Shown: positions 1-53,011 of the stretch, piece by piece
How the letters are laid out: each line of letters begins with the position of its first letter
Numbering within the stretch: position 1 is the stretch's first letter
Assembly (NCBI GenBank): GCA_037441775.1
Contig: JBBIRO010000014.1
Location: forward strand, 1-53,011
Source of the DNA: Syntrophobacterales bacterium
GTDB taxonomy: Bacteria > Desulfobacterota > Syntrophia > Syntrophales > CAMTWB01
DNA length: 53,011 nucleotides
Direction of reading: 5' to 3'
Made by a program: the position numbers and the translations under genes
Notes under the pieces: generated by a model
Database searches by the model: none
What the model was told of the DNA's origin: nothing
Seen by the model: only the letters and a program-made list of their open reading frames with translations

Positions 1-183
1 AACGTTACCGCTCTCCAACATCCCTTCGGTTACATTTTTTAATGAGGCAATGGGTTCCTACACCTGATCACGGTCCATAACTACGGACAACCAGATATGC
101 CGCAGGCTCTCACGACCCTCTTTAGACCTGGTCATTTTGGATAGTTTCGACGAATTGAGAACATCGAGGAAATCTTGTTTGCT

Positions 184-345
184 CATGTTTGCTCAATCGC
201 GGGGCAGGCGATGGCCTCCCCGATCCTATCGGTGGCGTCCGCATCCAGTTTATCAAGGTGATCCCATAAGGTCTGGGATTCCAGATTTTCCTTCGGAATC
301 GGCGTATAGTGGCAAAGCGTGGTTACCTCTACCCATTGGGCAATA
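184..345 (-). pseudogene. Possible IS1634-family transposase remnant
   Basis: Manual translation gives IAQWVEVTTLCHYTPIPKENLESQTLWDHLDKLDADATDRIGEAI, which resembles the W..TTL...L.SQ.FWD.MD segment I recall from IS1634-type transposases; the frame is bounded by stops and has no start. Confidence 0.3.
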
Positions 346-547
346 GTGCCTTAAAATGTCTCGTATTACTTCTCAATAACGCCTTTTCGATAGTCGGTAA
401 TCGTAAATAACATCTGTAACCACCGCCAGTTAATGGTTCCGCAAGATTAGTCGCTCCTGTTGGCAAAAATCGGATGAAAGTTAATAGCGTAAAACCGACC
501 TACTTGCTAAAGACAGGGGGCGATCATAAGAATTAGCGGCTTCGTTA

Positions 548-1216
548 CTAAAGTAAAGGGGCGGACAGGTGCTTTCTGAAGCCTCTTTTGATGCTGGTGT
601 ATGTCTTGCGGTCCTTGGCGGCCAGAAAACGGGCAAGTTCCAGCGCCTTCTCCCATAACTGCGCCTGCGGGTAGGCCTGGTGTACGATTTGCATCTTCTG
701 GGCTTCCTTCCCCCCGATCCTCCTGCCCGTGAATAGCAGTTCCCCCAGGGCCTGGCCATCCGGGAACAGTCTCAGTATCTCGTGCATGACAGGCGTGAAG
801 GGAATCTTAATGTCTACCTCGGGCAGACAGAAATAACCCCGGTCTTCGCGCATAAAGCGAAAATCGAATGTGGCGGCAAGCAGGGCGCCTCCGGCATAGG
901 TATGACCGGTGAGGCAGCCGACAATGGGAAAATTCGCCAGGGCAAACCTTAGATAAAGCCGGTCCAGGAGGGTGGCGAACTCAAGAAAGTACTCGGGAGG
1001 CTGGGTGATTATCCAGTCCAGGTTGATCCCGTTACAGAAGAACTTTTCATCGTTGCTTGTTACCAGAAGGGCGATGTTTCCCTCCGTAGCTTCCAGCTCC
1101 GCCAAAACAGCGTTGTATTCCGCCACTACATCCGCCGTGAGGGTATTGGCATTTTGTCCGTTGGTCAGGGTAAGAATGTAGAGAGCGTCGTCGCGTGTCA
1201 GTTCCATTGTAGCCAT
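548..1216 (-). CDS. Enoyl-CoA hydratase/isomerase (crotonase) family protein, delta3-delta2-isomerase-like
   Basis: KFFCNGINL, GHTYAGG and FCLPEVDI motifs; ATG at 1216 follows a GGAGG RBS; the longer ORF start at 1336 lies inside a repeat element. Confidence 0.85.
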   Translation of the reverse strand: MATMELTRDDALYILTLTNGQNANTLTADVVAEYNAVLAELEATEGNIALLVTSNDEKFFCNGINLDWIITQPPEYFLEFATLLDRLYLRFALANFPIVGCLTGHTYAGGALLAATFDFRFMREDRGYFCLPEVDIKIPFTPVMHEILRLFPDGQALGELLFTGRRIGGKEAQKMQIVHQAYPQAQLWEKALELARFLAAKDRKTYTSIKRGFRKHLSAPLL

Positions 1217-1241
1217 ATAAGTTCCTCCCGTTGGTATAGAT

Positions 1242-1399
1242 TTGAGGGCTTTGTAAAAAGTCAAAGGCTCCATCTCCCTTGAGGAAAGAGGGTTTGCGGC
1301 GAGGGGAATATAATGCCGGCTATTTCGAATATTCAAGTTCCCTCCCCTTCATCCCATCCCGCGAGGGGAGGGGAATGCGGACTTTTTACATCGCAGTAA
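1242..1399. repeat. MITE/REP-like element with terminal inverted repeats
   Basis: Perfect IR TGTAAAAAGTC (1252-1262) / GACTTTTTACA (1380-1390) flanking an internal CTCCCTTGAG...CCCGCGAGGGGAGGGGAA imperfect palindrome. Confidence 0.75.
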
Positions 1400-1406
1400 T
1401 AATCGG

Positions 1407-2774
1407 TTATTCTTGGCGCCGCAGGTTGTATTTAATCATTTTCATCTGTAGTCCCTTGCGGCTGATGCCCAGCCGCCGGGCCGTCCTGGTTACGTTCCCC
1501 ACCTCCTCTTCGAGCGCCTTGACAATAGTCTGGCGCTCCCCCTCCTCCAGGTGTTCCTTCAGAATGAGGTTGAACGGTTTTCCGTTTTCGCAGGGCGTGC
1601 TAATGTCCAGCTTGTCAAAATTCAGTTCGGCGGGCAGGTCAGCTAAAGTAATTGATCTACCCGTTGCCACCAGAACGAGACGTTCCATTAGATTTTCCAG
1701 TTCTCGGATATTTCCCGGCCAGGAATATCTTTGGAAAATTTGCCTTACCTCCGGATCGATTTTCTTGATATTACCTGCCAGCTTATCATTAAAGCGCGAA
1801 AGGAAATGATCAGCCAGCAGCTCCACGTCTTCCCGTCGTTCCCTTAGCGGCGGTATCTGGATCGGAAATATGTTGAGTCGATAATACAAGTCTTCCCGGA
1901 AGTTTCCAAGCTTTACCTCATCCAGAAGATTACGGTTAGTGGCTGCCACCAGACGTACATCAACCTTGATAATCTTGAGGCCTCCCAGGCGTTCGAACTC
2001 CTGTTCCTGAATCAGGCGGAGAATCTTGACTTGCATCTCTTTGGGTATTTCGCCGATTTCGTCGAGAAAAACAGTGCCCCGGTCGGCAATTTCAAATTTT
2101 CCCTGTTTACGAAAGTGAGCGCCGGTAAATGCCCCCTTCTCGAACCCGAAGAGTTCGCTCTCCATAAGATTTCCCGGTATCGCGCCACAGTTGATCTTGA
2201 TGAAAGGATTATCCCGGCGGGGGCTGTTCATATGGATGGCCTTGGCCACCAGTTCCTTGCCGGTGCCGGTCTCCCCGGTAATAAGGACAGTAGTACGGGT
2301 GGGGGCGACTTTTTTAATCTTTTCATAAATTTGCTCAATAGCCGGGCTTAACCCGATTATTCCCTGGCGGTCAAAGTCGCCCGCTTCCGGCAGGTATTCA
2401 CTTTGATCCAAGTGTCGCGAGGTCAGGGCCTTCTTCAGCAGCGCTCTTAGCTCATCGAGTTCAAACGGCTTGGTTATATAATCGAAGGCGCCCCTCTTTA
2501 CCGCGTCCACAGCGCCCGCGACAGTAGCGTAAGCACTGATGATGATTACCGGAATGGCCGGATAATGTCGCGTAATCTGATCCAAAAGACCGAGTCCATC
2601 CAGTCGGGGCATTTTAAGATCGGTAATTACTGTGTCTATACCTCCTGCCTTGATGATCTGCCAGGCCTCCCGACCATCCGCGGCCAGAGCCACTCCGTAG
2701 CCTTCCCGGGAGATCATGGCCTCAAGGACAAGGCGCATATTCAATTCATCGTCAACAACCAGTATTTTGGGCAT
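1407..2774 (-). CDS. Sigma54-dependent response regulator (NtrC/AtoC family)
   Basis: REC domain (VVDDE, TDLKMP), Walker [25 protein letters not shown] and a Fis-type HTH. Confidence 0.95.
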
Positions 2775-2832
2775 AATATCGGCTTCTAATATGGAATAAG
2801 GCCAGTGTCAAGGTGGCTGGGCACGAGCCACG

Positions 2833-4344
2833 TCAGACCTTGAACCAGATGAGGAATACAGTTCCCTGGCCGGCAAGAGACTTGACCTCAATATTGCCGC
2901 CATGTTTTCGGATGATTTGCTGGCAGATCGCCAGTCCCAGACCGACCCCCCGCTTCTTGGTAGTAAAAAAGGGATTGAAGATGTTTTTGATGTTTTCTCT
3001 GCTGATTCCCTCACCGGTATCGCCAATGGCGATACCAACTTTGTCGCTGCCGTCGGCGTTTTTGGAAAGTAGCGTTCTGAACGAAAGAACGCCATGGTCA
3101 GGCATGGCATCCACAGCATTAAGGCCGATATTGAGGAGAACCTGAATGACCTGCTCGGCATCAACCTTTACCAAAGGAAGCTGGGAATGAATTTCCTTGC
3201 GAATGGCGATTTTCTCATTATTGGTGTTGGCCTCGATCAAGGTTATGGCACGGTTCAATATGACAATGATGTCCTGTTCAGCCGGTTTTATCTCGTAGGG
3301 CTTGGCATAGTTTATAAACTGAGATACCACCCGGTTCAAACGGTCTGTCTCGTCTATGATAACCTGCAACAACCCCTGCTGTTGCGGGAGAGCATCTGCC
3401 TTGAGATACTGGGCAGCTCCTTTAATCGAGCCCAATGGGTTGCGTATTTCGTGGGCCAAAACAGGTGCCATCTCTTCCAATAGATGTGCTTTTTCCCTCT
3501 CCAGCCTCCGGTCCAGTTCATAAAAAGAAGTAAAAATATCTTTGCCTTCTGGGTATATATAGGCAAATATCCTTTCTAAAAGCAGGCGGAGCGTGGGAAT
3601 GGAAATAACCACAATCAACGAGGCAATGAACACCTGGGTGAAGAGAGGGCTTGCCCCATTACTGAAAAGTTCGGCAAAAATGATAATCGTCATGGCGGCG
3701 AGAAACGACATGACGACTATTCCCGCTGCCCGGGCCATTAATTCGTACAGTTTAGTCAGTTGGGGATAGACAATAATCATCCAGGTGAAATACATCAGTC
3801 CCGCAAAAGCCAAATCAGTCACATATCGCTGTGACTGGCCGATAATGAGGTCCAGGCAGCCAATGGTGATGGTTAAGGCCAGCGCCGTCGCCTGATATTC
3901 GAGCCGCTTTTTTTCCGCCCCCTCAGGCTTTAGCCGCAAGTGATAAAGCACGCGCAAAAGAATATAAGCCATCGCCATCGCCAGCAAGGTTTCCATTATC
4001 GGAAACAGAAGTTCCCGCAAGCCCGGTCTGGCGAAAAATAGAGCGAACGAAAGAAAACTGATGAGCGAAGTTATGGGCAATATTCTCTTTGTCCGGATGG
4101 CTTCGCCCTGCGCAAGGTAATTCATAAACAGAACCAGAGCCGGCCCCAGTCCCACGAGGCCGGCAAATCTTATCAGGTTTGGGTAGAGACCCGGGGAGAG
4201 ATCAAAGAGAAATGAGCCTCCGCGGTAAAGGAAAACAAAAAAACATATCAAGACAAAAGGCAGATTAATACGATCGGTCTTTTTCCGTAGCAGCAGGCTT
4301 AGTGCTAAAACCAGGCTGATTAAGGCCAGGGTAAGTTTTTCCAA
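2833..4344 (-). CDS. Membrane-bound sensor histidine kinase
   Basis: Multi-TM N-terminus, AHEIRNPL H-box, NAVDAM, DTGEGI, FFTTK and GVGLGL; TTG start at 4344 follows AAAGGA. Confidence 0.92.
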   Translation of the reverse strand: MEKLTLALISLVLALSLLLRKKTDRINLPFVLICFFVFLYRGGSFLFDLSPGLYPNLIRFAGLVGLGPALVLFMNYLAQGEAIRTKRILPITSLISFLSFALFFARPGLRELLFPIMETLLAMAMAYILLRVLYHLRLKPEGAEKKRLEYQATALALTITIGCLDLIIGQSQRYVTDLAFAGLMYFTWMIIVYPQLTKLYELMARAAGIVVMSFLAAMTIIIFAELFSNGASPLFTQVFIASLIVVISIPTLRLLLERIFAYIYPEGKDIFTSFYELDRRLEREKAHLLEEMAPVLAHEIRNPLGSIKGAAQYLKADALPQQQGLLQVIIDETDRLNRVVSQFINYAKPYEIKPAEQDIIVILNRAITLIEANTNNEKIAIRKEIHSQLPLVKVDAEQVIQVLLNIGLNAVDAMPDHGVLSFRTLLSKNADGSDKVGIAIGDTGEGISRENIKNIFNPFFTTKKRGVGLGLAICQQIIRKHGGNIEVKSLAGQGTVFLIWFKV

Positions 4345-4379
4345 AGACTGTTCCTTTCCGGGGCGTAAATAACTATCTA

Positions 4380-4408
4380 AATCTACCCAAGTAGTCAATG
4401 GAAGTCAA
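4380..4408 (-). promoter_or_regulatory. Putative sigma70 promoter of the kinase/regulator operon
   Basis: TTGACT-N17-TAGATT on the minus strand, about 35 bp upstream of the TTG start. Confidence 0.5.
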
Positions 4409-4546
4409 GTAAGTCGGCTTCCTCAAAAAGTAAAAAGCGGCTTTTCCAGGAAAAAAGAGGGTTTAGGCGAGGCGAGGGAAAACAGGATATTTTACAAAGT
4501 TTTCAAATAAACCTCACTTTAATCATGCGAGGGAACTAGTTTGCAG

Positions 4547-4566
4547 GTGCGAAGTATTGTTCGCAC
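4547..4566. promoter_or_regulatory. Palindromic site, candidate upstream activator sequence
   Basis: Perfect GTGCGAA-N6-TTCGCAC about 130 bp upstream of the candidate sigma54 promoter. Confidence 0.5.
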
Positions 4567-4692
4567 TGTATAGCTCGCTTCACACCAGGAAAAAGACGTT
4601 TAGATCATATGCGGCAGATCGAAGCGGTGGCGCATGAATAAATTCTCTGTAATTTCCGATGCATGGAGAAATTGAGCGTTAACTTAACCATG

Positions 4693-4708
4693 TGGCACGG
4701 TTTGTGAG
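4693..4708 (+). promoter_or_regulatory. Candidate sigma54 -24/-12 promoter of the fab-like operon
   Basis: TGGCACG-GTTT-GTGAG: perfect -24 element but deviant -12 (GTGA instead of TTGC); a sigma54 activator is encoded divergently. Confidence 0.45.
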
Positions 4709-4783
4709 TGAGAGTCCGCGGTTCTTATTCGCTATGCAATCAATATGGTCCATTGCCGATACCAGGAAAGGAGATCAATAGAT

Positions 4784-5731
4784 ATGTCCCAAAGCAGAAT
4801 TGCCGTGGTTTTTCCCGGTCAAGGGTCGCAGCGGTTTGGTATGGGAAAAGATTTTTACGAACAGGAGAGCGTCTGCCGAAAGACTTACGAGGAAGCTTCC
4901 GATGTCCTGGGATGGGACGTTGGGGCCATCTGTTTTGGCGATGATGCCCGTCTGCATCAAACCGAATATACCCAGCCCTGTATTGTAACAACCGAAGTCG
5001 CCATGCTGCGTGGGCTAGCTGAAAGATATGGTTTTGAGCCGAATATCTATGGCGGCCACAGCCTGGGAGAATATAGCGCGCTGGTTGCGGCAGGAGTCAT
5101 TCCTCTGGCCGTGGCTCTGACCATTGTCGTCGTTCGGGGACGACTGATGCAGGAGGCGATGCCCCTGGGTACGGGAGCCATGGCGGCGGTGATTAGTCCA
5201 GATCTGGATACGGAGGCGATCAGGAGGCAGATTTTTGATTTGCCAATCGATTTAGCAAACCTCAACTCGCGGGAACAGATTGTGATCAGCGGCAGCGCCG
5301 AGGCCATGCCGGAGGCGGAAGCGCGTATCAGCGCCTTTATGGAAGCCCAAAAGAGAGAATGTCGAATTGTGCGCCTTAATGTCAGCGCCGCGTTTCACAG
5401 CCGCTTCATGCAGTCGATCCAGGAGCCGCTGGCGAAAAAAATTGCTGAGGTCCGAGATGATATTACGGTAAAAAACGCCGCTTACGTAACATCCAATTAT
5501 ACCGGTGGGTTTCATGTTCCTTCAGAAGAGCGGTTATGTCAGAGCTTGATTGCGCAAGTCAGCAAAACAGTCCGTTGGAAAGAAAATGTGGAGGCAATAT
5601 CACCGCTGGTGGATGAGGTTTACGAGATTGGCCCCACCCGGCCCCTAAAGGCCCTCTTGGGCAGTATGGGAGTGGAATGCCGGGCCATAACCACTTTGGC
5701 AGCGGCTGAGAAAATCTTCGGGATGAACTAA
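4784..5731 (+). CDS. fabD: Malonyl-CoA:ACP transacylase
   Basis: FPGQGSQ, TQP, GHSLGEY, AFHS and EIGP motifs; ATG at 4784 follows AGGAG. Confidence 0.93.
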   Translation: MSQSRIAVVFPGQGSQRFGMGKDFYEQESVCRKTYEEASDVLGWDVGAICFGDDARLHQTEYTQPCIVTTEVAMLRGLAERYGFEPNIYGGHSLGEYSALVAAGVIPLAVALTIVVVRGRLMQEAMPLGTGAMAAVISPDLDTEAIRRQIFDLPIDLANLNSREQIVISGSAEAMPEAEARISAFMEAQKRECRIVRLNVSAAFHSRFMQSIQEPLAKKIAEVRDDITVKNAAYVTSNYTGGFHVPSEERLCQSLIAQVSKTVRWKENVEAISPLVDEVYEIGPTRPLKALLGSMGVECRAITTLAAAEKIFGMN

Positions 5732-5746
5732 AATTAAGGCGGACAA

Positions 5747-6943
5747 ATGTGTTTTCAAATTTTCGAAACTGACCAGAACTACGTTGATCTGGTGAGCGTA
5801 TTTGTCAAGAAAGAAATTCTTGACGGCATCATGATCCGGGAGAAAAAACATGATTTTCCCTCTGATATCATCAAAAAAGTATGGGAACTGGGGATCATGA
5901 ATATCTGCATCCCGGAATCGCTTAAAGGCTACTCGCTGGATATTACATCAGGCGCAAGAATTATTCAGGAGCTATCCTACGGGGACACGGGCATATCGAC
6001 TTCGGCCATGTGCAACGATTTGGCCAATCAGGTCATTGCGCAGCATGGTTCCCTCAGGCAGCAGGAAATGTTTCTTCGTCCTTTTGTCGAAAAGCCGCTA
6101 TTGGCCTCTTTTTGTTTAACTGAACCCGATGCCGGCTCCGACAATTCGGCGATGACCACGACTCTCACCAGGAGTAACGACGGAAAATATATTCTAAACG
6201 GCGCGAAATGTTTTATCACCAATGCCTCTTATGCCTCGCAGTTCACCGTCTTTAGCAAGCTGGGAAGCCCCGGCAGTAAGCTCCTTGCCTGTGTGGTTAT
6301 TCCGGTGCCAGGCGATCCCCCTCAGGCTGATTCGCAGGTTGCGACAGGCAGAATAATCCGTCTGCCGGAAGGAGGCCTGATTGCTATCGGCAAGCCCGAG
6401 GACAAGCTTGGTCAACGCCTGTCCAATACGGCCAGCGTTACTTTCGAGGATGTTGTCGTTGATGAAAGCCAGATTATCGGCGACCGGCGGCAGGGCTTCA
6501 AATATATTATCGATATTTTGGATTTCGCTCGGCCGATGGTGGCGGCAATCGGAGTCGGTCTGGCGCGGCGAGCGTTTGCGGTAACGCTGGATTACACCCG
6601 GCAGCGGAGGCAGTTCGGGGTCCGGCTCTGTGACCTGCCCGTGGTTCGCGACATGTTGGTCAAGATGTGGAAACGGGTGGAATTGTCCGAAATGGCCCTC
6701 ATGAAAGCAGCCTGGAAGGTGCAAACGCAGGCGGAAGATAGAGGGATTTATGCGTCTTTGGCCAAAAATACCGCTGCTGAGGCGGCTCTATTCTGTACCC
6801 AGGAGGGCCTTCATCTGCACGGTGGCTACGGTTTCATGGCGGAATACGAAATTTCCAAGCTGGCCCGCGATGCCCACATCATCGACATTTACGAGGGAGT
6901 GAGAGAAGTGCAGGATATGATTATCGGCCGGGAGATAATTTAA
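5747..6943 (+). CDS. Acyl-CoA dehydrogenase family protein
   Basis: FCLTEPDAGSD, NGAKCFITN, RRQFG, HGGYGF and IYEG (catalytic Glu). Confidence 0.92.
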   Translation: MCFQIFETDQNYVDLVSVFVKKEILDGIMIREKKHDFPSDIIKKVWELGIMNICIPESLKGYSLDITSGARIIQELSYGDTGISTSAMCNDLANQVIAQHGSLRQQEMFLRPFVEKPLLASFCLTEPDAGSDNSAMTTTLTRSNDGKYILNGAKCFITNASYASQFTVFSKLGSPGSKLLACVVIPVPGDPPQADSQVATGRIIRLPEGGLIAIGKPEDKLGQRLSNTASVTFEDVVVDESQIIGDRRQGFKYIIDILDFARPMVAAIGVGLARRAFAVTLDYTRQRRQFGVRLCDLPVVRDMLVKMWKRVELSEMALMKAAWKVQTQAEDRGIYASLAKNTAAEAALFCTQEGLHLHGGYGFMAEYEISKLARDAHIIDIYEGVREVQDMIIGREII

Positions 6944-7935
6944 TGCTGTATCTGCACGGGGTTGGCCACTTTCATCCGGAAAATGTCATTACCAACAGAT
7001 TTCTGGAAGAGCTTGATATTGGAACTAACAACGAGTGGATCATGGAGCGCGTGGGAATAGAGTCCCGCCGCACGCTGTTGCCGCTCGATTACATCAAAAG
7101 CACGAAAAACCAGGATTTACGAGTGGCCTACGAAGCGGCGCTCTACACCAACGCCCAGACCGGGGCGGCGGCGGCGCGGATGGCCCTTGCCAGGGCAAAA
7201 TTATGTCCCCAGGATATAGGCCTGGTAATCGCCGGCAGCAGCGCTCCGGAATACCTGTCGCCGGCGGAGTCGGCCAGTATTGCGGCCGAGCTCGGCATTG
7301 ATGCCGCCTGTTTTGACATCAACTCGGCTTGTACAACTTTTGGAGTGCAGGTGAATTTTCTGGCAGCTTTGAAGCCACAAGCCTCCCCACCCTTCATTCT
7401 GTTGGTCAATCCGGAAAATATCACCCGCAGCATTGATTACCAGGACCGCAACACGGCCGTATTATTCGGGGACGCCACCTCCGCCGCAGTGTTGTCGGCT
7501 GTTGTTCCGACGGATAAGGTTATCATTTCCTGTGCCGTGCATTCCAATCCGTCTCAGTGGGATAAGGTCAGAATACCGCGGTTGGGCTTTTTCCGCCAGG
7601 ATGGCAGCGCGGTACAGCGTTTTGCCATTCACAAGACCACGGAAATGCTGCGGCTCTTGATGGCCGGTTGCTCCATGGACAAGGCGCCCCCGCTGTTCAT
7701 TGGCCATCAGGCCAACAGAATCATGCTTAATACTGTTTGTGAACGGGCCGGGATTAAGGAGGAAAACCACTGGTACAACGTAAATAACTACGGGAACACC
7801 GGCAGCGCGGGCGCTCCGGCTGTTTTAAGCCAGCGCTGGGATGAGATTCGGTCCGGACAGCAAATAGCGATGGTCATTGTAGGCGCGGGCCTAACATGGA
7901 CCAGGATGTTATTGCAAGTGGAGGGAGCAGATTGA
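6943..7935 (+). CDS. fabH: 3-oxoacyl-ACP synthase III family protein
   Basis: Cys-His-Asn triad: NSACTT, GHQAN, YGNTGSA; LFGDA motif. Confidence 0.88.
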   Translation: MLYLHGVGHFHPENVITNRFLEELDIGTNNEWIMERVGIESRRTLLPLDYIKSTKNQDLRVAYEAALYTNAQTGAAAARMALARAKLCPQDIGLVIAGSSAPEYLSPAESASIAAELGIDAACFDINSACTTFGVQVNFLAALKPQASPPFILLVNPENITRSIDYQDRNTAVLFGDATSAAVLSAVVPTDKVIISCAVHSNPSQWDKVRIPRLGFFRQDGSAVQRFAIHKTTEMLRLLMAGCSMDKAPPLFIGHQANRIMLNTVCERAGIKEENHWYNVNNYGNTGSAGAPAVLSQRWDEIRSGQQIAMVIVGAGLTWTRMLLQVEGAD

Positions 7936-8528
7936 ATTACGCGGATTTTCTTAAGAGCAATCAATTCGGGCAGGAAGAACTGCTGGCCTTTGCTTATGGA
8001 CGACTGGTGGATGACCCTCCGCCCAATTTTGACAGCCGTTTGCCGACGCCTCCCTTTTTGATGATCGATCGGATCCTGTCCATCAGCAGCAATGGCAGGC
8101 AAGGCCAGATTGTCGCCGAGCAGGATGTAAGGCTCGATGCCTGGTATTTTCAATGTCATCTGCCGGGCGACCCGATTCATCCGGGCTGCCTGTGTGTGGA
8201 TGCCATTTGGCAGTTGCTGGGTTTTTACTGTATCTGGCGCGGGGCTTTGGGTTCCGGTCGGGCGCTGGGCTGCGGGGAGGTGTCTTTTAACGGGCAGGTG
8301 CGCCCGTTAAACCGTTGTTTGCGCCACGAGATCAAGGTGCGAAGATTTTCCCTGCTGAAGGAATCAGGCGCCGCCATTGTCATCGGCGATGCCCGCATAT
8401 TTGTCGATAACGAACATATCATGGATGTAACCGCCGCCCGCACCGGTATTTTCCGGGGAATCGGCTACCATGATTACCCGCTGCGCTCGGCCAATTCGAT
8501 AGGCGGGCGGATGAAGGAGCCAAGATGA
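7932..8528 (+). CDS. fabA: 3-hydroxyacyl-ACP dehydratase/trans-2-enoyl isomerase (FabA type)
   Basis: LPTPPFLMIDRI, WYFQCHLPGDPIHPGCLCVDAIWQLLGF (His/Asp dyad) and GRALG; TTG start overlaps the fabH stop. Confidence 0.88.
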   Translation: MNYADFLKSNQFGQEELLAFAYGRLVDDPPPNFDSRLPTPPFLMIDRILSISSNGRQGQIVAEQDVRLDAWYFQCHLPGDPIHPGCLCVDAIWQLLGFYCIWRGALGSGRALGCGEVSFNGQVRPLNRCLRHEIKVRRFSLLKESGAAIVIGDARIFVDNEHIMDVTAARTGIFRGIGYHDYPLRSANSIGGRMKEPR

Positions 8529-9253
8529 GTGTAAAACCTGTAGCCCTGGTGACCGGGGGCAGCCGGGGAATCGGCGCCGCCTGCTGCCGAACCCTCGCCC
8601 GTGATGGTTTCCGCGTGGGTATCCACTTTCGGCTGGGAAAAGAGGAGGCCGAAGACCTGCTGGCAGAAATCAAAGACGGCTTTTTGATCCAGGGGGACCT
8701 GGCAGCGATCGACCAGGTGGACCGGATGCTGACCGACCTCAAAAAAATGACCGATCATGTCGATGTGCTAGTCAACAATGCCGGCTTTTCGCTCAACGCC
8801 GATATTAACGCCATGAAAATCGATCAGTTTGATTTGCAGCGCGCCTTAACCAGAGGCGTCTGGTATTTGACCAAAAGAATCGTTCGCCTCTATATGCTGC
8901 GCGGAAACCATGGCCGGATAATCAATATTTCCAGTGTTGTAGGGCATACGGGAAACCCAGGTCAGATCCCCTATACCATGGAGAAGGCGGCTATGGATGC
9001 CTTTAGCAAGTCTCTGGCCCGGGAGCTGGCCGGGCGCAACATTCTTGTAAATTCCGTAGCCCCCGGTTTCATCGCGACAGAAATGAGCGAGAAACTTCCC
9101 GAAGAAGTAAAAAATCGCTTTCTATCCGCTATTCCCCTGGGAAGGCCCGGCAGGCCGGAGGAGGTAGCCGATGCGGTATCTTTTTTAGCAAACAGGGGCA
9201 GCTATATAACCGGCAGCGTTCTGCATGTTAACGGAGGTCTGTATGGAGGCTGA
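8525..9253 (+). CDS. fabG: 3-oxoacyl-ACP reductase (SDR)
   Basis: TGGSRGIG, NNAG, YTMEK (YxxxK), VAPGFIAT. Confidence 0.88.
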   Translation: MSVKPVALVTGGSRGIGAACCRTLARDGFRVGIHFRLGKEEAEDLLAEIKDGFLIQGDLAAIDQVDRMLTDLKKMTDHVDVLVNNAGFSLNADINAMKIDQFDLQRALTRGVWYLTKRIVRLYMLRGNHGRIINISSVVGHTGNPGQIPYTMEKAAMDAFSKSLARELAGRNILVNSVAPGFIATEMSEKLPEEVKNRFLSAIPLGRPGRPEEVADAVSFLANRGSYITGSVLHVNGGLYGG

Positions 9254-9722
9254 CCGGTGGATGCGGGAGCTTGTTTTGGCAATGGTTCCCCAAGTGCGCC
9301 CCTTTCGGTTTATTGATGAGATACTGGAACTAAGTGAAACGCGGATTGTCGGCGGCTACCGTTTTCGGCCGGACGAGTATTTTTACCCGGGTCACTTCCC
9401 CGGCCGCGCAATTACCCCTGGTGTGATCCTAATTGAAACGATGGCTCAAACCGCTGTGGTGGCGCAGGGCCTTTACCTTACCCTGCGGCGGGAAAAAACG
9501 CTACCGCAACAGGCCCCGCCAATGCTTACCCTTTTTACATTGGCGGAAGAAGTTGAATTCAACAGAATTGTCAGCCCGGGTGAAAGGGTTATCGTTACCG
9601 GCGAAAAATTATATTTCCGGCAAAACGTAATCAAATCTAAAGTGGAGATGAAAGACGAGCGCGGCCAAGTAATTTGTTGCGGCAGGCTGACCGGGAAGGG
9701 GGTAATGCTCAATGAGACCTAG
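9243..9722 (+). CDS. fabZ: 3-hydroxyacyl-ACP dehydratase (FabZ type)
   Basis: PFRFIDEI and GHFPGRAITPGVILIETMAQ (His/Glu dyad); start could be 9243 or 9261. Confidence 0.85.
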   Translation: MEADRWMRELVLAMVPQVRPFRFIDEILELSETRIVGGYRFRPDEYFYPGHFPGRAITPGVILIETMAQTAVVAQGLYLTLRREKTLPQQAPPMLTLFTLAEEVEFNRIVSPGERVIVTGEKLYFRQNVIKSKVEMKDERGQVICCGRLTGKGVMLNET

Positions 9723-11004
9723 AGTAGTAGTGACCGGTATCGGGGTTGTCGCGCCCAATGCGATCGGTCGCCAGGACTTTGAACTTGCCCTCAGGGAAGG
9801 CCGGTCCGGGATTCGCTATATTCCGGAATTGAAGGATTTGAATTTTGGCTGCCAAGTAGCCGGGATACCTCCCGGTGTCGAGGCGCTCTGGCCTGAATAC
9901 TTTCCGCCGGAGGAACTGGATTCAATAAACGACAATATTGGCTATGCCGGGGTGGCGGCGATCGACTGCTGGAGAGACGCTGGTTTGGAATTGCCCAGTC
10001 CCGATGACCAGCGGGTGGACTGGGATACCGCGGCAATACTGGGTTGCGGTATCGGAGGGATGCAAACTATCGCCCGGACGCTTGTTCCACTGGTGAACGA
10101 AAAAAAGATCAGGCGTCTGGGCAGCCGAGTGGTGGAACAGGTCATGAGCAGCGGCACCAGCGCCCGGGTTGCGGGTCTGTTGGCTTTGGGCAACCAGGTG
10201 ACCTCCAATTCTTCCGCCTGCAGCACCGGCAATGAGGCGATAATCGAGGGGATGATGCGTATCAGGAATGGTTTGGCAAAAAGGGTGCTTGCAGGCGGAT
10301 CGGAAGGGTCCTCGTATTACATCTGGGCCGGCTTTGATGCGATGAGGGTTCTGGCCCGCTCTTACAATGATCGGCCAAAAGCTGCTTCCCGGCCGCTGAG
10401 CGCCGGCGCCGATGGTTTTGTCCCCGGTTCCGGCGCGGCAGTGCTGCTTTTGGAAGATCTCAATTGCGCCCAGCAAAGAGGCGCTCAAATCTATGCCGAA
10501 ATAATCGGCGGCTATCTGAACTGCGGCGGGCACAGGCAGGGCGGCTCGATGACTGCGCCCAATCCAGAAGGGGTGCGACGCTGTATCCTGGGCGCAATAG
10601 CCGACGCTGCGATTCATCCCCAGCGGATTGGCGCAATCAACGGCCACCTGACCGCAACTTTTGCGGATCCGGCGGAAGTATTGAACTGGTCGGCGGCTTT
10701 GGGGAGGGGACCCAAGGATTTTCCTTACATCAATGCCACAAAGTCGCTAGTGGGTCATTGTCTGGGAGCGGCCGGTGCCGTCGAATCGGCGGCCGTGGTC
10801 CTGCAGCTCTACCGGGGATTCCTCCATCCATCAATTAACTGCGAGGACATCCATCCGCAAATAGAGGCCTATGCCAACTCGATCCCGCGTCGCTGCCTGC
10901 CTGCAGACGGCATCGACATCATCGCCAAAGCGGGCTTCGGCTTCGGCGATGTCAACAGTTGCCTGATTTTCAAAAAATGGCATGAAAAGGGTAATGAAAA
11001 TTAA
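9712..11004 (+). CDS. fabF: Beta-ketoacyl-ACP synthase II family protein
   Basis: VVVTGIG, SACSTG (Cys), NGHLTAT and KSLVGHCLGAAG (His, His), GFGFG. Confidence 0.9.
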   Translation: MRPRVVVTGIGVVAPNAIGRQDFELALREGRSGIRYIPELKDLNFGCQVAGIPPGVEALWPEYFPPEELDSINDNIGYAGVAAIDCWRDAGLELPSPDDQRVDWDTAAILGCGIGGMQTIARTLVPLVNEKKIRRLGSRVVEQVMSSGTSARVAGLLALGNQVTSNSSACSTGNEAIIEGMMRIRNGLAKRVLAGGSEGSSYYIWAGFDAMRVLARSYNDRPKAASRPLSAGADGFVPGSGAAVLLLEDLNCAQQRGAQIYAEIIGGYLNCGGHRQGGSMTAPNPEGVRRCILGAIADAAIHPQRIGAINGHLTATFADPAEVLNWSAALGRGPKDFPYINATKSLVGHCLGAAGAVESAAVVLQLYRGFLHPSINCEDIHPQIEAYANSIPRRCLPADGIDIIAKAGFGFGDVNSCLIFKKWHEKGNEN

Positions 11005-11022
11005 ATAAAAAAGGAGAGATAA

Positions 11023-11277
11023 ATGAACGAACAGAAAATATTTTCCGAGATGCTCGATATTCTCAAACAGTACACGAAGGATCCGTCCTTGCTTGCAAAT
11101 GCTAACGCCGAGACGAACATCATCAAGGATCTCAAGGTAAATTCCGCCCGGCTGGTGGACGTGATCATCAAGTGCGAAGATACCTTCGGGATTGCCATCG
11201 AGGATGAAGAGGCCGACAGGATAGTTACCGTGGGCGACGCGGTGGCAATCATTCGAGAGAAACTCAGCAAAGTTTAA
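11023..11277 (+). CDS. acpP: Acyl carrier protein
   Basis: 84 aa acidic protein; DLKVNSARLVD (Ser attachment site, NS variant of DSL), EDTFGIAI, TVGD. Confidence 0.9.
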   Translation: MNEQKIFSEMLDILKQYTKDPSLLANANAETNIIKDLKVNSARLVDVIIKCEDTFGIAIEDEEADRIVTVGDAVAIIREKLSKV

Positions 11278-11279
11278 AA

Positions 11280-12020
11280 ATGACCAAACGGGAAAAATTT
11301 TTCGTCAAATTTCAATACTTTCTGGGATGGATAACGGCGCCTTTTTTGGCTCCGCTGTACATCATGGGGCTTAAGATGATGGGATACCGGATTGGCAATA
11401 TTTCGCAAATCAGAAGGGTCTGCCGGAAGCTTTTCCGCGAACACCCCGGCCCCTGGATCATCTGTGCGAATCATTTGACCATGATTGATTCACTGATTCT
11501 TACCCATGCGCTTTATTCGCTTCCCGGGCATCTGCGGCATTACCGGAAATTGCCCTGGAATCTGCCGGAACGGGACAATTTTCAAGCCAACCGTTTTTTG
11601 GCGCTACTGTGCTATCTGGCCAAATGTATTCCGGTGAATCGGGGCGGCAGCCGCCAAGCAATGGCGAAGGCGATCGATAAATGCGATTACCTCCTTAGCG
11701 ATCGACAATCTCTCATGATCTTCCCCGAAGGCGGACGTTCCCGCACCGGACGGGTGGATACCGCAAACTATGCATACGGGGTGGGGCGGCTGATCAGTAA
11801 CCATCCTCAAGCCAGGATACTGTGCCTCTATCTTAGGGGCGATCATCAGGAAGAATTCAGCGTCCTTCCCCGCTTCGGGGAACGGTTTTATATAAAGCTG
11901 GAGCCGTTGATTGTAAAGCGGGAAAGCTTGACCGGCCTTAGAGGGCAACGCGCACTTGCGGCGCTGGTGATTCACAAGCTTGCCCGGATGGAAGAGGAAT
12001 ACTTTGCTTCACTGCGGTAA
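11280..12020 (+). CDS. PlsC-family (lysophospholipid) acyltransferase
   Basis: NHLTMID (HX4D) and FPEGGRSRTG motifs. Confidence 0.88.
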   Translation: MTKREKFFVKFQYFLGWITAPFLAPLYIMGLKMMGYRIGNISQIRRVCRKLFREHPGPWIICANHLTMIDSLILTHALYSLPGHLRHYRKLPWNLPERDNFQANRFLALLCYLAKCIPVNRGGSRQAMAKAIDKCDYLLSDRQSLMIFPEGGRSRTGRVDTANYAYGVGRLISNHPQARILCLYLRGDHQEEFSVLPRFGERFYIKLEPLIVKRESLTGLRGQRALAALVIHKLARMEEEYFASLR

Positions 12021-12738
12021 TGACATTGTGGATTTGCGGAGTCTCGAGGCGGCAGGGAAGGGGAGGGACAGGAGATTCGTTTCCCGGGTGCTGACAACAG
12101 CGGAAGAAGAGCTGCTGGCCGCGAGCGGCTACAGCGACTGTGTTCTATGGCTTTTGTGGGCGGCCAAAGAAGCGGCTTATAAATTGGTAAGCAGGACTCA
12201 GGCAGGATTGCCATTTATCCCCAAACGTTTTCAGGCTACCTTTCCTGACTGTGGCAGCGTTTCACTTAGTAGATCAATTTTTGCGGGCCCAAACGGCTGC
12301 GTAGAAACTCCCTGCGGGGTAGTTACGGTAAAAGCCGAGCTGACAAACGACTATGTCCAGGTGATCAGCGCCGCTTCAGGAGCAATTCTCAACCAAGTTA
12401 TGGCCGGAAAAATAAATCCTTTTGATCAAACAGACGAAATACCAGTGGCACATGAGTCGGAACTGACCTGTCGTTTTGCGCTGGCGGCTTTGGCGAAGGC
12501 ATTGGGGACGAAGACTAGGTCTCTGGAAATAAGACGGTTAGCAACGCCCAGGGGGCCGGGGCCTCCTGTTGTGTACCATGAAAACAAACCGGCCGCGGTG
12601 AACTTGAGCTTAAGCCACCACGGCCGCTATGTTTCCTACGCCTATATCACGCCTTCAGAGATTACAGCCTTCTCAGCCAATCCGCCATTTCCGCCGCCTG
12701 GTGTTCCTCCTGCTGAATGGTCAGGTCGAGCTTCATAA
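12004..12738 (+). CDS. 4'-phosphopantetheinyl transferase family protein
   Basis: GNDIVDL, WAAKEAAYK and SLSH motifs; TTG start at 12004 follows GAGG. Confidence 0.85.
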   Translation: MLHCGNDIVDLRSLEAAGKGRDRRFVSRVLTTAEEELLAASGYSDCVLWLLWAAKEAAYKLVSRTQAGLPFIPKRFQATFPDCGSVSLSRSIFAGPNGCVETPCGVVTVKAELTNDYVQVISAASGAILNQVMAGKINPFDQTDEIPVAHESELTCRFALAALAKALGTKTRSLEIRRLATPRGPGPPVVYHENKPAAVNLSLSHHGRYVSYAYITPSEITAFSANPPFPPPGVPPAEWSGRAS

Positions 12739-13519
12739 CAAGCCCGCCATGTTTGCTGAACTCAGCGTCTTGCCGCAGTTTCAGATGCCTTTCGCGGGCT
12801 GCTTGGACATCAGCGGTGGCTTTTGTCATTGACACAGCCGGATCGGTGATCTTCTTCAGAGCTATATGACCGAACTTGGGGCTCCGGCCGTCTTCGGCCA
12901 GGGCTTCGGTGAATAGGGAGAGCTGCTTCATTTTTTCCATTGCCTGATCCATCAGTTCCCAGCCCAGGATACCATGCTCCTGAAGAGTCCAGGACATTTT
13001 AATGTGCTGCCACATCTCGGCGTACTTGGATCCGGTTTCATCCTGGAGCATTTTGATAAAATCGGGCGGCAAGTCACCCTCGGCTCCGCAGGGACGGTTG
13101 GCATCCGCCGGAGAAAGCTTGTCCAGCAGACGCTTAAACCGGCGCGCGTGGACGGCTGACTCCCAGGCTTCCCGCTTGAGCACCCTCTTAATGTGCGGGT
13201 CATCAACCAGGTCAGCCTCGCCCAGGTAATGCGGAATCAGGTTTTCCTCGTACTTGATGTATGACTCAAGCATGGTGCGCTGGCTGGTCGGATCGAACGG
13301 GTAAGGCCCCGGCGTCAAATCCGGTTCGCCTCCCAGCTTGCAGATGATCATCCCCAGCCAGTGCAGGTGCCACATCTCCTCGCGGGAGCGGGCCAGAAGA
13401 CTGGCGCCTATTACCGTGTCTTCTCCTTCCTGGTAGGCGTGGGTCAGGTAACGGATGATGGCGGCGTGTTCATCAGCCAGATCCCGGTTCAACATTTTAA
13501 TCAGCTCTAGATTTTTCAT
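12662..13519 (-). CDS. Ferritin-like (bacterioferritin/rubrerythrin fold) protein with two tandem domains
   Basis: N-domain has E...EEMWH...E...ESAVH diiron ligand pattern; C-domain is a degenerate repeat. Confidence 0.75.
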   Translation of the reverse strand: MKNLELIKMLNRDLADEHAAIIRYLTHAYQEGEDTVIGASLLARSREEMWHLHWLGMIICKLGGEPDLTPGPYPFDPTSQRTMLESYIKYEENLIPHYLGEADLVDDPHIKRVLKREAWESAVHARRFKRLLDKLSPADANRPCGAEGDLPPDFIKMLQDETGSKYAEMWQHIKMSWTLQEHGILGWELMDQAMEKMKQLSLFTEALAEDGRSPKFGHIALKKITDPAVSMTKATADVQAARERHLKLRQDAEFSKHGGLVMKLDLTIQQEEHQAAEMADWLRRL

Positions 13520-13649
13520 GATAGTCTCCTCATGGCGTTATTAGGGATGAAATCCTAGTGATTCTATTATGAAAACTTAAATTAATACAGCGAGCGAATC
13601 AAGAAGTAATCTCCTTTTTCAACAGTTTTTTTTATCCGTCGGTCTTGGC

Positions 13650-14624
13650 TTAATCAGGCTGTTGACTTTTTACCTCCAGCAGTGAGACCCTACTGAATGG
13701 CAGGCTCAGAAGTCCCATTAAAACAACAACGCCAAGCGCCAAAAAGTGATGAACAATGGCCAGACTCAAGGCCTCAGACTCGGCGATGCCAAAAAAGCCG
13801 AGGCCGACAATTGTCGCATAATGCCAGTTGCCGATGAATCCGGGGGCGGCCGGGATGGCGATTCCCAAGATGAGGATCACGTTAAGAAAAAACGGCGCTA
13901 AAATAGGCAGATCAAACCCAAAAGATTGGAAGAGGATGGAGATTACCAAGACGTGCAAAAGCCAGATAAAACCGGAAAGAAGCGCGACCTGGATGAGTTT
14001 GTTATCTTGTCTTAACACATTAAACCCATTGATGAAGCTTTTTATGATGTCGCTAACCTTGGCGGCGAATCGGCCCAAATGTAGGTCGATAAAGGGAGAC
14101 AAATGCTGCAGTAATATTTTCCTTTTGACAATGACTAGCATCATTGAGACCACCAGGGCAATCGTTACGAAAGAAAAGATAATCGCCGGCTTGATGAGCC
14201 AGGGCGGCAGGGGTATGAAGATCAAAAGTAAGCCGGCCATAAGCAGGATACTCAGGCTATCCATAACCCGCTCCACAACGATGGTGGCCAGGACCGAGGA
14301 CAGCGGGAGGGAAGTTTTTTTTGCCGCCAGATAGGCCCGGATAAACTCTCCCAGGCGAGCCGGGAGTGCTACCACGCTGAAGAGGCCAATATTAGTGATG
14401 ATTATCAGGTCGGTCTTGCCAATGTTTGTAAGCGGGCTTAAGATTATCCCCCAACGCAGGACGCGCACAAACTGGATCAGGATTATGACCAATAATGCTG
14501 CGGTAAGAGAGAACAAATCGATGGCGGCCAATCGGGAAAGTACGTCTTCCCAATGGATATTCCGGAAAGAAAGGTACACGAACAAGGCTCCCAACAGTAT
14601 CCCGGCAACAAATTTTTTACTCAT
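13650..14624 (-). CDS. Lysylphosphatidylglycerol synthase TM / flippase-like membrane protein
   Basis: RVLRW, LPARLGEFIR, VVERVMD and PAAPGFIG motifs; many TM helices; alternative start at 14699. Confidence 0.85.
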   Translation of the reverse strand: MSKKFVAGILLGALFVYLSFRNIHWEDVLSRLAAIDLFSLTAALLVIILIQFVRVLRWGIILSPLTNIGKTDLIIITNIGLFSVVALPARLGEFIRAYLAAKKTSLPLSSVLATIVVERVMDSLSILLMAGLLLIFIPLPPWLIKPAIIFSFVTIALVVSMMLVIVKRKILLQHLSPFIDLHLGRFAAKVSDIIKSFINGFNVLRQDNKLIQVALLSGFIWLLHVLVISILFQSFGFDLPILAPFFLNVILILGIAIPAAPGFIGNWHYATIVGLGFFGIAESEALSLAIVHHFLALGVVVLMGLLSLPFSRVSLLEVKSQQPD

Positions 14625-14701
14625 CGGCCACACTCCGGGTAGGGGAGGCTGCAAAAGACATTGTTCGGCATCAATCTTGACGACTTCGTAATTAGCCATA
14701 A

Positions 14702-14808
14702 ATTCCCTCTCCCTTGAGAAAAAAGGTTTACGGTTGGGTTAAAAATAGGCGTCATTGCCGTGCTTAGATCAGCCTACCCTTTATCCCATACCGTGAGGGA
14801 GAGGGAAT
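14702..14808. repeat. REP-like long hairpin element
   Basis: Perfect 13-bp IR ATTCCCTCTCCCT / AGGGAGAGGGAAT; homologous to the interior of the 1242-1399 element. Confidence 0.7.
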
Positions 14809-15215
14809 CAATTTTTCTTAATATTATCGGCGACCCGGTCGTGTAAAAGCTGAGATGATGCTTTGTTACCTACTGCTCCTACCCTTATGCCGACGGTGGT
14901 TAGGTTTCTCGCCTTGTATTTGACTGAAATAGTTACCTTTTCATCGCTGATAAAGGCAGATATGGTTCCCTTACCGATTTCGCGGTATGGTTTCACATCT
15001 GTCCCGCGCATCTGGGCCACAGTCTTTTCACAGGCCGTCCAAACGCGGTCGAATTCCGCGGGATGGTCGGTTTTCAACTCGCCGCCAATGTACATGTAAG
15101 TACCGGAAGCTGCCGTGACCGCCGCGACGCCGCCTACTAACAGTGGGGCTCCGCAACCGGTAAGCGGGATCGTCAGTAGTAGGTACAGACAATACTTTTT
15201 GATTCTGCCTGCCAT
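14808..15215 (-). CDS. Lipoprotein, DUF3568-like
   Basis: Lipobox LTGC, Gly/Ala-rich segment, YIGGEL and IRVGAVG motifs. Confidence 0.7.
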   Translation of the reverse strand: MAGRIKKYCLYLLLTIPLTGCGAPLLVGGVAAVTAASGTYMYIGGELKTDHPAEFDRVWTACEKTVAQMRGTDVKPYREIGKGTISAFISDEKVTISVKYKARNLTTVGIRVGAVGNKASSQLLHDRVADNIKKN

Positions 15216-15280
15216 GACCTGTCCTTTCTTGTAAGTATTGGTTATGCCGTATCTCCGTTAAGCCCTATTGCGGCTGATTG

Positions 15281-16345
15281 TTAGTGCGGCTCACCGCCGA
15301 CCCGGGCGAATTCCCGGAGTAATTCTTCCTGCTTTTTGTTGATGCTGGTCGGTGTTACAACCCGGATTTCAATCAGGTAGTCGCCACGGCCGTACCCTTG
15401 CAATTTGGGAAAGCCCTTACCCTTCAGAACAAATATTTTGCCGCTCTGGGTTCCTTGGGGGATGTTTATCCGCTCCGTTCCGTTTATGGTGGGGACTTCG
15501 ATTTTTGCGCCCAGGGTTGCCTGAATAAAGCTTATGGGTACCTGCGAACACAAATCATCTTGTTTTCTATCAAAAAATTCGTGGGGTTCAACGCTTATAA
15601 AAACGTATAGATCGCCATTTTCACCGCCAAATTCTCCTTCTTCTCCCTCGCCGCGAATTCTCAGGCGGGAGCCGGTGTTTACCCCCGGAGGAACCTTGAT
15701 ATTGAGGGTCTTGGAATATCTCACTTTTCCTTTGCCTTTGCAGGTATTACATAAGTCAGTAATAACCATGCCCTGCCCGCCGCAGGCATTGCAGGTGGTG
15801 GTCAGGGTAAAGAAACCGGTGGACTGGCTTACCTGTCCTCTGCCGTTACAGCGACGGCAGGTGGCCGGCGGCGTCTCTGGATTGGCGCCTGTCCCGCCGC
15901 AGGTGTCGCATTTTCGGGATTTGTCGATCTCCAGATCGGTGGCAACTCCGTGTGCCGAATCCATGAACGAGATGGTCAGATCGTAACGCAGGTCGGCGCC
16001 GTTTTGCGCGCGGCTGCGTGTCCTGGTGCCGGCTCGGCCAAACCCGAAGGCATCCTCAAAAATGTCAGAAAAATTCGCAAAAATATCATTAAAGCCGGAA
16101 AAACCATTGAACCCGGTGCCTTTGAGTCCCTCAAAACCATAACGGTCATAGATACTTCTTTTTTCCCGGTCCTTAAGTATTTCGTAAGCCTCCGCAGCTT
16201 CCTTGAATTTTTCTTCCGCCTTCTTGTCCCCGGGATTACGATCGGGGTGGTACTGCATGGCCAAACGACGGTACTCTTTTTTCAAGTCTTCATCAGATGC
16301 GTCTATTGGTACATTAAGTACCTCGTAGTAACAACGTTTCTTCAT
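15281..16345 (-). CDS. dnaJ: Chaperone DnaJ
   Basis: J-domain HPD, DIF motifs, four CxxCxGxG repeats and C-terminal domain. Confidence 0.95.
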
Positions 16346-16411
16346 GTATTGCCTTTAATCCCCCTCAAATACTTAATACCCGTAAGGTCTCCTTCCAGAC
16401 GCATGCGCCCG

Positions 16412-17299
16412 TCAGGATATTAGCAGGCAAAGCGCCTCTTCATAGCGCAATCTTGTCTTTTTGATGATTTCCTCAGGCAGCCTGGGCGCCGGTGGAGCCT
16501 GGTTCCAATTGATGCTTATCAGATAATCGCGCAAAAACTGCTTGTCATAGCTTTGCTGGGCGCGTCCCGCTTCATATTTGTCAAGGGGCCAAAAGCGGGA
16601 TGAGTCCGGCGTGAGCAGCTCGTCTATTAGGATCAGCTCGCCTTTGCATAAGCCAAACTCGAACTTGCAATCGGCAATGATTATCCCCCTTTGGAGGGCA
16701 AATTCGGCGGCGAGGTTATAGATGGCCAGGCTGGCACTTTTAAGCCGCTCGGTAAGAGCATGACCGAGCATTTCCTCTACACAGGCGATGCTTATCGGAG
16801 CGTCATGCTGCCCGGGCGGCGCCTTGGATGAGGGGGTGAAGATCGGTTCAGCAAGCTTGTCTGACTCCTTCAACCCCGACGGTAATTTGATCCCCGAAAC
16901 TGAGCCGGAATGGAGGTAATCTTTCCAGCCGGAACCGCTGAGATATCCGCGGACGACGCATTCCACCGGCAGAGGTTTTGCCCTTTCCACCAACATGCTC
17001 CGGCCCCGCAGCTCCTGGCGGTAGGGGAGGAATTGCTCCGGATAGTTTTCGCAGTCAACTGACAAGAGGTGATTGCCGATTACCCCGGAGGTCTTTTTAA
17101 ACCAGAAAGCCGACATGGAAGTGAGTATATTTCCCTTGCCGGGTATCGGGTCGGGCATCACCACGTCAAAGGCGGAAATCCTGTCGGTAGCTACGATTAA
17201 GAGCTTATCCGCGCCTGCATCATAGATGTCGCGCACCTTGCCCCTGGTTATGACACTCAAGCCGGGAAAGTTTGTTTCAATAATGCCTTCTGTAAGCAT
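16412..17299 (-). CDS. purC: SAICAR synthetase
   Basis: GKVRDIY, TDRISAFD, ECVVRGY, ADCKFEFG, TPDSSRFW, DKQFLRD. Confidence 0.96.
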   Translation of the reverse strand: MLTEGIIETNFPGLSVITRGKVRDIYDAGADKLLIVATDRISAFDVVMPDPIPGKGNILTSMSAFWFKKTSGVIGNHLLSVDCENYPEQFLPYRQELRGRSMLVERAKPLPVECVVRGYLSGSGWKDYLHSGSVSGIKLPSGLKESDKLAEPIFTPSSKAPPGQHDAPISIACVEEMLGHALTERLKSASLAIYNLAAEFALQRGIIIADCKFEFGLCKGELILIDELLTPDSSRFWPLDKYEAGRAQQSYDKQFLRDYLISINWNQAPPAPRLPEEIIKKTRLRYEEALCLLIS

Positions 17300-17308
17300 T
17301 TCAATATC

Positions 17309-17935
17309 CTAAAGGTACGGATTGTTGTTTTTCTCGTGACCGATGGTAGAGGTCGGCGTCCGGCCGTAGTTGTGGCCGGGTAAGACCTTGGTCGCGTCCG
17401 GGAGAGTAAAGAGCCTTTCACAAATGGACCTAGACATGATATCCCAGGAGCCGCCGGGCAGGTCGGTCCGTCCCACCGCCTCCACAAAAAGAGTATCGCC
17501 GGTGAACACGACCCCGTCGCCATAGAGGGCGATCCCACCCTGGGAATGCCCCGGGACATGAATCACTTTGAGGGATTCATTGCCGATTTTAATAAGGTCG
17601 CCGTCTTTTACTTTGATATCCGCGGGCGGTGACTTGCGGGCGCCGAACATTTTCAAAATCATCGCCGGTGTGGAATCGAGCATGTCCGCATCATCCTCGT
17701 GAATAATGATCTGGGCGCCGGTCTTTTGTTTCATTTCCACATTGCCGGCCGTGTGGTCCACATGGCCGTGAGTGTTGACTATATACTTAATGTTGAGATT
17801 GTTTTTCCTGGCTTCGGCGATGATACCGTCGATGTCATCCGCCGGGTCGATAACCAGGGCTTCGCAGGTCTCCAAATTTCCCACCAGATAGGCAAATACG
17901 GCCATGTGCCCCACCTGCAACTGCTTTACAAACAT
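17309..17935 (-). CDS. MBL-fold metallo-hydrolase (glyoxalase II-like)
   Basis: THGHVDH, PGHS, TGDTLF, GRTDLPGG, PGH. Confidence 0.9.
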   Translation of the reverse strand: MFVKQLQVGHMAVFAYLVGNLETCEALVIDPADDIDGIIAEARKNNLNIKYIVNTHGHVDHTAGNVEMKQKTGAQIIIHEDDADMLDSTPAMILKMFGARKSPPADIKVKDGDLIKIGNESLKVIHVPGHSQGGIALYGDGVVFTGDTLFVEAVGRTDLPGGSWDIMSRSICERLFTLPDATKVLPGHNYGRTPTSTIGHEKNNNPYL

Positions 17936-18035
17936 AAAACCTCCTGTAATATTAAGTCAGCGCCTCTAAACGAGTATATATAACTATCATCCCTAGCGGT
18001 TTCTAGTCAATGCTTTTGGTTGATTGGCGTCATTA

Positions 18036-18381
18036 TTGACTACTTCGTAAAACTGTCGTAATGACCGAAAAACCGGCGCTTCACTGCCAACAGCATTTAT
18101 TTATTCAATGGCTTGCAAAACAAGGTGTTGCTAATTTAACAAAATTTATCATCGGCTTCTGCAAGCCGCAAAACAACTTGCGTCTATCCCGTAACGATTC
18201 AGTCTTGGGCTGCGGCGTTAAGATTATGGCGATAATAAGGCGCTGCCGCCCCTGGTTATCGGGTCTCTCATTGCTATTGGCAGGACGGAATCGGGCACAA
18301 GGCTCGCGGCTACAAAAGCAACTTCCCCTAACGAGGGATTTTGCGCAACTTGAGGATCCGGACTTTTAACGAAGGCCTCAA
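18036..18381. repeat. Longer member of the MITE-like family
   Basis: Imperfect TIRs TTGACTACTTCGTAAAA / GACTTTTAACGAAGGCCTCAA; internal GGCTCGCGGCTAC (GTAG-type REP end on the minus strand). Confidence 0.55.
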
Positions 18382-18470
18382 TCTTAATAAAACTCATTAA
18401 AATCTGTTGACTTTTATCTTCATTATATGCCATATGACCACGGCGACAGAACAAATTATGGGGGGATGAA

Positions 18471-18803
18471 ATGGCTGAAAATACTAGCGTAATACATCTT
18501 AATGACGGCGATTTTGAACAGCAGGTGCTCAAATCAACGCAACCAGTCCTAGTTGATTTCTGGGCGCCATGGTGCGGTCCCTGCCGGGCGGTCGCCCCTT
18601 TGCTTGAGGAGCTGGCGAAGGAATATGGCGACAAGGTCAAGATAGCCAAGATAAACGTTGATGATAATCAGAAAACGGCAAGCGCCTATGGCGTAAAAAG
18701 CATTCCGACCTTGATCCTTTTCAAAGATGGGAAGGTCTCAGATACCGTGGTAGGGCTGGTCCCGAAGGAACGGCTGCAGAATTTCATAAATAAATCAATT
18801 TAG
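18471..18803 (+). CDS. trxA: Thioredoxin
   Basis: DFWAPWCGPC and SIPTL. Confidence 0.96.
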   Translation: MAENTSVIHLNDGDFEQQVLKSTQPVLVDFWAPWCGPCRAVAPLLEELAKEYGDKVKIAKINVDDNQKTASAYGVKSIPTLILFKDGKVSDTVVGLVPKERLQNFINKSI

Positions 18804-18832
18804 TAAAGCGATGGGTTGTTGCGTCAGCTTGG

Positions 18833-19573
18833 GTGGAAACACCCGGACGGACTGAGGAGAGGTGCGCTGATGCGCCTCCAGGAGGAAGAATTTTGTATTG
18901 CAGAAAAATTATTCCAGCTCTGCTAGTTATGATTATCCTTACAGCCGGATGCGCAACCGGAAGGCGGGGCGAGATGGTCAAGGCCTCACCGGAGGGTCTC
19001 TATCAAAGGGCGAGCCAGGATTACCAGAAGGGACGGTACAGGCAGGCGATCGAAAACTTTCAGCGGCTGGCGGACGAGTACCCCTTGAGCGAACTGGCCT
19101 CAATGGCCAGGATCGGCATTGCCGACGCCCACTACAGCAGCAAGGAATATCCTGAGGCGGCCCGCGTCTACCGGGAATTTGTCTTCCTATATCCTAACAG
19201 TGAACATCTGCCTTACGCAATGTATCAGCTCGGACAATGTCATTTCAATGATCTGCAGGCAGTTGACCGGGATCAGACCGAAACACTGAAGGCAAAAATC
19301 CAGTTTGAGGCGTTAGTTGCAAGATTTCCGGAAAGCGGATTTTCATTTATGGCCCAGAAGCATCTCAAGGAGGCCAATAAAAGACTGGCCGAACGAGAGT
19401 TTTACGTAGCAATGTTTTATTACGACAGAAAGAATTACCGGGGGGCAATAGGCAGGCTCGAGACAATAGCCAGAGAGTACCCCGGCATAGGACTGGATTA
19501 CAAGGTAAGCTATTACCTGGAACAAGCCCGCAAGAATTTGGCTGCTCAAGAGACACAAAAAGGAGATAGGTAA
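18833..19573 (+). CDS. bamD: Outer membrane assembly lipoprotein BamD
   Basis: Lipobox TAGC, TPR repeats, DRDQ and LAEREFYVAMFY; the true start may be TTG near 18893. Confidence 0.88.
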   Translation: METPGRTEERCADAPPGGRILYCRKIIPALLVMIILTAGCATGRRGEMVKASPEGLYQRASQDYQKGRYRQAIENFQRLADEYPLSELASMARIGIADAHYSSKEYPEAARVYREFVFLYPNSEHLPYAMYQLGQCHFNDLQAVDRDQTETLKAKIQFEALVARFPESGFSFMAQKHLKEANKRLAEREFYVAMFYYDRKNYRGAIGRLETIAREYPGIGLDYKVSYYLEQARKNLAAQETQKGDR

Positions 19574-19578
19574 CCGAT

Positions 19579-21201
19579 ATGCTGGATCTGATGAGAAAAC
19601 ATGCCCGAAACTGGATCATGAAGGTGCTTTTGGGCATAATTATTGTGGTTTTTGTCTTCTATTTTGGCTCGGTCGGTCGGGAGCAGGAGGCCAGAACACT
19701 GGCTGTTTTGAAAGGCAGGTCTTTAGTCTATTTAAATTTTCAGAAGGAGTATAGCGATCTTATCGAGCTCTATCGCCGTCAGTTCGGACCCAATCTGAGC
19801 GAGGAACTGCTCAAGGAGTTGAATGTCAAACAGCAGGCCTTTGATAATATGATCTATAAGGCCCTGGCCCTGCAAAAGGCCGAGGAATGGAAGATCACCA
19901 TTACTGATGAAGAATTGCGCCAGTCGATAGTAAATAATCAAGCCTTCCAAAGAAACGGCGTTTTCGATCAGCGCCTCTATGAGCAGGCCTTACGTCTAAA
20001 CCGGATGACCACTGGTGATTTTGAAATCAGCCAAAAAGAGCTTCTAACGATTAGCAGGCTGGAGCGGATTCTGGCCAGCGCCGCCGCGGCTACGGAAAGA
20101 GAACTCCGGGATATTCATGCGCTCCAAAATGAGGAGATTGCGCTGGAAGCAATCGTCGTTTCTCCTGCCGAATTGCAAAAAAGCATCCTGCCAAAAAGAG
20201 AGGATTTGGAAAAATATTTCAAGGAACATGGCAGTCTCTTCCGTACAGGGGAACAGTATCAGCTGGAATATCTTTCTTTTTCGGTGGCTGAATACGAAGA
20301 TAAGGTCAAGGTGACGAGCGCGGAGATAGACGCTGCCTACGAACGGGCAAACGCGGGAACAAGGAATCAGGCCGTCGACGCTAAAGGAAACAATATGCCG
20401 CCGGCATTTCCACGGGAACGCGTGCTGGCCGAACTGAAACAGCAAAAGAAGCTACAGGCGGCCCAGGAAGCGGTGCGCAATGCGTACGAGATCATCTACC
20501 AGGAAGAGAAACTGGAAAAATTCGCCCGTGAAAATGGCCGGGAAATTATTAAAACGGATTTTTTTCCCCTCGGCAAGCCGGTAGCCGCGTTGGCCGGAAT
20601 TCCTGAACTCGCAAAAACATTGACCGCAACCCAAAAGGGAGAGATTGCCCGTGTTCTTAGTGATAACAAAGCCTTCTTTATCCTGAAGGTTTTGGACAAA
20701 AAAGCCCCCGTTATTCCTCCTTTCGCGGAGATAGAAAAGGATGTGGAAAAGAAATTTATCGAACAGCAGGCCGTCATTATGGCCCGGACCGCCGCCGAAG
20801 ACATCCATGCCGACCTGAAAAAAGGAATCTCCGGCCTGCAATCGTTACCCATCAAGGGGGGCATGAAGAGGGTTGAAACCGGTTATTTTCGGCCCGGTGG
20901 CGCTATTCCCGGCCTGGGCCTGGTTTCCCGGGAATTGAACGACGCCATATTTACCCTGTCCAAGAAAAATCAATATCCGGAGCGTAGTTTTGTGCTTGCC
21001 GACGGCAGCTTCGTAATCATTTACCTGAAGGATAGGCGATACATTACAGGCCAGGATTTCGAAACCATGAGAGACATGCTCGCCAGTCAATTTGGTCATA
21101 TGAAGAGTCAGGAGCTGGTGCGAGCGTTTATCGAAGACTACAAGAATTCATTAATTAAAGAGGGGAATTTAAAAATAGTCAAGGACGTGAAAGATATTTA
21201 A
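19579..21201 (+). CDS. SurA N-terminal domain / PpiD-like periplasmic chaperone
   Basis: MLDLMRK start, single TM helix, FQRNGVFDQRLY; shorter than typical PpiD. Confidence 0.85.
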   Translation: MLDLMRKHARNWIMKVLLGIIIVVFVFYFGSVGREQEARTLAVLKGRSLVYLNFQKEYSDLIELYRRQFGPNLSEELLKELNVKQQAFDNMIYKALALQKAEEWKITITDEELRQSIVNNQAFQRNGVFDQRLYEQALRLNRMTTGDFEISQKELLTISRLERILASAAAATERELRDIHALQNEEIALEAIVVSPAELQKSILPKREDLEKYFKEHGSLFRTGEQYQLEYLSFSVAEYEDKVKVTSAEIDAAYERANAGTRNQAVDAKGNNMPPAFPRERVLAELKQQKKLQAAQEAVRNAYEIIYQEEKLEKFARENGREIIKTDFFPLGKPVAALAGIPELAKTLTATQKGEIARVLSDNKAFFILKVLDKKAPVIPPFAEIEKDVEKKFIEQQAVIMARTAAEDIHADLKKGISGLQSLPIKGGMKRVETGYFRPGGAIPGLGLVSRELNDAIFTLSKKNQYPERSFVLADGSFVIIYLKDRRYITGQDFETMRDMLASQFGHMKSQELVRAFIEDYKNSLIKEGNLKIVKDVKDI

Positions 21202-21267
21202 ATGAGCGTTTTGGGGCTTATTGGATGACTCAAGCAGGTATTCTCGTTCCTCATTAGAATAGATATA

Positions 21268-21301
21268 AAAAGGGTCAACCGCCTGCGGGTGACCCTTTTT
21301 T
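21268..21301. terminator. Bidirectional intrinsic terminator
   Basis: AAAAGGGTCA-ACCGCCTGCGGG-TGACCCTTTTTT between convergent ppiD-like gene and tRNA-Ala. Confidence 0.8.
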
Positions 21302-21304
21302 ATT

Positions 21305-21380
<76 letters not shown>

Positions 21381-21410
21381 TTTCCCTTAGAAACTGATTT
21401 TATGCGTGGG

Positions 21411-21440
21411 CTTCTAGCATAGGGCGTAAAAGGTTGTCAA
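21411..21440 (-). promoter_or_regulatory. Putative sigma70 promoter of tRNA-Ala
   Basis: TTGACA-N18-TAGAAG with TG extension. Confidence 0.45.
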
Positions 21441-21474
21441 CGTATTTTCTGTCTTTAAAAGGATATAAAACACA

Positions 21475-24400
21475 ATGGAAAAGGATTTAAATATTCGACC
21501 CCGCCGCAGGATCTGGGTGATTGCGTTTGCCTTGATTGTCCTGATTTTATCATCGGGAGCCTACCGGTATTACCGCACCGAAATGGAAAGTATCCGCAAT
21601 GAGAAATACGCGACACTCGCGTCAATCGGCGAGCTTAAGGCGGGCCAGATTCAGTGGTGGATAAAGGAGCGGCGGGCGGACGCCGAGCGCTTGGCTAAAG
21701 ATCAGTTGCTTATCGATGTCGAAAATAGAGACTTGGAAAATTCCCTCAGCCGGGCCACCAAAGACCGCTTGCGCGGTCACCTGAAAATCGAGATGATGGA
21801 TGGTGTCTATAGCGACGTCCTTTTGTTCGATTCCCGGGGAAAAATACTCCTTGCCGCCCAGGACGATTCCCATCCGGGCGGCCCGGAAATCCTCCCGGCG
21901 TTGACAGCCTCCCGGGAGAGCCGCCGAGCGGTTCTCTCTAATTTTTACCGTTGTCCTAAGGGCGTCGTCCATCTGGATACGGTGGCTCCGGTTTTCGACG
22001 GCCGGGGAAGGCTTTTGAGATACGTCATCCTGCGCAGCAACGCCGAGAAGATTCTTTTTCCGCTGATCCAGTCCTGGCCGACACCGAGCGCCACCGCCGA
22101 AACCCTTCTGGTCAAGCGGGTGGGCGAAGAAGTGCTTTACTTAAACGAACTTCGTCATCGCTCCGGCACCGCGCTGTCGTTTAGCATACCCCTGACCAGG
22201 ACGGATCTTCCGGCGGTGCAGGCAGTCCTGGGCCGGACGCGGATCTTTGACGGCCGGGACTACCGCGGCGTGGAGGTTTTGGCCGACTTGCGCCCAATTC
22301 AAGGGACGCCTTGGTTTATGGTAGCAAAAATTGACATAGCGGAAATCCTTGCCGAAAGAAACAAGCGCGCTTCGTTGATATTAACCATTGTGGTTATAGT
22401 TATCATTTTAGCGGGTTCATTGACCGCCTTTTACTATCGCAAACACCAGGTGGGACTTTACCGGCAAGCATTAATGGCCCAGCATGGCAAGGCAGAGGCC
22501 CAGGGGCGCCTTAAAGCCACCCTCTACAGCATTGGGGATGCGGTGATTGCCACCGATGCCGAAGGTCGGGTGCGGCAGATGAATCCAGTTGCGGAGGAGT
22601 TGACTGGCTGGCGCGAGGAAGAATCCTTAGGCAGCCCCCTGGAAGAGCGCTTCCAGATTGTCAATGAGGAAACCCGGGCGACCGTGGAAAATCCGGTCCA
22701 GCGGGCCTTGCGGGAGGGCATGGTCGTGGGCCTGGCCAATCACACCCTCCTTATTTCTCGCGACGGCTTCCAGCGCCCCATCGCCGATAGCGCTGCTCCA
22801 ATTCATGACGAAAACGGTTCCATAATCGGTGTAGTGATGGTCTTCCGTGACCAGACAGCAGAACGCGCCAGCCAGAGACTCCTGGAGGAGAGTGAACAGC
22901 GGTACCGGACCCTGGCGAATACCGGTTCCGCGATGATTTGGACCTCCGGGATCGATAAGAAATGTGACTACTTCAATAGGCCCTGGCTTGATTTCCGCGG
23001 CCGCACTATAAACCAAGAATTGGGTGATGGCTGGCTGGAGGGAGTCCATCCCGATGATATGTCCTTCTGCCTTGATACCTATGTTTCCGCTTTTGACCGG
23101 CGGGAGAGCTTCAGCATGGCCTACCGGCTCAGGCGTCATGACGGGGAATACCGCTGGGTTCAAGACGACGGCCAGCCCCGCTATGACACCCAGGGGAACT
23201 TCCTGGGCTACATTGGCCATTGCTTGGACGTGACGGAGCTTAAGCGGGCCGAGCAGAGTATAAACGAGCAAAAATTGCGGCTTTCACAGACTATCGAATT
23301 TCTGCCCGACGCCACCTTCGTCATCGACTCTAGAGGTACTGTCATCGCCTGGAACGAGGCGATGGAGAATCTGACGGGAATTGCCTCTTCAGAAATGCTT
23401 GGCCAGGCCGACTATGCCTATGCGCTCCCCTTTTACCGCGAGCGCCGGCCGATCATGATCGATCTGGCGCTTAATCCGGACGATAGAATCGCCCAAAGCT
23501 ACGCCTCGTTTCACCGGGAAAACGGACGCATCGTCTCCGAATCCTATTTTGAAAATTTCCGAGACAGGGGGGAAACATGGTTGTGGAATACCGCGTCGCT
23601 CTTCTACGCTCCCGATGGCCAAGTTCTGGGTGCCATCGAAATAATCAGGGATATTACCTCCATCAAACAGGCGGAGCGGCAACAACAGCATTCTCTGTCG
23701 CTGTTGAACGCCGCCCTGGATTCCACCCGGGACGGTATCCTTGTTGTTGACAAAAGTGGCCGGATTACCAGGTGGAATCAGAAGTTTGCGGCGATGTGGA
23801 AAATTTCACCCGCGGCGCTCGCCAGCTACGATAATGTGGCGCTGGAATATGTTCTTCCCCAACTGGCCAATCCTGATCAATTTCTGGACAAAGTCAGTGA
23901 GATTTACGCTCAGGAGGATCGGACGAGTTTTGATTACGTTGAGTTTAGGGACGGCCGGCTTTTTGAGAGATACTCGCAGCCGCAAAGAATAGGCGACGAG
24001 ATAGTCGGTCGGGTCTGGTCTTTTCACGATATCACCCAGCAGCGGTTGGCCGAAAGCGATCGCCTGAAGATCGAGGCTCAGTTTTACCAGGCCCAAAAGA
24101 TGGAAGCGGTAGGGCGGCTGGCCGGTGGAATTGCCCATGACTTTAACAATATGCTCAATGTAATTATCGGACATACGGAGATGGCGGAAATGAAAATGGA
24201 CCCCGCATCGCCCCTGCAAGGCAATATCGAGGAAATAGCCAAGGCAGCCAGGCGTTCCGCCGATCTGGTCGGGCAGCTCTTGGGGTTTGCCCGCAAGCAA
24301 CTTGTCTCACCTGAAGTGCTGGACATAAACGACGCCACCGAGAACATGCTTAAAATGCTGCGCACCACGATTGGTGAAGATATCGATCTCATTTGGAAAC

Positions 24401-25221
24401 CATCTGGCCATCTCTGGCCCGTGACAATAGACCCCGTTCAGGTGAGCCAGCTTCTGGCCAATCTTGTCGTCAATGCAAGAGATGCGATAAGCGGCAACGG
24501 CAAGATCATTATCGAGACCGACAATCGGGAGTTCGATGTGACCTACTGCGGCCAGCACGCGGGCTTTATACCCGGGCAGTATGTGATGCTATCGGTGACC
24601 GATGATGGCTGCGGCATGTCCAAGGATACAATGAGTAAGCTGTTTGAACCATTTTTTACCACTAAACCGCAAGGGATGGGAACCGGTTTGGGACTTGCCA
24701 CGGTGTACGGCATCGTCAAACAGAACAATGGCTTCATCAATGTTTACAGTGAGCCTTCGCAGGGCAGCACTTTTAAAATATATTTACCCCGGGCCACATC
24801 GGAAATTGACCCATCAGTAGAACCTCAATCATGGAAGGAAATGCCGCGCGGCAGCGAGACGATCCTTTTGGTTGAAGATGAACCGGCGCTTTTGCAAATA
24901 GGTGAAGAACTACTCAAATATCTAGGCTACAAGGTGCTGATTGCTAACAGCCCGAATCAGGCGCTCCAGCTTGCTTTGGAGTATGAAGGCGAGATTGGTC
25001 TGCTTCTGACCGATGTAGTAATGCCGGAAATGAGCGGCCGAGAACTTAGCCAAAAAATATGCGCCTTGAGGCCGGGCATAAAGCTGCTGTTCATGTCCGG
25101 ATATACCGCCAATGTGATTGCCCATAAGGGTGTCCTGGACGGGGGCATCAACTTCATCCAGAAACCATTTTCCCTGGATGATATGGCCGTGAAAATTCGG
25201 AATGTCCTGAAAAGGTCCTGA
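21475..25221 (+). CDS. Hybrid multi-PAS sensor histidine kinase / response regulator
   Basis: Two TMs around a Cache-like domain, four PAS domains, AHDFNN H-box, HATPase and C-terminal REC (TDVVMP). Confidence 0.93.
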
Positions 25222-25463
25222 AGGCAAGCATCCTACCCCACCCGGGCTTGAGGAGAGGGTCTTGCCCAATTAGCTGTAGCCGCGGGTATTTTTTAGTATG
25301 CCTCCAACTTGCTAACAGGCAGGAGCGATTGCGCTCACAAGGTGCGGCATTGCCTTTTACTGCGCTTATATTATAACCTATCCAACTTAAGACTGAATTG
25401 GTATGGCGCCCCTTTTCATTTTTCTTGACATTTCAGTTGCCTCTGAGTTAGTAACAGTTCCGC

Positions 25464-25550
25464 GCCGGAGTGGTGAAACAGGTAGACGCAGGGGACTCAA
25501 AATCCCCCGGGCGCAAGCCCATCTCGGTTCGATTCCGAGCTCCGGCACCA
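25464..25550 (+). tRNA. tRNA-Leu(CAA)
   Basis: GCCGGAG...GGGGA-CTCAAAA-TCCCC, long variable arm, GGTTCGATTCC, CTCCGGCACCA; 87 nt. Confidence 0.96.
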
Positions 25551-25592
25551 ATTAAAATCCGCACTACTTCCTTTGCACGCGCATGCCTTGCG

Positions 25593-25651
25593 AACTTTTT
25601 ACAAAGCCGTCTTAAAAACTTTCTTTTTGCTGACTTTTTACGAGTGCGTCA
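25593..25651. repeat. Two tandem MITE-like terminal motifs
   Basis: AACTTTTTACAAAGCCGTC and GACTTTTTACGAGTGCGTCA; the second contains the rsmB stop codon. Confidence 0.55.
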
Positions 25652-26978
25652 GTATTGCGCCGAAGAAGGAATCGGTGTTATCCCGCCAGGTGGAAGTGCG
25701 GAAAAAACCTCTTTGATCGATGAGCTGGGCAGGGATGGCAGGATTCGGACGGCACAACTGAAAGTCCTTTCGCAACCTAAGAAACTCATTGACCACGTCC
25801 TCATTTTCATCCGGTAAAAGCGAACAGGTAGCATAAATGAGCTTGCCGTCAACTTTCAGATAGTCTGCCGCATTTAAAAGCATTGTCAACTGGGTCGTCG
25901 TCAATGCGGAAATATCCTCCCTTTTTAGCCGCCATTTTATTTCCGGGTTTCTCCTCAATGTTCCCAAACCGGAGCAGGGGGCGTCCACGAGAATCCGATC
26001 AAATAAACGGGGGATAGGTTCCGGCAGGATTGCTCTGGCATCGGCAACGTATCCCCGAATGATTTCTATCCCAAGTCTTTTAGCTGTTTTACCAAGCTCA
26101 GCGATCCGTTCCTGCTTGATATCAACGGCGAAGATCGATCCGCAGTTACCCATTAATTCTGCCAGATGGGTGGTCTTACCGCCGGCTCCGGCGCATAAGT
26201 CAAGGACGATGTCGCCTGGACTGGGCGATACCAGGCGGGAGATGAGCTGTGAAGCTTCGTCTTGAATGTAGAAGATGCCGGTTTTATAGCCGGCAAGCTC
26301 TCTTAGGGGACAGGGAAGATCGGTCAAGTGCAAACCGTCGGGAGAGAGGCCGGCCGGGGTGACTGAAGCACCAGCCGCCAAAAGCGCCTCGGCTGCCTCT
26401 ACTCTAGAGGATTTTAGTGAATTTATCCGTATTGTGAGCGGTGGTATTTCGTTATTGGCCGTGCAGATAGCCCTGGCTTCTGTAACGTTGAAGATTGTGG
26501 CGAACCTTTCTACCAGCCATTGGGGATGGGAATGGACAACCGCCAGATGGCGAATCGGGTCATATTGCTCATTAGGGAAGACCAGTTGATCTTTTTGCCT
26601 GATGAAGTTACGCAAAACGGCGTTGACCAAACCCTGGCGCCCGGGAAAGAGCAGTTTCGCCGTTTTAACCGCTTCGTTGACGATGGCAAAGGGCGGAATA
26701 CGTTCGGTAAAAAATAACTGAAAAAGAGCAACACGAAGAATGTTCTTAATGCCAGGGGGCAGCCTTGCTGCATCGCCAAAGTAGATCATGGCGATTACGA
26801 AGTCGAGAAATCCCTGCCAGCGGAGCACGCCGTAAACCAGATTGGTAAGGAGGGCTCGATCCTGCTTTTCAAGCGGATAATTGCCGCTTAAGGTCTCATC
26901 CAGAAGCGGCGCGGCAAAGGCGCCCTTTACCACCCGGTTCAGGATGGATACGGCAGTAAGGCGCGGGTTTTTATCCAC
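25638..26978 (-). CDS. rsmB: 16S rRNA m5C967 methyltransferase
   Basis: NusB-like N-terminus, IQDEAS, DLCAGAGGKT, DAPCSGLG, YATCS. Confidence 0.93.
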   Translation of the reverse strand: MDKNPRLTAVSILNRVVKGAFAAPLLDETLSGNYPLEKQDRALLTNLVYGVLRWQGFLDFVIAMIYFGDAARLPPGIKNILRVALFQLFFTERIPPFAIVNEAVKTAKLLFPGRQGLVNAVLRNFIRQKDQLVFPNEQYDPIRHLAVVHSHPQWLVERFATIFNVTEARAICTANNEIPPLTIRINSLKSSRVEAAEALLAAGASVTPAGLSPDGLHLTDLPCPLRELAGYKTGIFYIQDEASQLISRLVSPSPGDIVLDLCAGAGGKTTHLAELMGNCGSIFAVDIKQERIAELGKTAKRLGIEIIRGYVADARAILPEPIPRLFDRILVDAPCSGLGTLRRNPEIKWRLKREDISALTTTQLTMLLNAADYLKVDGKLIYATCSLLPDENEDVVNEFLRLRKDFQLCRPNPAIPAQLIDQRGFFRTSTWRDNTDSFFGAILTHS

Positions 26979-27009
26979 CCGACCCCCCTCAAAAAAAATA
27001 ATTCACAGC

Positions 27010-27894
27010 TCAGTTGCGGCCGGTCATCATGGCCTCGATTATCTCAATGACTTGCGAGGAGTCCTCTTGGCCCGCGCCGCGGCCGATAAGGGCATTGAAA
27101 AGCTGTGTCGCCAAGGCGGTTCCCGGAAGCATCAGTCCAATGTTATGCGCTTCCTGCATTATAATCCCCAAATCTTTGTAATGAAGACGGGCCTCGACCC
27201 CTGGAGAATAGTTGCGTTCAATCATTCTTGGCCCCATCACTTCTAAAATTCTGCTGTGGGCCGATCCCCCGGCCAGAGCCTGATAGACCATCTCCAGAGG
27301 CACCTGGTTTTTGCGGGCAAAAGTAAATGCTTCGGCAATTGCCTGGAGCGTAATCAAGAGCATAGTCTGATTGCAAGCCTTGGCGACCTGCCCAGCTCCA
27401 TTGGGGCCGATATAAACGAACCTTTTCCCCAGACAGTTGAAAACAGGAAGAATCCGATGGAAGGTCTCTTCTCGGCCACCCACCATGATGGCCAGTGTCG
27501 CCTCCTTGGCGCCAATCGGTCCGCCGGATACGGGGGCATCTAGCATCTCTAATTGTCGGCAGGCGAGCTTTTCGGCAATTGCGCGGCAGTTGGCGGGGGA
27601 AATCGTGCTCATGACAACGACAACACTACCTGGACTGGCGCCTTCGCTTACTCCCCCGTCTCCCAGCAGCACCTGCCATGTATCCTCGTCGGTTGTTACC
27701 ATGGTAATGGTTATGTCGCTTTTTTCGCCGACCTCCCGTGGAGAATTACAGGCTAAAGCTCCACGAGCGACTAGGGGCTCCACAGTTTCACTTCGGCGGC
27801 CGTAAATTGACAGGTTGTATCCTTGCTGGAGTAAGTTTTCCGCCATCGGCCGACCCATGGCGCCCAAACCAATGAATCCCAATCTCGTAGTCAT
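27010..27894 (-). CDS. Beta-hydroxyacid dehydrogenase (2-hydroxy-3-oxopropionate reductase-like), copy 2
   Basis: GFIGLGAMG, DAPVSGG, KACNQ. Confidence 0.88.
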   Translation of the reverse strand: MTTRLGFIGLGAMGRPMAENLLQQGYNLSIYGRRSETVEPLVARGALACNSPREVGEKSDITITMVTTDEDTWQVLLGDGGVSEGASPGSVVVVMSTISPANCRAIAEKLACRQLEMLDAPVSGGPIGAKEATLAIMVGGREETFHRILPVFNCLGKRFVYIGPNGAGQVAKACNQTMLLITLQAIAEAFTFARKNQVPLEMVYQALAGGSAHSRILEVMGPRMIERNYSPGVEARLHYKDLGIIMQEAHNIGLMLPGTALATQLFNALIGRGAGQEDSSQVIEIIEAMMTGRN

Positions 27895-28787
27895 TTCGGT
27901 TCGCTTTCTCCCATGCCGTTGAATCTTTCTATAAGCAGCAAAAGCGCCGCCGAGTCGAGATGACCATCGCCGCTTCCGACCAAGGCGTTAAAATACTGGC
28001 TGATCAAAGCCGTACCCGGCAGGGCTATGCCCATCCGGTGGGCCTGATTAAGAACGATATTGATGTCTTTCTGGAATAACTCCACCTTGAATCCCGGTTG
28101 AAAATTTCTCTCCAGCATCCGCTGGCCGTGCGCTTCCAGGATTTTACTGTAGGCGAAGCCGCCTAAAAGGGCCTCCCTGACCCGCGCCGGATCGACGCCG
28201 TTTTTCCTGGCCAGGGTAAAGGCCTCGGCGACGCCGGCGATGGTCATCGAGGTTACGATTTGATTGCAGGCCTTGGCAATCTGACCCGCTCCGCTGGGGC
28301 CGATGTGAACGATGTTTTTCCCCATGCAGGTAAAAAACGGTTTAATGCGCTGGAATATGTCCTTCTCGCCGCCCACCATGAAGGAAAGGCTGGCATTAAT
28401 TGCCCCGGTTTCTCCGCCGGAAACCGGGGCATCGAGCATTGCGATGTTCCGGTCCCGCAGGCGGTTTGCCATCTGCATCACCGCTTGCGGGGAAATAGTA
28501 CTCATGTCGACCAGCACGGATCCGGGCTTGATTCCCTCGAGGAGACCCCGGTGGCCGAATATTACCTCTTCCACATCCGGCGTGTCGGATAGGATGGTGA
28601 AGACAATGTTCGTAACCGAGGCGAGTTCCGCCGGAGATTTATAAGCGACTGCGCCAGCTTCCAGCAGTGGTGAAAGCGCTTGTACCCGGCGGCTGAATAC
28701 TCCCAGGGTATGTCCGCCGCGGATAAGATTTAAAGCCATGGGACGGCCCATGATTCCCAAACCGATGAACCCGGCACTGATGTTCAT
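27891..28787 (-). CDS. Beta-hydroxyacid dehydrogenase (GarR/GlxR-like), copy 1
   Basis: GFIGLGIMG, DAPVSGG, KACNQ, GGFAYSKIL, FQPGF; ATG at 28787 overlaps the upstream stop. Confidence 0.88.
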   Translation of the reverse strand: MNISAGFIGLGIMGRPMALNLIRGGHTLGVFSRRVQALSPLLEAGAVAYKSPAELASVTNIVFTILSDTPDVEEVIFGHRGLLEGIKPGSVLVDMSTISPQAVMQMANRLRDRNIAMLDAPVSGGETGAINASLSFMVGGEKDIFQRIKPFFTCMGKNIVHIGPSGAGQIAKACNQIVTSMTIAGVAEAFTLARKNGVDPARVREALLGGFAYSKILEAHGQRMLERNFQPGFKVELFQKDINIVLNQAHRMGIALPGTALISQYFNALVGSGDGHLDSAALLLLIERFNGMGESEPK

Positions 28788-30160
28788 GATTTTCTCCCCC
28801 GCTGACTGTCGTCCAGATGCCATTCTTTGCAAAAATCGGCCTCCATTGACCTTCTGATCAGGATTGCCTCGTCGTCCGAAGCCAGGCTGACATCCTCCCA
28901 CTTTACCATCATCCCGGCGAGCACGGGCTTGAGGAGCTTAACATGGTGGGCAAGCCCGATGGGAAGATACCCGGCGGCCAGAGACTGACGGGCCGGCAGG
29001 AGGGTCCCATAAACGAGATGACCGCCCTCGCCGTCGAGAATATCGCCAGGCTTCAGGTCGCGTTTCGCGGTTGCCGCCACGTCGCCCACAAAATTGCGCG
29101 CGGCTCCGGTTGGCTCGTTGCGGAGCGCAACTGACGCGACCGAGATCCCCAGTTCCAACCCGATCATGTGCGCCGGGCGGTAAAGAGCCGAATAACGGCC
29201 GCTGTCATCGGTAATCAGTCCGTATTCCCGGAAGCATTTGAGCGCGTAGTCGCTTCTGGCGGTAAAGGTCACGTAAACCCCCCAGCGCAGATCCCGAAAA
29301 ACCGGCCGCCCATCTCGCTCCAGGCTGGAGACGACTTCAACCTGCCCCGGGTGTTCCAAGAGACCGCCGTCAGACCTGGGTTTCAAAATTCGGGGCAGGT
29401 CGTCAGTGCCGCAGGGGGGAAAGGAAAGTCCGCCTCTGGCCGGCTCAAGTCCCGTGGCATTGGCCACTGCCGCCATTTCAATTGCCGATTTAGTTCCATC
29501 TAAAAAGGAGTTGAACATTTTGGGGTTAAAATCCCCATCAGCGACCTGCTGTCGGGAAAAACCGTAATAATCCCAAACCGTATCGGGTGTCGAATAATGA
29601 TAAATGGGCAGGTACTTGGTTCCCTTGCCCGCGGCCACAACCTCAAAGCCGCAAGTTCTGGCCCAGTCGACCTGCTCACAGATCAGCGCCGGTTGGTCGC
29701 CGTAGGCAAGCGAATACACGATACCGGCCTTCTTAGCCATGCGTGCCAGCGCCGGCCCCACCAGGGCGTCGGCTTCCACGTTGACCATGATGATACTTTT
29801 CCCCTGCCGGCAGCAGGCCTGGACATGGTGGACCCCGGCCAGCGGAGATCCGGTTGCCTCGATGATGACGTCGATTGCCGGCTCAGCAATTAACGAAAGG
29901 GCATCCTCAGTTATGAAGGTCTTTAGCTGTTTGAATGCCTGCGTAAGTGAGTCGGCCCGGGCTTCCGGCGGTATGCCGAGCCGTTTCATGGCCGTAACCG
30001 CCCGATCGAATGAAAGATCGGCTATAGCCACGAGATGAATTCCGGGAGTCGCAAAGGCTTGAGCCAGATACATGCTGCCGAATTTCCCGGCGCCGATAAG
30101 GCCTACCCGGATGGGACGATCCTCTTTCTGTCTTTGTAAAAGCAGGCGGTGCAGGTTCAT
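28784..30160 (-). CDS. NAD(P)-dependent oxidoreductase, homoserine dehydrogenase-like with C-terminal SAF domain
   Basis: GLIGAGKFG, NVEAD, GDQP, DGTK and AKRDLKPGDILDGEGG (SAF). Confidence 0.85.
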   Translation of the reverse strand: MNLHRLLLQRQKEDRPIRVGLIGAGKFGSMYLAQAFATPGIHLVAIADLSFDRAVTAMKRLGIPPEARADSLTQAFKQLKTFITEDALSLIAEPAIDVIIEATGSPLAGVHHVQACCRQGKSIIMVNVEADALVGPALARMAKKAGIVYSLAYGDQPALICEQVDWARTCGFEVVAAGKGTKYLPIYHYSTPDTVWDYYGFSRQQVADGDFNPKMFNSFLDGTKSAIEMAAVANATGLEPARGGLSFPPCGTDDLPRILKPRSDGGLLEHPGQVEVVSSLERDGRPVFRDLRWGVYVTFTARSDYALKCFREYGLITDDSGRYSALYRPAHMIGLELGISVASVALRNEPTGAARNFVGDVAATAKRDLKPGDILDGEGGHLVYGTLLPARQSLAAGYLPIGLAHHVKLLKPVLAGMMVKWEDVSLASDDEAILIRRSMEADFCKEWHLDDSQRGRKS

Positions 30161-31482
30161 TTCCGGCTCCAGAGGGGTTCAAAGGAAAAGATTTCTTCGA
30201 GTCTGGCCGCAATAGAGAGGACACGGTAGTCATAACCGTGAGCGGCAACAACCTGCAATCCCAGCGGCAGACCAAATGGGCCCAAACCGGTAGGTATGGT
30301 AATCGCCGGGACACCGCAGAGATTCCAGATAGAACAGAAGGCGGGGTTGCCTGTTTGCGCAAGCGTTGCCGGAGCCTCTCCGGTTGCCGGCAGGGTAATT
30401 GCGGCATCGTAATCGAGGAGGAAAGAGAGCAGTTCGATTTGCAATAATCTCCTTAGACGCAGCGCCTGAAGGTAAACCACCGCTGCCAGCTCACGGCCTT
30501 CCGCAAGAAAGTCAGTCAGGATCTTACTTAGTTCAGGAGCGTGCATCAATCTCAGCTCCTCGAGATTGAAAGCTGATTCCACGGCCATGATCGCGCGAAT
30601 GGCCTGGTGGGCAAAATTGAATATTTCCGGCAGCTCAACATCGAAAACCTCCACACCGGATTTCCTTATTTCTTCCAAAGATTTAAGGAAATGATCCTGT
30701 GCGGGTTTCTCAGCCTGATCCCAGACCGTGGTCCTTAGGGCTGCCAGGCGAGGCCTGCTAGCTGACATTTCGGACAGGTCGCAAGACAGCCTCCTTTCCG
30801 GAACAACTGCCTTTAAAATCCACTCGGCGTCGGCCACATTCCTGGTAAAAACGCCTACCTGATCGAGGGTATGGCTGAAGGTGAGGGCTCCCTTCGTGGA
30901 CAACATACCCTGAGTTGGTTTGAAGCCGACGACGCCGCAGAAGGCCGCGGGGCGGATTGTGGAGCCGTTGGTCTGGCTGCCGATTGCCGCAGGAACGAAA
31001 CCGGCGGCCACTGCCGCCGCGGAGCCGCTGGATGACCCGCCGGGGGTATGCTGAGGATTCCAGGGGTTCCTGGTTTTGCCCGGCGAAAGGAAGGCGCATT
31101 CAGTTGTAACCGTTTTACCTAGAATTAATCCCCCCTGCGATTCCAGGCGCTTGACAATCCAGGCGGATTGATCCGGCCTGTTGCCGGCAAAGATCGGGGA
31201 ACCCATTTCGGTCGGGAGTTGTTTGGTGTCGAAGATATCTTTTATTCCGAATGGGATAGACCTAAGTGGTCCGGAGCTGTTGCTCTTTTGCGCTTTCGCA
31301 TCACAGCGGCGGGCGGCGGCAAGGGCCCGGCCGGGCTCAAGATGAGCCCAGGCCTGGACGGCGTTGTCAAATTCCTCGATCCGCTGCAACAGCGATCTGG
31401 TGTATTCTTCGGCGGAAAAAATACCAGATTTGATTCCCCGGGCGGCCTCTACCAGCCCAAGCTTGTAAAGTTCCGTATTCAT
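30157..31482 (-). CDS. Amidase signature family protein
   Basis: GIKD, TPGGSSSGSAAAVAAG and GSQTNGSTIRP (Lys-cisSer-Ser triad). Confidence 0.92.
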   Translation of the reverse strand: MNTELYKLGLVEAARGIKSGIFSAEEYTRSLLQRIEEFDNAVQAWAHLEPGRALAAARRCDAKAQKSNSSGPLRSIPFGIKDIFDTKQLPTEMGSPIFAGNRPDQSAWIVKRLESQGGLILGKTVTTECAFLSPGKTRNPWNPQHTPGGSSSGSAAAVAAGFVPAAIGSQTNGSTIRPAAFCGVVGFKPTQGMLSTKGALTFSHTLDQVGVFTRNVADAEWILKAVVPERRLSCDLSEMSASRPRLAALRTTVWDQAEKPAQDHFLKSLEEIRKSGVEVFDVELPEIFNFAHQAIRAIMAVESAFNLEELRLMHAPELSKILTDFLAEGRELAAVVYLQALRLRRLLQIELLSFLLDYDAAITLPATGEAPATLAQTGNPAFCSIWNLCGVPAITIPTGLGPFGLPLGLQVVAAHGYDYRVLSIAARLEEIFSFEPLWSRK

Positions 31483-31539
31483 AAGCGCATGACCTCTATC
31501 TCTTTGTTATGACAAGTATTTAAGCTCAAATCTTTGGCC

Positions 31540-32523
31540 TCATGAAGATTTCTTCAGTACCGCTGGATTCAGTAAGTTAGGGGGTGTTGATCCAGTCAGG
31601 GCGGCTACCAGGTTTTCTGCCGCCATCATGGCCATCCGGCGTCTGGTTCGCTCCGAAGAGCTTGCGATATGGGGCGCAAGGACAACATTTTTTAACGATA
31701 GAAATCCGGGATGAAGGTTTGGCTCTCCCTCGAAAACGTCAAGACCGGCGCCGGCGATTCTCCTCGATTGAAGAGCCTCTACCAGGGCGGCATCATCCAC
31801 AATTCCACCTCGCGCGGCGTTGATGATGATAGCCGTCTTTTTCATTTTGGCGATTTCACCGGCGCCGATCAGGTGATGCGTATCCTTGCTGTAGGGGACA
31901 TGGATAGTTACAATGTCTGAATTTTCGAGCAATTCATCCATGCTGACGTAGCGGCAGTTCAAACGCTTCTCGATGCCTTCCTCAACCCTAAGGGGGTCAT
32001 GGTAAAGGATGGTCATTTCAAAGCCGGCTGCGCGGCGCGCCACTGCCTGGCCGATCCGTCCCAGCCCGATGATGCCGAGGGTGGCGCGATGTACATCCAA
32101 GCCCAGAAGCTGCTTTAACTCCCACTTCTGCCATTGCCCGGCCCGGACATATGCTTCTGCTTCGGTTACCCGGCGGGCCGCGCCCAAGATCAGAGCCCAG
32201 GTAAAATCGGCGGTGGTGTCGTCCAAAACGCCGGGGGTGTTAGTGGCCATCACCTTGAGTGTGGTGCAAGCCTCAAGGTCGATATTGTTAAAGCCAACGG
32301 CGATATTGCAGACCACCTTCAAATGGGGACAGTTTAACAGCAGGGCGTAATCGATCCGGTCGGTAAGAGTGATCAATGCTCCATCTTTGTCCGCTAAAGC
32401 CCGGGCCAGTTCAGATGACGAATAAATTTTATCAACCTGGTTGGCTGTGACTTCAAAATGGCCTGCCAGATATTCAAGGGTGTCATTAAAAATTTCACGG
32501 CTGACCAATATCTTTTTTGTCAT
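31540..32523 (-). CDS. D-2-hydroxyacid dehydrogenase (glyoxylate/hydroxypyruvate reductase-like)
   Basis: AVGFNNID, TNTPGVL, GLGRIG, NAARG, DVFEGEP, PHIAS. Confidence 0.9.
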   Translation of the reverse strand: MTKKILVSREIFNDTLEYLAGHFEVTANQVDKIYSSSELARALADKDGALITLTDRIDYALLLNCPHLKVVCNIAVGFNNIDLEACTTLKVMATNTPGVLDDTTADFTWALILGAARRVTEAEAYVRAGQWQKWELKQLLGLDVHRATLGIIGLGRIGQAVARRAAGFEMTILYHDPLRVEEGIEKRLNCRYVSMDELLENSDIVTIHVPYSKDTHHLIGAGEIAKMKKTAIIINAARGGIVDDAALVEALQSRRIAGAGLDVFEGEPNLHPGFLSLKNVVLAPHIASSSERTRRRMAMMAAENLVAALTGSTPPNLLNPAVLKKSS

Positions 32524-32586
32524 ATTTCCGTCCTGTAAAAAAATTGGTGTAAGATAAGGATTATTTGGCTGACCGGCTGGGATCCG

Positions 32587-32620
32587 AAAAAAAACGGGGT
32601 AACCCCTGCGAGCTACCCCG
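32587..32620 (-). terminator. Intrinsic terminator/attenuator after dctM
   Basis: CGGGGTA/TACCCCG stem followed by a T8 tract on the minus strand. Confidence 0.7.
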
Positions 32621-32633
32621 ATCTAAACGAAAA

Positions 32634-33950
32634 CTAGTAAAGAACGCTGGGCAGCCAAAGGGCGATGCCCGGGAAGATGTACAACAGGGCCATGGCGATG
32701 ATTACCATGAACACAAATGGCAGACAGCCCGCGAATATCTCCGTCAGTTTGATATGTGGCGGAGCTATGCCCTTGAGGTAGTAGGCGGCCATGGCCATCG
32801 GCGGCGTCAGGAAGGACGTCTGGATGTTGAGGGCCACGAGGATTCCGAAGAACAGCGGATCGATCCCGTAGAACTTCACCAGGGGCAGGAAGATGGGTAC
32901 GAAGATGATAATGATCTCGCTCCATTCAAGCGGCCAGCCCAAAAGAAAGATGATGATCTGGGCCAGAATCAAAAACTGGATCGGGGAGAGTTGCATCACC
33001 GTAAACCAGTGCTCCACGACCTCATGCCCCCCCAGGATGGAAAAGACCGATGAGAATGACCAGGAACCCACGAAAAGCCAGCAGACCATGGCTGAGGTGC
33101 GGGCAGTCAGAAAGACCGATTCCTTAAGCATGCTGATATTGAAGCGCTTGTAGCCGATCGAGATCAATATGGCGCCAAGGGCGCCCAGTGCCGCCGCCTC
33201 GCTCGGGGTGGCCAGACCGAACAAAATCGCTCCGAGCACCGAAGTTATCAGGATGGCCAGGGGAACGAAGGATGTGAGGAGCATCTTGAAGATCTGTACA
33301 TAGGGAATATCCGTCTGTTCCGTGGGCAGCTTTGGCGCGAGCCTAGGGTTGATGAGGGTCCGGCCAACGACGTAAAGCATGTAAAGCCCGGCCAGCATGA
33401 ACCCCGGGAAAATGGCGCCGGCGTAGAGCTTAACAACCGAGACGCCAGCGGTTGCGCCGTAGAGGATCAGCATGATCGAAGGCGGAATCAGGATTCCCAG
33501 GCAGCCGCCGGCAGTGATGACCCCGGCGGAGAGCTTCACGTCATAGCCGACCTTCAGCATTACCGGGAAGGCCAGCAGGCCCATCAAGGTGACTACTGCG
33601 CCCACAATGCCCGTAGCCGTGGCGAACATGGCGCAGGTCGCGAGCGTGGCTACGGCCAGGGAGGCCGGAACGCCCTTCATGGCGACCTGGAGGCTGTGGA
33701 AGAGCCGTTCCAAAACGTTCGAACGTTCCACGATATATCCCATGAAGAGAAAAAGAGGCACCGAAATCAGGATATCATTTGACATGACCCCGTAGGTGCG
33801 TTGCACCAGGAGGGAAAAGACGATGTTGCCCTGGGCGTAATATCCGAAACCAACCGCCAGAGCGATGAGGGTAAAAGCGATGGGGAAACCGAGGAGAATT
33901 ATGGCAATAAACAACCCCAACATGAGTACGCCAACTTGTGGATCGGTCAT
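32634..33950 (-). CDS. dctM: TRAP transporter large permease
   Basis: GCLGILIPPSI, ATPSEAAA and SFLTPP motifs; about 12 TMs. Confidence 0.93.
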   Translation of the reverse strand: MTDPQVGVLMLGLFIAIILLGFPIAFTLIALAVGFGYYAQGNIVFSLLVQRTYGVMSNDILISVPLFLFMGYIVERSNVLERLFHSLQVAMKGVPASLAVATLATCAMFATATGIVGAVVTLMGLLAFPVMLKVGYDVKLSAGVITAGGCLGILIPPSIMLILYGATAGVSVVKLYAGAIFPGFMLAGLYMLYVVGRTLINPRLAPKLPTEQTDIPYVQIFKMLLTSFVPLAILITSVLGAILFGLATPSEAAALGALGAILISIGYKRFNISMLKESVFLTARTSAMVCWLFVGSWSFSSVFSILGGHEVVEHWFTVMQLSPIQFLILAQIIIFLLGWPLEWSEIIIIFVPIFLPLVKFYGIDPLFFGILVALNIQTSFLTPPMAMAAYYLKGIAPPHIKLTEIFAGCLPFVFMVIIAMALLYIFPGIALWLPSVLY

Positions 33951-34573
33951 TGTTTATCCTCCTTGTGTTTTCCAGTCGCGACTGCGGCTAGAATTTCATC
34001 GCCCGTCATCCCCTGCTGAGCGTCTTTCAAAATCTGTTTTTCCAGCTCTTCCACATCGGAGAGGCGCTGGGGCCATTCCCCGGTCTTCAACGCCCGGACG
34101 CAGCGAACCACCTCGGCAATACCCTGAAGGAAAAGGAAAAAACCCGCCAGCGGAATGAGGCTTTTAAAATGGTAGAGGGGCGGGCCATCGGGGCTGAGGG
34201 CGCTGTGCTCTTTGATTACCCACGCCATTTTGGCGTATTCAAAGCCGGAGTACATGAGGGCGATGACCGCAGGGAAGAAAAAGATAAAATAAAGTGTAAG
34301 ATCAACTCCCGCCTGCCAGCGGATGGGCATGAACCGGTAGAGCACATCACCCCGGACGTGACCATTGCGGGAGAGGGCATAGGCGCCGGCCATCATGAAG
34401 AGGGAGCCGTAGAGCATATAGGAAGCGTCGTAGCCCCAATCCGTAGGGGCGCGGAAGGCATAACGCATGAAAACGTCATAGCTCGTGGCCAGCGTAAGCG
34501 CCAGGATGCACCAGCCGAACGTTTTGCCGACCCAGACGCTGGTGTGGTCAATAAAAAATAAAAAACGCTGCAT
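33947..34573 (-). CDS. dctQ: TRAP transporter small permease
   Basis: 4 TMs, RYAFRAPTDW, GHVRGD. Confidence 0.9.
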   Translation of the reverse strand: MQRFLFFIDHTSVWVGKTFGWCILALTLATSYDVFMRYAFRAPTDWGYDASYMLYGSLFMMAGAYALSRNGHVRGDVLYRFMPIRWQAGVDLTLYFIFFFPAVIALMYSGFEYAKMAWVIKEHSALSPDGPPLYHFKSLIPLAGFFLFLQGIAEVVRCVRALKTGEWPQRLSDVEELEKQILKDAQQGMTGDEILAAVATGKHKEDKQ

Positions 34574-34682
34574 TATTACTCCTTTCAGCGAAACTAGCCG
34601 CGGTCTTTACGCCCCGAAAGATCTGAGGGGGAAAATCACGATAAAGCCGCGAAAGATTGATCAAAGTTCCGTCACTATAAAG

Positions 34683-34757
34683 CTGACGAATTCGTTAAAA
34701 GTCGGTAAAGCTTCCATTTTACCATTTTCGCAAGGGTACTATTTAGGAAGCCGTCAA
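34683..34757. repeat. Short degenerate member of the MITE-like family
   Basis: CTGACGAATTCGTTAAAAGTC ... ACTATTTAGGAAGCCGTCAA ends. Confidence 0.5.
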
Positions 34758-34762
34758 TACGT

Positions 34763-34799
34763 ATAAAGCGGGACCGGCATGACTCCTGTCCCGCTTTAT
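34763..34799 (-). terminator. Hairpin after the TRAP substrate-binding gene
   Basis: ATAAAGCGGGAC / GTCCCGCTTTAT 12-bp stem. Confidence 0.7.
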
Positions 34800-34826
34800 T
34801 GCTGCTAAAACATAAAAACGCCGATC

Positions 34827-35966
34827 CTAGGCAAGCTTCCCGAAGAAGTGGGTATAGGCCATTTCCGTGCTGGGCGTATTCGTAAATTCGAATTGGATTA
34901 CCCTTTTCACCCAGGCCTTCTGGGAGGCGATAACTTTAGCGAAGAATGCATCCTTGGACTGCTCTTCGATTACCTTGTCCCAGGCCTTCAACTGGGCTTC
35001 AAGAATTGCCCTCGGGGTCTTGTGGATCCTTACGCCTTGCTTGGCGACCATCTCTTCGAGGTCCACGGGGTAACGGGCCATACACTTCCAGGACATATCG
35101 GCGGATGCGGCCTCGGCGGCATACTTCAAGACCGCCTGAAGGTCGGGCGGCAACGCGTCGTATTTACGCTTGTTGAAGACGATTTCAAAGCACTCCATGG
35201 CCTGGTGATAACTCTGGAGCATGTAGTTTTTCACGACATCAGGGAATCCAAGCACTCGGTCCGAGGATGGATTATTGAACTCGGCGGCGTCGATGACGCC
35301 ACGGTCAAGAGAGGGCACGATTTCCCCGCCCGGGATCATGGTGACGGCGGCGCCAAATTCTTTCATAAGATCCGCCGCCAGGCCCACGGTGCGGTACTTG
35401 AGACCTTTGAAGGCCGCGACACTGGTCACCTCACGCTTGAACCAACCCAGGGGTTGGGCGGGCATGGGGCCGGTTAGGAACCCGACGATATTCAATTTCA
35501 AAATATCGCGGGTGAGTTCGTTATAGAGGGCCTCGCCGCCGCCGTACTTAAACCAGCCTAGCATGTGATTGGCCTCCCAGCCGAATGAGGGCGCCGTGCC
35601 GAAGAGGGCGAAGGCCTTGTGCTTGCCGTACCAGTAGGCGCATACACCATGGCCGCCGTCGAGCACGCCTGTATTGACTGCGTCCAACATTCCGAAGGCG
35701 CCTACAACGGCGCCGGCGGGAAGTACATCGATCCGGAGACGGCCCGCGCTCATCGCATTGACCTTTGTGGCGTAGTCGGTGGCAAACTCATGGAAAATGT
35801 CCTTGGTGGGCCAGGTGCTCTGGAACTTGAAGACCACCGGGGTCTGAGCCTTGGCAACCTTGGGCAGGCCCAGGGCGGCCGCGCCGGCCACGCCCGCGGC
35901 GGCGGTGAGGAATTTACGGCGTGATACGGCAGTTTTCTTAGTGTCATTCTTCAACTCGTTCTTCAT
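34827..35966 (-). CDS. dctP: TRAP substrate-binding protein, TakP-like (monocarboxylate/2-oxoacid), Tat-exported
   Basis: SRRKFL twin-arginine signal, QSTW, YWYGK, QPLGWF, KYRTVG, DAAEFNNP. Confidence 0.92.
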   Translation of the reverse strand: MKNELKNDTKKTAVSRRKFLTAAAGVAGAAALGLPKVAKAQTPVVFKFQSTWPTKDIFHEFATDYATKVNAMSAGRLRIDVLPAGAVVGAFGMLDAVNTGVLDGGHGVCAYWYGKHKAFALFGTAPSFGWEANHMLGWFKYGGGEALYNELTRDILKLNIVGFLTGPMPAQPLGWFKREVTSVAAFKGLKYRTVGLAADLMKEFGAAVTMIPGGEIVPSLDRGVIDAAEFNNPSSDRVLGFPDVVKNYMLQSYHQAMECFEIVFNKRKYDALPPDLQAVLKYAAEAASADMSWKCMARYPVDLEEMVAKQGVRIHKTPRAILEAQLKAWDKVIEEQSKDAFFAKVIASQKAWVKRVIQFEFTNTPSTEMAYTHFFGKLA

Positions 35967-36107
35967 TGTACCCTCCAGTTCTTGCGTTAATGAAAAAAAT
36001 CGTTTAACACGGATAACCCTTAACCAGCTTCCATTGAGGCAATTCGCATGGGCCTAAATGCCTGCATAAATAAATTTTAGCTATATTCATGGCGTTACTT
36101 ATAGGAG

Positions 36108-36136
36108 AAACTAGCATTACGGAATAAGCGTGTCAA
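36108..36136 (-). promoter_or_regulatory. Putative sigma70 promoter of the TRAP operon
   Basis: TTGACA-N17-TAGTTT with extended -10 TG. Confidence 0.6.
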
Positions 36137-36285
36137 GTTTTTTGTATAGGGGTTATCGATTACCAATGTTTGTGCCAGTGCTCCGGGTTATTATGCAAAT
36201 TATATTCTGAAGAGCTAATTGCCAAACTCACGTCAAGAAAGCCAGGATGGGATGTGGAATTCCATCTGGCTTTGTGGTCTTGGCT

Positions 36286-37248
36286 TCAGTGGCAGGAGCC
36301 GCTGCCGTCGGATAGACAGCGCACGGTCCCGGGTGGCGGACGAAAGCCGCCTTTGAATTCCGCAACCGGCAGGGCCTTCCGGTTTTCCCATTGCAGGGTT
36401 TTTAAAAGAACGTAGCCATCAGCCGCTGCTACGGAAATCCCGTCTGCGGTAGGGATAAGCGTCCCCGGTGGTTCCTGGGGCGTAATCAGACGGCCGACGG
36501 CGTTAAGTATTTTCAGTTGCTTTCCTCCGACGAAGGTGTGAGCGCCGGGCGAGGGGGAAATCCCCCGGATCAAATTGACAATTGAGGACACGTCTAGTTC
36601 CCAGTTGATCAGGCATTCTGCTTTTTTTATCCGGGGTGCAAAAGTTGCCAGCAGGTGATCCTGCGGCCTTGGCGACAACGCGCCTTCGCCCATGAGGCGG
36701 ATGGTTTTTAACAGCAATTCACTGCCCGTCTGAGAGAGGCGGTCCTGAAGCGACCCAAAAGTTTCATCGGTCGGGATGGGAGTTTCTTCCTGTAAAAGAA
36801 TATTTCCCGAATCCATTCCCTCGTCCAAAAGCATGATGGTTACGCCGGTTGCTGTTTCTCCGGCCATAATAGCCCGGCTGATCGGGGCGGCGCCGCGGTA
36901 TTTGGGCAGCAGTGAAGGGTGAATGTTTAGGCATCCCATGGGGGCTGCTGTAAGTATTGGCGGCGGCAATAGCTGGCCAAAGGCGGCGACTACTATCAGT
37001 TCCGGTGACAACTGGGCGAGGATATCAAGAAAATCATCATTGCCCACCCATTCAGGCTGGAATAACGGCAGCTTATGCTCCAAGGCGAAGGCCTTAATCG
37101 GGGCGAAAGAAAGCAGCTTCCCCCGGCCTCGCGGACGATCCGGTGGGGTTACTACCCCGATTACCGGGTAGAATTCCTTCAACAGGCCGGCAAGGGGGGC
37201 GATCGCGAATACCGGCGTTCCCATGAAAAGTATTGTCGGTTTTTTCAT
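36286..37248 (-). CDS. fmt: Methionyl-tRNA formyltransferase
   Basis: FMGTP, PDRPRGRG, NIHPSLLPKYRGAAP, GMDSG. Confidence 0.95.
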   Translation of the reverse strand: MKKPTILFMGTPVFAIAPLAGLLKEFYPVIGVVTPPDRPRGRGKLLSFAPIKAFALEHKLPLFQPEWVGNDDFLDILAQLSPELIVVAAFGQLLPPPILTAAPMGCLNIHPSLLPKYRGAAPISRAIMAGETATGVTIMLLDEGMDSGNILLQEETPIPTDETFGSLQDRLSQTGSELLLKTIRLMGEGALSPRPQDHLLATFAPRIKKAECLINWELDVSSIVNLIRGISPSPGAHTFVGGKQLKILNAVGRLITPQEPPGTLIPTADGISVAAADGYVLLKTLQWENRKALPVAEFKGGFRPPPGTVRCLSDGSGSCH

Positions 37249-37291
37249 TTATATTGTTTCCTTTAATAAGTTGATTTCATAAATATTCCAA

Positions 37292-37403
37292 AGTTTCCTA
37301 TCGCTTGCGAGGATATGGTTAGGGTAGGGGTGATAATAGACGCTATTTCAATCATCTAGGTCTCTCTCCCCTATATCCCCTCCCGCGAGGCAAGGGGGAA
37401 GCT
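37292..37403. repeat. REP-like hairpin element, same family as 14702-14808
   Basis: Right arm CTCTCCCCTATATCCCCTCCCGCGAGGCAAGGGGGAA matches the other copies; left arm is a degenerate complement. Confidence 0.6.
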
Positions 37404-37416
37404 GGTTTATTCCATA

Positions 37417-39633
37417 CTACATAAAACTGATGGGATCCACGTCAACCTGCACTGTTATTTTGGGAATTCGCGACGCTAAAGCTATAACATCGCAAGTTAA
37501 TTTATGCAATGAGGCCATATCCCGTCCCTTAAGCATAAGCTGCCAGCGGTGGCGTCCCTTAATCATGCCCAGGGGTGATTCGGCGGGACCTGCGACTTGA
37601 ATTTTTATGTTTCGACAGAGCTCCCGGACGCCTATCCCAAGCTGCCTGGCCCCCTTCTCGCCTTCTTTGGCATCACGGCTGGAAATATGGAAGTTAACCA
37701 GCCGCGAAAAGGGTGGGTACCCCAGGGGACGGCGGAGACGAATTTCTTCCTTATAAAACGTTTCGTAATCATGGCTACATGCGGATACGATTGCGTAATG
37801 GTCAGGGTTAAGGGTCTGGATTAAAACCCGCCCTGGGAGATCTCCGCGACCGCCCCGGCCCGACACCTGGGTCAAAAGCTGGAAAGTCCTCTCCGCAGCC
37901 CGAAAATCCGGGATGTTAAGCGATATATCCGCGAGTATTACTCCGACCATGGTTACTCCGGGAAAATCATGTCCCTTGCTGATCATTTGGGTGCCCACCA
38001 AAATATCGATTTCGCCGGCGCCAAGTTTGTCAAGTATTCGCTCGTAAGAGTCATTCCCCCTGATGCTGTCACGATCTACCCTTGATATCCTGGCTCCGGG
38101 GAAGGCACGGATCAGTTCCTCTTCGACCCGCTCGGTGCCCAGGCCGATTTTTTTAAGACTTAGCCCCCGACACTCCGGGCAGCTCTCGGTTACCTTAATG
38201 GCATAACCACAATGATGACAGGTCAATGATTCCTGTTTGCGACCTCCAAACGGTTGGTGGTAGGTAAGCGATATCGAGCAGTTGCGGCAGCGAAACACAT
38301 AGCCGCAGGCGTTGCAGACCACCAGAGTGTTGAATCCGCGGCGGTTTAAAAAAAGCATTGTCTGCCCACCGGCAATTAGATTTTTTCTGATGGCCATGGC
38401 CATCGGTTCTGAAAAGGGCAGTTTGCCGCCATATTTTTTTAAATCCACTATCGTAACCGGCGGGAGGGGCCGGCTTAATACCCTTTCGGGCAGCGACAGA
38501 ACGCGGTACTTACCGGTCATCGCATTGTGGTAGGTCTGAATATCAGGAGTGGCGGAACCCAAGACCACCGTCGCATCGAAAATCCGTCCCTTGACCAGGG
38601 CCAGATCACGGGCGTTATATTTGAGCCGGTCATCCTGTTTGTAAGACGGGTCATGTTCCTCATCTACAATGATAATTCCCACTTCTTTTAGCGGAGCAAA
38701 GATCGCGGAGCGGGCGCCCAGAACGATTCGGATACGGCCGTCCAGGATTTCCTGCCATTGGTGGCGCCTGGTTGCTTTGCTGACGCCACTGTGGATGACG
38801 GCCAACGGTTCGCCGGGAAACCTGGCCCCTATCCGTTCCAGAAGCTGTGGTGTCAAGGCAATTTCCGGCACCATGTAGATTACGCTGCGTTGGAGGCGGA
38901 TACTTTCTTCTATCGCCTGCAGATAGACTTCCGTTTTGCCGCTGCCGGTAACTCCATGCAGCAGAAAGGGAGAAAATCTGCCGCCGATTATTGCCGACTT
39001 AATTGGTTCCAGAGCCAGTTGCTGCCGGTCATTTAAAATAATGCGCCTGTCCTCAGGAAGAGCGTGGAAGGACCCAAGCTTTTTGGAACTTCGGCTGATC
39101 TGTGTCTTCTCGACGATGTCCTTTCTAAAAAGAGCCGCAAGGACTGGAGATGTGCCGCCTGCTTGAAGGCGCAGTTCAACAAGCGAAGCTTGGCCATGAA
39201 TTTTGAGGTATTCCACGACCGCCGCCTGCTTTGCCGTAAGTTTTTCCGCAGACACCAGGGGATTTTTCAGGCGAATTAAGGTTATTTTTGCTGATTTTTT
39301 ACTCTCCGGGATAGTATCACAAATGGCCTTGCCCAGAGGGTAATGGTAATAACTGGCAATCCAGCGGTATAAAAGAAGGTCTCTCTCGGTGAACTGGGGA
39401 GTGAGAGAGGTGATTTCACCGATCTCCTTCGGGGCGTTGATTTCCGTATTTTCCGCGGTTTCGAGCACATAACCCCGAATCATTTTTTTTCCCAGGGGGA
39501 CGATAACTTCAACGCCCGGCGCTATGGAATCGGCCATCCGGAAGGGGACCCGGTAAGTCAAGGGCTTGTCAATTGGTGCATCAACCGCAATCAAGGCAAA
39601 ACCTGAGGGGGTTGCGGTTGATTCTTCGGGCAT
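37417..39633 (-). CDS. priA: Primosomal protein N'
   Basis: GVTGSGKTE, DEEHD, SATP, NRRG, Cys4 Zn motifs, QVSGRGGR. Confidence 0.96.
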   Translation of the reverse strand: MPEESTATPSGFALIAVDAPIDKPLTYRVPFRMADSIAPGVEVIVPLGKKMIRGYVLETAENTEINAPKEIGEITSLTPQFTERDLLLYRWIASYYHYPLGKAICDTIPESKKSAKITLIRLKNPLVSAEKLTAKQAAVVEYLKIHGQASLVELRLQAGGTSPVLAALFRKDIVEKTQISRSSKKLGSFHALPEDRRIILNDRQQLALEPIKSAIIGGRFSPFLLHGVTGSGKTEVYLQAIEESIRLQRSVIYMVPEIALTPQLLERIGARFPGEPLAVIHSGVSKATRRHQWQEILDGRIRIVLGARSAIFAPLKEVGIIIVDEEHDPSYKQDDRLKYNARDLALVKGRIFDATVVLGSATPDIQTYHNAMTGKYRVLSLPERVLSRPLPPVTIVDLKKYGGKLPFSEPMAMAIRKNLIAGGQTMLFLNRRGFNTLVVCNACGYVFRCRNCSISLTYHQPFGGRKQESLTCHHCGYAIKVTESCPECRGLSLKKIGLGTERVEEELIRAFPGARISRVDRDSIRGNDSYERILDKLGAGEIDILVGTQMISKGHDFPGVTMVGVILADISLNIPDFRAAERTFQLLTQVSGRGGRGDLPGRVLIQTLNPDHYAIVSACSHDYETFYKEEIRLRRPLGYPPFSRLVNFHISSRDAKEGEKGARQLGIGVRELCRNIKIQVAGPAESPLGMIKGRHRWQLMLKGRDMASLHKLTCDVIALASRIPKITVQVDVDPISFM

Positions 39634-39748
39634 AGAATTTAATCCGGCAAGAAGGTTAGGAATGGTTGATCAGTGTCTTGATATATACAGGGAGAATTTT
39701 ATATAGCCAGATGTTCGGCGTCATCAGGTGACTTGGCCAAAAAAGGCC

Positions 39749-40111
39749 TCATTCACCCTTGCGTTTTTCTATCCTCTCCAGTTTTGTTTTGCAGATGATA
39801 CACTGGGTGGTGACGGGACGTGCCATGAGTCTTTTTTCAGAAATAGGCCCGCCGCACTCTTCACAAATGGCAAATGTTCCATCGTCTATACGCTTAATGG
39901 CGTCCTGTATTTTGGTAATAAGCTTGCGTTCCCGATCTCGGATGCGAAGCTCAAAGTTACGGTCTGATTCAAGGGTGGCGCGGTCTGTCGGGTCGGGGAA
40001 ATTTTCCTTGGCGTTCGACATTTCCGTCACGGTGCGATCCGCTTCATCCAAGAGTTTGTTCAATTCCGCTGTCAGCAAGTCTCTAAAATATCGTATTTTA
40101 TCCGGTTTCAT
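39749..40111 (-). CDS. dksA: RNA polymerase-binding factor DksA
   Basis: PDPTDRA coiled-coil tip and CEEC...CIIC Zn finger. Confidence 0.93.
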   Translation of the reverse strand: MKPDKIRYFRDLLTAELNKLLDEADRTVTEMSNAKENFPDPTDRATLESDRNFELRIRDRERKLITKIQDAIKRIDDGTFAICEECGGPISEKRLMARPVTTQCIICKTKLERIEKRKGE

Positions 40112-40308
40112 GGTTGTATGACCTCTGATAAATTGATTCCCATCTTGCCCATCATTACTATAGATATTTTATATCATGGGAAAAATATTGTAAAGAAAAA
40201 ATCCTGAGCTTTATAAGAGGTTGATAATTATTTGCCCATATTGTAAATCCGAAACGGATGGGATATTAGCCTCCAAACGTATTAATTATAGTTCAAGAAG
40301 GCTGGTAT

Positions 40309-41712
40309 ATGGAATACGCGAACATATATAGCGGTTTGGCCTTGATTGCCGACCCCATATACCGGTACGCTTCCTTCACGGTTCCCCGGGGGGAAGGCCC
40401 ATCGGAGGCAACAGAGAAGGATCTTCTGGACTCCCCATGGCTACAAAGGCTCCGTCGCATCTACCAGCTGCAGAGCGCGCGGTGGGTGTATCCAGCGGCC
40501 GAGCACAGCCGTTTTCAGCACTCACTGGGGACGATGCACATGGCCGGAGAATTTGGCCGGCACCTCTATCCGTCTCTCAAACAAGTCTGCCCTGACCTCC
40601 CATCGCCAAATTATGTCGAAGAGCTGCTCCGGGTTGCCGGGCTGCTCCATGATGTGGGCCATGGACCATATGGCCATTTTTTCGATGATAACTATCTCGA
40701 CCACTTCCAGATCACCCACGAAGATTTGGGAATGGCGATAATTACGGAAAAGCTGGCGGACGTTATCCGGGCCATCAGGAGAAGTCCCAGCGGCAAGTTC
40801 GCCGCTGGGGAGGAATTTGATCCGGCGCAGGTATCATTTTTAATCAGAAAACCCGCCGCAAGCGACAAGCGGCGGCCGAAATGGCTGAAATTCCTCCGCC
40901 AGTTGTTTTCCGGCATTTTCACCGTGGACAATCTGGATTATGTCCAAAGAGACGCCTTCATGACTGGTTTTTCCCTGGATATTGTGGATATCGCCCGGCT
41001 CCGTTTCTACAGCTTCTTCACCAGGGATGGATTGGCCCTTCACCAGACAGGTATTTCCGCCCTAAGCCGGTTTCTCAACGCCAGAATAAATCTCTATACT
41101 AATGTTTATTTTCACCGCACCACCAGGGCGCTAGACATTCATCTACAGGAAATATTCCGCGAGACAATGAATCTTGTTCTCTTAGGTTCGCCACTCGATG
41201 ATTTAGATGGTTATCTGGCGTTTGACGAATGGTTTCTCTACCATAAGGTGCAGGAATGGTCGCAGGAAGATGATCCGGTAAAAAGAGATTTAGGAAGGGA
41301 ATGGTGCAATCTTCATCGGAGAGAAGTAAAGTGGAAAATGGCTTTTTCCACAGAGATATCGATCGACCAGATTCACCGGGGGGCGAGATTTCTCAAGGCG
41401 TCCGATTACGAAAATCACATTAGAGAATATTTGCCGGCGAAATTTAGAAGCATCAATTTTGTAGTGGACATGGCCACCCAGGACCCTCGCCCTTTAAATC
41501 CGATGGCGGAAGTTGACAAAAGGGTGAGCATCTACAATCCCAACACCGGCGTTACTTCACTGGAGCCGCTGATTGAAATCTACCGCTTCATTCCGGCCCG
41601 GGTCGTTCATTTTCGCGTATTTTCGCAAAATCACCAGCAAGATGGAGTGCTTTCTCAGGCAGCCGAGCGCGCTCTCGGCGCCTTGGATAGACCTGAGAAG
41701 ACAAATATATGA
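40309..41712 (+). CDS. HD-domain phosphohydrolase, SAMHD1/dNTP triphosphohydrolase-like
   Basis: DPI, QRLRRIYQL, HSRFQHSLG, LLHDVGHGPYGH, HE, DNLDYVQRD and VYFH; metal ligands intact. Confidence 0.88.
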   Translation: MEYANIYSGLALIADPIYRYASFTVPRGEGPSEATEKDLLDSPWLQRLRRIYQLQSARWVYPAAEHSRFQHSLGTMHMAGEFGRHLYPSLKQVCPDLPSPNYVEELLRVAGLLHDVGHGPYGHFFDDNYLDHFQITHEDLGMAIITEKLADVIRAIRRSPSGKFAAGEEFDPAQVSFLIRKPAASDKRRPKWLKFLRQLFSGIFTVDNLDYVQRDAFMTGFSLDIVDIARLRFYSFFTRDGLALHQTGISALSRFLNARINLYTNVYFHRTTRALDIHLQEIFRETMNLVLLGSPLDDLDGYLAFDEWFLYHKVQEWSQEDDPVKRDLGREWCNLHRREVKWKMAFSTEISIDQIHRGARFLKASDYENHIREYLPAKFRSINFVVDMATQDPRPLNPMAEVDKRVSIYNPNTGVTSLEPLIEIYRFIPARVVHFRVFSQNHQQDGVLSQAAERALGALDRPEKTNI

Positions 41713-43757
41713 ACGAGATCAATGAAACAACCGACCTGACTCTGTTTGTGCGCACCTCCGGCGCTGAGTCCGCCCCCTGGAATCGGCAGCGCATTGTCGA
41801 TGCCCTGTTAAGGGAAACCGGCATTGATTATCTGACTGCCGAGGCGGTAAGCAAAGAAGTTGAGAAACAGATCATGGCCTCCGGCTTGACCAGGCTAACC
41901 ACCACGCTGGTACGCGAGCTGGTGGATGCCCGGCTGGTAGAACGAGGTATGGAACAGGCCAGGGGGATGCACTCCACCTTAGGTTTTCCAATGTTTGACG
42001 TACGGCAACTGCTGCTGCACGAAAACAAGGAAAACGCCAATGTTCCCCATGGCCCGGAGGGTACTAATCTGATTTTGGCGGAAGGAATAAAGCGTGAGTA
42101 CGCTCTGCATGATGTTTTCAGCCAGGATATTTGTGACGCCCATATCAGGGGTGATTTGCACCTTCACGGGCTGGGATACATTGATCGCCCTTACAGCGCC
42201 GCCGGTAACAGCCTGGAGTATCTAAAGCGATTTGGCCTTGACCTGCCCCATGCCCTTACGGTTGCGCACCCGGCCAGGCACGCGGAGGTTCTTTTGGCCC
42301 ATATGGTAAGGTTCAGTGCAGTTCTCCAGGGGCATTTCGGCGGACTCATCTCTTGGAATATGGTGAACATTTCCTTTGCTCCTTATATATCCGGCCTTTC
42401 CGATCGGGAGGTCGAACAGTTCGCCCAGATGCTGATTTACGAGTTTTCCCAATTGACTTCCACCCGCGGCGGTCAGGCCCTGTTCACAGACATTCATCTC
42501 TACTGGCACCTGCCCCAGGGAGTAGCCTGTATGCCGGCGATTGGGCCTGGCGGGGTATACACCGGCAAGACCTACGGCGACTATCAGGCAGAGGCCAGGA
42601 GTCTGGCCCGGGCGATTTTCATGGTGTTTCGTGCCGGCGACGCCCGGGGGCGCCCCTTTATATTTCCCCAGCCCGTAGTGCATATCACGGATGAGTTTTT
42701 TGCTGCCGACGGAGCCGATGAATTCCTGCGCTTGATTTGCCAGGTTGCCTTGGAAAAAGGCAATACTTGTTTTGTCTTTGACCGCTCCCGCGAAAACCTG
42801 CCTGGCGCTGATTTAGCCCGTCAAGAAGGAAACAGTAAATATTGGGATGTCAGGCAGGCGACGATCCATAACGTGACGATCAATCTGCCGCGCCTTGGTT
42901 ACCGGGCGCAGGGAGACGAGAAGCGTTTTTTTTCCTTGCTTGACGAACAGATGCAACTTGCTGTCCGCGCCCACATCAATAAAAGGACATTTATTGAGCG
43001 ACTGCTGGCCTTTGGTGATATGGGCCCGCTTGCGGTCTTGGCCATGAAACAAGATGGCCGCCCCTATCTCCAACTGGAAAATGCCCGTTACTTTATCGGT
43101 CTGGTCGGACTTAATGAGCTTGTTGAGATTATGAGCGGCCGGGGGTTGGATGATGACAGCCGGGGGATGACTCTTGGCCTGAAGGTAGTAGCCTACATGT
43201 CCCAGAAACTGGATATGCTGAGCCGTAACATGGAGCTGCCCCTCTCCCTGGTTCAAACCGAAGCGGAGACAACTGCCTACCGCTTTGCCCGGCTCGATCT
43301 TAAATATTTTTCCCCTGCGGCTGGTAAGTTCGTTCGCGGGGATATCGCCTCGGGCGGGATGTACTATTCGAATTCCACCCATTTGCCGGTTTCGGCCGCG
43401 GTATCATTTTTTACACGAGTGGAGATGGAAGGGAGGTTCCACCCTTATTTAGATGGCAAGCCAACTTGTATTCTCTATACCGGCGATCAACCGCCGCCGG
43501 TTGAAGTCGCTGCCGATTTCATCAAGAGGGCTTTGCTGGAAACCGGAGTGGTAAGCCTGGTATTCTCGCCCGAATTCACCATCTGTCCCGCCTGCGGCAA
43601 GACAGGAAGAGGATTGCAGGCCTTGTGCACTGCCTGTGACTCAAGATCGGTTGACGGAATCGCCCGGATTACCCACTACCTGAGCCGTATCTCCGGATGG
43701 AACAAAGGGAAACTGTCCGAGTTGAAAGACCGCAACCGGCAGATGTCGTTTTTTTAG
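41709..43757 (+). CDS. Class III ribonucleotide reductase (NrdD) homologue, predicted catalytically inactive
   Basis: ATP cone, KENAN, GDLHLH, RGGQ, TINLPR, GLNE, AETTAYRFARLD, YYSNSTH, CPAC..CTAC and WNKGK; the glycyl motif reads RITHY and the catalytic Cys residues are not evident. Confidence 0.85.
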   Translation: MNEINETTDLTLFVRTSGAESAPWNRQRIVDALLRETGIDYLTAEAVSKEVEKQIMASGLTRLTTTLVRELVDARLVERGMEQARGMHSTLGFPMFDVRQLLLHENKENANVPHGPEGTNLILAEGIKREYALHDVFSQDICDAHIRGDLHLHGLGYIDRPYSAAGNSLEYLKRFGLDLPHALTVAHPARHAEVLLAHMVRFSAVLQGHFGGLISWNMVNISFAPYISGLSDREVEQFAQMLIYEFSQLTSTRGGQALFTDIHLYWHLPQGVACMPAIGPGGVYTGKTYGDYQAEARSLARAIFMVFRAGDARGRPFIFPQPVVHITDEFFAADGADEFLRLICQVALEKGNTCFVFDRSRENLPGADLARQEGNSKYWDVRQATIHNVTINLPRLGYRAQGDEKRFFSLLDEQMQLAVRAHINKRTFIERLLAFGDMGPLAVLAMKQDGRPYLQLENARYFIGLVGLNELVEIMSGRGLDDDSRGMTLGLKVVAYMSQKLDMLSRNMELPLSLVQTEAETTAYRFARLDLKYFSPAAGKFVRGDIASGGMYYSNSTHLPVSAAVSFFTRVEMEGRFHPYLDGKPTCILYTGDQPPPVEVAADFIKRALLETGVVSLVFSPEFTICPACGKTGRGLQALCTACDSRSVDGIARITHYLSRISGWNKGKLSELKDRNRQMSFF

Positions 43758-43778
43758 AAATGAGCGGATCCGGGGGGA

Positions 43779-43808
43779 GGCCATTGCCAGGCTGTCCCGG
43801 CAATGGCC
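43779..43808. terminator. Hairpin between convergent nrdD-like and AOR genes
   Basis: GGCCATTGCC / GGCAATGGCC 10-bp stem; no U-tract. Confidence 0.5.
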
Positions 43809-43817
43809 AGACTTGCT

Positions 43818-45587
43818 TCACGGCGGGGTTTCGCCCGGAAATATCTCTTCTTTGGCAGCGGCAATTGCCCTGCGGAGATAATCTTCGTCCACCATGCCGA
43901 ATGGTCCGGGAGTCTCCAGTATCCGTTTAGGGATGCGGAGATTCTCAAATGAGAAACCTTCACGGATCTTGAATTCAAACTTGGCCCGATGTATTTCTTT
44001 TCCGATGCGGTCCAGTTCCGAAGGCGGGATATCAAAGCCGGCCACAGCCAGAGCTTTTGAGACCAGTTCCGGGGTGTAGATGCCGCGGGCGAAGAAGCAG
44101 ACCACCAGAGAAGATAGGATCTGACGCCACCTTTCCTCTTTGATCAGCTCTGTTATCATCTCCCCCGCCTCTGGTATCCGTTTGGGGAGAACCTTCTGAT
44201 CATAGCTGTAACCGCCGTTATCAAGGTGGCTATGGCGCGCGCCAATGAGAACCCCGACATGGGCGGCGGGTCCGGTATGATAACCGGGCATTTCGTTTCC
44301 GGCAAAAGAGAGGGCAAAATCCGCACCGCCGTATTTTAGAATGGTGTATTCAAGACCCCTTGACAGAGCTTTATATAGATCATTTTTCTGCTTGACGATT
44401 TTTTCCAGCGCAAGCATGTAGGTTTCATAATCACCCCAAACAAGCTTCAGGCCCAAATCCGCTTCGGATATAAGGCCTCTCTCCAGGGCTTCAGTAGCCC
44501 AGGCGAGGACAACCCCGGCGCTCATGGCATCAAAGGCCCACTTCTCCACCCACTCGATTAATTTTAGGAGCCCTTTGGGATCGGCAATGCCAAGCATCGA
44601 TCCAAGCGCATATATCGGTTCGTAATCGTAAGAAATCATGGATGTCTTATAGAAATATGCCTCATCCACATATGGTTCCCTCAAAGCGGCAATGTGAATG
44701 CAGCCTACCGGGCAATGGGAACAGGCCAGCCGTCGCCCCAGGAAGTGCTCAGCCAACTGCTCGCCCGAGATGGCGGCGGCATTTTCCATGCTGGTGGCAG
44801 TCAGATTTTTTGTTGGCAGTCCCCCCATTGCATTTAAGGGAGCTATGTTTTCCGCCGTTCCCAGGTCGTGGTATTTTTTCATCACCGTGGAAGTGACGGC
44901 GGCCTGGTAAATGCTGTCGTATGTTTCCCGATAGGCCTTTTTATTGCTTATTGGCAATGAATGGTTTCCGGATATAACCACTGCCTTGAGTTTTTTGCTA
45001 CCAAACACCGCTCCCAGGCCCAGGCGTCCAAAATGGCGGTAGGTCTCGGTGGTCACACAGGCGTAGGATACCAGGTTTTCCCCCGCACCGCCGATCCTCA
45101 TAATGGTCCTAATGCCCGCGCCCTTTTCGTTTTCCCGGATAATTCTTCCCACAGTAAAACTGCTGACCATGCCCCAAAGGGATGAGGCATCACGAAATGA
45201 AACCCCGTTGCTGTGAATAGCCAGGTAAATCGGCGTTGCGCTTTCTCCCTTGATCACGATTGCCCCGAAACCGGCGCAGCGGATCGCAATGGCGCTCCGG
45301 CCGCCGCAGTGGCTTTCTCCAAGATTTCCGGTCAAGGGGGACTTAAACATGGCGACGGTCTTTGAGGCTAAAGGGAATAAGGCGGTTAGCGGCCCAACCG
45401 CCATGATTATAGGGTTTTCGGGACTTAAGGGGTCGGCGTTTGGCGGGCATTCCTCCGCGATAAGCTGTGCCGCCACTCCGGCGCCGCCAAGGTACCGGGA
45501 GAATAGATCCTCACGACGCACCGTCCGGAAGCGTTTTTTTGTGAGATCAACGTAAAGCACATTGGCCAGGGAGTCGGCGGCGATCAT
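43818..45587 (-). CDS. Aldehyde:ferredoxin oxidoreductase family (tungstopterin) protein
   Basis: YLGGAG, KSPLTG, GRLGLGAVFGSKKLKA, CSHCPVGC, DYEPI, DAMSAG; ATG at 45587 overlaps the upstream stop. Confidence 0.9.
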   Translation of the reverse strand: MIAADSLANVLYVDLTKKRFRTVRREDLFSRYLGGAGVAAQLIAEECPPNADPLSPENPIIMAVGPLTALFPLASKTVAMFKSPLTGNLGESHCGGRSAIAIRCAGFGAIVIKGESATPIYLAIHSNGVSFRDASSLWGMVSSFTVGRIIRENEKGAGIRTIMRIGGAGENLVSYACVTTETYRHFGRLGLGAVFGSKKLKAVVISGNHSLPISNKKAYRETYDSIYQAAVTSTVMKKYHDLGTAENIAPLNAMGGLPTKNLTATSMENAAAISGEQLAEHFLGRRLACSHCPVGCIHIAALREPYVDEAYFYKTSMISYDYEPIYALGSMLGIADPKGLLKLIEWVEKWAFDAMSAGVVLAWATEALERGLISEADLGLKLVWGDYETYMLALEKIVKQKNDLYKALSRGLEYTILKYGGADFALSFAGNEMPGYHTGPAAHVGVLIGARHSHLDNGGYSYDQKVLPKRIPEAGEMITELIKEERWRQILSSLVVCFFARGIYTPELVSKALAVAGFDIPPSELDRIGKEIHRAKFEFKIREGFSFENLRIPKRILETPGPFGMVDEDYLRRAIAAAKEEIFPGETPP

Positions 45588-45991
45588 TGTTTTACCTCCT
45601 TTTCTTCCATCCCGATAACGCCGTGGGGGCAAAAATTGCTGCAAACGCCGCAGTGGATGCAAATCATCGGCTTGTTAATTTCATCAGCCCAGAAGATGGC
45701 CTTAATAAGGCAGGCATTCCGGCAGTTACCGCAACCCAGGCACTTGTCCAAATCGAGTATTACGCCGCCCCCTTTGCGCAACCGCAAAGCGTCCGTGGGG
45801 CAAACCTTGAGGCAAGGCGGGTCATCGCAGGCCCTGCATACCACTACGGTGAAACCCTTTTCCATTCCGCCGACGGAATGAACTCCAATGCAGGTTTTCG
45901 CAAGACCGCCCTCTCCTTGGCGACGATTGCAGGCAAACATGCAGCTCTGACAGCCAACACAGCGATCCGTGTCTTTTATTGAAATCCTCAT
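45584..45991 (-). CDS. 4Fe-4S dicluster protein, AOR small subunit
   Basis: Four Cys clusters: CVGCQSCMFAC, CRACDDPPCLKVCP, CLGCGNCRNAC, CIHCGVCSNFCP. Confidence 0.9.
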   Translation of the reverse strand: MRISIKDTDRCVGCQSCMFACNRRQGEGGLAKTCIGVHSVGGMEKGFTVVVCRACDDPPCLKVCPTDALRLRKGGGVILDLDKCLGCGNCRNACLIKAIFWADEINKPMICIHCGVCSNFCPHGVIGMEEKEVKQ

Positions 45992-46083
45992 TTATCCTTC
46001 TCCGGTAGTTAATCTTGAAAGATGCTGCTTCTGTCTTTTTGATTATCCTGCGCATTAATACAAAATCATCAAATTATTTTCAA

Positions 46084-48229
<2,146 letters not shown>

Positions 48230-48302
48230 GCTTCCGGGGTGAATATTTTTTCGCCCCGGCATTCTTGAACATCCTGCGGCCTATCTGCCTGAGTACTTAC
48301 AG

Positions 48303-49142
48303 ATGCTTTTGCCCCCTCCCAAATTAAGGCTTTTTGTCGTCGCGATTCTGATAGCGCTATCCTTAAGTGTTTTCCTCTACCGCGTCCTTCGCCCTCTCGA
48401 AACCAGTATATTTACAAAGGTGACTCGTGAAGTTGTTTTACCAGTGCAATACCTGCTCCGGGCATCCCTGATAAACCTTGTAAATACATGGAAAAGATAT
48501 ATCTTCTTGATTGGCCGTGAAGAAGAGAATATGCGGTTAAGAGAAGAGAACGCCCATCTCAGGGATCAAGTTGTCAGTCTGACCAGCCAAAAAAGGGAGT
48601 ATCAACTTGAAGCTCAGCGTTTACATAAACTCTTGGCCATGAATATTCCGACTGAACACAGAGGAATAATAGTTCGGGTGATCAGCAGGGTGCAATCACC
48701 CTTGTCAAGGCATATTTTTATTGATCAGGGGTCGGAGCGGGGAATTAAGGTGGGCATGCCAGTGGTAACGGAAGCCGGTCTTGCGGGTAGGATCACGGAA
48801 ACATCACAAAATCTATCCAAGGTTATGCTGATAACTGATAGACTCAGTCGAGTTGATGTCGTGACCCAGGACGCGAGGTTAAGCGGAATTCTGCAAGGAA
48901 CAGGGTCAGCTGACTGCCTGTTGAAGTATATCGCCCGTGACGAAGCGGTTAATGAAGGAGATTTGGTGCTCACATCAAGATTAAGCAATTTTTTTCCCCA
49001 TGGCCTGCCTGTGGGCCGGATCAGTCGCCTGGGAACATCCCAAAGCGATATGTTCAAGGAGATTTACGTTCGGCCGGTGGTTGATCTGGCCAGGCTGGAA
49101 GAGGTTGTGGTGCTTGTGCCCGTAAAAGGGACCCAAAAATAA
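48303..49142 (+). CDS. mreC: Rod shape-determining protein MreC
   Basis: TM plus coiled coil, IDQG..GIKVGMPV, FPHGLPVG; synteny. Confidence 0.93.
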   Translation: MLLPPPKLRLFVVAILIALSLSVFLYRVLRPLETSIFTKVTREVVLPVQYLLRASLINLVNTWKRYIFLIGREEENMRLREENAHLRDQVVSLTSQKREYQLEAQRLHKLLAMNIPTEHRGIIVRVISRVQSPLSRHIFIDQGSERGIKVGMPVVTEAGLAGRITETSQNLSKVMLITDRLSRVDVVTQDARLSGILQGTGSADCLLKYIARDEAVNEGDLVLTSRLSNFFPHGLPVGRISRLGTSQSDMFKEIYVRPVVDLARLEEVVVLVPVKGTQK

Positions 49143-49154
49143 CGACTGCATAAA

Positions 49155-49649
49155 ATGAAATACGTTCTTGTGGCCATTTATGCCCTGTTAGTGATCCTGC
49201 TCCAATTGTCATTTTGGGAAATAGTTGGATCGGAGAATAGACATCTGGAATTTTCTCTGCTTTTGGTGATCTATGCCGGCCTTAGAATGAATCCCGTCCT
49301 AGGGGGAGTTTTAAGTTATCTTCTGGGTTATTTCTTCGATGCCCTGGCGGGAGGAGTGCCGGGGTTGTACGGGCTGATTTATGTGCTTATCTTTTCGGCC
49401 TCCCTGTTTGCCTCACGGGCGACGGCAGTTAGCAGCAGCCCGTTTATTATGCTCTTAGTTTTTTTTGTTGTGCTGTGCAAGGAATTCCTGGTTCTGGCGT
49501 ACTTAATTTTGGTCAATGATCCGGTCATCTGGGAAGATATGTGGCTTATGCTTTTGCTACAGGCCGCGATCCTTGCTTTATTGAGCCCTTCTTTTTTTCG
49601 CCTCTTTGCCCGTTGCGAGGTCATCTTAAGCCGTGAGCGACAGCGATAA
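49155..49649 (+). CDS. mreD: Rod shape-determining protein MreD
   Basis: Hydrophobic 164 aa protein with GYFFD; position between mreC and mrdA. Confidence 0.85.
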   Translation: MKYVLVAIYALLVILLQLSFWEIVGSENRHLEFSLLLVIYAGLRMNPVLGGVLSYLLGYFFDALAGGVPGLYGLIYVLIFSASLFASRATAVSSSPFIMLLVFFVVLCKEFLVLAYLILVNDPVIWEDMWLMLLLQAAILALLSPSFFRLFARCEVILSRERQR

Positions 49650-51516
49650 ACTTAAAATTACCAACCCGAGTCTGTTGCGACGTAAAATCAATTATGCGGT
49701 GATAATAATTTTTCTGTCGTTTACGTTGTTAGTTGTTCGACTTGCATACCTTCAACTTTACAAGGGTAATGAGCTTGGGCTGAGATCGGAAACAAACAGC
49801 ATTCGCCTGCGCAAGATTACGTCTCCCCGGGGCCTAATCATGGATAACAGCGGCCGGATCATTGCGGAAAATATCCCTTCGTTTCACGCGTATTATGTTC
49901 CCAATCGCACCAGATCATACCAGCAGATTAAAGATGATTTCGTTCGAATTTACCGGGAAAGATCTCTTGAAATTCCCCGGGAAATTCTAAAGACTTCGCT
50001 TGCGCCGCCTTTTGTAACGCAACGGCTGGACAGCCTCTTGAGCAGACACAAACTTGCTGTTATTGAGACAAATTCCCACCTCCTTCCTGGTGTTTTTATT
50101 GACGTTGTTCCGGTGCGGAGGTATCCATATGGGGAAACTATTGCCCATGTGATCGGTTATGTGGGAGAAATCAGCAGGGAAGAACTGACAAGTGATATCT
50201 CAGGTCACTACAGTAGTGGCGACTTTTTAGGCAAGTTTGGGCTCGAAAAGGAACTGGAAGATTTTTTAAGGGGACAATCCGGCGCTGAGCAGGCGGAAGT
50301 GAATGCCGTTGGCAGGGAAGTCCGGGTTCTCGAAAAATTGGAGCCAATAGTTGGATATAATGTCGTTTTGACGATTGATATGTCTTTGCAGCAGGCAGTT
50401 TCTGGTGCCATGAATGGAAAGGCCGGCGCAGTTGTAGTGATGGATCCCCGAAATGGCGACATTTTAGCGATGGTAAGCTCACCCTCTTTTGATCCCAATT
50501 TGTTCAGTCAAGGTATCTCAACCCAGGACTGGCGTAAATTGGCGTCGGATCCATTACATCCTTTAAAAAACAGGGCCATATCGGGGCAATATCCTCCGGC
50601 TTCAACATACAAGGTTATTTTAGCGGCGGCGGCTCTTGAAGAGGGTCTATTAACCCCGGATACCGTTTATAATTGCAATGGCGAATACGAAATTGGGAAC
50701 AGGAAATTCCGCTGCTGGCGCAGTGATGGGCATGGACGGGTAAATATGCACCGGGCAATTGTTGAGTCTTGTGACGTTTATTTCTATAATCTGGGTAAGC
50801 TTATCGGCGTTGACATGATGGCTCAGTATGCTCAATACTTCGGTCTGGGACAGAAGACCGGCATCGGGTTGCCGCAGGAAAGAAAAGGTCTGATCCCGAC
50901 TAAAAACTGGAAAAAGGATAGGTTCAAGGCGCCGTGGCATCTTGGTGAAACCATTTCTATTTCTATCGGGCAGGGGTACAATCTGACCACACCTCTTCAA
51001 CTGGCCAATCTTTATGCCGCCCTGGCCAACGATGGTAAGCTCTACCGTCCTCGCATTGTAAAAAAAATTCTCCATACTGATGGCCGCGCTTACAGGGAGT
51101 ATCAACCTGAGCTTTTGTCACAAATACCGATTAGCGCTAAGACAATCCGAGTAATTAACCAGGCCCTTTGGGGCGTGGTTAATGAGCAGGGCGGTACTGC
51201 CGCCGCGGCCAGAAGGCATGAGAAGGATTTAAGCGGCAAAACTGGAACAGCTCAGGTCGTAGGGATCCCCCGTACGGGCGAGACACTTAAGTATCACGCC
51301 AGCGGCCGGCGACTTAAGGATCACGCCATTTTTGTCGGTTTTGCTCCCGCCGATAGACCGGAAATATTGGTAAGCGTTCTGATAGAACACGCCGGAGCAG
51401 GAGGAGGGGCAGTAGCCGCCCCGATCGCGAAAAAAATCGTGGATGCCTATTTTTCAATGAACCAGAAGAACAAGCAGCCGTCCAGGGAACTTACGGCCAA
51501 AGCAGGTAACAGATGA
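49633..51516 (+). CDS. mrdA: Penicillin-binding protein 2
   Basis: STYK (SxxK), SCD (SxD) and KTGT motifs. Confidence 0.95.
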   Translation: MSDSDKLKITNPSLLRRKINYAVIIIFLSFTLLVVRLAYLQLYKGNELGLRSETNSIRLRKITSPRGLIMDNSGRIIAENIPSFHAYYVPNRTRSYQQIKDDFVRIYRERSLEIPREILKTSLAPPFVTQRLDSLLSRHKLAVIETNSHLLPGVFIDVVPVRRYPYGETIAHVIGYVGEISREELTSDISGHYSSGDFLGKFGLEKELEDFLRGQSGAEQAEVNAVGREVRVLEKLEPIVGYNVVLTIDMSLQQAVSGAMNGKAGAVVVMDPRNGDILAMVSSPSFDPNLFSQGISTQDWRKLASDPLHPLKNRAISGQYPPASTYKVILAAAALEEGLLTPDTVYNCNGEYEIGNRKFRCWRSDGHGRVNMHRAIVESCDVYFYNLGKLIGVDMMAQYAQYFGLGQKTGIGLPQERKGLIPTKNWKKDRFKAPWHLGETISISIGQGYNLTTPLQLANLYAALANDGKLYRPRIVKKILHTDGRAYREYQPELLSQIPISAKTIRVINQALWGVVNEQGGTAAAARRHEKDLSGKTGTAQVVGIPRTGETLKYHASGRRLKDHAIFVGFAPADRPEILVSVLIEHAGAGGGAVAAPIAKKIVDAYFSMNQKNKQPSRELTAKAGNR

Positions 51517-52622
51517 GTATTGACCGAAGAATTATTGCAAGCTTCGACTGGCCGCTTTTGCTTTTAGTTCTCACAATATGCGCGTTGGGACTAATCAATC
51601 TTTACAGCGCCGGTCATAGTTTAAAATTGGTGACGCAGGAGCCATATTATATCAAGCAGTTAAAATGGATCGCTATCGGTATTTTTTTTATGGTGATCTC
51701 GTTTTCCTTGGATTACCGGACCATCACCAGACATGCCTATTTGATCTACGTGGTCTCGATAATTATGCTGTTACTCGTCCTTGTATTTGGAAAGACGGCT
51801 CAGGGCGCCCAGCGGTGGCTTAGTTTTGCCGGATTTAGCTTTCAGCCCTCAGAATTAGTCAAGTTGGTCCTGATCCTTGTTTTAGCCAGGTATTTTGAAG
51901 ATCGGAGGATTGATGATAAACTCCATCTTTCCGATCTGGCAGTTCCTTTTCTCCTTATGGGATTGCCGTTTGCGCTGATTTTAAAACAACCTGATCTGGG
52001 GACCGCCCTGATTCTAGGCGCTATTTTTTTCCTGATCGTTTTTTTTGTCGGTGTAAAATGGAGATCGCTTTTACTGGGGTCCGGCGCCTTGATACTGTTG
52101 ACGCCTTTGTCATGGTACCTGCTTAGAGACTATCAGAAGGAAAGACTGCTTACCTTTTTAAATCCGGAGCGGGACCCGCTGGGCGCCGGTTATCACACTA
52201 TACAGTCAATCATTGCCATCGGTTCAGGAAAACTAACCGGAAAGGGGTTTCTGGCAGGTTCGCAAACGCAACTAAAATTTCTCCCGGAGCAACAGACGGA
52301 TTTTGTGTTTTCCGTGCTGGCTGAGGAATGGGGCTTTGCCGGCGCAATGTTAGTGATTATATTACTGTTTGTTTTGGTTACCATGGGATTGAAGATTGCA
52401 TCCGGCGCCCGTGATGCAAGCGGTGCAATTATCGCTTTTGGCGTTACGGTATTTATTGCGCTGGGAGTTTTTGTTAACATCGGGATGGTTCTCGGAATTC
52501 TGCCGGTGGTGGGAGTGCCCCTCCCGTTTCTTAGTTACGGCGGCTCTTCAATTTTGGTGCTGATGGTAGGAGTTGGTTTGCTGCTTAATGTTAGCGGACG
52601 GCGCTTTTTGCTTTACGGTTGA
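51513..52622 (+). CDS. rodA: SEDS glycosyltransferase RodA
   Basis: GAQRW, QPSE, QPDLGT, TDFVFS, SYGGSS. Confidence 0.95.
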   Translation: MSIDRRIIASFDWPLLLLVLTICALGLINLYSAGHSLKLVTQEPYYIKQLKWIAIGIFFMVISFSLDYRTITRHAYLIYVVSIIMLLLVLVFGKTAQGAQRWLSFAGFSFQPSELVKLVLILVLARYFEDRRIDDKLHLSDLAVPFLLMGLPFALILKQPDLGTALILGAIFFLIVFFVGVKWRSLLLGSGALILLTPLSWYLLRDYQKERLLTFLNPERDPLGAGYHTIQSIIAIGSGKLTGKGFLAGSQTQLKFLPEQQTDFVFSVLAEEWGFAGAMLVIILLFVLVTMGLKIASGARDASGAIIAFGVTVFIALGVFVNIGMVLGILPVVGVPLPFLSYGGSSILVLMVGVGLLLNVSGRRFLLYG

Positions 52623-52663
52623 AAGCATTTGAATTTTCTGCGACACGGGATAAGGAGGTCACG

Positions 52664-53011
52664 GTGACCAAAAAAAATGAAAATGACGAAGCAAGCTCTT
52701 TTTTGGGGAAGGGGGCTTCATTTTGCGGTAAGTTGATTTTTACTGAGACGGTAAGGATAGATGGTAACTTTGAAGGTGAAATTTTTGGCGAGGGGACGCT
52801 GGTGATCGGTGCGAAAGCTGAAATCAAGGCCCGGATAAAGGTCGTGAAGGCGCTGATCAGCGGCAATGTTTACGGTTACATTAATGCAAAAGATAAGGTT
52901 GAAATTCATTCCACTGGGTGTTTTTTCGGTGATATGAAAGCTTCCCGGCTGGTCATTTATGAAGGAGCCATCTTTGAGGGAAGCTGCTGTATGAAACGCG
53001 GTGATGAGGAG
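52664..53011 (+). CDS. Bactofilin (polymer-forming cytoskeletal protein), runs off the window end
   Basis: Not in the ORF track. GTG after TAAGGAGG translates to MTKKNENDEASSFLGKGASFCGKLIFTETVRIDGNFEGEIFGEGTLVIGAKAEIKA...LVIYEGAIFEGSCCM, a typical bactofilin beta-helix. Confidence 0.9.
   Translation, partial: MTKKNENDEASSFLGKGASFCGKLIFTETVRIDGNFEGEIFGEGTLVIGAKAEIKARIKVVKALISGNVYGYINAKDKVEIHSTGCFFGDMKASRLVIYEGAIFEGSCCMKRGDEE

What the first reader, a model, noticed from the sequence alone, without database searches (positions are those of the whole stretch)
40309..43757. HD-domain dNTPase coupled to a dead class III ribonucleotide reductase: candidate dNTP sensor-effector system
Seen: a two-gene operon with a 4-bp stop/start overlap (41709-41712), bounded by a divergent dksA and a convergent AOR operon, with no nrdG activase in the window. 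Gene 1 has intact SAMHD1-type HD catalytic motifs. Gene 2 is an uninterrupted 682-aa NrdD homologue lacking the radical residues. Established: NrdD binds ATP/dATP at its ATP cone and dNTPs at a specificity site; SAMHD1-like HD enzymes hydrolyse dNTPs; dNTP depletion is a known antiviral strategy. Inference: the RNR scaffold has been repurposed as an allosteric nucleotide sensor or partner that controls the dNTPase (pool homeostasis or anti-phage depletion), or as a regulator or decoy for the real NrdD/NrdG. I know of no description of such a pair.
Basis: partly seen in the sequence, partly recalled or inferred. Interest (0 to 1): 0.9.

Follow-up and report, generated by a model that had tools for sequence, protein, structure and literature searches.

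The report
Radical-dead NrdD beside a dNTPase
A well-conserved operon of syntrophic deltaproteobacteria pairs an intact SAMHD1-like dNTP-degrading enzyme with a copy of the anaerobic ribonucleotide reductase that has lost every residue needed for radical chemistry yet is still kept by selection, so the reductase fold appears to have taken on a new, probably nucleotide-sensing, job.

Summary
Genes 40309-41712 (SAMHD1/EF1143-type HD hydrolase, catalytic residues intact) and 41709-43757 (NrdD homologue) overlap by ATGA. The NrdD copy has His at the glycyl-radical Gly, Ser at the beta-1 Cys, and a deletion that removes the finger-loop Cys. A canonical nrdDG lies on another contig.

The copy belongs to a large glycine-less family: 0 of 120 members have Gly. 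The family is near-core in the class: 261 of 301 genomes carry it and 259 of 301 carry the HD gene. HD lies directly upstream in 91 of 101 scorable genomes. The family is under purifying selection (dN/dS 0.10-0.14). Its nearest live relatives (about 52% identity) in other Desulfobacterota sit beside nrdG, never beside HD (20 of 20 loci).

The sensor-effector reading is only partly supported:
- Each gene persists under selection without the other (19 and 17 genomes).
- No fusions were found.
- Near-universal vertical inheritance argues against anti-phage defence.

Best reading, at moderate confidence: a housekeeping dNTP-homeostasis operon in which an NrdD-derived, non-catalytic nucleotide-binding pseudoenzyme is a facultative partner of the dNTPase. 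I found no description in print, so I rate it a new variant of a known kind.

The parts
40112..40308 (.). Intergenic region between divergent dksA and the HD gene; presumed promoter region of the operon
   Evidence: There is one 11/16 match to the recalled NrdR-box consensus but no tandem pair. No tandem boxes were found upstream of HD in 0 of 35 related loci.
40309..41712 (+). SAMHD1/EF1143-type HD-domain phosphohydrolase, 467 aa, catalytic residues intact; predicted dNTP triphosphohydrolase
   Evidence: PF01966 42.8 bits and HD_assoc_2 21.1 bits. PDB relatives are 2hek, 2q14, 2o6i and SAMHD1. AF2 pLDDT is 83.5 and the model matches SAMHD1 over its full length, TM 0.64-0.75. H71, H114, D115, D207, D210 and D215 are invariant in 38 of 38 orthologues. 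dN/dS is 0.054.
41709..41712 (+). ATGA stop/start overlap, suggesting translational coupling
   Evidence: In 91 of 101 genomes the gap between the two genes is -1 to 231 nt, median 20.
41709..43757 (+). NrdD-derived pseudoenzyme, 682 aa: full class III RNR fold without radical residues
   Evidence: PF13597 389.9 bits. AF2 pLDDT is 86.6 and the model matches NrdD structures at TM 0.6-0.75. dN/dS is 0.139. The family has 120 members with 0 Gly at the radical site.
41748..41951 (+). Degenerate ATP-cone-like N-terminal domain
   Evidence: PF03477 scores 18.8 bits, E 0.004, below the 25.8 cut-off. Residues 21-60 are more conserved in the dead family than in live relatives, 0.82 against 0.65.
42030..42041 (+). 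ENAN: the retained NxN flap that covers the substrate in live NrdD
   Evidence: Aligned to the P. copri NrdD flap (role from PMC11226230, passages). N111 is present in 119 of 120 and N109 in 104 of 120 family members.
42159..42170 (+). HLHG: remnant of the triphosphate-binding HxHD motif, with Asp replaced by Gly
   Evidence: Mapped to T. maritima H-Y-H-D 111-115 through and PMC4493059 (passages). H151 and H153 are present in 120 of 120; Asp is present in 1 of 120 against 21 of 21 live sequences.
42195..42197 (+). Ser163 at the position of the conserved beta-1 active-site Cys
   Evidence: Cys is present in 0 of 120 family members (Ser in 111) against 21 of 21 live sequences.
42780..42860 (+). 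Degenerate, shortened remnant of the finger loop; thiyl-radical Cys motif CCRL absent
   Evidence: A 9-residue gap against the genome's own NrdD. The family loop is 13-42 residues long against a fixed 34 in live sequences, with CCR in 0 of 120. Conservation is 0.36 against 0.85. AF2 pLDDT is below 50 at residues 365-375.
43584..43637 (+). Retained Zn ribbon (C626, C629, C640, C643)
   Evidence: All four Cys are present in 120 of 120 family members and are invariant in alignment A3.
43665..43679 (+). RITHY: the glycyl-radical loop with His656 in place of Gly
   Evidence: Across the family the site is Q 98, R 9, H 6, K 4, L 2, C 1 and G 0 of 120; Tyr657 is present in 120 of 120.

Best explanation
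This is a housekeeping operon for dNTP-pool control, specific to the class Syntrophia.

Gene 1 is an autonomous, catalytically competent SAMHD1/EF1143-type dNTP triphosphohydrolase.

Gene 2 is a pseudoenzyme descended from the NrdD type that other Desulfobacterota use as their working class III reductase. It cannot make or use a glycyl or thiyl radical. It has left its activase gene nrdG and, by a crude motif test, shows no NrdR boxes. It is nevertheless kept by purifying selection as a folded NrdD barrel. The barrel retains the Zn ribbon, the C-terminal plug domain, the substrate-covering NxN flap, the phosphate-binding His pair, the substrate-bridging Glu, an invariant residue in the former effector pocket, and a cone-like N-terminal domain.

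Inferred mechanism. Gene 2 binds (d)NTPs non-catalytically. It reports the state of the pool through the nucleotide-dependent order-disorder behaviour known for the flap, cone and C-terminal domain of live NrdDs. In most Syntrophia it is co-translated with the dNTPase and tunes dNTP turnover with it. It is a facultative partner, not an obligate one, because each gene also works alone in some lineages.

Shown: the gene anatomy, the loss of radical residues, conservation, synteny, selection and origin. Inferred: nucleotide binding, any effect on the dNTPase, and the dNTPase activity itself.
For: Anatomy and losses:
- establish the gene structure and the missing radical residues.
- Gly is present in 0 of 120 family members, the beta-1 Cys in 0 of 120, and CCR in 0 of 120.
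- H151, H153, E520, Y657 and the four Zn Cys are kept in 120 of 120.
- R201 (the position of the T. maritima Gln161 effector pocket) and H263 are fixed in 120 of 120, against K and N in 21 of 21 live relatives (roles from passages of PMC4493059 and PMC11226230).

Fold: confident NrdD and SAMHD1 folds.

Selection: dN/dS is 0.139 for the NrdD copy and 0.054 for HD, against 0.214 for PriA and 0.064 for AOR.

Distribution: HD is in 259 of 301 and the NrdD copy in 261 of 301 class genomes. Both are present in 242, by my tally of the two handle tables.

Synteny:
- HD lies directly upstream on the same strand in 91 of 101 scorable genomes, median gap 20 nt, and in 14 of 14 genome-contig loci.
- The pair stayed together in the window's genus after the surrounding SIS-grpE block was lost.

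Origin: the nearest live relatives (50-54% identity; RITGYF plus SECCRLS) are followed by nrdG and have no HD within 5 kb in 20 of 20 non-Syntrophia loci.

Genomic background: the genome has its own nrdDG (27% identical), a class I/II-type large subunit and NrdR.
Against: - The pair is not obligate. 19 of 301 genomes have the NrdD copy but no HD, including complete single-contig genomes with no HD match even at E 1e-3. 17 of 301 have HD only.
- In those lineages the remaining gene is still under dN/dS 0.10 (NrdD copy) or 0.08-0.09 (HD).
- HD orthologues (45-63% identity) in 37 other genomes of the phylum sample stand alone. There was no NrdD-like neighbour in 10 of 10 fetched loci.
- None of the 24 longer HD homologues is an HD-NrdD fusion.
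- The adjacency lies inside an order-wide syntenic housekeeping block, HD-NrdD-SIS-grpE, seen in 9 of 12 loci. Conserved order alone is therefore weaker evidence of coupling.
- Nucleotide binding is not assured. The Asp of HxHD is lost in 119 of 120, loop 2 residues K270 and H271 are relaxed, and the cone is below the Pfam cut-off.
- The HD protein resembles enzymes that carry their own allosteric nucleotide sites, so it needs no external sensor.
- A second dead NrdD lineage has no HD neighbour in 0 of 19 loci.
Confidence: 0.4

Rival explanations
1. There is no functional interaction. The two genes are neighbours by inherited synteny inside a conserved housekeeping block. The dead NrdD has its own role, unrelated to the HD enzyme. 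One candidate is regulation of ribonucleotide reduction, acting on NrdG as a non-activatable decoy substrate, or on NrdR or RNR expression.
For: - Each gene persists alone under purifying selection.
- The HD-NrdD-SIS-grpE order is conserved as a block.
- HD stands alone elsewhere in the phylum.
- The C-terminal domain that NrdG normally recognises stays conserved without the Gly: 0.75-0.77 against 0.82 in live sequences.
- A related glycine-domain-less NrdD lineage sits directly downstream of nrdR in 5 of 19 loci and never beside HD.
Against: - Spacing is very tight. Stop and start overlap in the window, and the median gap is 20 nt in 91 of 101 genomes.
- The pair was kept together when the block was broken in the window's genus.
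- The association with HD appears in the same lineage that lost the radical residues and the nrdG neighbour.
- Both proteins come from families that act on the same metabolites.
- Some genomes with the dead NrdD's partner HD show no NrdD-type match of any kind at E 1e-5 (G007 and G009), so a role tied to NrdG/NrdD cannot be general.
Confidence: 0.3
2. The NrdD-like protein is a new non-radical enzyme acting on nucleotides. Residues fixed only in this family, namely His263, Arg201 and the polar residue at the former Gly site, would work inside the old active site, possibly feeding or following the HD hydrolase.
For: - N263H and K201R are fixed in 120 of 120 against 21 of 21 live sequences.
- The Gly site is always a larger residue, polar or basic in 117 of 120 (Q, R, H, K).
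- The substrate-shell residues (NxN, HxH, Glu, Tyr) are kept.
- Purifying selection is strong.
Against: - The residue at the Gly site varies (Q, R, H, K, L, C), which is unlike a catalytic residue.
- The Asp of the triphosphate motif is lost.
Confidence: 0.12
3. This is an anti-phage dNTP-depletion system, with the RNR-like protein as the infection or nucleotide sensor.
For: - dNTP depletion by dGTPase or dCTP deaminase is a known bacterial defence (abstract of 10.1101/2021.04.26.441389 as listed by search).
- There is a weak PADLOC dGTPase hit on the HD motif, E 1.6e-5 over 58 residues.
- Some longer HD homologues are fused to HTH-WYL domains.
Against: - Both genes are near-core and single-copy in the class, with 64-73% identity for HD.
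- They have housekeeping neighbours.
- There is no composition anomaly.
- The NrdD-like protein has no PADLOC hit.
- NCBIfam anti-phage dGTPase models score 15-16 bits against cut-offs of 383-400.
Confidence: 0.04
4. The protein is still a radical enzyme of the 'aminoacyl radical' kind, with the radical on the residue that replaces Gly.
For: Ala, Ser and Thr can carry the radical in PFL-type enzymes (PMC11528403; abstract and passages).
Against: - That work covers Ala, Ser and Thr in the PFL superfamily, with NrdD used only as an outgroup.
- Here the residue is Q, R, H, K, L or C.
- Both catalytic Cys are gone.
- There is no activase next to it.
- The cognate live relatives keep nrdG adjacent in 20 of 20 loci.
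Confidence: 0.02

Closest known systems
Class III (anaerobic) ribonucleotide reductase NrdD, e.g. Prevotella copri, T4 and Thermotoga maritima enzymes
   Same: - Same Pfam family, 390 bits.
- Same full-length fold, TM 0.6-0.75.
- Zn ribbon, NxN flap, HxH, substrate-bridging Glu, the Tyr after the radical site, and a cone-like N-terminus are all present.
- 50-54% identical to working NrdDs of other Desulfobacterota.
   Different: - No glycyl Gly, no beta-1 Cys, and no finger-loop Cys motif.
- The Asp of HxHD is lost and loop 2 is relaxed.
- No nrdG neighbour.
- No NrdR boxes by a crude test.
- It therefore cannot reduce ribonucleotides.
SAMHD1 / Enterococcus EF1143 / Aquifex 2HEK family of HD-domain dNTP triphosphohydrolases
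   Same: - Gene 1 matches them by sequence, E 1e-27 to 1e-16.
- It matches by full-length fold.
- The metal and catalytic His/Asp residues are intact.
   Different: - Only about 20% identical to SAMHD1.
- It has no SAM domain.
- Activity and allosteric activators are untested.
- It is co-translated with an RNR-fold protein, which I found described for none of these.
NrdR, the ATP-cone transcriptional repressor of RNR genes
   Same: It is a precedent for an RNR-derived nucleotide-binding module used purely as a sensor of ATP/dATP (PMC9110341, abstract as listed by search). The genome has one. A related dead NrdD lineage lies next to nrdR.
   Different: NrdR is a 150-aa Zn-ribbon plus cone DNA-binding protein. 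Here the whole 680-aa catalytic barrel is retained and the cone is degenerate.
   Same: An RNR subunit fold is kept after loss of catalytic or radical residues and is used for a non-catalytic role.
   Different: These are different RNR classes and organisms with different partners. I recall none that derives from class III or is linked to a dNTPase.
Aminoacyl radical enzymes (PMC11528403)
   Same: They are glycyl-radical-enzyme homologues with a non-Gly residue at the radical site.
   Different: Those keep the catalytic Cys, have an activase, and carry Ala, Ser or Thr. This family has none of the three.
[quoted passage not shown]
   Same: It is a passing record that NrdD-like genes without an activase exist in other bacteria.
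   Different: No sequence features, partner or function are given in the passage I saw. It is probably the other (glycine-domain-less) lineage; I did not test this.

Membership tests
Class III ribonucleotide reductase NrdD (functional enzyme) | Sequence family membership (Pfam NRDD; NCBIfam equivalog TIGR02487) | tested here: inconclusive
   PF13597 scores 389.9 bits against a cut-off of 26.2. The equivalog model TIGR02487 scores 323.4, below its cut-off of 326.35.
Class III ribonucleotide reductase NrdD (functional enzyme) | Glycyl-radical Gly in the C-terminal R-x-x-G-Y loop | tested here: not met
   The window has RITHY. Gly is present in 0 of 120 family members against 21 of 21 live relatives.
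Class III ribonucleotide reductase NrdD (functional enzyme) | [quoted passage not shown] | tested here: not met
   A 9-residue deletion removes SMCCRL. CCR is present in 0 of 120, and the loop is variable in length.
Class III ribonucleotide reductase NrdD (functional enzyme) | Conserved Cys on the first beta strand (T. maritima Cys125) | tested here: not met
   The window has Ser163. Cys is present in 0 of 120. The residue's role comes from PMC4493059 passages.
Class III ribonucleotide reductase NrdD (functional enzyme) | Triphosphate-binding H-x-H-D motif | tested here: not met
   The window has HLHG. The two His are kept in 120 of 120; the Asp is kept in 1 of 120.
Class III ribonucleotide reductase NrdD (functional enzyme) | Cognate activase NrdG encoded beside it | tested here: not met
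   No NrdG2 match lies on contig C14. tblastn with the genome's own NrdG gave no hit in the loci tested that carry the dead copy. Live relatives have nrdG downstream in 20 of 20 loci.
Class III ribonucleotide reductase NrdD (functional enzyme) | Structural Zn site (4 Cys) and 10-stranded barrel fold | tested here: met
   The four Cys are present in 120 of 120. The AF2 model matches NrdD structures at TM 0.6-0.75.
Class III ribonucleotide reductase NrdD (functional enzyme) | N-terminal ATP-cone | tested here: inconclusive
   PF03477 scores 18.8 bits, below the 25.8 cut-off. The closest live relative is also weak at 21 bits.
SAMHD1/EF1143-type dNTP triphosphohydrolase | HD domain with the H...HD...D metal and catalytic residues | tested here: met
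   PF01966 scores 42.8 bits against a cut-off of 22. The motifs align to EF1143, 2hek and 2q14. They are invariant in 38 of 38 orthologues.
SAMHD1/EF1143-type dNTP triphosphohydrolase | Full-length fold of the SAMHD1 catalytic core, including the HD-associated region | tested here: met
   Foldseek against SAMHD1 gives TM 0.64-0.75 with probability 1.00. HD_assoc_2 by sequence scores only 21.1 bits against a cut-off of 23.1.
SAMHD1/EF1143-type dNTP triphosphohydrolase | dNTP triphosphohydrolase activity with nucleotide activation | not testable with these tools
   This needs an enzyme assay.
Dgt-type / anti-phage dGTPase | Match to the family models above cut-off | tested here: not met
   The best NCBIfam dGTPase score is 28.4 bits against a cut-off of 439. 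Anti-phage dGTPase models score 15-16 bits against 383-400. PADLOC dGTPase scores 22.5 bits over residues 66-123 only.
Anti-phage defence system (general) | Patchy, island-like distribution among close relatives | tested here: not met
   HD is in 259 of 301 and the NrdD copy in 261 of 301 class genomes. The neighbours are housekeeping genes. GC content is even.
Aminoacyl radical enzymes | Ala, Ser or Thr at the radical site, with the catalytic Cys and a partner activase | tested here: not met
   The site is Q, R, H, K, L or C. There are no catalytic Cys and no adjacent activase. The definition comes from the PMC11528403 abstract.

The most novel reading that the evidence does not exclude
NrdD-derived pseudoenzymes form an old, diversified clade of dedicated (d)NTP-pool receptors. 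The clade includes this glycine-less form and a form with two cones but no C-terminal glycine domain, which is found next to nrdR. In Syntrophia the receptor reads ATP/dATP/dNTP through the relics of the RNR allosteric and substrate sites. It transmits the signal by nucleotide-driven release of its glycine-less C-terminal domain to the co-translated SAMHD1-type dNTPase. That would make it a bacterial supply-and-demand controller built from a dead reductase and a live hydrolase. A bolder variant is that the remodelled active site (His263, Gln/His656) performs new non-radical nucleotide chemistry.
Probability: 0.15. Interest if true: 0.85.

Novelty: new variant of a known kind. Interest (0 to 1): 0.62.

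Why it matters
Ribonucleotide reductases are among the best-studied allosteric enzymes, and every member is assumed to be a radical enzyme. Databases call this whole family 'anaerobic ribonucleoside-triphosphate reductase' (names). That is a systematic mis-annotation, because none of its members can do the reaction. For Syntrophia it also distorts metabolic reconstructions that count RNR classes.

A radical-dead NrdD kept under purifying selection across an entire class, and welded to a dNTP-degrading enzyme, gives a directly testable case. It shows how the elaborate nucleotide-sensing scaffold of an RNR can be reused after catalysis is lost. It may also reveal how bacteria coordinate dNTP synthesis and degradation, a link well known in animals (RNR against SAMHD1) but poorly understood in prokaryotes.

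It also offers a natural 'radical-free' NrdD for structural study of flap, cone and C-terminal domain dynamics under air.

Tried and rejected
- **Fusion (Rosetta stone).** Open frames of 1185-1203 aa looked like HD-NrdD fusions. One search showed HD in a different frame, so these are artefacts of high GC. A search of longer HD homologues gave 24 proteins, 0 with an NrdD domain. The tool itself warns that finding none is weak evidence.
- **Complex prediction.** HD residues 36-467 with NrdD-like residues 115-682 were used, trimmed to fit the 1000-residue limit, so the NrdD cone and flap and the HD N-terminal hairpin were left out. The score was 0.00 and the verdict was no answer. This is not evidence either way.
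- **Expression.** No RNA holder was listed for window 40150-43800.
- **NrdR regulon.**
  - A recalled 16-base NrdR-box consensus finds two 11/16 boxes 31 bp apart upstream of the genome's own nrdD, and one 11/16 box upstream of the class I/II-type gene.
  - Upstream of HD it finds only one 11/16 site in the window and no tandem pair in 0 of 35 related loci.
  - The consensus is from memory and fits this lineage poorly. The genome-wide best score is 13/16, in 3 sites, none at RNR genes. This is therefore a weak negative.
- **An apparent 584-aa gene upstream of the NrdD copy in an HD-less genome.** It had no Pfam hit and is the antisense of an ABC-F ATPase gene. It is not a replacement partner.
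- **Pseudogene.** Rejected. Every row listed shows no internal stop, and dN/dS is 0.10-0.14.
- **Heterodimer poison of the real NrdD.** Judged unlikely at 27% identity.
- **Independent replicate in other dead lineages.**
  - P0136 and its kin proved to be deep members of the same clade.
  - The glycine-domain-less lineage has no HD neighbour in 0 of 19 loci.
  - One origin of all dead forms except P0132 is compatible with a quick tree (SH-aLRT 91). Long-branch attraction among fast-evolving rows is not excluded.
- **Literature.** Searches found no description of a glycine-less NrdD family or of an HD-NrdD operon. Subscription journals are not covered.
- **Counts and caveats.**
  - The 242/17/19/23 profile is my own tally from the handle tables, with thresholds of E 1e-30 for HD and 1e-120 for the NrdD copy.
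  - Many genomes are incomplete MAGs, and relatives are not independent.
  - The 101 genomes scored for adjacency are those whose rows appeared among the roughly 150 best rows printed by both calls.

Full report
**What is in the window.**
- One search gives two same-strand ORFs, 40309-41712 (467 aa) and 41709-43757 (682 aa). One search shows the ATGA stop/start overlap.
- The upstream neighbour is a divergent dksA (39749-40111). Downstream lies a convergent aldehyde:ferredoxin oxidoreductase with its 4Fe-4S partner.
- GC content is even across the region.
- No NrdG-type radical SAM match lies on this contig.

**Gene 1.**
- It carries an HD domain (42.8 bits) and a sub-threshold HD-associated region.
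- Its best solved relatives are Aquifex 2hek, Bacteroides 2q14, Enterococcus EF1143 and SAMHD1.
- The H...HD...D residues are present and invariant in 38 of 38 orthologues.
- An AF2 model (pLDDT 83.5) superposes on SAMHD1 catalytic cores over its whole length, TM 0.64-0.75.
- It does not reach any Dgt or anti-phage dGTPase model.
- I read it as a SAMHD1/EF1143-type dNTP triphosphohydrolase. Activity is inferred.

**Gene 2.**
- It is an unmistakable NrdD homologue: PF13597 at 390 bits, an AF2 model with pLDDT 86.6, and TM 0.6-0.75 to P. copri, S. thermophilus, T. maritima and T4 NrdD.
- Aligned with the genome's own NrdD, it lacks the nine residues that hold the SMCCRL finger-loop cysteines. 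It also has RITHY where the enzyme has RVVGY.
- I mapped further sites using the printed alignments and residue roles from passages of the T. maritima and P. copri papers. The beta-1 Cys is Ser163, and the triphosphate motif HxHD is HLHG.
- The NxN flap, the substrate-bridging Glu520, Tyr657 and the four Zn cysteines are kept.
- The N-terminal domain gives only a sub-threshold ATP-cone match, 18.8 bits.

**The genome has a full set of real RNR genes.**
- A canonical nrdD (694 aa, ATP-cone, SMCCRL, RVVGY) directly followed by nrdG lies on contig C19. It is only 27% identical to gene 2.
- There is also a class I/II-type large subunit and NrdR.

**A family, not an accident.**
- The 120 best database relatives (57-85% identical, named 'anaerobic ribonucleoside-triphosphate reductase' from Syntrophales, Smithellaceae and deltaproteobacterial MAGs) all lack the radical residues:

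| Site | Dead family (120) |
|---|---|
| Glycyl-radical Gly | Q 98, R 9, H 6, K 4, L 2, C 1, G 0 |
| Beta-1 Cys | S 111, G 6, N 2, T 1 |
| CCR motif | 0 of 120 |
| Asp of HxHD | 1 of 120 |

- By contrast, H151, H153, E520, Y657 and the Zn cysteines are present in 120 of 120.
- Two positions are switched and fixed: K201R (the T. maritima Gln161 effector-pocket position) and N263H, in 120 of 120 against 21 of 21 live relatives.
- The finger-loop region is the one strongly relaxed segment. Conservation is 0.36 against 0.85, and its length is 13-42 residues against a fixed 34.
- Loop 2 residues K270 and H271 are also relaxed.
- The cone-like domain (residues 21-60) is more conserved than in live relatives, 0.82 against 0.65.
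- dN/dS between the window and its congener is 0.139. The comparison values are HD 0.054, PriA 0.214 and AOR 0.064.

**Distribution and synteny.**
- In 301 genomes of the class, HD is found in 259 and the dead NrdD in 261. Among high-quality genomes the figures are 183 and 185 of 204.
- My tally of the two handle tables gives both 242, HD only 17, NrdD only 19, neither 23.
- Among 101 genomes with both positions printed, HD lies directly upstream on the same strand in 91 (gap -1 to 231 nt, median 20). It is further upstream on the same strand in 6, and on another contig in 4.
- All 14 genome-contig loci show the pair. dksA and AOR are neighbours only in the closest relative.
- The usual wider order is HD, dead NrdD, a SIS-domain gene, grpE, seen in 9 of 12 loci. 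In the window's genus this block is broken but the pair stayed together.

**Origin.**
- The nearest glycine-bearing proteins are about 52% identical.
- In the phylum sample, 164 of 401 genomes have a match at E 1e-90 or better.
- All 20 non-Syntrophia loci I fetched encode a live enzyme (RITGYF, SECCRLS) followed by nrdG, with no HD within 5 kb.
- HD orthologues occur in 52 of 401 genomes. Outside Syntrophia they stand alone, in 10 of 10 fetched loci.
- So in Syntrophia the phylum-type NrdD lost its radical residues and its activase neighbour and became linked to HD, while a distant NrdD type does the chemistry.
- A quick tree places all dead lineages but one in a single group, sister to the live clade (SH-aLRT 91). 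Long-branch effects are possible.

**Evidence that limits the sensor-effector idea.**
- Complete genomes of one family keep the dead NrdD but have no HD match even at E 1e-3. There its dN/dS is 0.10.
- Part of another genus keeps HD (dN/dS 0.08-0.09) with the dead NrdD gone. In one genome it is reduced to an in-frame 108-aa relic made of its first 23 residues and a stretch matching residues 635-676 near its C-terminus.
- No fusion proteins were found.
- No NrdR-box pair precedes HD in 0 of 35 loci, whereas the genome's own nrdD has two boxes 31 bp apart.
- A second dead lineage (two cones, no C-terminal glycine domain) has no HD neighbour in 0 of 19 metagenome loci. It follows rsmD-nrdR in 5 of them.

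**Reading.**
- The gene anatomy, conservation and evolutionary history are shown.
- The function is inferred. I consider most likely (0.4) a housekeeping dNTP-homeostasis operon. In it, the dead NrdD is a non-catalytic nucleotide-binding protein and a facultative partner of the dNTPase.
- The main rival (0.3) is that the two are merely neighbours and the dead NrdD acts elsewhere, for example on NrdG or RNR regulation.
- A new non-radical enzyme (0.12), phage defence (0.04) and an aminoacyl-radical enzyme (0.02) are less likely.

**Novelty.**
- Seven literature searches found no description.
- The only trace is a table entry, 'NrdD-like paralog (no NrdG)', for Chloracidobacterium.
- Supplements and subscription journals were not visible.

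Noticed in passing
Proteins P0157, P0183 and about 30 others (alignment A4); loci L104-L114, L117, L119, L134, L138, L141, L148, L153, L164: A second, large NrdD-like family of about 750-770 aa. It has a true ATP-cone plus a second cone-like domain, no radical Cys, and no C-terminal Zn or glycine domain at all. In 5 of 19 metagenome loci it lies directly downstream of rsmD and nrdR. None has an HD neighbour.
   Followed up: partly
L065:2629-2955 (-), genome G073: Directly downstream of HD lies a 108-aa in-frame ORF. It is made of the first ~23 residues of the dead NrdD and a stretch matching its residues 635-676 (half the Zn ribbon plus the RLTKY loop). It may be a deletion relic or a stand-alone C-terminal domain reminiscent of the PFL spare-part protein GrcA (that comparison is recalled).
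   Followed up: partly
Loci L012-L017, L020-L022, L058-L062, L069: There is an order-wide synteny block: HD, dead NrdD, a 194-aa SIS_2-domain protein (67-80% identical across the order), grpE, then dnaK. Small heat-shock genes lie nearby in some loci. One longer HD homologue (P0274) is annotated with both SIS and HD-associated domains.
   Followed up: partly
G000 contig C19, upstream of the canonical nrdD (about -117 and -86 from the start): Two 11/16 matches to the recalled NrdR-box consensus lie 31 bp apart, consistent with NrdR control of the real nrdDG operon.
   Followed up: no
window 40125-40270: The dksA-HD intergenic region holds several copies of CCCAT / ATGGG in direct and inverted orientation, for example CCCATCTTGCCCATCATT ... 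ATCATGGG ... CCCATATTG ... ATGGGATATT. This may be an operator. Its conservation was not tested.
   Followed up: no
Proteins P0123-P0135 and many other representatives of 1000-1700 aa: The closest live NrdDs often carry one to three insertions. P0123 has an intein splicing domain with a LAGLIDADG endonuclease. No dead family member among those listed is that long.
   Followed up: partly
Proteins P0272, P0275-P0289: Longer relatives of the HD protein are fused to HTH_11 plus WYL domains or to CYTH (triphosphate tunnel) domains. This points to other regulatory or defence-type contexts for this HD family outside Syntrophia.
   Followed up: no
Genomes G007 and G009 (99-100% complete): No NrdD-type match of any kind was found at E 1e-5 with this query, although HD is present. 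These relatives presumably rely on another RNR class.
   Followed up: no

What the first reader, a model, noticed from the sequence alone, without database searches (positions are those of the whole stretch)
41709..43757. NrdD pseudoenzyme: concerted loss of glycyl radical and catalytic cysteines, regulatory parts retained
Seen: the glycyl loop is GIARITHYLSR, with codon 656 CAC (43674-43676). That is at least two substitutions from GGN, so a single-base error is unlikely. The segment I recall as RPYC in this NrdD subfamily reads RPYSAAG (Ser163, 42195-42197). The finger-loop region after FVFDR (about 42771-42860, SRENLPGADLARQEGNSKYW) has no Cys, where the thiyl-radical (S.)CCRL motif is expected. 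The ATP cone, 4-Cys Zn ribbon and WNKGK..EL.DR tail are preserved, with no frameshifts or stops. Established: the Gly and the finger-loop Cys are essential for class III RNR chemistry. Inference: the protein is maintained for a non-catalytic function rather than decaying. Automated pipelines would probably misannotate it as a working RNR.
Basis: partly seen in the sequence, partly recalled or inferred. Interest (0 to 1): 0.85.

Follow-up and report, generated by a model that had tools for sequence, protein, structure and literature searches.

The report
Dead anaerobic ribonucleotide reductase beside dNTPase
This intact gene encodes a copy of the anaerobic DNA-precursor enzyme NrdD that has lost its radical-chemistry residues yet is conserved across a whole bacterial order, usually fused in an operon with a dNTP-degrading enzyme, so it probably senses or handles nucleotides rather than making them.

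Summary
ORF 41709-43757 is an intact 682-aa class III RNR homologue with His656 (CAC) where the radical Gly belongs. It has Ser163 in place of the first-strand Cys, and a short, Cys-free, poorly conserved finger loop.

It is not decaying. dN/dS against the nearest genome is 0.14. Relatives occur in 57 of 61 sampled genomes of the order. Nearly all other NrdD-conserved positions are kept, including the NxN flap, Glu520, Asn392, Tyr657 and the four Zn cysteines.

The genome makes dNTPs with another NrdD (27% identical), which sits next to the genome's only NrdG. It also carries a class I/II-type RNR.

The dead copy descends from the phylum's native NrdD type. It has lost the neighbouring NrdG and instead sits directly downstream of a SAMHD1-like HD dNTPase (4-nt overlap here; 32 of 33 loci).

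The loss was stepwise, not concerted. Basal families of the order still keep Gly and Cys; a 42-row crown clade lacks both.

The function is inferred: a nucleotide-binding, non-catalytic partner in dNTP pool control. No published description was found. Source records call close relatives a working reductase.

The parts
40309..41712 (+). Upstream partner gene: a 467-aa SAMHD1-like HD-domain dNTP triphosphohydrolase homologue. Its stop overlaps the NrdD-like start by 4 nt (ATGA).
   Evidence: Pfam HD plus HD_assoc_2. PDB sequence hits are 2hek, 2q14 and 2o6i at E 1e-25 to 1e-27, and SAMHD1 at about 1e-16. The overlap was read. The gene lies directly upstream on the same strand in 32 of 33 NrdD-like loci. 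dN/dS is 0.054.
41709..43757 (+). NrdD-like pseudoenzyme ORF (682 aa, P0001).
   Evidence: Pfam NRDD scores 390 bits. NCBIfam TIGR02487 scores 323.4 bits, under its 326.35 cut-off. The AF2 model has pLDDT 91.3 and pTM 0.89. The best Foldseek match is P. copri NrdD 8p23_B, E 1e-30.
41742..41978 (+). N-terminal cone-like domain (about residues 12-90). This is the most constrained part of the protein.
   Evidence: PF03477 E 0.0023, 18.9 bits, under the cut-off. dN/dS is 0.05. The VRTS-type sequence is the same in the active sister clade.
42024..42059 (+). NxN flap region (NKENANVPHGPE; Asn109, Asn111), retained.
   Evidence: The alignment to P. copri NrdD is. The flap is described in passages of PMC11226230. 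Counts among the 120 homologues: N 104 of 120 and N 119 of 120.
42195..42197 (+). Codon 163, AGC (Ser), at the place of the first-strand catalytic Cys.
   Evidence: Among the 120 homologues this column reads S 111, G 6, N 2, T 1 and Cys 0.
42783..42851 (+). Degenerate finger loop (residues 359-381): no Cys, shortened, variable in sequence and length.
   Evidence: One search shows a 9-residue gap against SMCCRL. pLDDT is 52-63 here. Mean conservation is 0.5, against 0.9 in the active sister clade. dN/dS is 0.55.
42882..42893 (+). NLPR motif with Asn392, retained.
   Evidence: N in 120 of 120 homologues and in all 64 canonical representatives.
43266..43268 (+). Glu520, the equivalent of P. copri Glu581 in the phosphate-binding loop. 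Retained.
   Evidence: Mapping is through the alignment and passages of PMC11226230. E in 120 of 120 homologues.
43584..43637 (+). Four-Cys zinc ribbon (Cys626, 629, 640, 643), retained.
   Evidence: Each Cys is present in 120 of 120 homologues.
43656..43733 (+). Former glycyl-radical loop and tail (GIARITHYLSRISGWNKGKLSELKDR). Codon 656 (43674-43676) is CAC (His) at the Gly position.
   Evidence: The Gly column among the 120 homologues reads Q 98, R 9, H 6, K 4, L 2, C 1 and Gly 0. The following Tyr is present in 120 of 120. Contigs of runs X1, X2, X3 and X5 show no difference here.

Best explanation
SHOWN. The gene encodes a full-length class III ribonucleotide reductase (NrdD) homologue. 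It lacks all three residues of the radical relay: the glycyl-radical Gly, the finger-loop thiyl Cys and the first-strand Cys. It has no activase of its own. Purifying selection has nevertheless kept it through most of a bacterial order.

It descends from the NrdD type that other orders of the same phylum still use as their working enzyme, with NrdG next door. In this order, working ribonucleotide reduction is done by a different NrdD subclass (27% identical) with the only NrdG, plus a class I/II-type RNR. The old copy decayed stepwise at the catalytic positions only.

INFERRED. Three things point to a role in nucleotide handling. The substrate-site and effector-site architecture is kept (NxN flap, phosphate loop Glu, Asn of NLPR, Tyr after the former Gly, Zn ribbon, cone-like domain, and 210 positions identical with the active sister clade). 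Ser is specifically maintained at the old Cys position. The gene is translationally coupled to a SAMHD1-like dNTP triphosphohydrolase.

The protein most likely still binds (d)NTPs without reducing them. It would then act as a nucleotide-sensing or nucleotide-presenting partner of that dNTPase in the control of dNTP pools.

My odds:
- About 0.9 that it is a maintained, non-reducing pseudoenzyme.
- About 0.4 that its role is tied to the HD dNTPase in this way.

The single confidence figure given for this explanation (0.5) stands for the whole two-layer statement.
For: Catalytic residues are absent.

The working system lies elsewhere. C19 carries a canonical NrdD (ATP cone 76 bits, VYCVGW, SMCCRL, RVVGYL) directly followed by NrdG. 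This is the only NrdG in the genome at E<=1e-5. A PF02867 RNR is on C66 and an NrdR-type cone on C7.

Selection (NG86 dN/dS, G000 vs G018):
- NrdD-like 0.141; its cone region 0.05; its finger region 0.55.
- HD 0.054; canonical NrdD 0.065; NrdG 0.124.

Distribution. An NrdD-like hit at 45-100% identity was found in 57 of 61 sampled genomes of the order.

Conservation:
- 67 of 75 columns that are at least 85% conserved in 64 canonical representatives are kept. The changes fall on the Cys and Gly columns.
- 210 positions are identical with the active sister clade, and there are only 12 type-II sites.

Fold. AF2 pLDDT is 91.3, and the best matches are solved NrdDs.

Neighbourhood switch:
- NrdG lies next to 23 of 23 active sister loci and next to 0 of 33 NrdD-like loci.
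- HD lies upstream on the same strand in 32 of 33.
- The wider context is not syntenic.

Trees. The order's clade has support 100 and the Gly-less crown 99. The clade has support 98 among wider NrdDs.
Against: No nucleotide binding, protein-protein contact or expression has been shown for this protein.

The HD link is not obligatory:
- The NrdD-like gene occurs without this HD in G021, G041 and G059 (family f21), G023 and G055.
- HD occurs without it in G054.
- HD orthologues (45-63% identity) exist in other families of the phylum that have only active NrdD, and there they lie on other contigs than NrdD where I compared the listed places (G095, G133, G083, G166).

In the basal families the two genes are often 0.6-9 kb apart or on different replicons.

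No HD lies next to any of 80 loci of a more distant NrdD-like group.

The cone-like domain is below Pfam's ATP-cone threshold, so nucleotide binding there is uncertain.

Two or three basal relatives keep Gly and both Cys. Inactivity of the whole clade therefore cannot be assumed; the claim holds for the crown clade that contains the window's gene.
Confidence: 0.5

Rival explanations
1. It is a maintained non-catalytic protein whose role is independent of the HD dNTPase. Examples: a decoy or regulator of the working NrdD/NrdG system, a nucleotide buffer, or a regulator acting on nucleic acid through its Zn ribbon and cone-like domain (as NrdR does).
For: The gene persists without the HD gene in 5 of 61 genomes, including two single-contig genomes. 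HD predates it in the phylum. The former glycyl loop and tail stay conserved (dN/dS 0.12; Tyr 120 of 120), as a decoy for an activase would require.
Against: HD adjacency on the same strand holds in 32 of 33 loci, amid otherwise unconserved context. Here the two genes overlap by 4 nt. The only NrdG belongs to a 27%-identical NrdD subclass with a different Gly-loop sequence. No NrdR-box-like pair was found upstream (the consensus was recalled).
Confidence: 0.3
2. The old active site has acquired a new, non-radical enzymatic activity on nucleotides, for example hydrolysis or transfer using Ser163 and neighbouring residues.
For: Ser is kept in 111 of 120 homologues at the old Cys position, rather than drifting freely. 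Substrate-contact elements are retained. A few clade-specific substitutions lie in residues 106-345.
Against: Most of the 12 type-II sites are conservative changes (five K to R, S to T, F to Y, V to A), with no new catalytic-looking motif. The loop that forms the centre of the site is variable in length and sequence.
Confidence: 0.12
3. It is still a working ribonucleotide reductase that uses other residues, or a radical supplied in trans.
For: The fold and the substrate-binding elements are intact. Among the 120 homologues, 81 have a Cys aligned in one of the two finger-loop columns. Basal relatives keep Gly and Cys.
Against: The window's protein has no Cys in the finger loop, and no Gly or Cys at the essential columns. 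The invariant finger column 371 is Cys in only 23 of 120 homologues. There is no second activase. The glycyl-domain position is occupied by its own tail, so a spare-part domain has no place to bind.
Confidence: 0.03
4. It is a recently inactivated gene drifting to a pseudogene, or the odd residues are assembly errors.
For: The finger region is relaxed (dN/dS 0.55). The Gly position has drifted among Q, R, H, K, L and C.
Against: The frame is intact. Whole-gene dN/dS is 0.14. The 42-row crown clade spans many families, and all rows lack Gly. The same codons appear in contigs of four runs from two studies.
Confidence: 0.03

Closest known systems
Class III (anaerobic) ribonucleotide reductase NrdD, e.g. 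P. copri 8P23, S. thermophilus 9D3X, T. maritima 4COI and phage T4 1H7A
   Same: Same fold over the whole length (Foldseek E 1e-30 to 1e-20). Pfam NRDD scores 390 bits. The NxN flap, phosphate-loop Glu, NLPR Asn, Zn ribbon and the Tyr after the radical position are all kept.
   Different: It has no radical Gly, no finger-loop Cys, no first-strand Cys and no adjacent activase. It falls under the NCBIfam equivalog cut-off.
Active sister NrdD of other orders of the same phylum (loci L035-L057; representative P0121)
   Same: 49-55% identical. The cone-like N-terminus, WNKGK..EL.DR tail and DRPY context are the same, and 210 positions are conserved identically.
   Different: The sister has DRPYC, SECCRL and RITGYF, with NrdG in the flank in 23 of 23 loci and no HD neighbour.
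Catalytically inactive RNR large-subunit homologues of betaherpesviruses (M45/UL45).
   Same: An RNR catalytic-subunit fold that lost catalytic residues and was kept for another role.
   Different: Those are class I R1 homologues in animal viruses and act on host cell-death signalling. This one is class III, cellular and vertically inherited, and is linked to a dNTPase.
NrdR (Zn ribbon plus ATP cone repressor of nrd operons)
   Same: It uses RNR-type nucleotide-sensing modules for regulation rather than catalysis. The genome has an NrdR-type gene on C7.
   Different: NrdR is a ~150-aa DNA-binding protein. Here the whole 10-stranded barrel is retained. No NrdR-box-like pair was seen upstream of the HD gene.
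[quoted passage not shown]
   Same: An NrdD homologue without an activase, noted in genomes.
   Different: The passages I saw give no residues, phylogeny, partner or function. Its relation to this clade was not tested.

Membership tests
Class III RNR catalytic subunit (working NrdD) | Homology and fold of the NrdD barrel | tested here: met
   PF13597 scores 390 bits over residues 108-676. AF2 pLDDT is 91.3. The top Foldseek matches are all NrdD structures.
Class III RNR catalytic subunit (working NrdD) | Glycyl-radical Gly in the C-terminal R-[IV]-x-G-Y loop | tested here: not met
   His656 (CAC) sits at that column. None of the 120 homologues has Gly there.
Class III RNR catalytic subunit (working NrdD) | Thiyl-radical Cys at the tip of the finger loop | tested here: not met
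   The window's protein has no Cys in residues 359-381. The column is invariant Cys in 64 of 64 canonical representatives, but Cys in only 23 of 120 homologues.
Class III RNR catalytic subunit (working NrdD) | Second catalytic Cys on the first barrel strand | tested here: not met
   Ser163. None of the 120 homologues has Cys there.
Class III RNR catalytic subunit (working NrdD) | Cognate radical-SAM activase NrdG | tested here: not met
   None in the flanks of 33 loci, against 23 of 23 sister loci. The genome's single NrdG lies beside the other NrdD.
Class III RNR catalytic subunit (working NrdD) | NCBIfam equivalog score (TIGR02487) | tested here: not met
   323.4 bits against a cut-off of 326.35. 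All other NrdD equivalog models fall far below their cut-offs.
Class III RNR catalytic subunit (working NrdD) | Structural Zn ribbon and substrate-site elements (NxN flap, loop Glu, NLPR Asn) | tested here: met
   Four Cys, Glu and Asn are each present in 120 of 120 homologues. The two flap Asn are present in 104 and 119 of 120.
Class III RNR catalytic subunit (working NrdD) | ATP-cone activity site | tested here: inconclusive
   PF03477 scores 18.9 bits, under the 25.8 cut-off. A cone-like fold is modelled with confidence. The active sister clade has the same sequence type. Nucleotide binding was not testable.
Pseudoenzyme (catalytically dead homologue kept by selection) | Clear homology to an enzyme, essential catalytic residues missing, purifying selection and long-term retention | tested here: met
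   See the rows above. In addition, dN/dS is 0.141, relatives are present in 57 of 61 genomes of the order, and the Gly-less crown clade of 42 rows has support 99.
SAMHD1-like HD dNTP triphosphohydrolase (the upstream gene) | HD domain with the H...HD...D metal-binding pattern, and similarity to solved dNTPases | tested here: met
   PF01966 plus PF19276. PDB hits are 2hek, 2q14, 2o6i and SAMHD1. H71, H114, D115 and D207 are invariant in 21 orthologues. The assignment of these residues to the SAMHD1 catalytic motif is recalled. Activity was not testable.

The most novel reading that the evidence does not exclude
A class III ribonucleotide reductase was displaced by a horizontally acquired NrdD and then stripped, step by step, of its radical machinery. 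It was kept as the nucleotide-sensing subunit of a SAMHD1-type dNTPase. Together the pair would form a bacterial dNTP homeostat in which an ex-reductase reads NTP/dNTP levels through its old substrate and specificity sites and gates dNTP degradation.
Probability: 0.3. Interest if true: 0.85.

Novelty: new variant of a known kind. Interest (0 to 1): 0.75.

Why it matters
- **New kind of pseudoenzyme.** Glycyl radical enzymes and RNRs are textbook radical enzymes. In the searches I made, I found no described class III RNR pseudoenzyme.
- **A natural time series.** This clade is large and old, and it records how an enzyme loses its chemistry while keeping its ligand sites. Basal members still carry Gly and Cys, intermediate ones have lost some residues, and the crown has lost all.
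- **A testable function.** The tight coupling to a SAMHD1-like dNTPase suggests an unrecognised layer of dNTP pool control in slow-growing anaerobes.
- **Annotation risk.** These genes are named as working anaerobic reductases in source records. Metabolic reconstructions that count RNR classes from annotation will therefore overcount class III in this order.

Tried and rejected
**Complex prediction.** I submitted NrdD-like residues 138-682 with HD residues 7-456, cut to fit the 1000-residue limit. The verdict was 'no answer' (score 0.00). This is no evidence either way.

**Expression.** No RNA holder is listed for the stretch. Seven DNA holders are listed.

**NrdR regulon.** I scanned for a 16-nt NrdR-box consensus recalled from memory.
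- No tandem pair was found in the 197 nt upstream of the HD gene, nor upstream of the HD genes in L059, L060, L061 and L066.
- The canonical nrdD upstream region has two 11-of-16 matches 31 bp apart.
- This is weak and rests on a recalled motif.

**Promoter/terminator scan.** Nothing above shuffle expectation was informative.

**Anti-phage defence.** PADLOC gave no hit for the NrdD-like protein and only a weak dGTPase hit for HD. Vertical inheritance across the order also argues against a defence island.

**Single origin of all Gly-less NrdD-like groups.** FastTree joined them, but IQ-TREE left a polytomy. I make no claim of one origin.

**HD link in a distant NrdD-like group.** None of 80 loci has an HD.

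**Wider synteny.** The window's priA, dksA and AOR neighbours are not kept elsewhere.

**Literature.**
- Searches found no description of a Gly-less NrdD.
- Passages were read in PMC9531940, PMC13450708 (no matching passage), PMC3019208, PMC11226230 and PMC12816986.
- All other papers were seen only in search listings.
- Supplementary files were not opened and could hold relevant lists. RNRdb itself could not be consulted.

**Limits of the counts.**
- The motif state of G012 was not read at the Gly column.
- For three fragments (L182-L184) only the C-terminal columns were read.
- Outside the order, only the 23 returned loci were checked, not all 126 genomes with hits.


Full report
**The object.** ORF 41709-43757 (+) is open and encodes 682 aa. 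It is a full-length NrdD homologue.
- Pfam NRDD scores 390 bits over residues 108-676.
- The NCBIfam equivalog TIGR02487 scores 323.4 bits, just under its 326.35 cut-off.
- An AlphaFold2 model built on an 86-row alignment has mean pLDDT 91.3 and pTM 0.89. Confidence is low only at residues 1-10 and 361-380.
- Its best Foldseek matches are the solved class III RNRs of P. copri, S. thermophilus, T. maritima and phage T4, at E 1e-30 to 1e-20.

**The reported residues.**
- Codon 656 (43674-43676) is CAC.
- Codon 163 (42195-42197) is AGC.
- The finger-loop stretch 359-381 has no Cys.

Three alignments agree on what these positions correspond to.
- BLASTP to the genome's own canonical NrdD pairs S163 with its Cys173 and H656 with its Gly670. 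It also leaves a 9-residue gap opposite SMCCRL.
- HMMER to P. copri NrdD pairs RITHYL with RITGYL.
- An HMM alignment gives the same columns.

Among the 120 closest database homologues (57-85% identical):
- The Gly column reads Q 98, R 9, H 6, K 4, L 2, C 1, and never Gly.
- The first-strand Cys column reads S 111, G 6, N 2, T 1, and never Cys.

Logan contigs of four runs from two studies show no difference at either codon. At least one of these runs may be the window's own source.

**The genome reduces ribonucleotides by other means.**
- Contig C19 carries a canonical NrdD (694 aa; ATP cone 76 bits; VYCVGW, SMCCRL, RVVGYL).
- That gene is followed directly by a radical-SAM activase.
- This is the only NrdG-like gene in the assembly at E<=1e-5. 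The assembly is 96.9% complete.
- A PF02867-type RNR lies on C66 and an NrdR-type ATP-cone gene on C7.

**It is maintained, not decaying.** NG86 dN/dS between the window's genome and the nearest sampled genome (G018):

| Gene or region | dN/dS |
|---|---|
| NrdD-like gene, whole | 0.141 |
| NrdD-like, cone-like domain | 0.05 |
| NrdD-like, residues 106-345 | 0.10 |
| NrdD-like, finger region | 0.55 |
| NrdD-like, Zn ribbon and tail | 0.12 |
| HD gene | 0.054 |
| Working NrdD | 0.065 |
| NrdG | 0.124 |

Of 75 alignment columns that are at least 85% conserved in 64 canonical representatives, 67 are kept in the 120 homologues. The eight changed columns include the two catalytic Cys columns and the Gly column.

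Elements described for P. copri NrdD as forming the substrate-flap-glycyl-domain network are retained (passages of PMC11226230). I mapped them through the alignment.
- NxN flap: Asn109 and Asn111.
- Glu520, equivalent to Glu581.
- Tyr657, equivalent to Tyr712.
- The NLPR Asn and the four Zn cysteines are also retained.

**Where it comes from.**
- *Order sample.* In a sample of 61 genomes of the window's order, 57 have a hit at 45-100% identity. The exceptions are G020, G040 and G058, which have only the 29% type, and G054, which has none. In the same sample, 54 of 61 also have the 25-31%-identical working type.
- *Likely order.* Source names on close homologues (Smithellaceae, Syntrophales, Syntrophus sp., Deltaproteobacteria) suggest the order is Syntrophales. 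I did not verify this otherwise.
- *Phylum sample.* In a sample of 301 genomes of the phylum, 126 have hits at E<=1e-80. The 23 returned loci from outside the order are all canonical: DRPYC, RITGYF, 52-54% identical. Every one has NrdG in its flank, whereas none of 33 NrdD-like loci does.
- *Trees.* IQ-TREE places the order's proteins as one clade (SH-aLRT 98) within this NrdD subclass.
- *Reading.* The dead copy is therefore the phylum's native NrdD. A different NrdD subclass has replaced it functionally in this order. Replacement by horizontal acquisition is an inference.

**The loss was stepwise.** I read the key columns in 57 genomes of the order. I then built a tree of 54 full-length proteins, rooted on seven active sister sequences and with the trait columns left out. 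The order's clade has support 100.

| Group | Rows | Support | State of the catalytic positions |
|---|---|---|---|
| Basal, families f2 + f7 | 6 | 100 | Keep the first-strand Cys and the Gly. f2 reads SECCTL, SECCNL or SECSNL in the finger loop. f7 has lost the thiyl Cys (SECGRL, SESGYL). |
| Next, families f14 + f5 | 6 | 91 | Keep Gly. The first-strand Cys varies. |
| Crown, includes the window | 42 | 99 | All lack both Gly and the first-strand Cys. |

- G025 and G044 keep all three residues. By my reading of an RCRL register, so does G045.
- Each of G025, G044, G001, G028 and G045 has only one NrdG, which lies beside or near the other NrdD.
- 'Concerted loss' is therefore not right. The pattern is what is expected when catalysis stopped mattering early and the catalytic positions then drifted one by one, while the rest stayed constrained.
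- Whether the basal forms are still active is open.

**The partner gene.** The upstream gene (40309-41712) is an HD-domain protein.
- It carries Pfam HD plus HD_assoc_2.
- Its closest solved relatives by sequence are 2hek, 2q14 and 2o6i, then SAMHD1.
- It is very conserved: 72% mean column identity in 21 orthologues.

Its linkage to the NrdD-like gene is strong.
- Its stop overlaps the NrdD-like start (ATGA).
- HD lies directly upstream on the same strand in 32 of 33 NrdD-like loci. The gap is -3 to 229 nt in 31 of them and 595 nt in one.
- The surrounding genes are not conserved. SIS-domain, GrpE and DnaK genes often follow the pair in other genomes.

The link is not absolute.
- Across the 61 genomes, HD was found in 52.
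- The NrdD-like gene occurs without HD in G021, G041, G059, G023 and G055.
- HD occurs without it in G054.
- Neither was found in G020, G040 and G058.
- In basal families the two genes are often apart.
- HD orthologues at 45-63% identity also occur in other families of the phylum. Where I compared the listed places (G095, G133, G083, G166), they lie on other contigs than the active NrdD.
- The dNTPase is therefore older, and the ex-reductase became attached to it.

**Mechanism.**
- *Shown:* a maintained NrdD homologue that cannot form or use a glycyl radical, with its ligand-site architecture intact, co-located and probably co-translated with a dNTPase.
- *Inferred:* it binds (d)NTPs and acts with the dNTPase in dNTP pool control.
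- *Rivals:* an HD-independent regulatory or decoy role, or a new non-radical activity. I cannot exclude either.
- The complex prediction gave no verdict, and no RNA data were found (see Tried and rejected).

**Novelty.**
- Seven full-text searches and passages of five papers gave no description of a Gly-less NrdD clade.
- The only hint is a table entry, 'NrdD-like paralog (no NrdG)', for Chloracidobacterium (PMC12816986).
- Inactive class I R1 homologues of herpesviruses are the nearest precedent (recalled, not checked).
- I rate this a new variant of a known kind.

Noticed in passing
Loci L072-L151 (public genome contigs): A separate NrdD-like group of about 750-800 aa has an extra strong ATP cone, no finger-loop CC motif, and no Zn ribbon or glycyl tail. 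It makes up 20 of the 80 returned loci, from Nitrospiraceae, Hydrogenedentota and others. An NrdR gene lies directly upstream in 4 of the 20. No HD neighbour was found in any of the 80 loci.
   Followed up: partly
L113, L094, L095, L125 and 23 other loci: 27 of the 80 loci encode NrdDs that keep the finger-loop CC motif but end before or at the Gly-Tyr position. In L113 a TAG stands at the Tyr position, Ser stands at the Gly position, and the conserved tail FSRISGWNSGKK continues in frame after the stop. L094, L095 and L125 show tail remnants after a TAG. These may be fresh inactivations, split genes or read-through.
   Followed up: partly
L001:3600-3760 (own genome C19, upstream of the canonical nrdD): Two 16-mers match a recalled NrdR-box consensus at 11 of 16 positions and lie 31 bp apart upstream of the working nrdD. 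No such pair lies upstream of the HD gene.
   Followed up: partly
window 42768-42770 (residue 354): The residue just before the FVFDR strand follows the decay series. It is Tyr in the active sister clade and in two of the three f7 rows (Leu in the third), His or Phe in most other basal rows, and Cys in the window's protein and, by eye in the alignment, in most of its 120 closest homologues.
   Followed up: partly
window 42197: A contig of run X5, from a second study, lacks 3 nt here. That gives the one-residue-shorter DRPYSA-NS form seen in the closest relatives. This is a strain-level indel right after codon 163.
   Followed up: no
Proteins P0123-P0126, P0129-P0131 and others: Many NrdD representatives are 1000-1700 aa long and match the query in 2-4 separate stretches. 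One break lies at query residue 162, next to the catalytic Cys position. They are probably inteins in active NrdDs. This was not examined.
   Followed up: no
window 37417-40111 and 43818-45991: Neighbours in this genus are priA-like (738 aa; assigned by eye from its sequence) and dksA (Pfam), both on the minus strand upstream. Downstream on the minus strand lie an aldehyde:ferredoxin oxidoreductase and a 4Fe-4S ferredoxin. None of these neighbours is kept beside the pair in other families.
   Followed up: partly
L060:5651-6811, L062 and L064: An SPFH/Band-7 protein with C-terminal zinc ribbons lies divergently next to the pair, or next to the lone NrdD-like gene, in several genomes.
   Followed up: no
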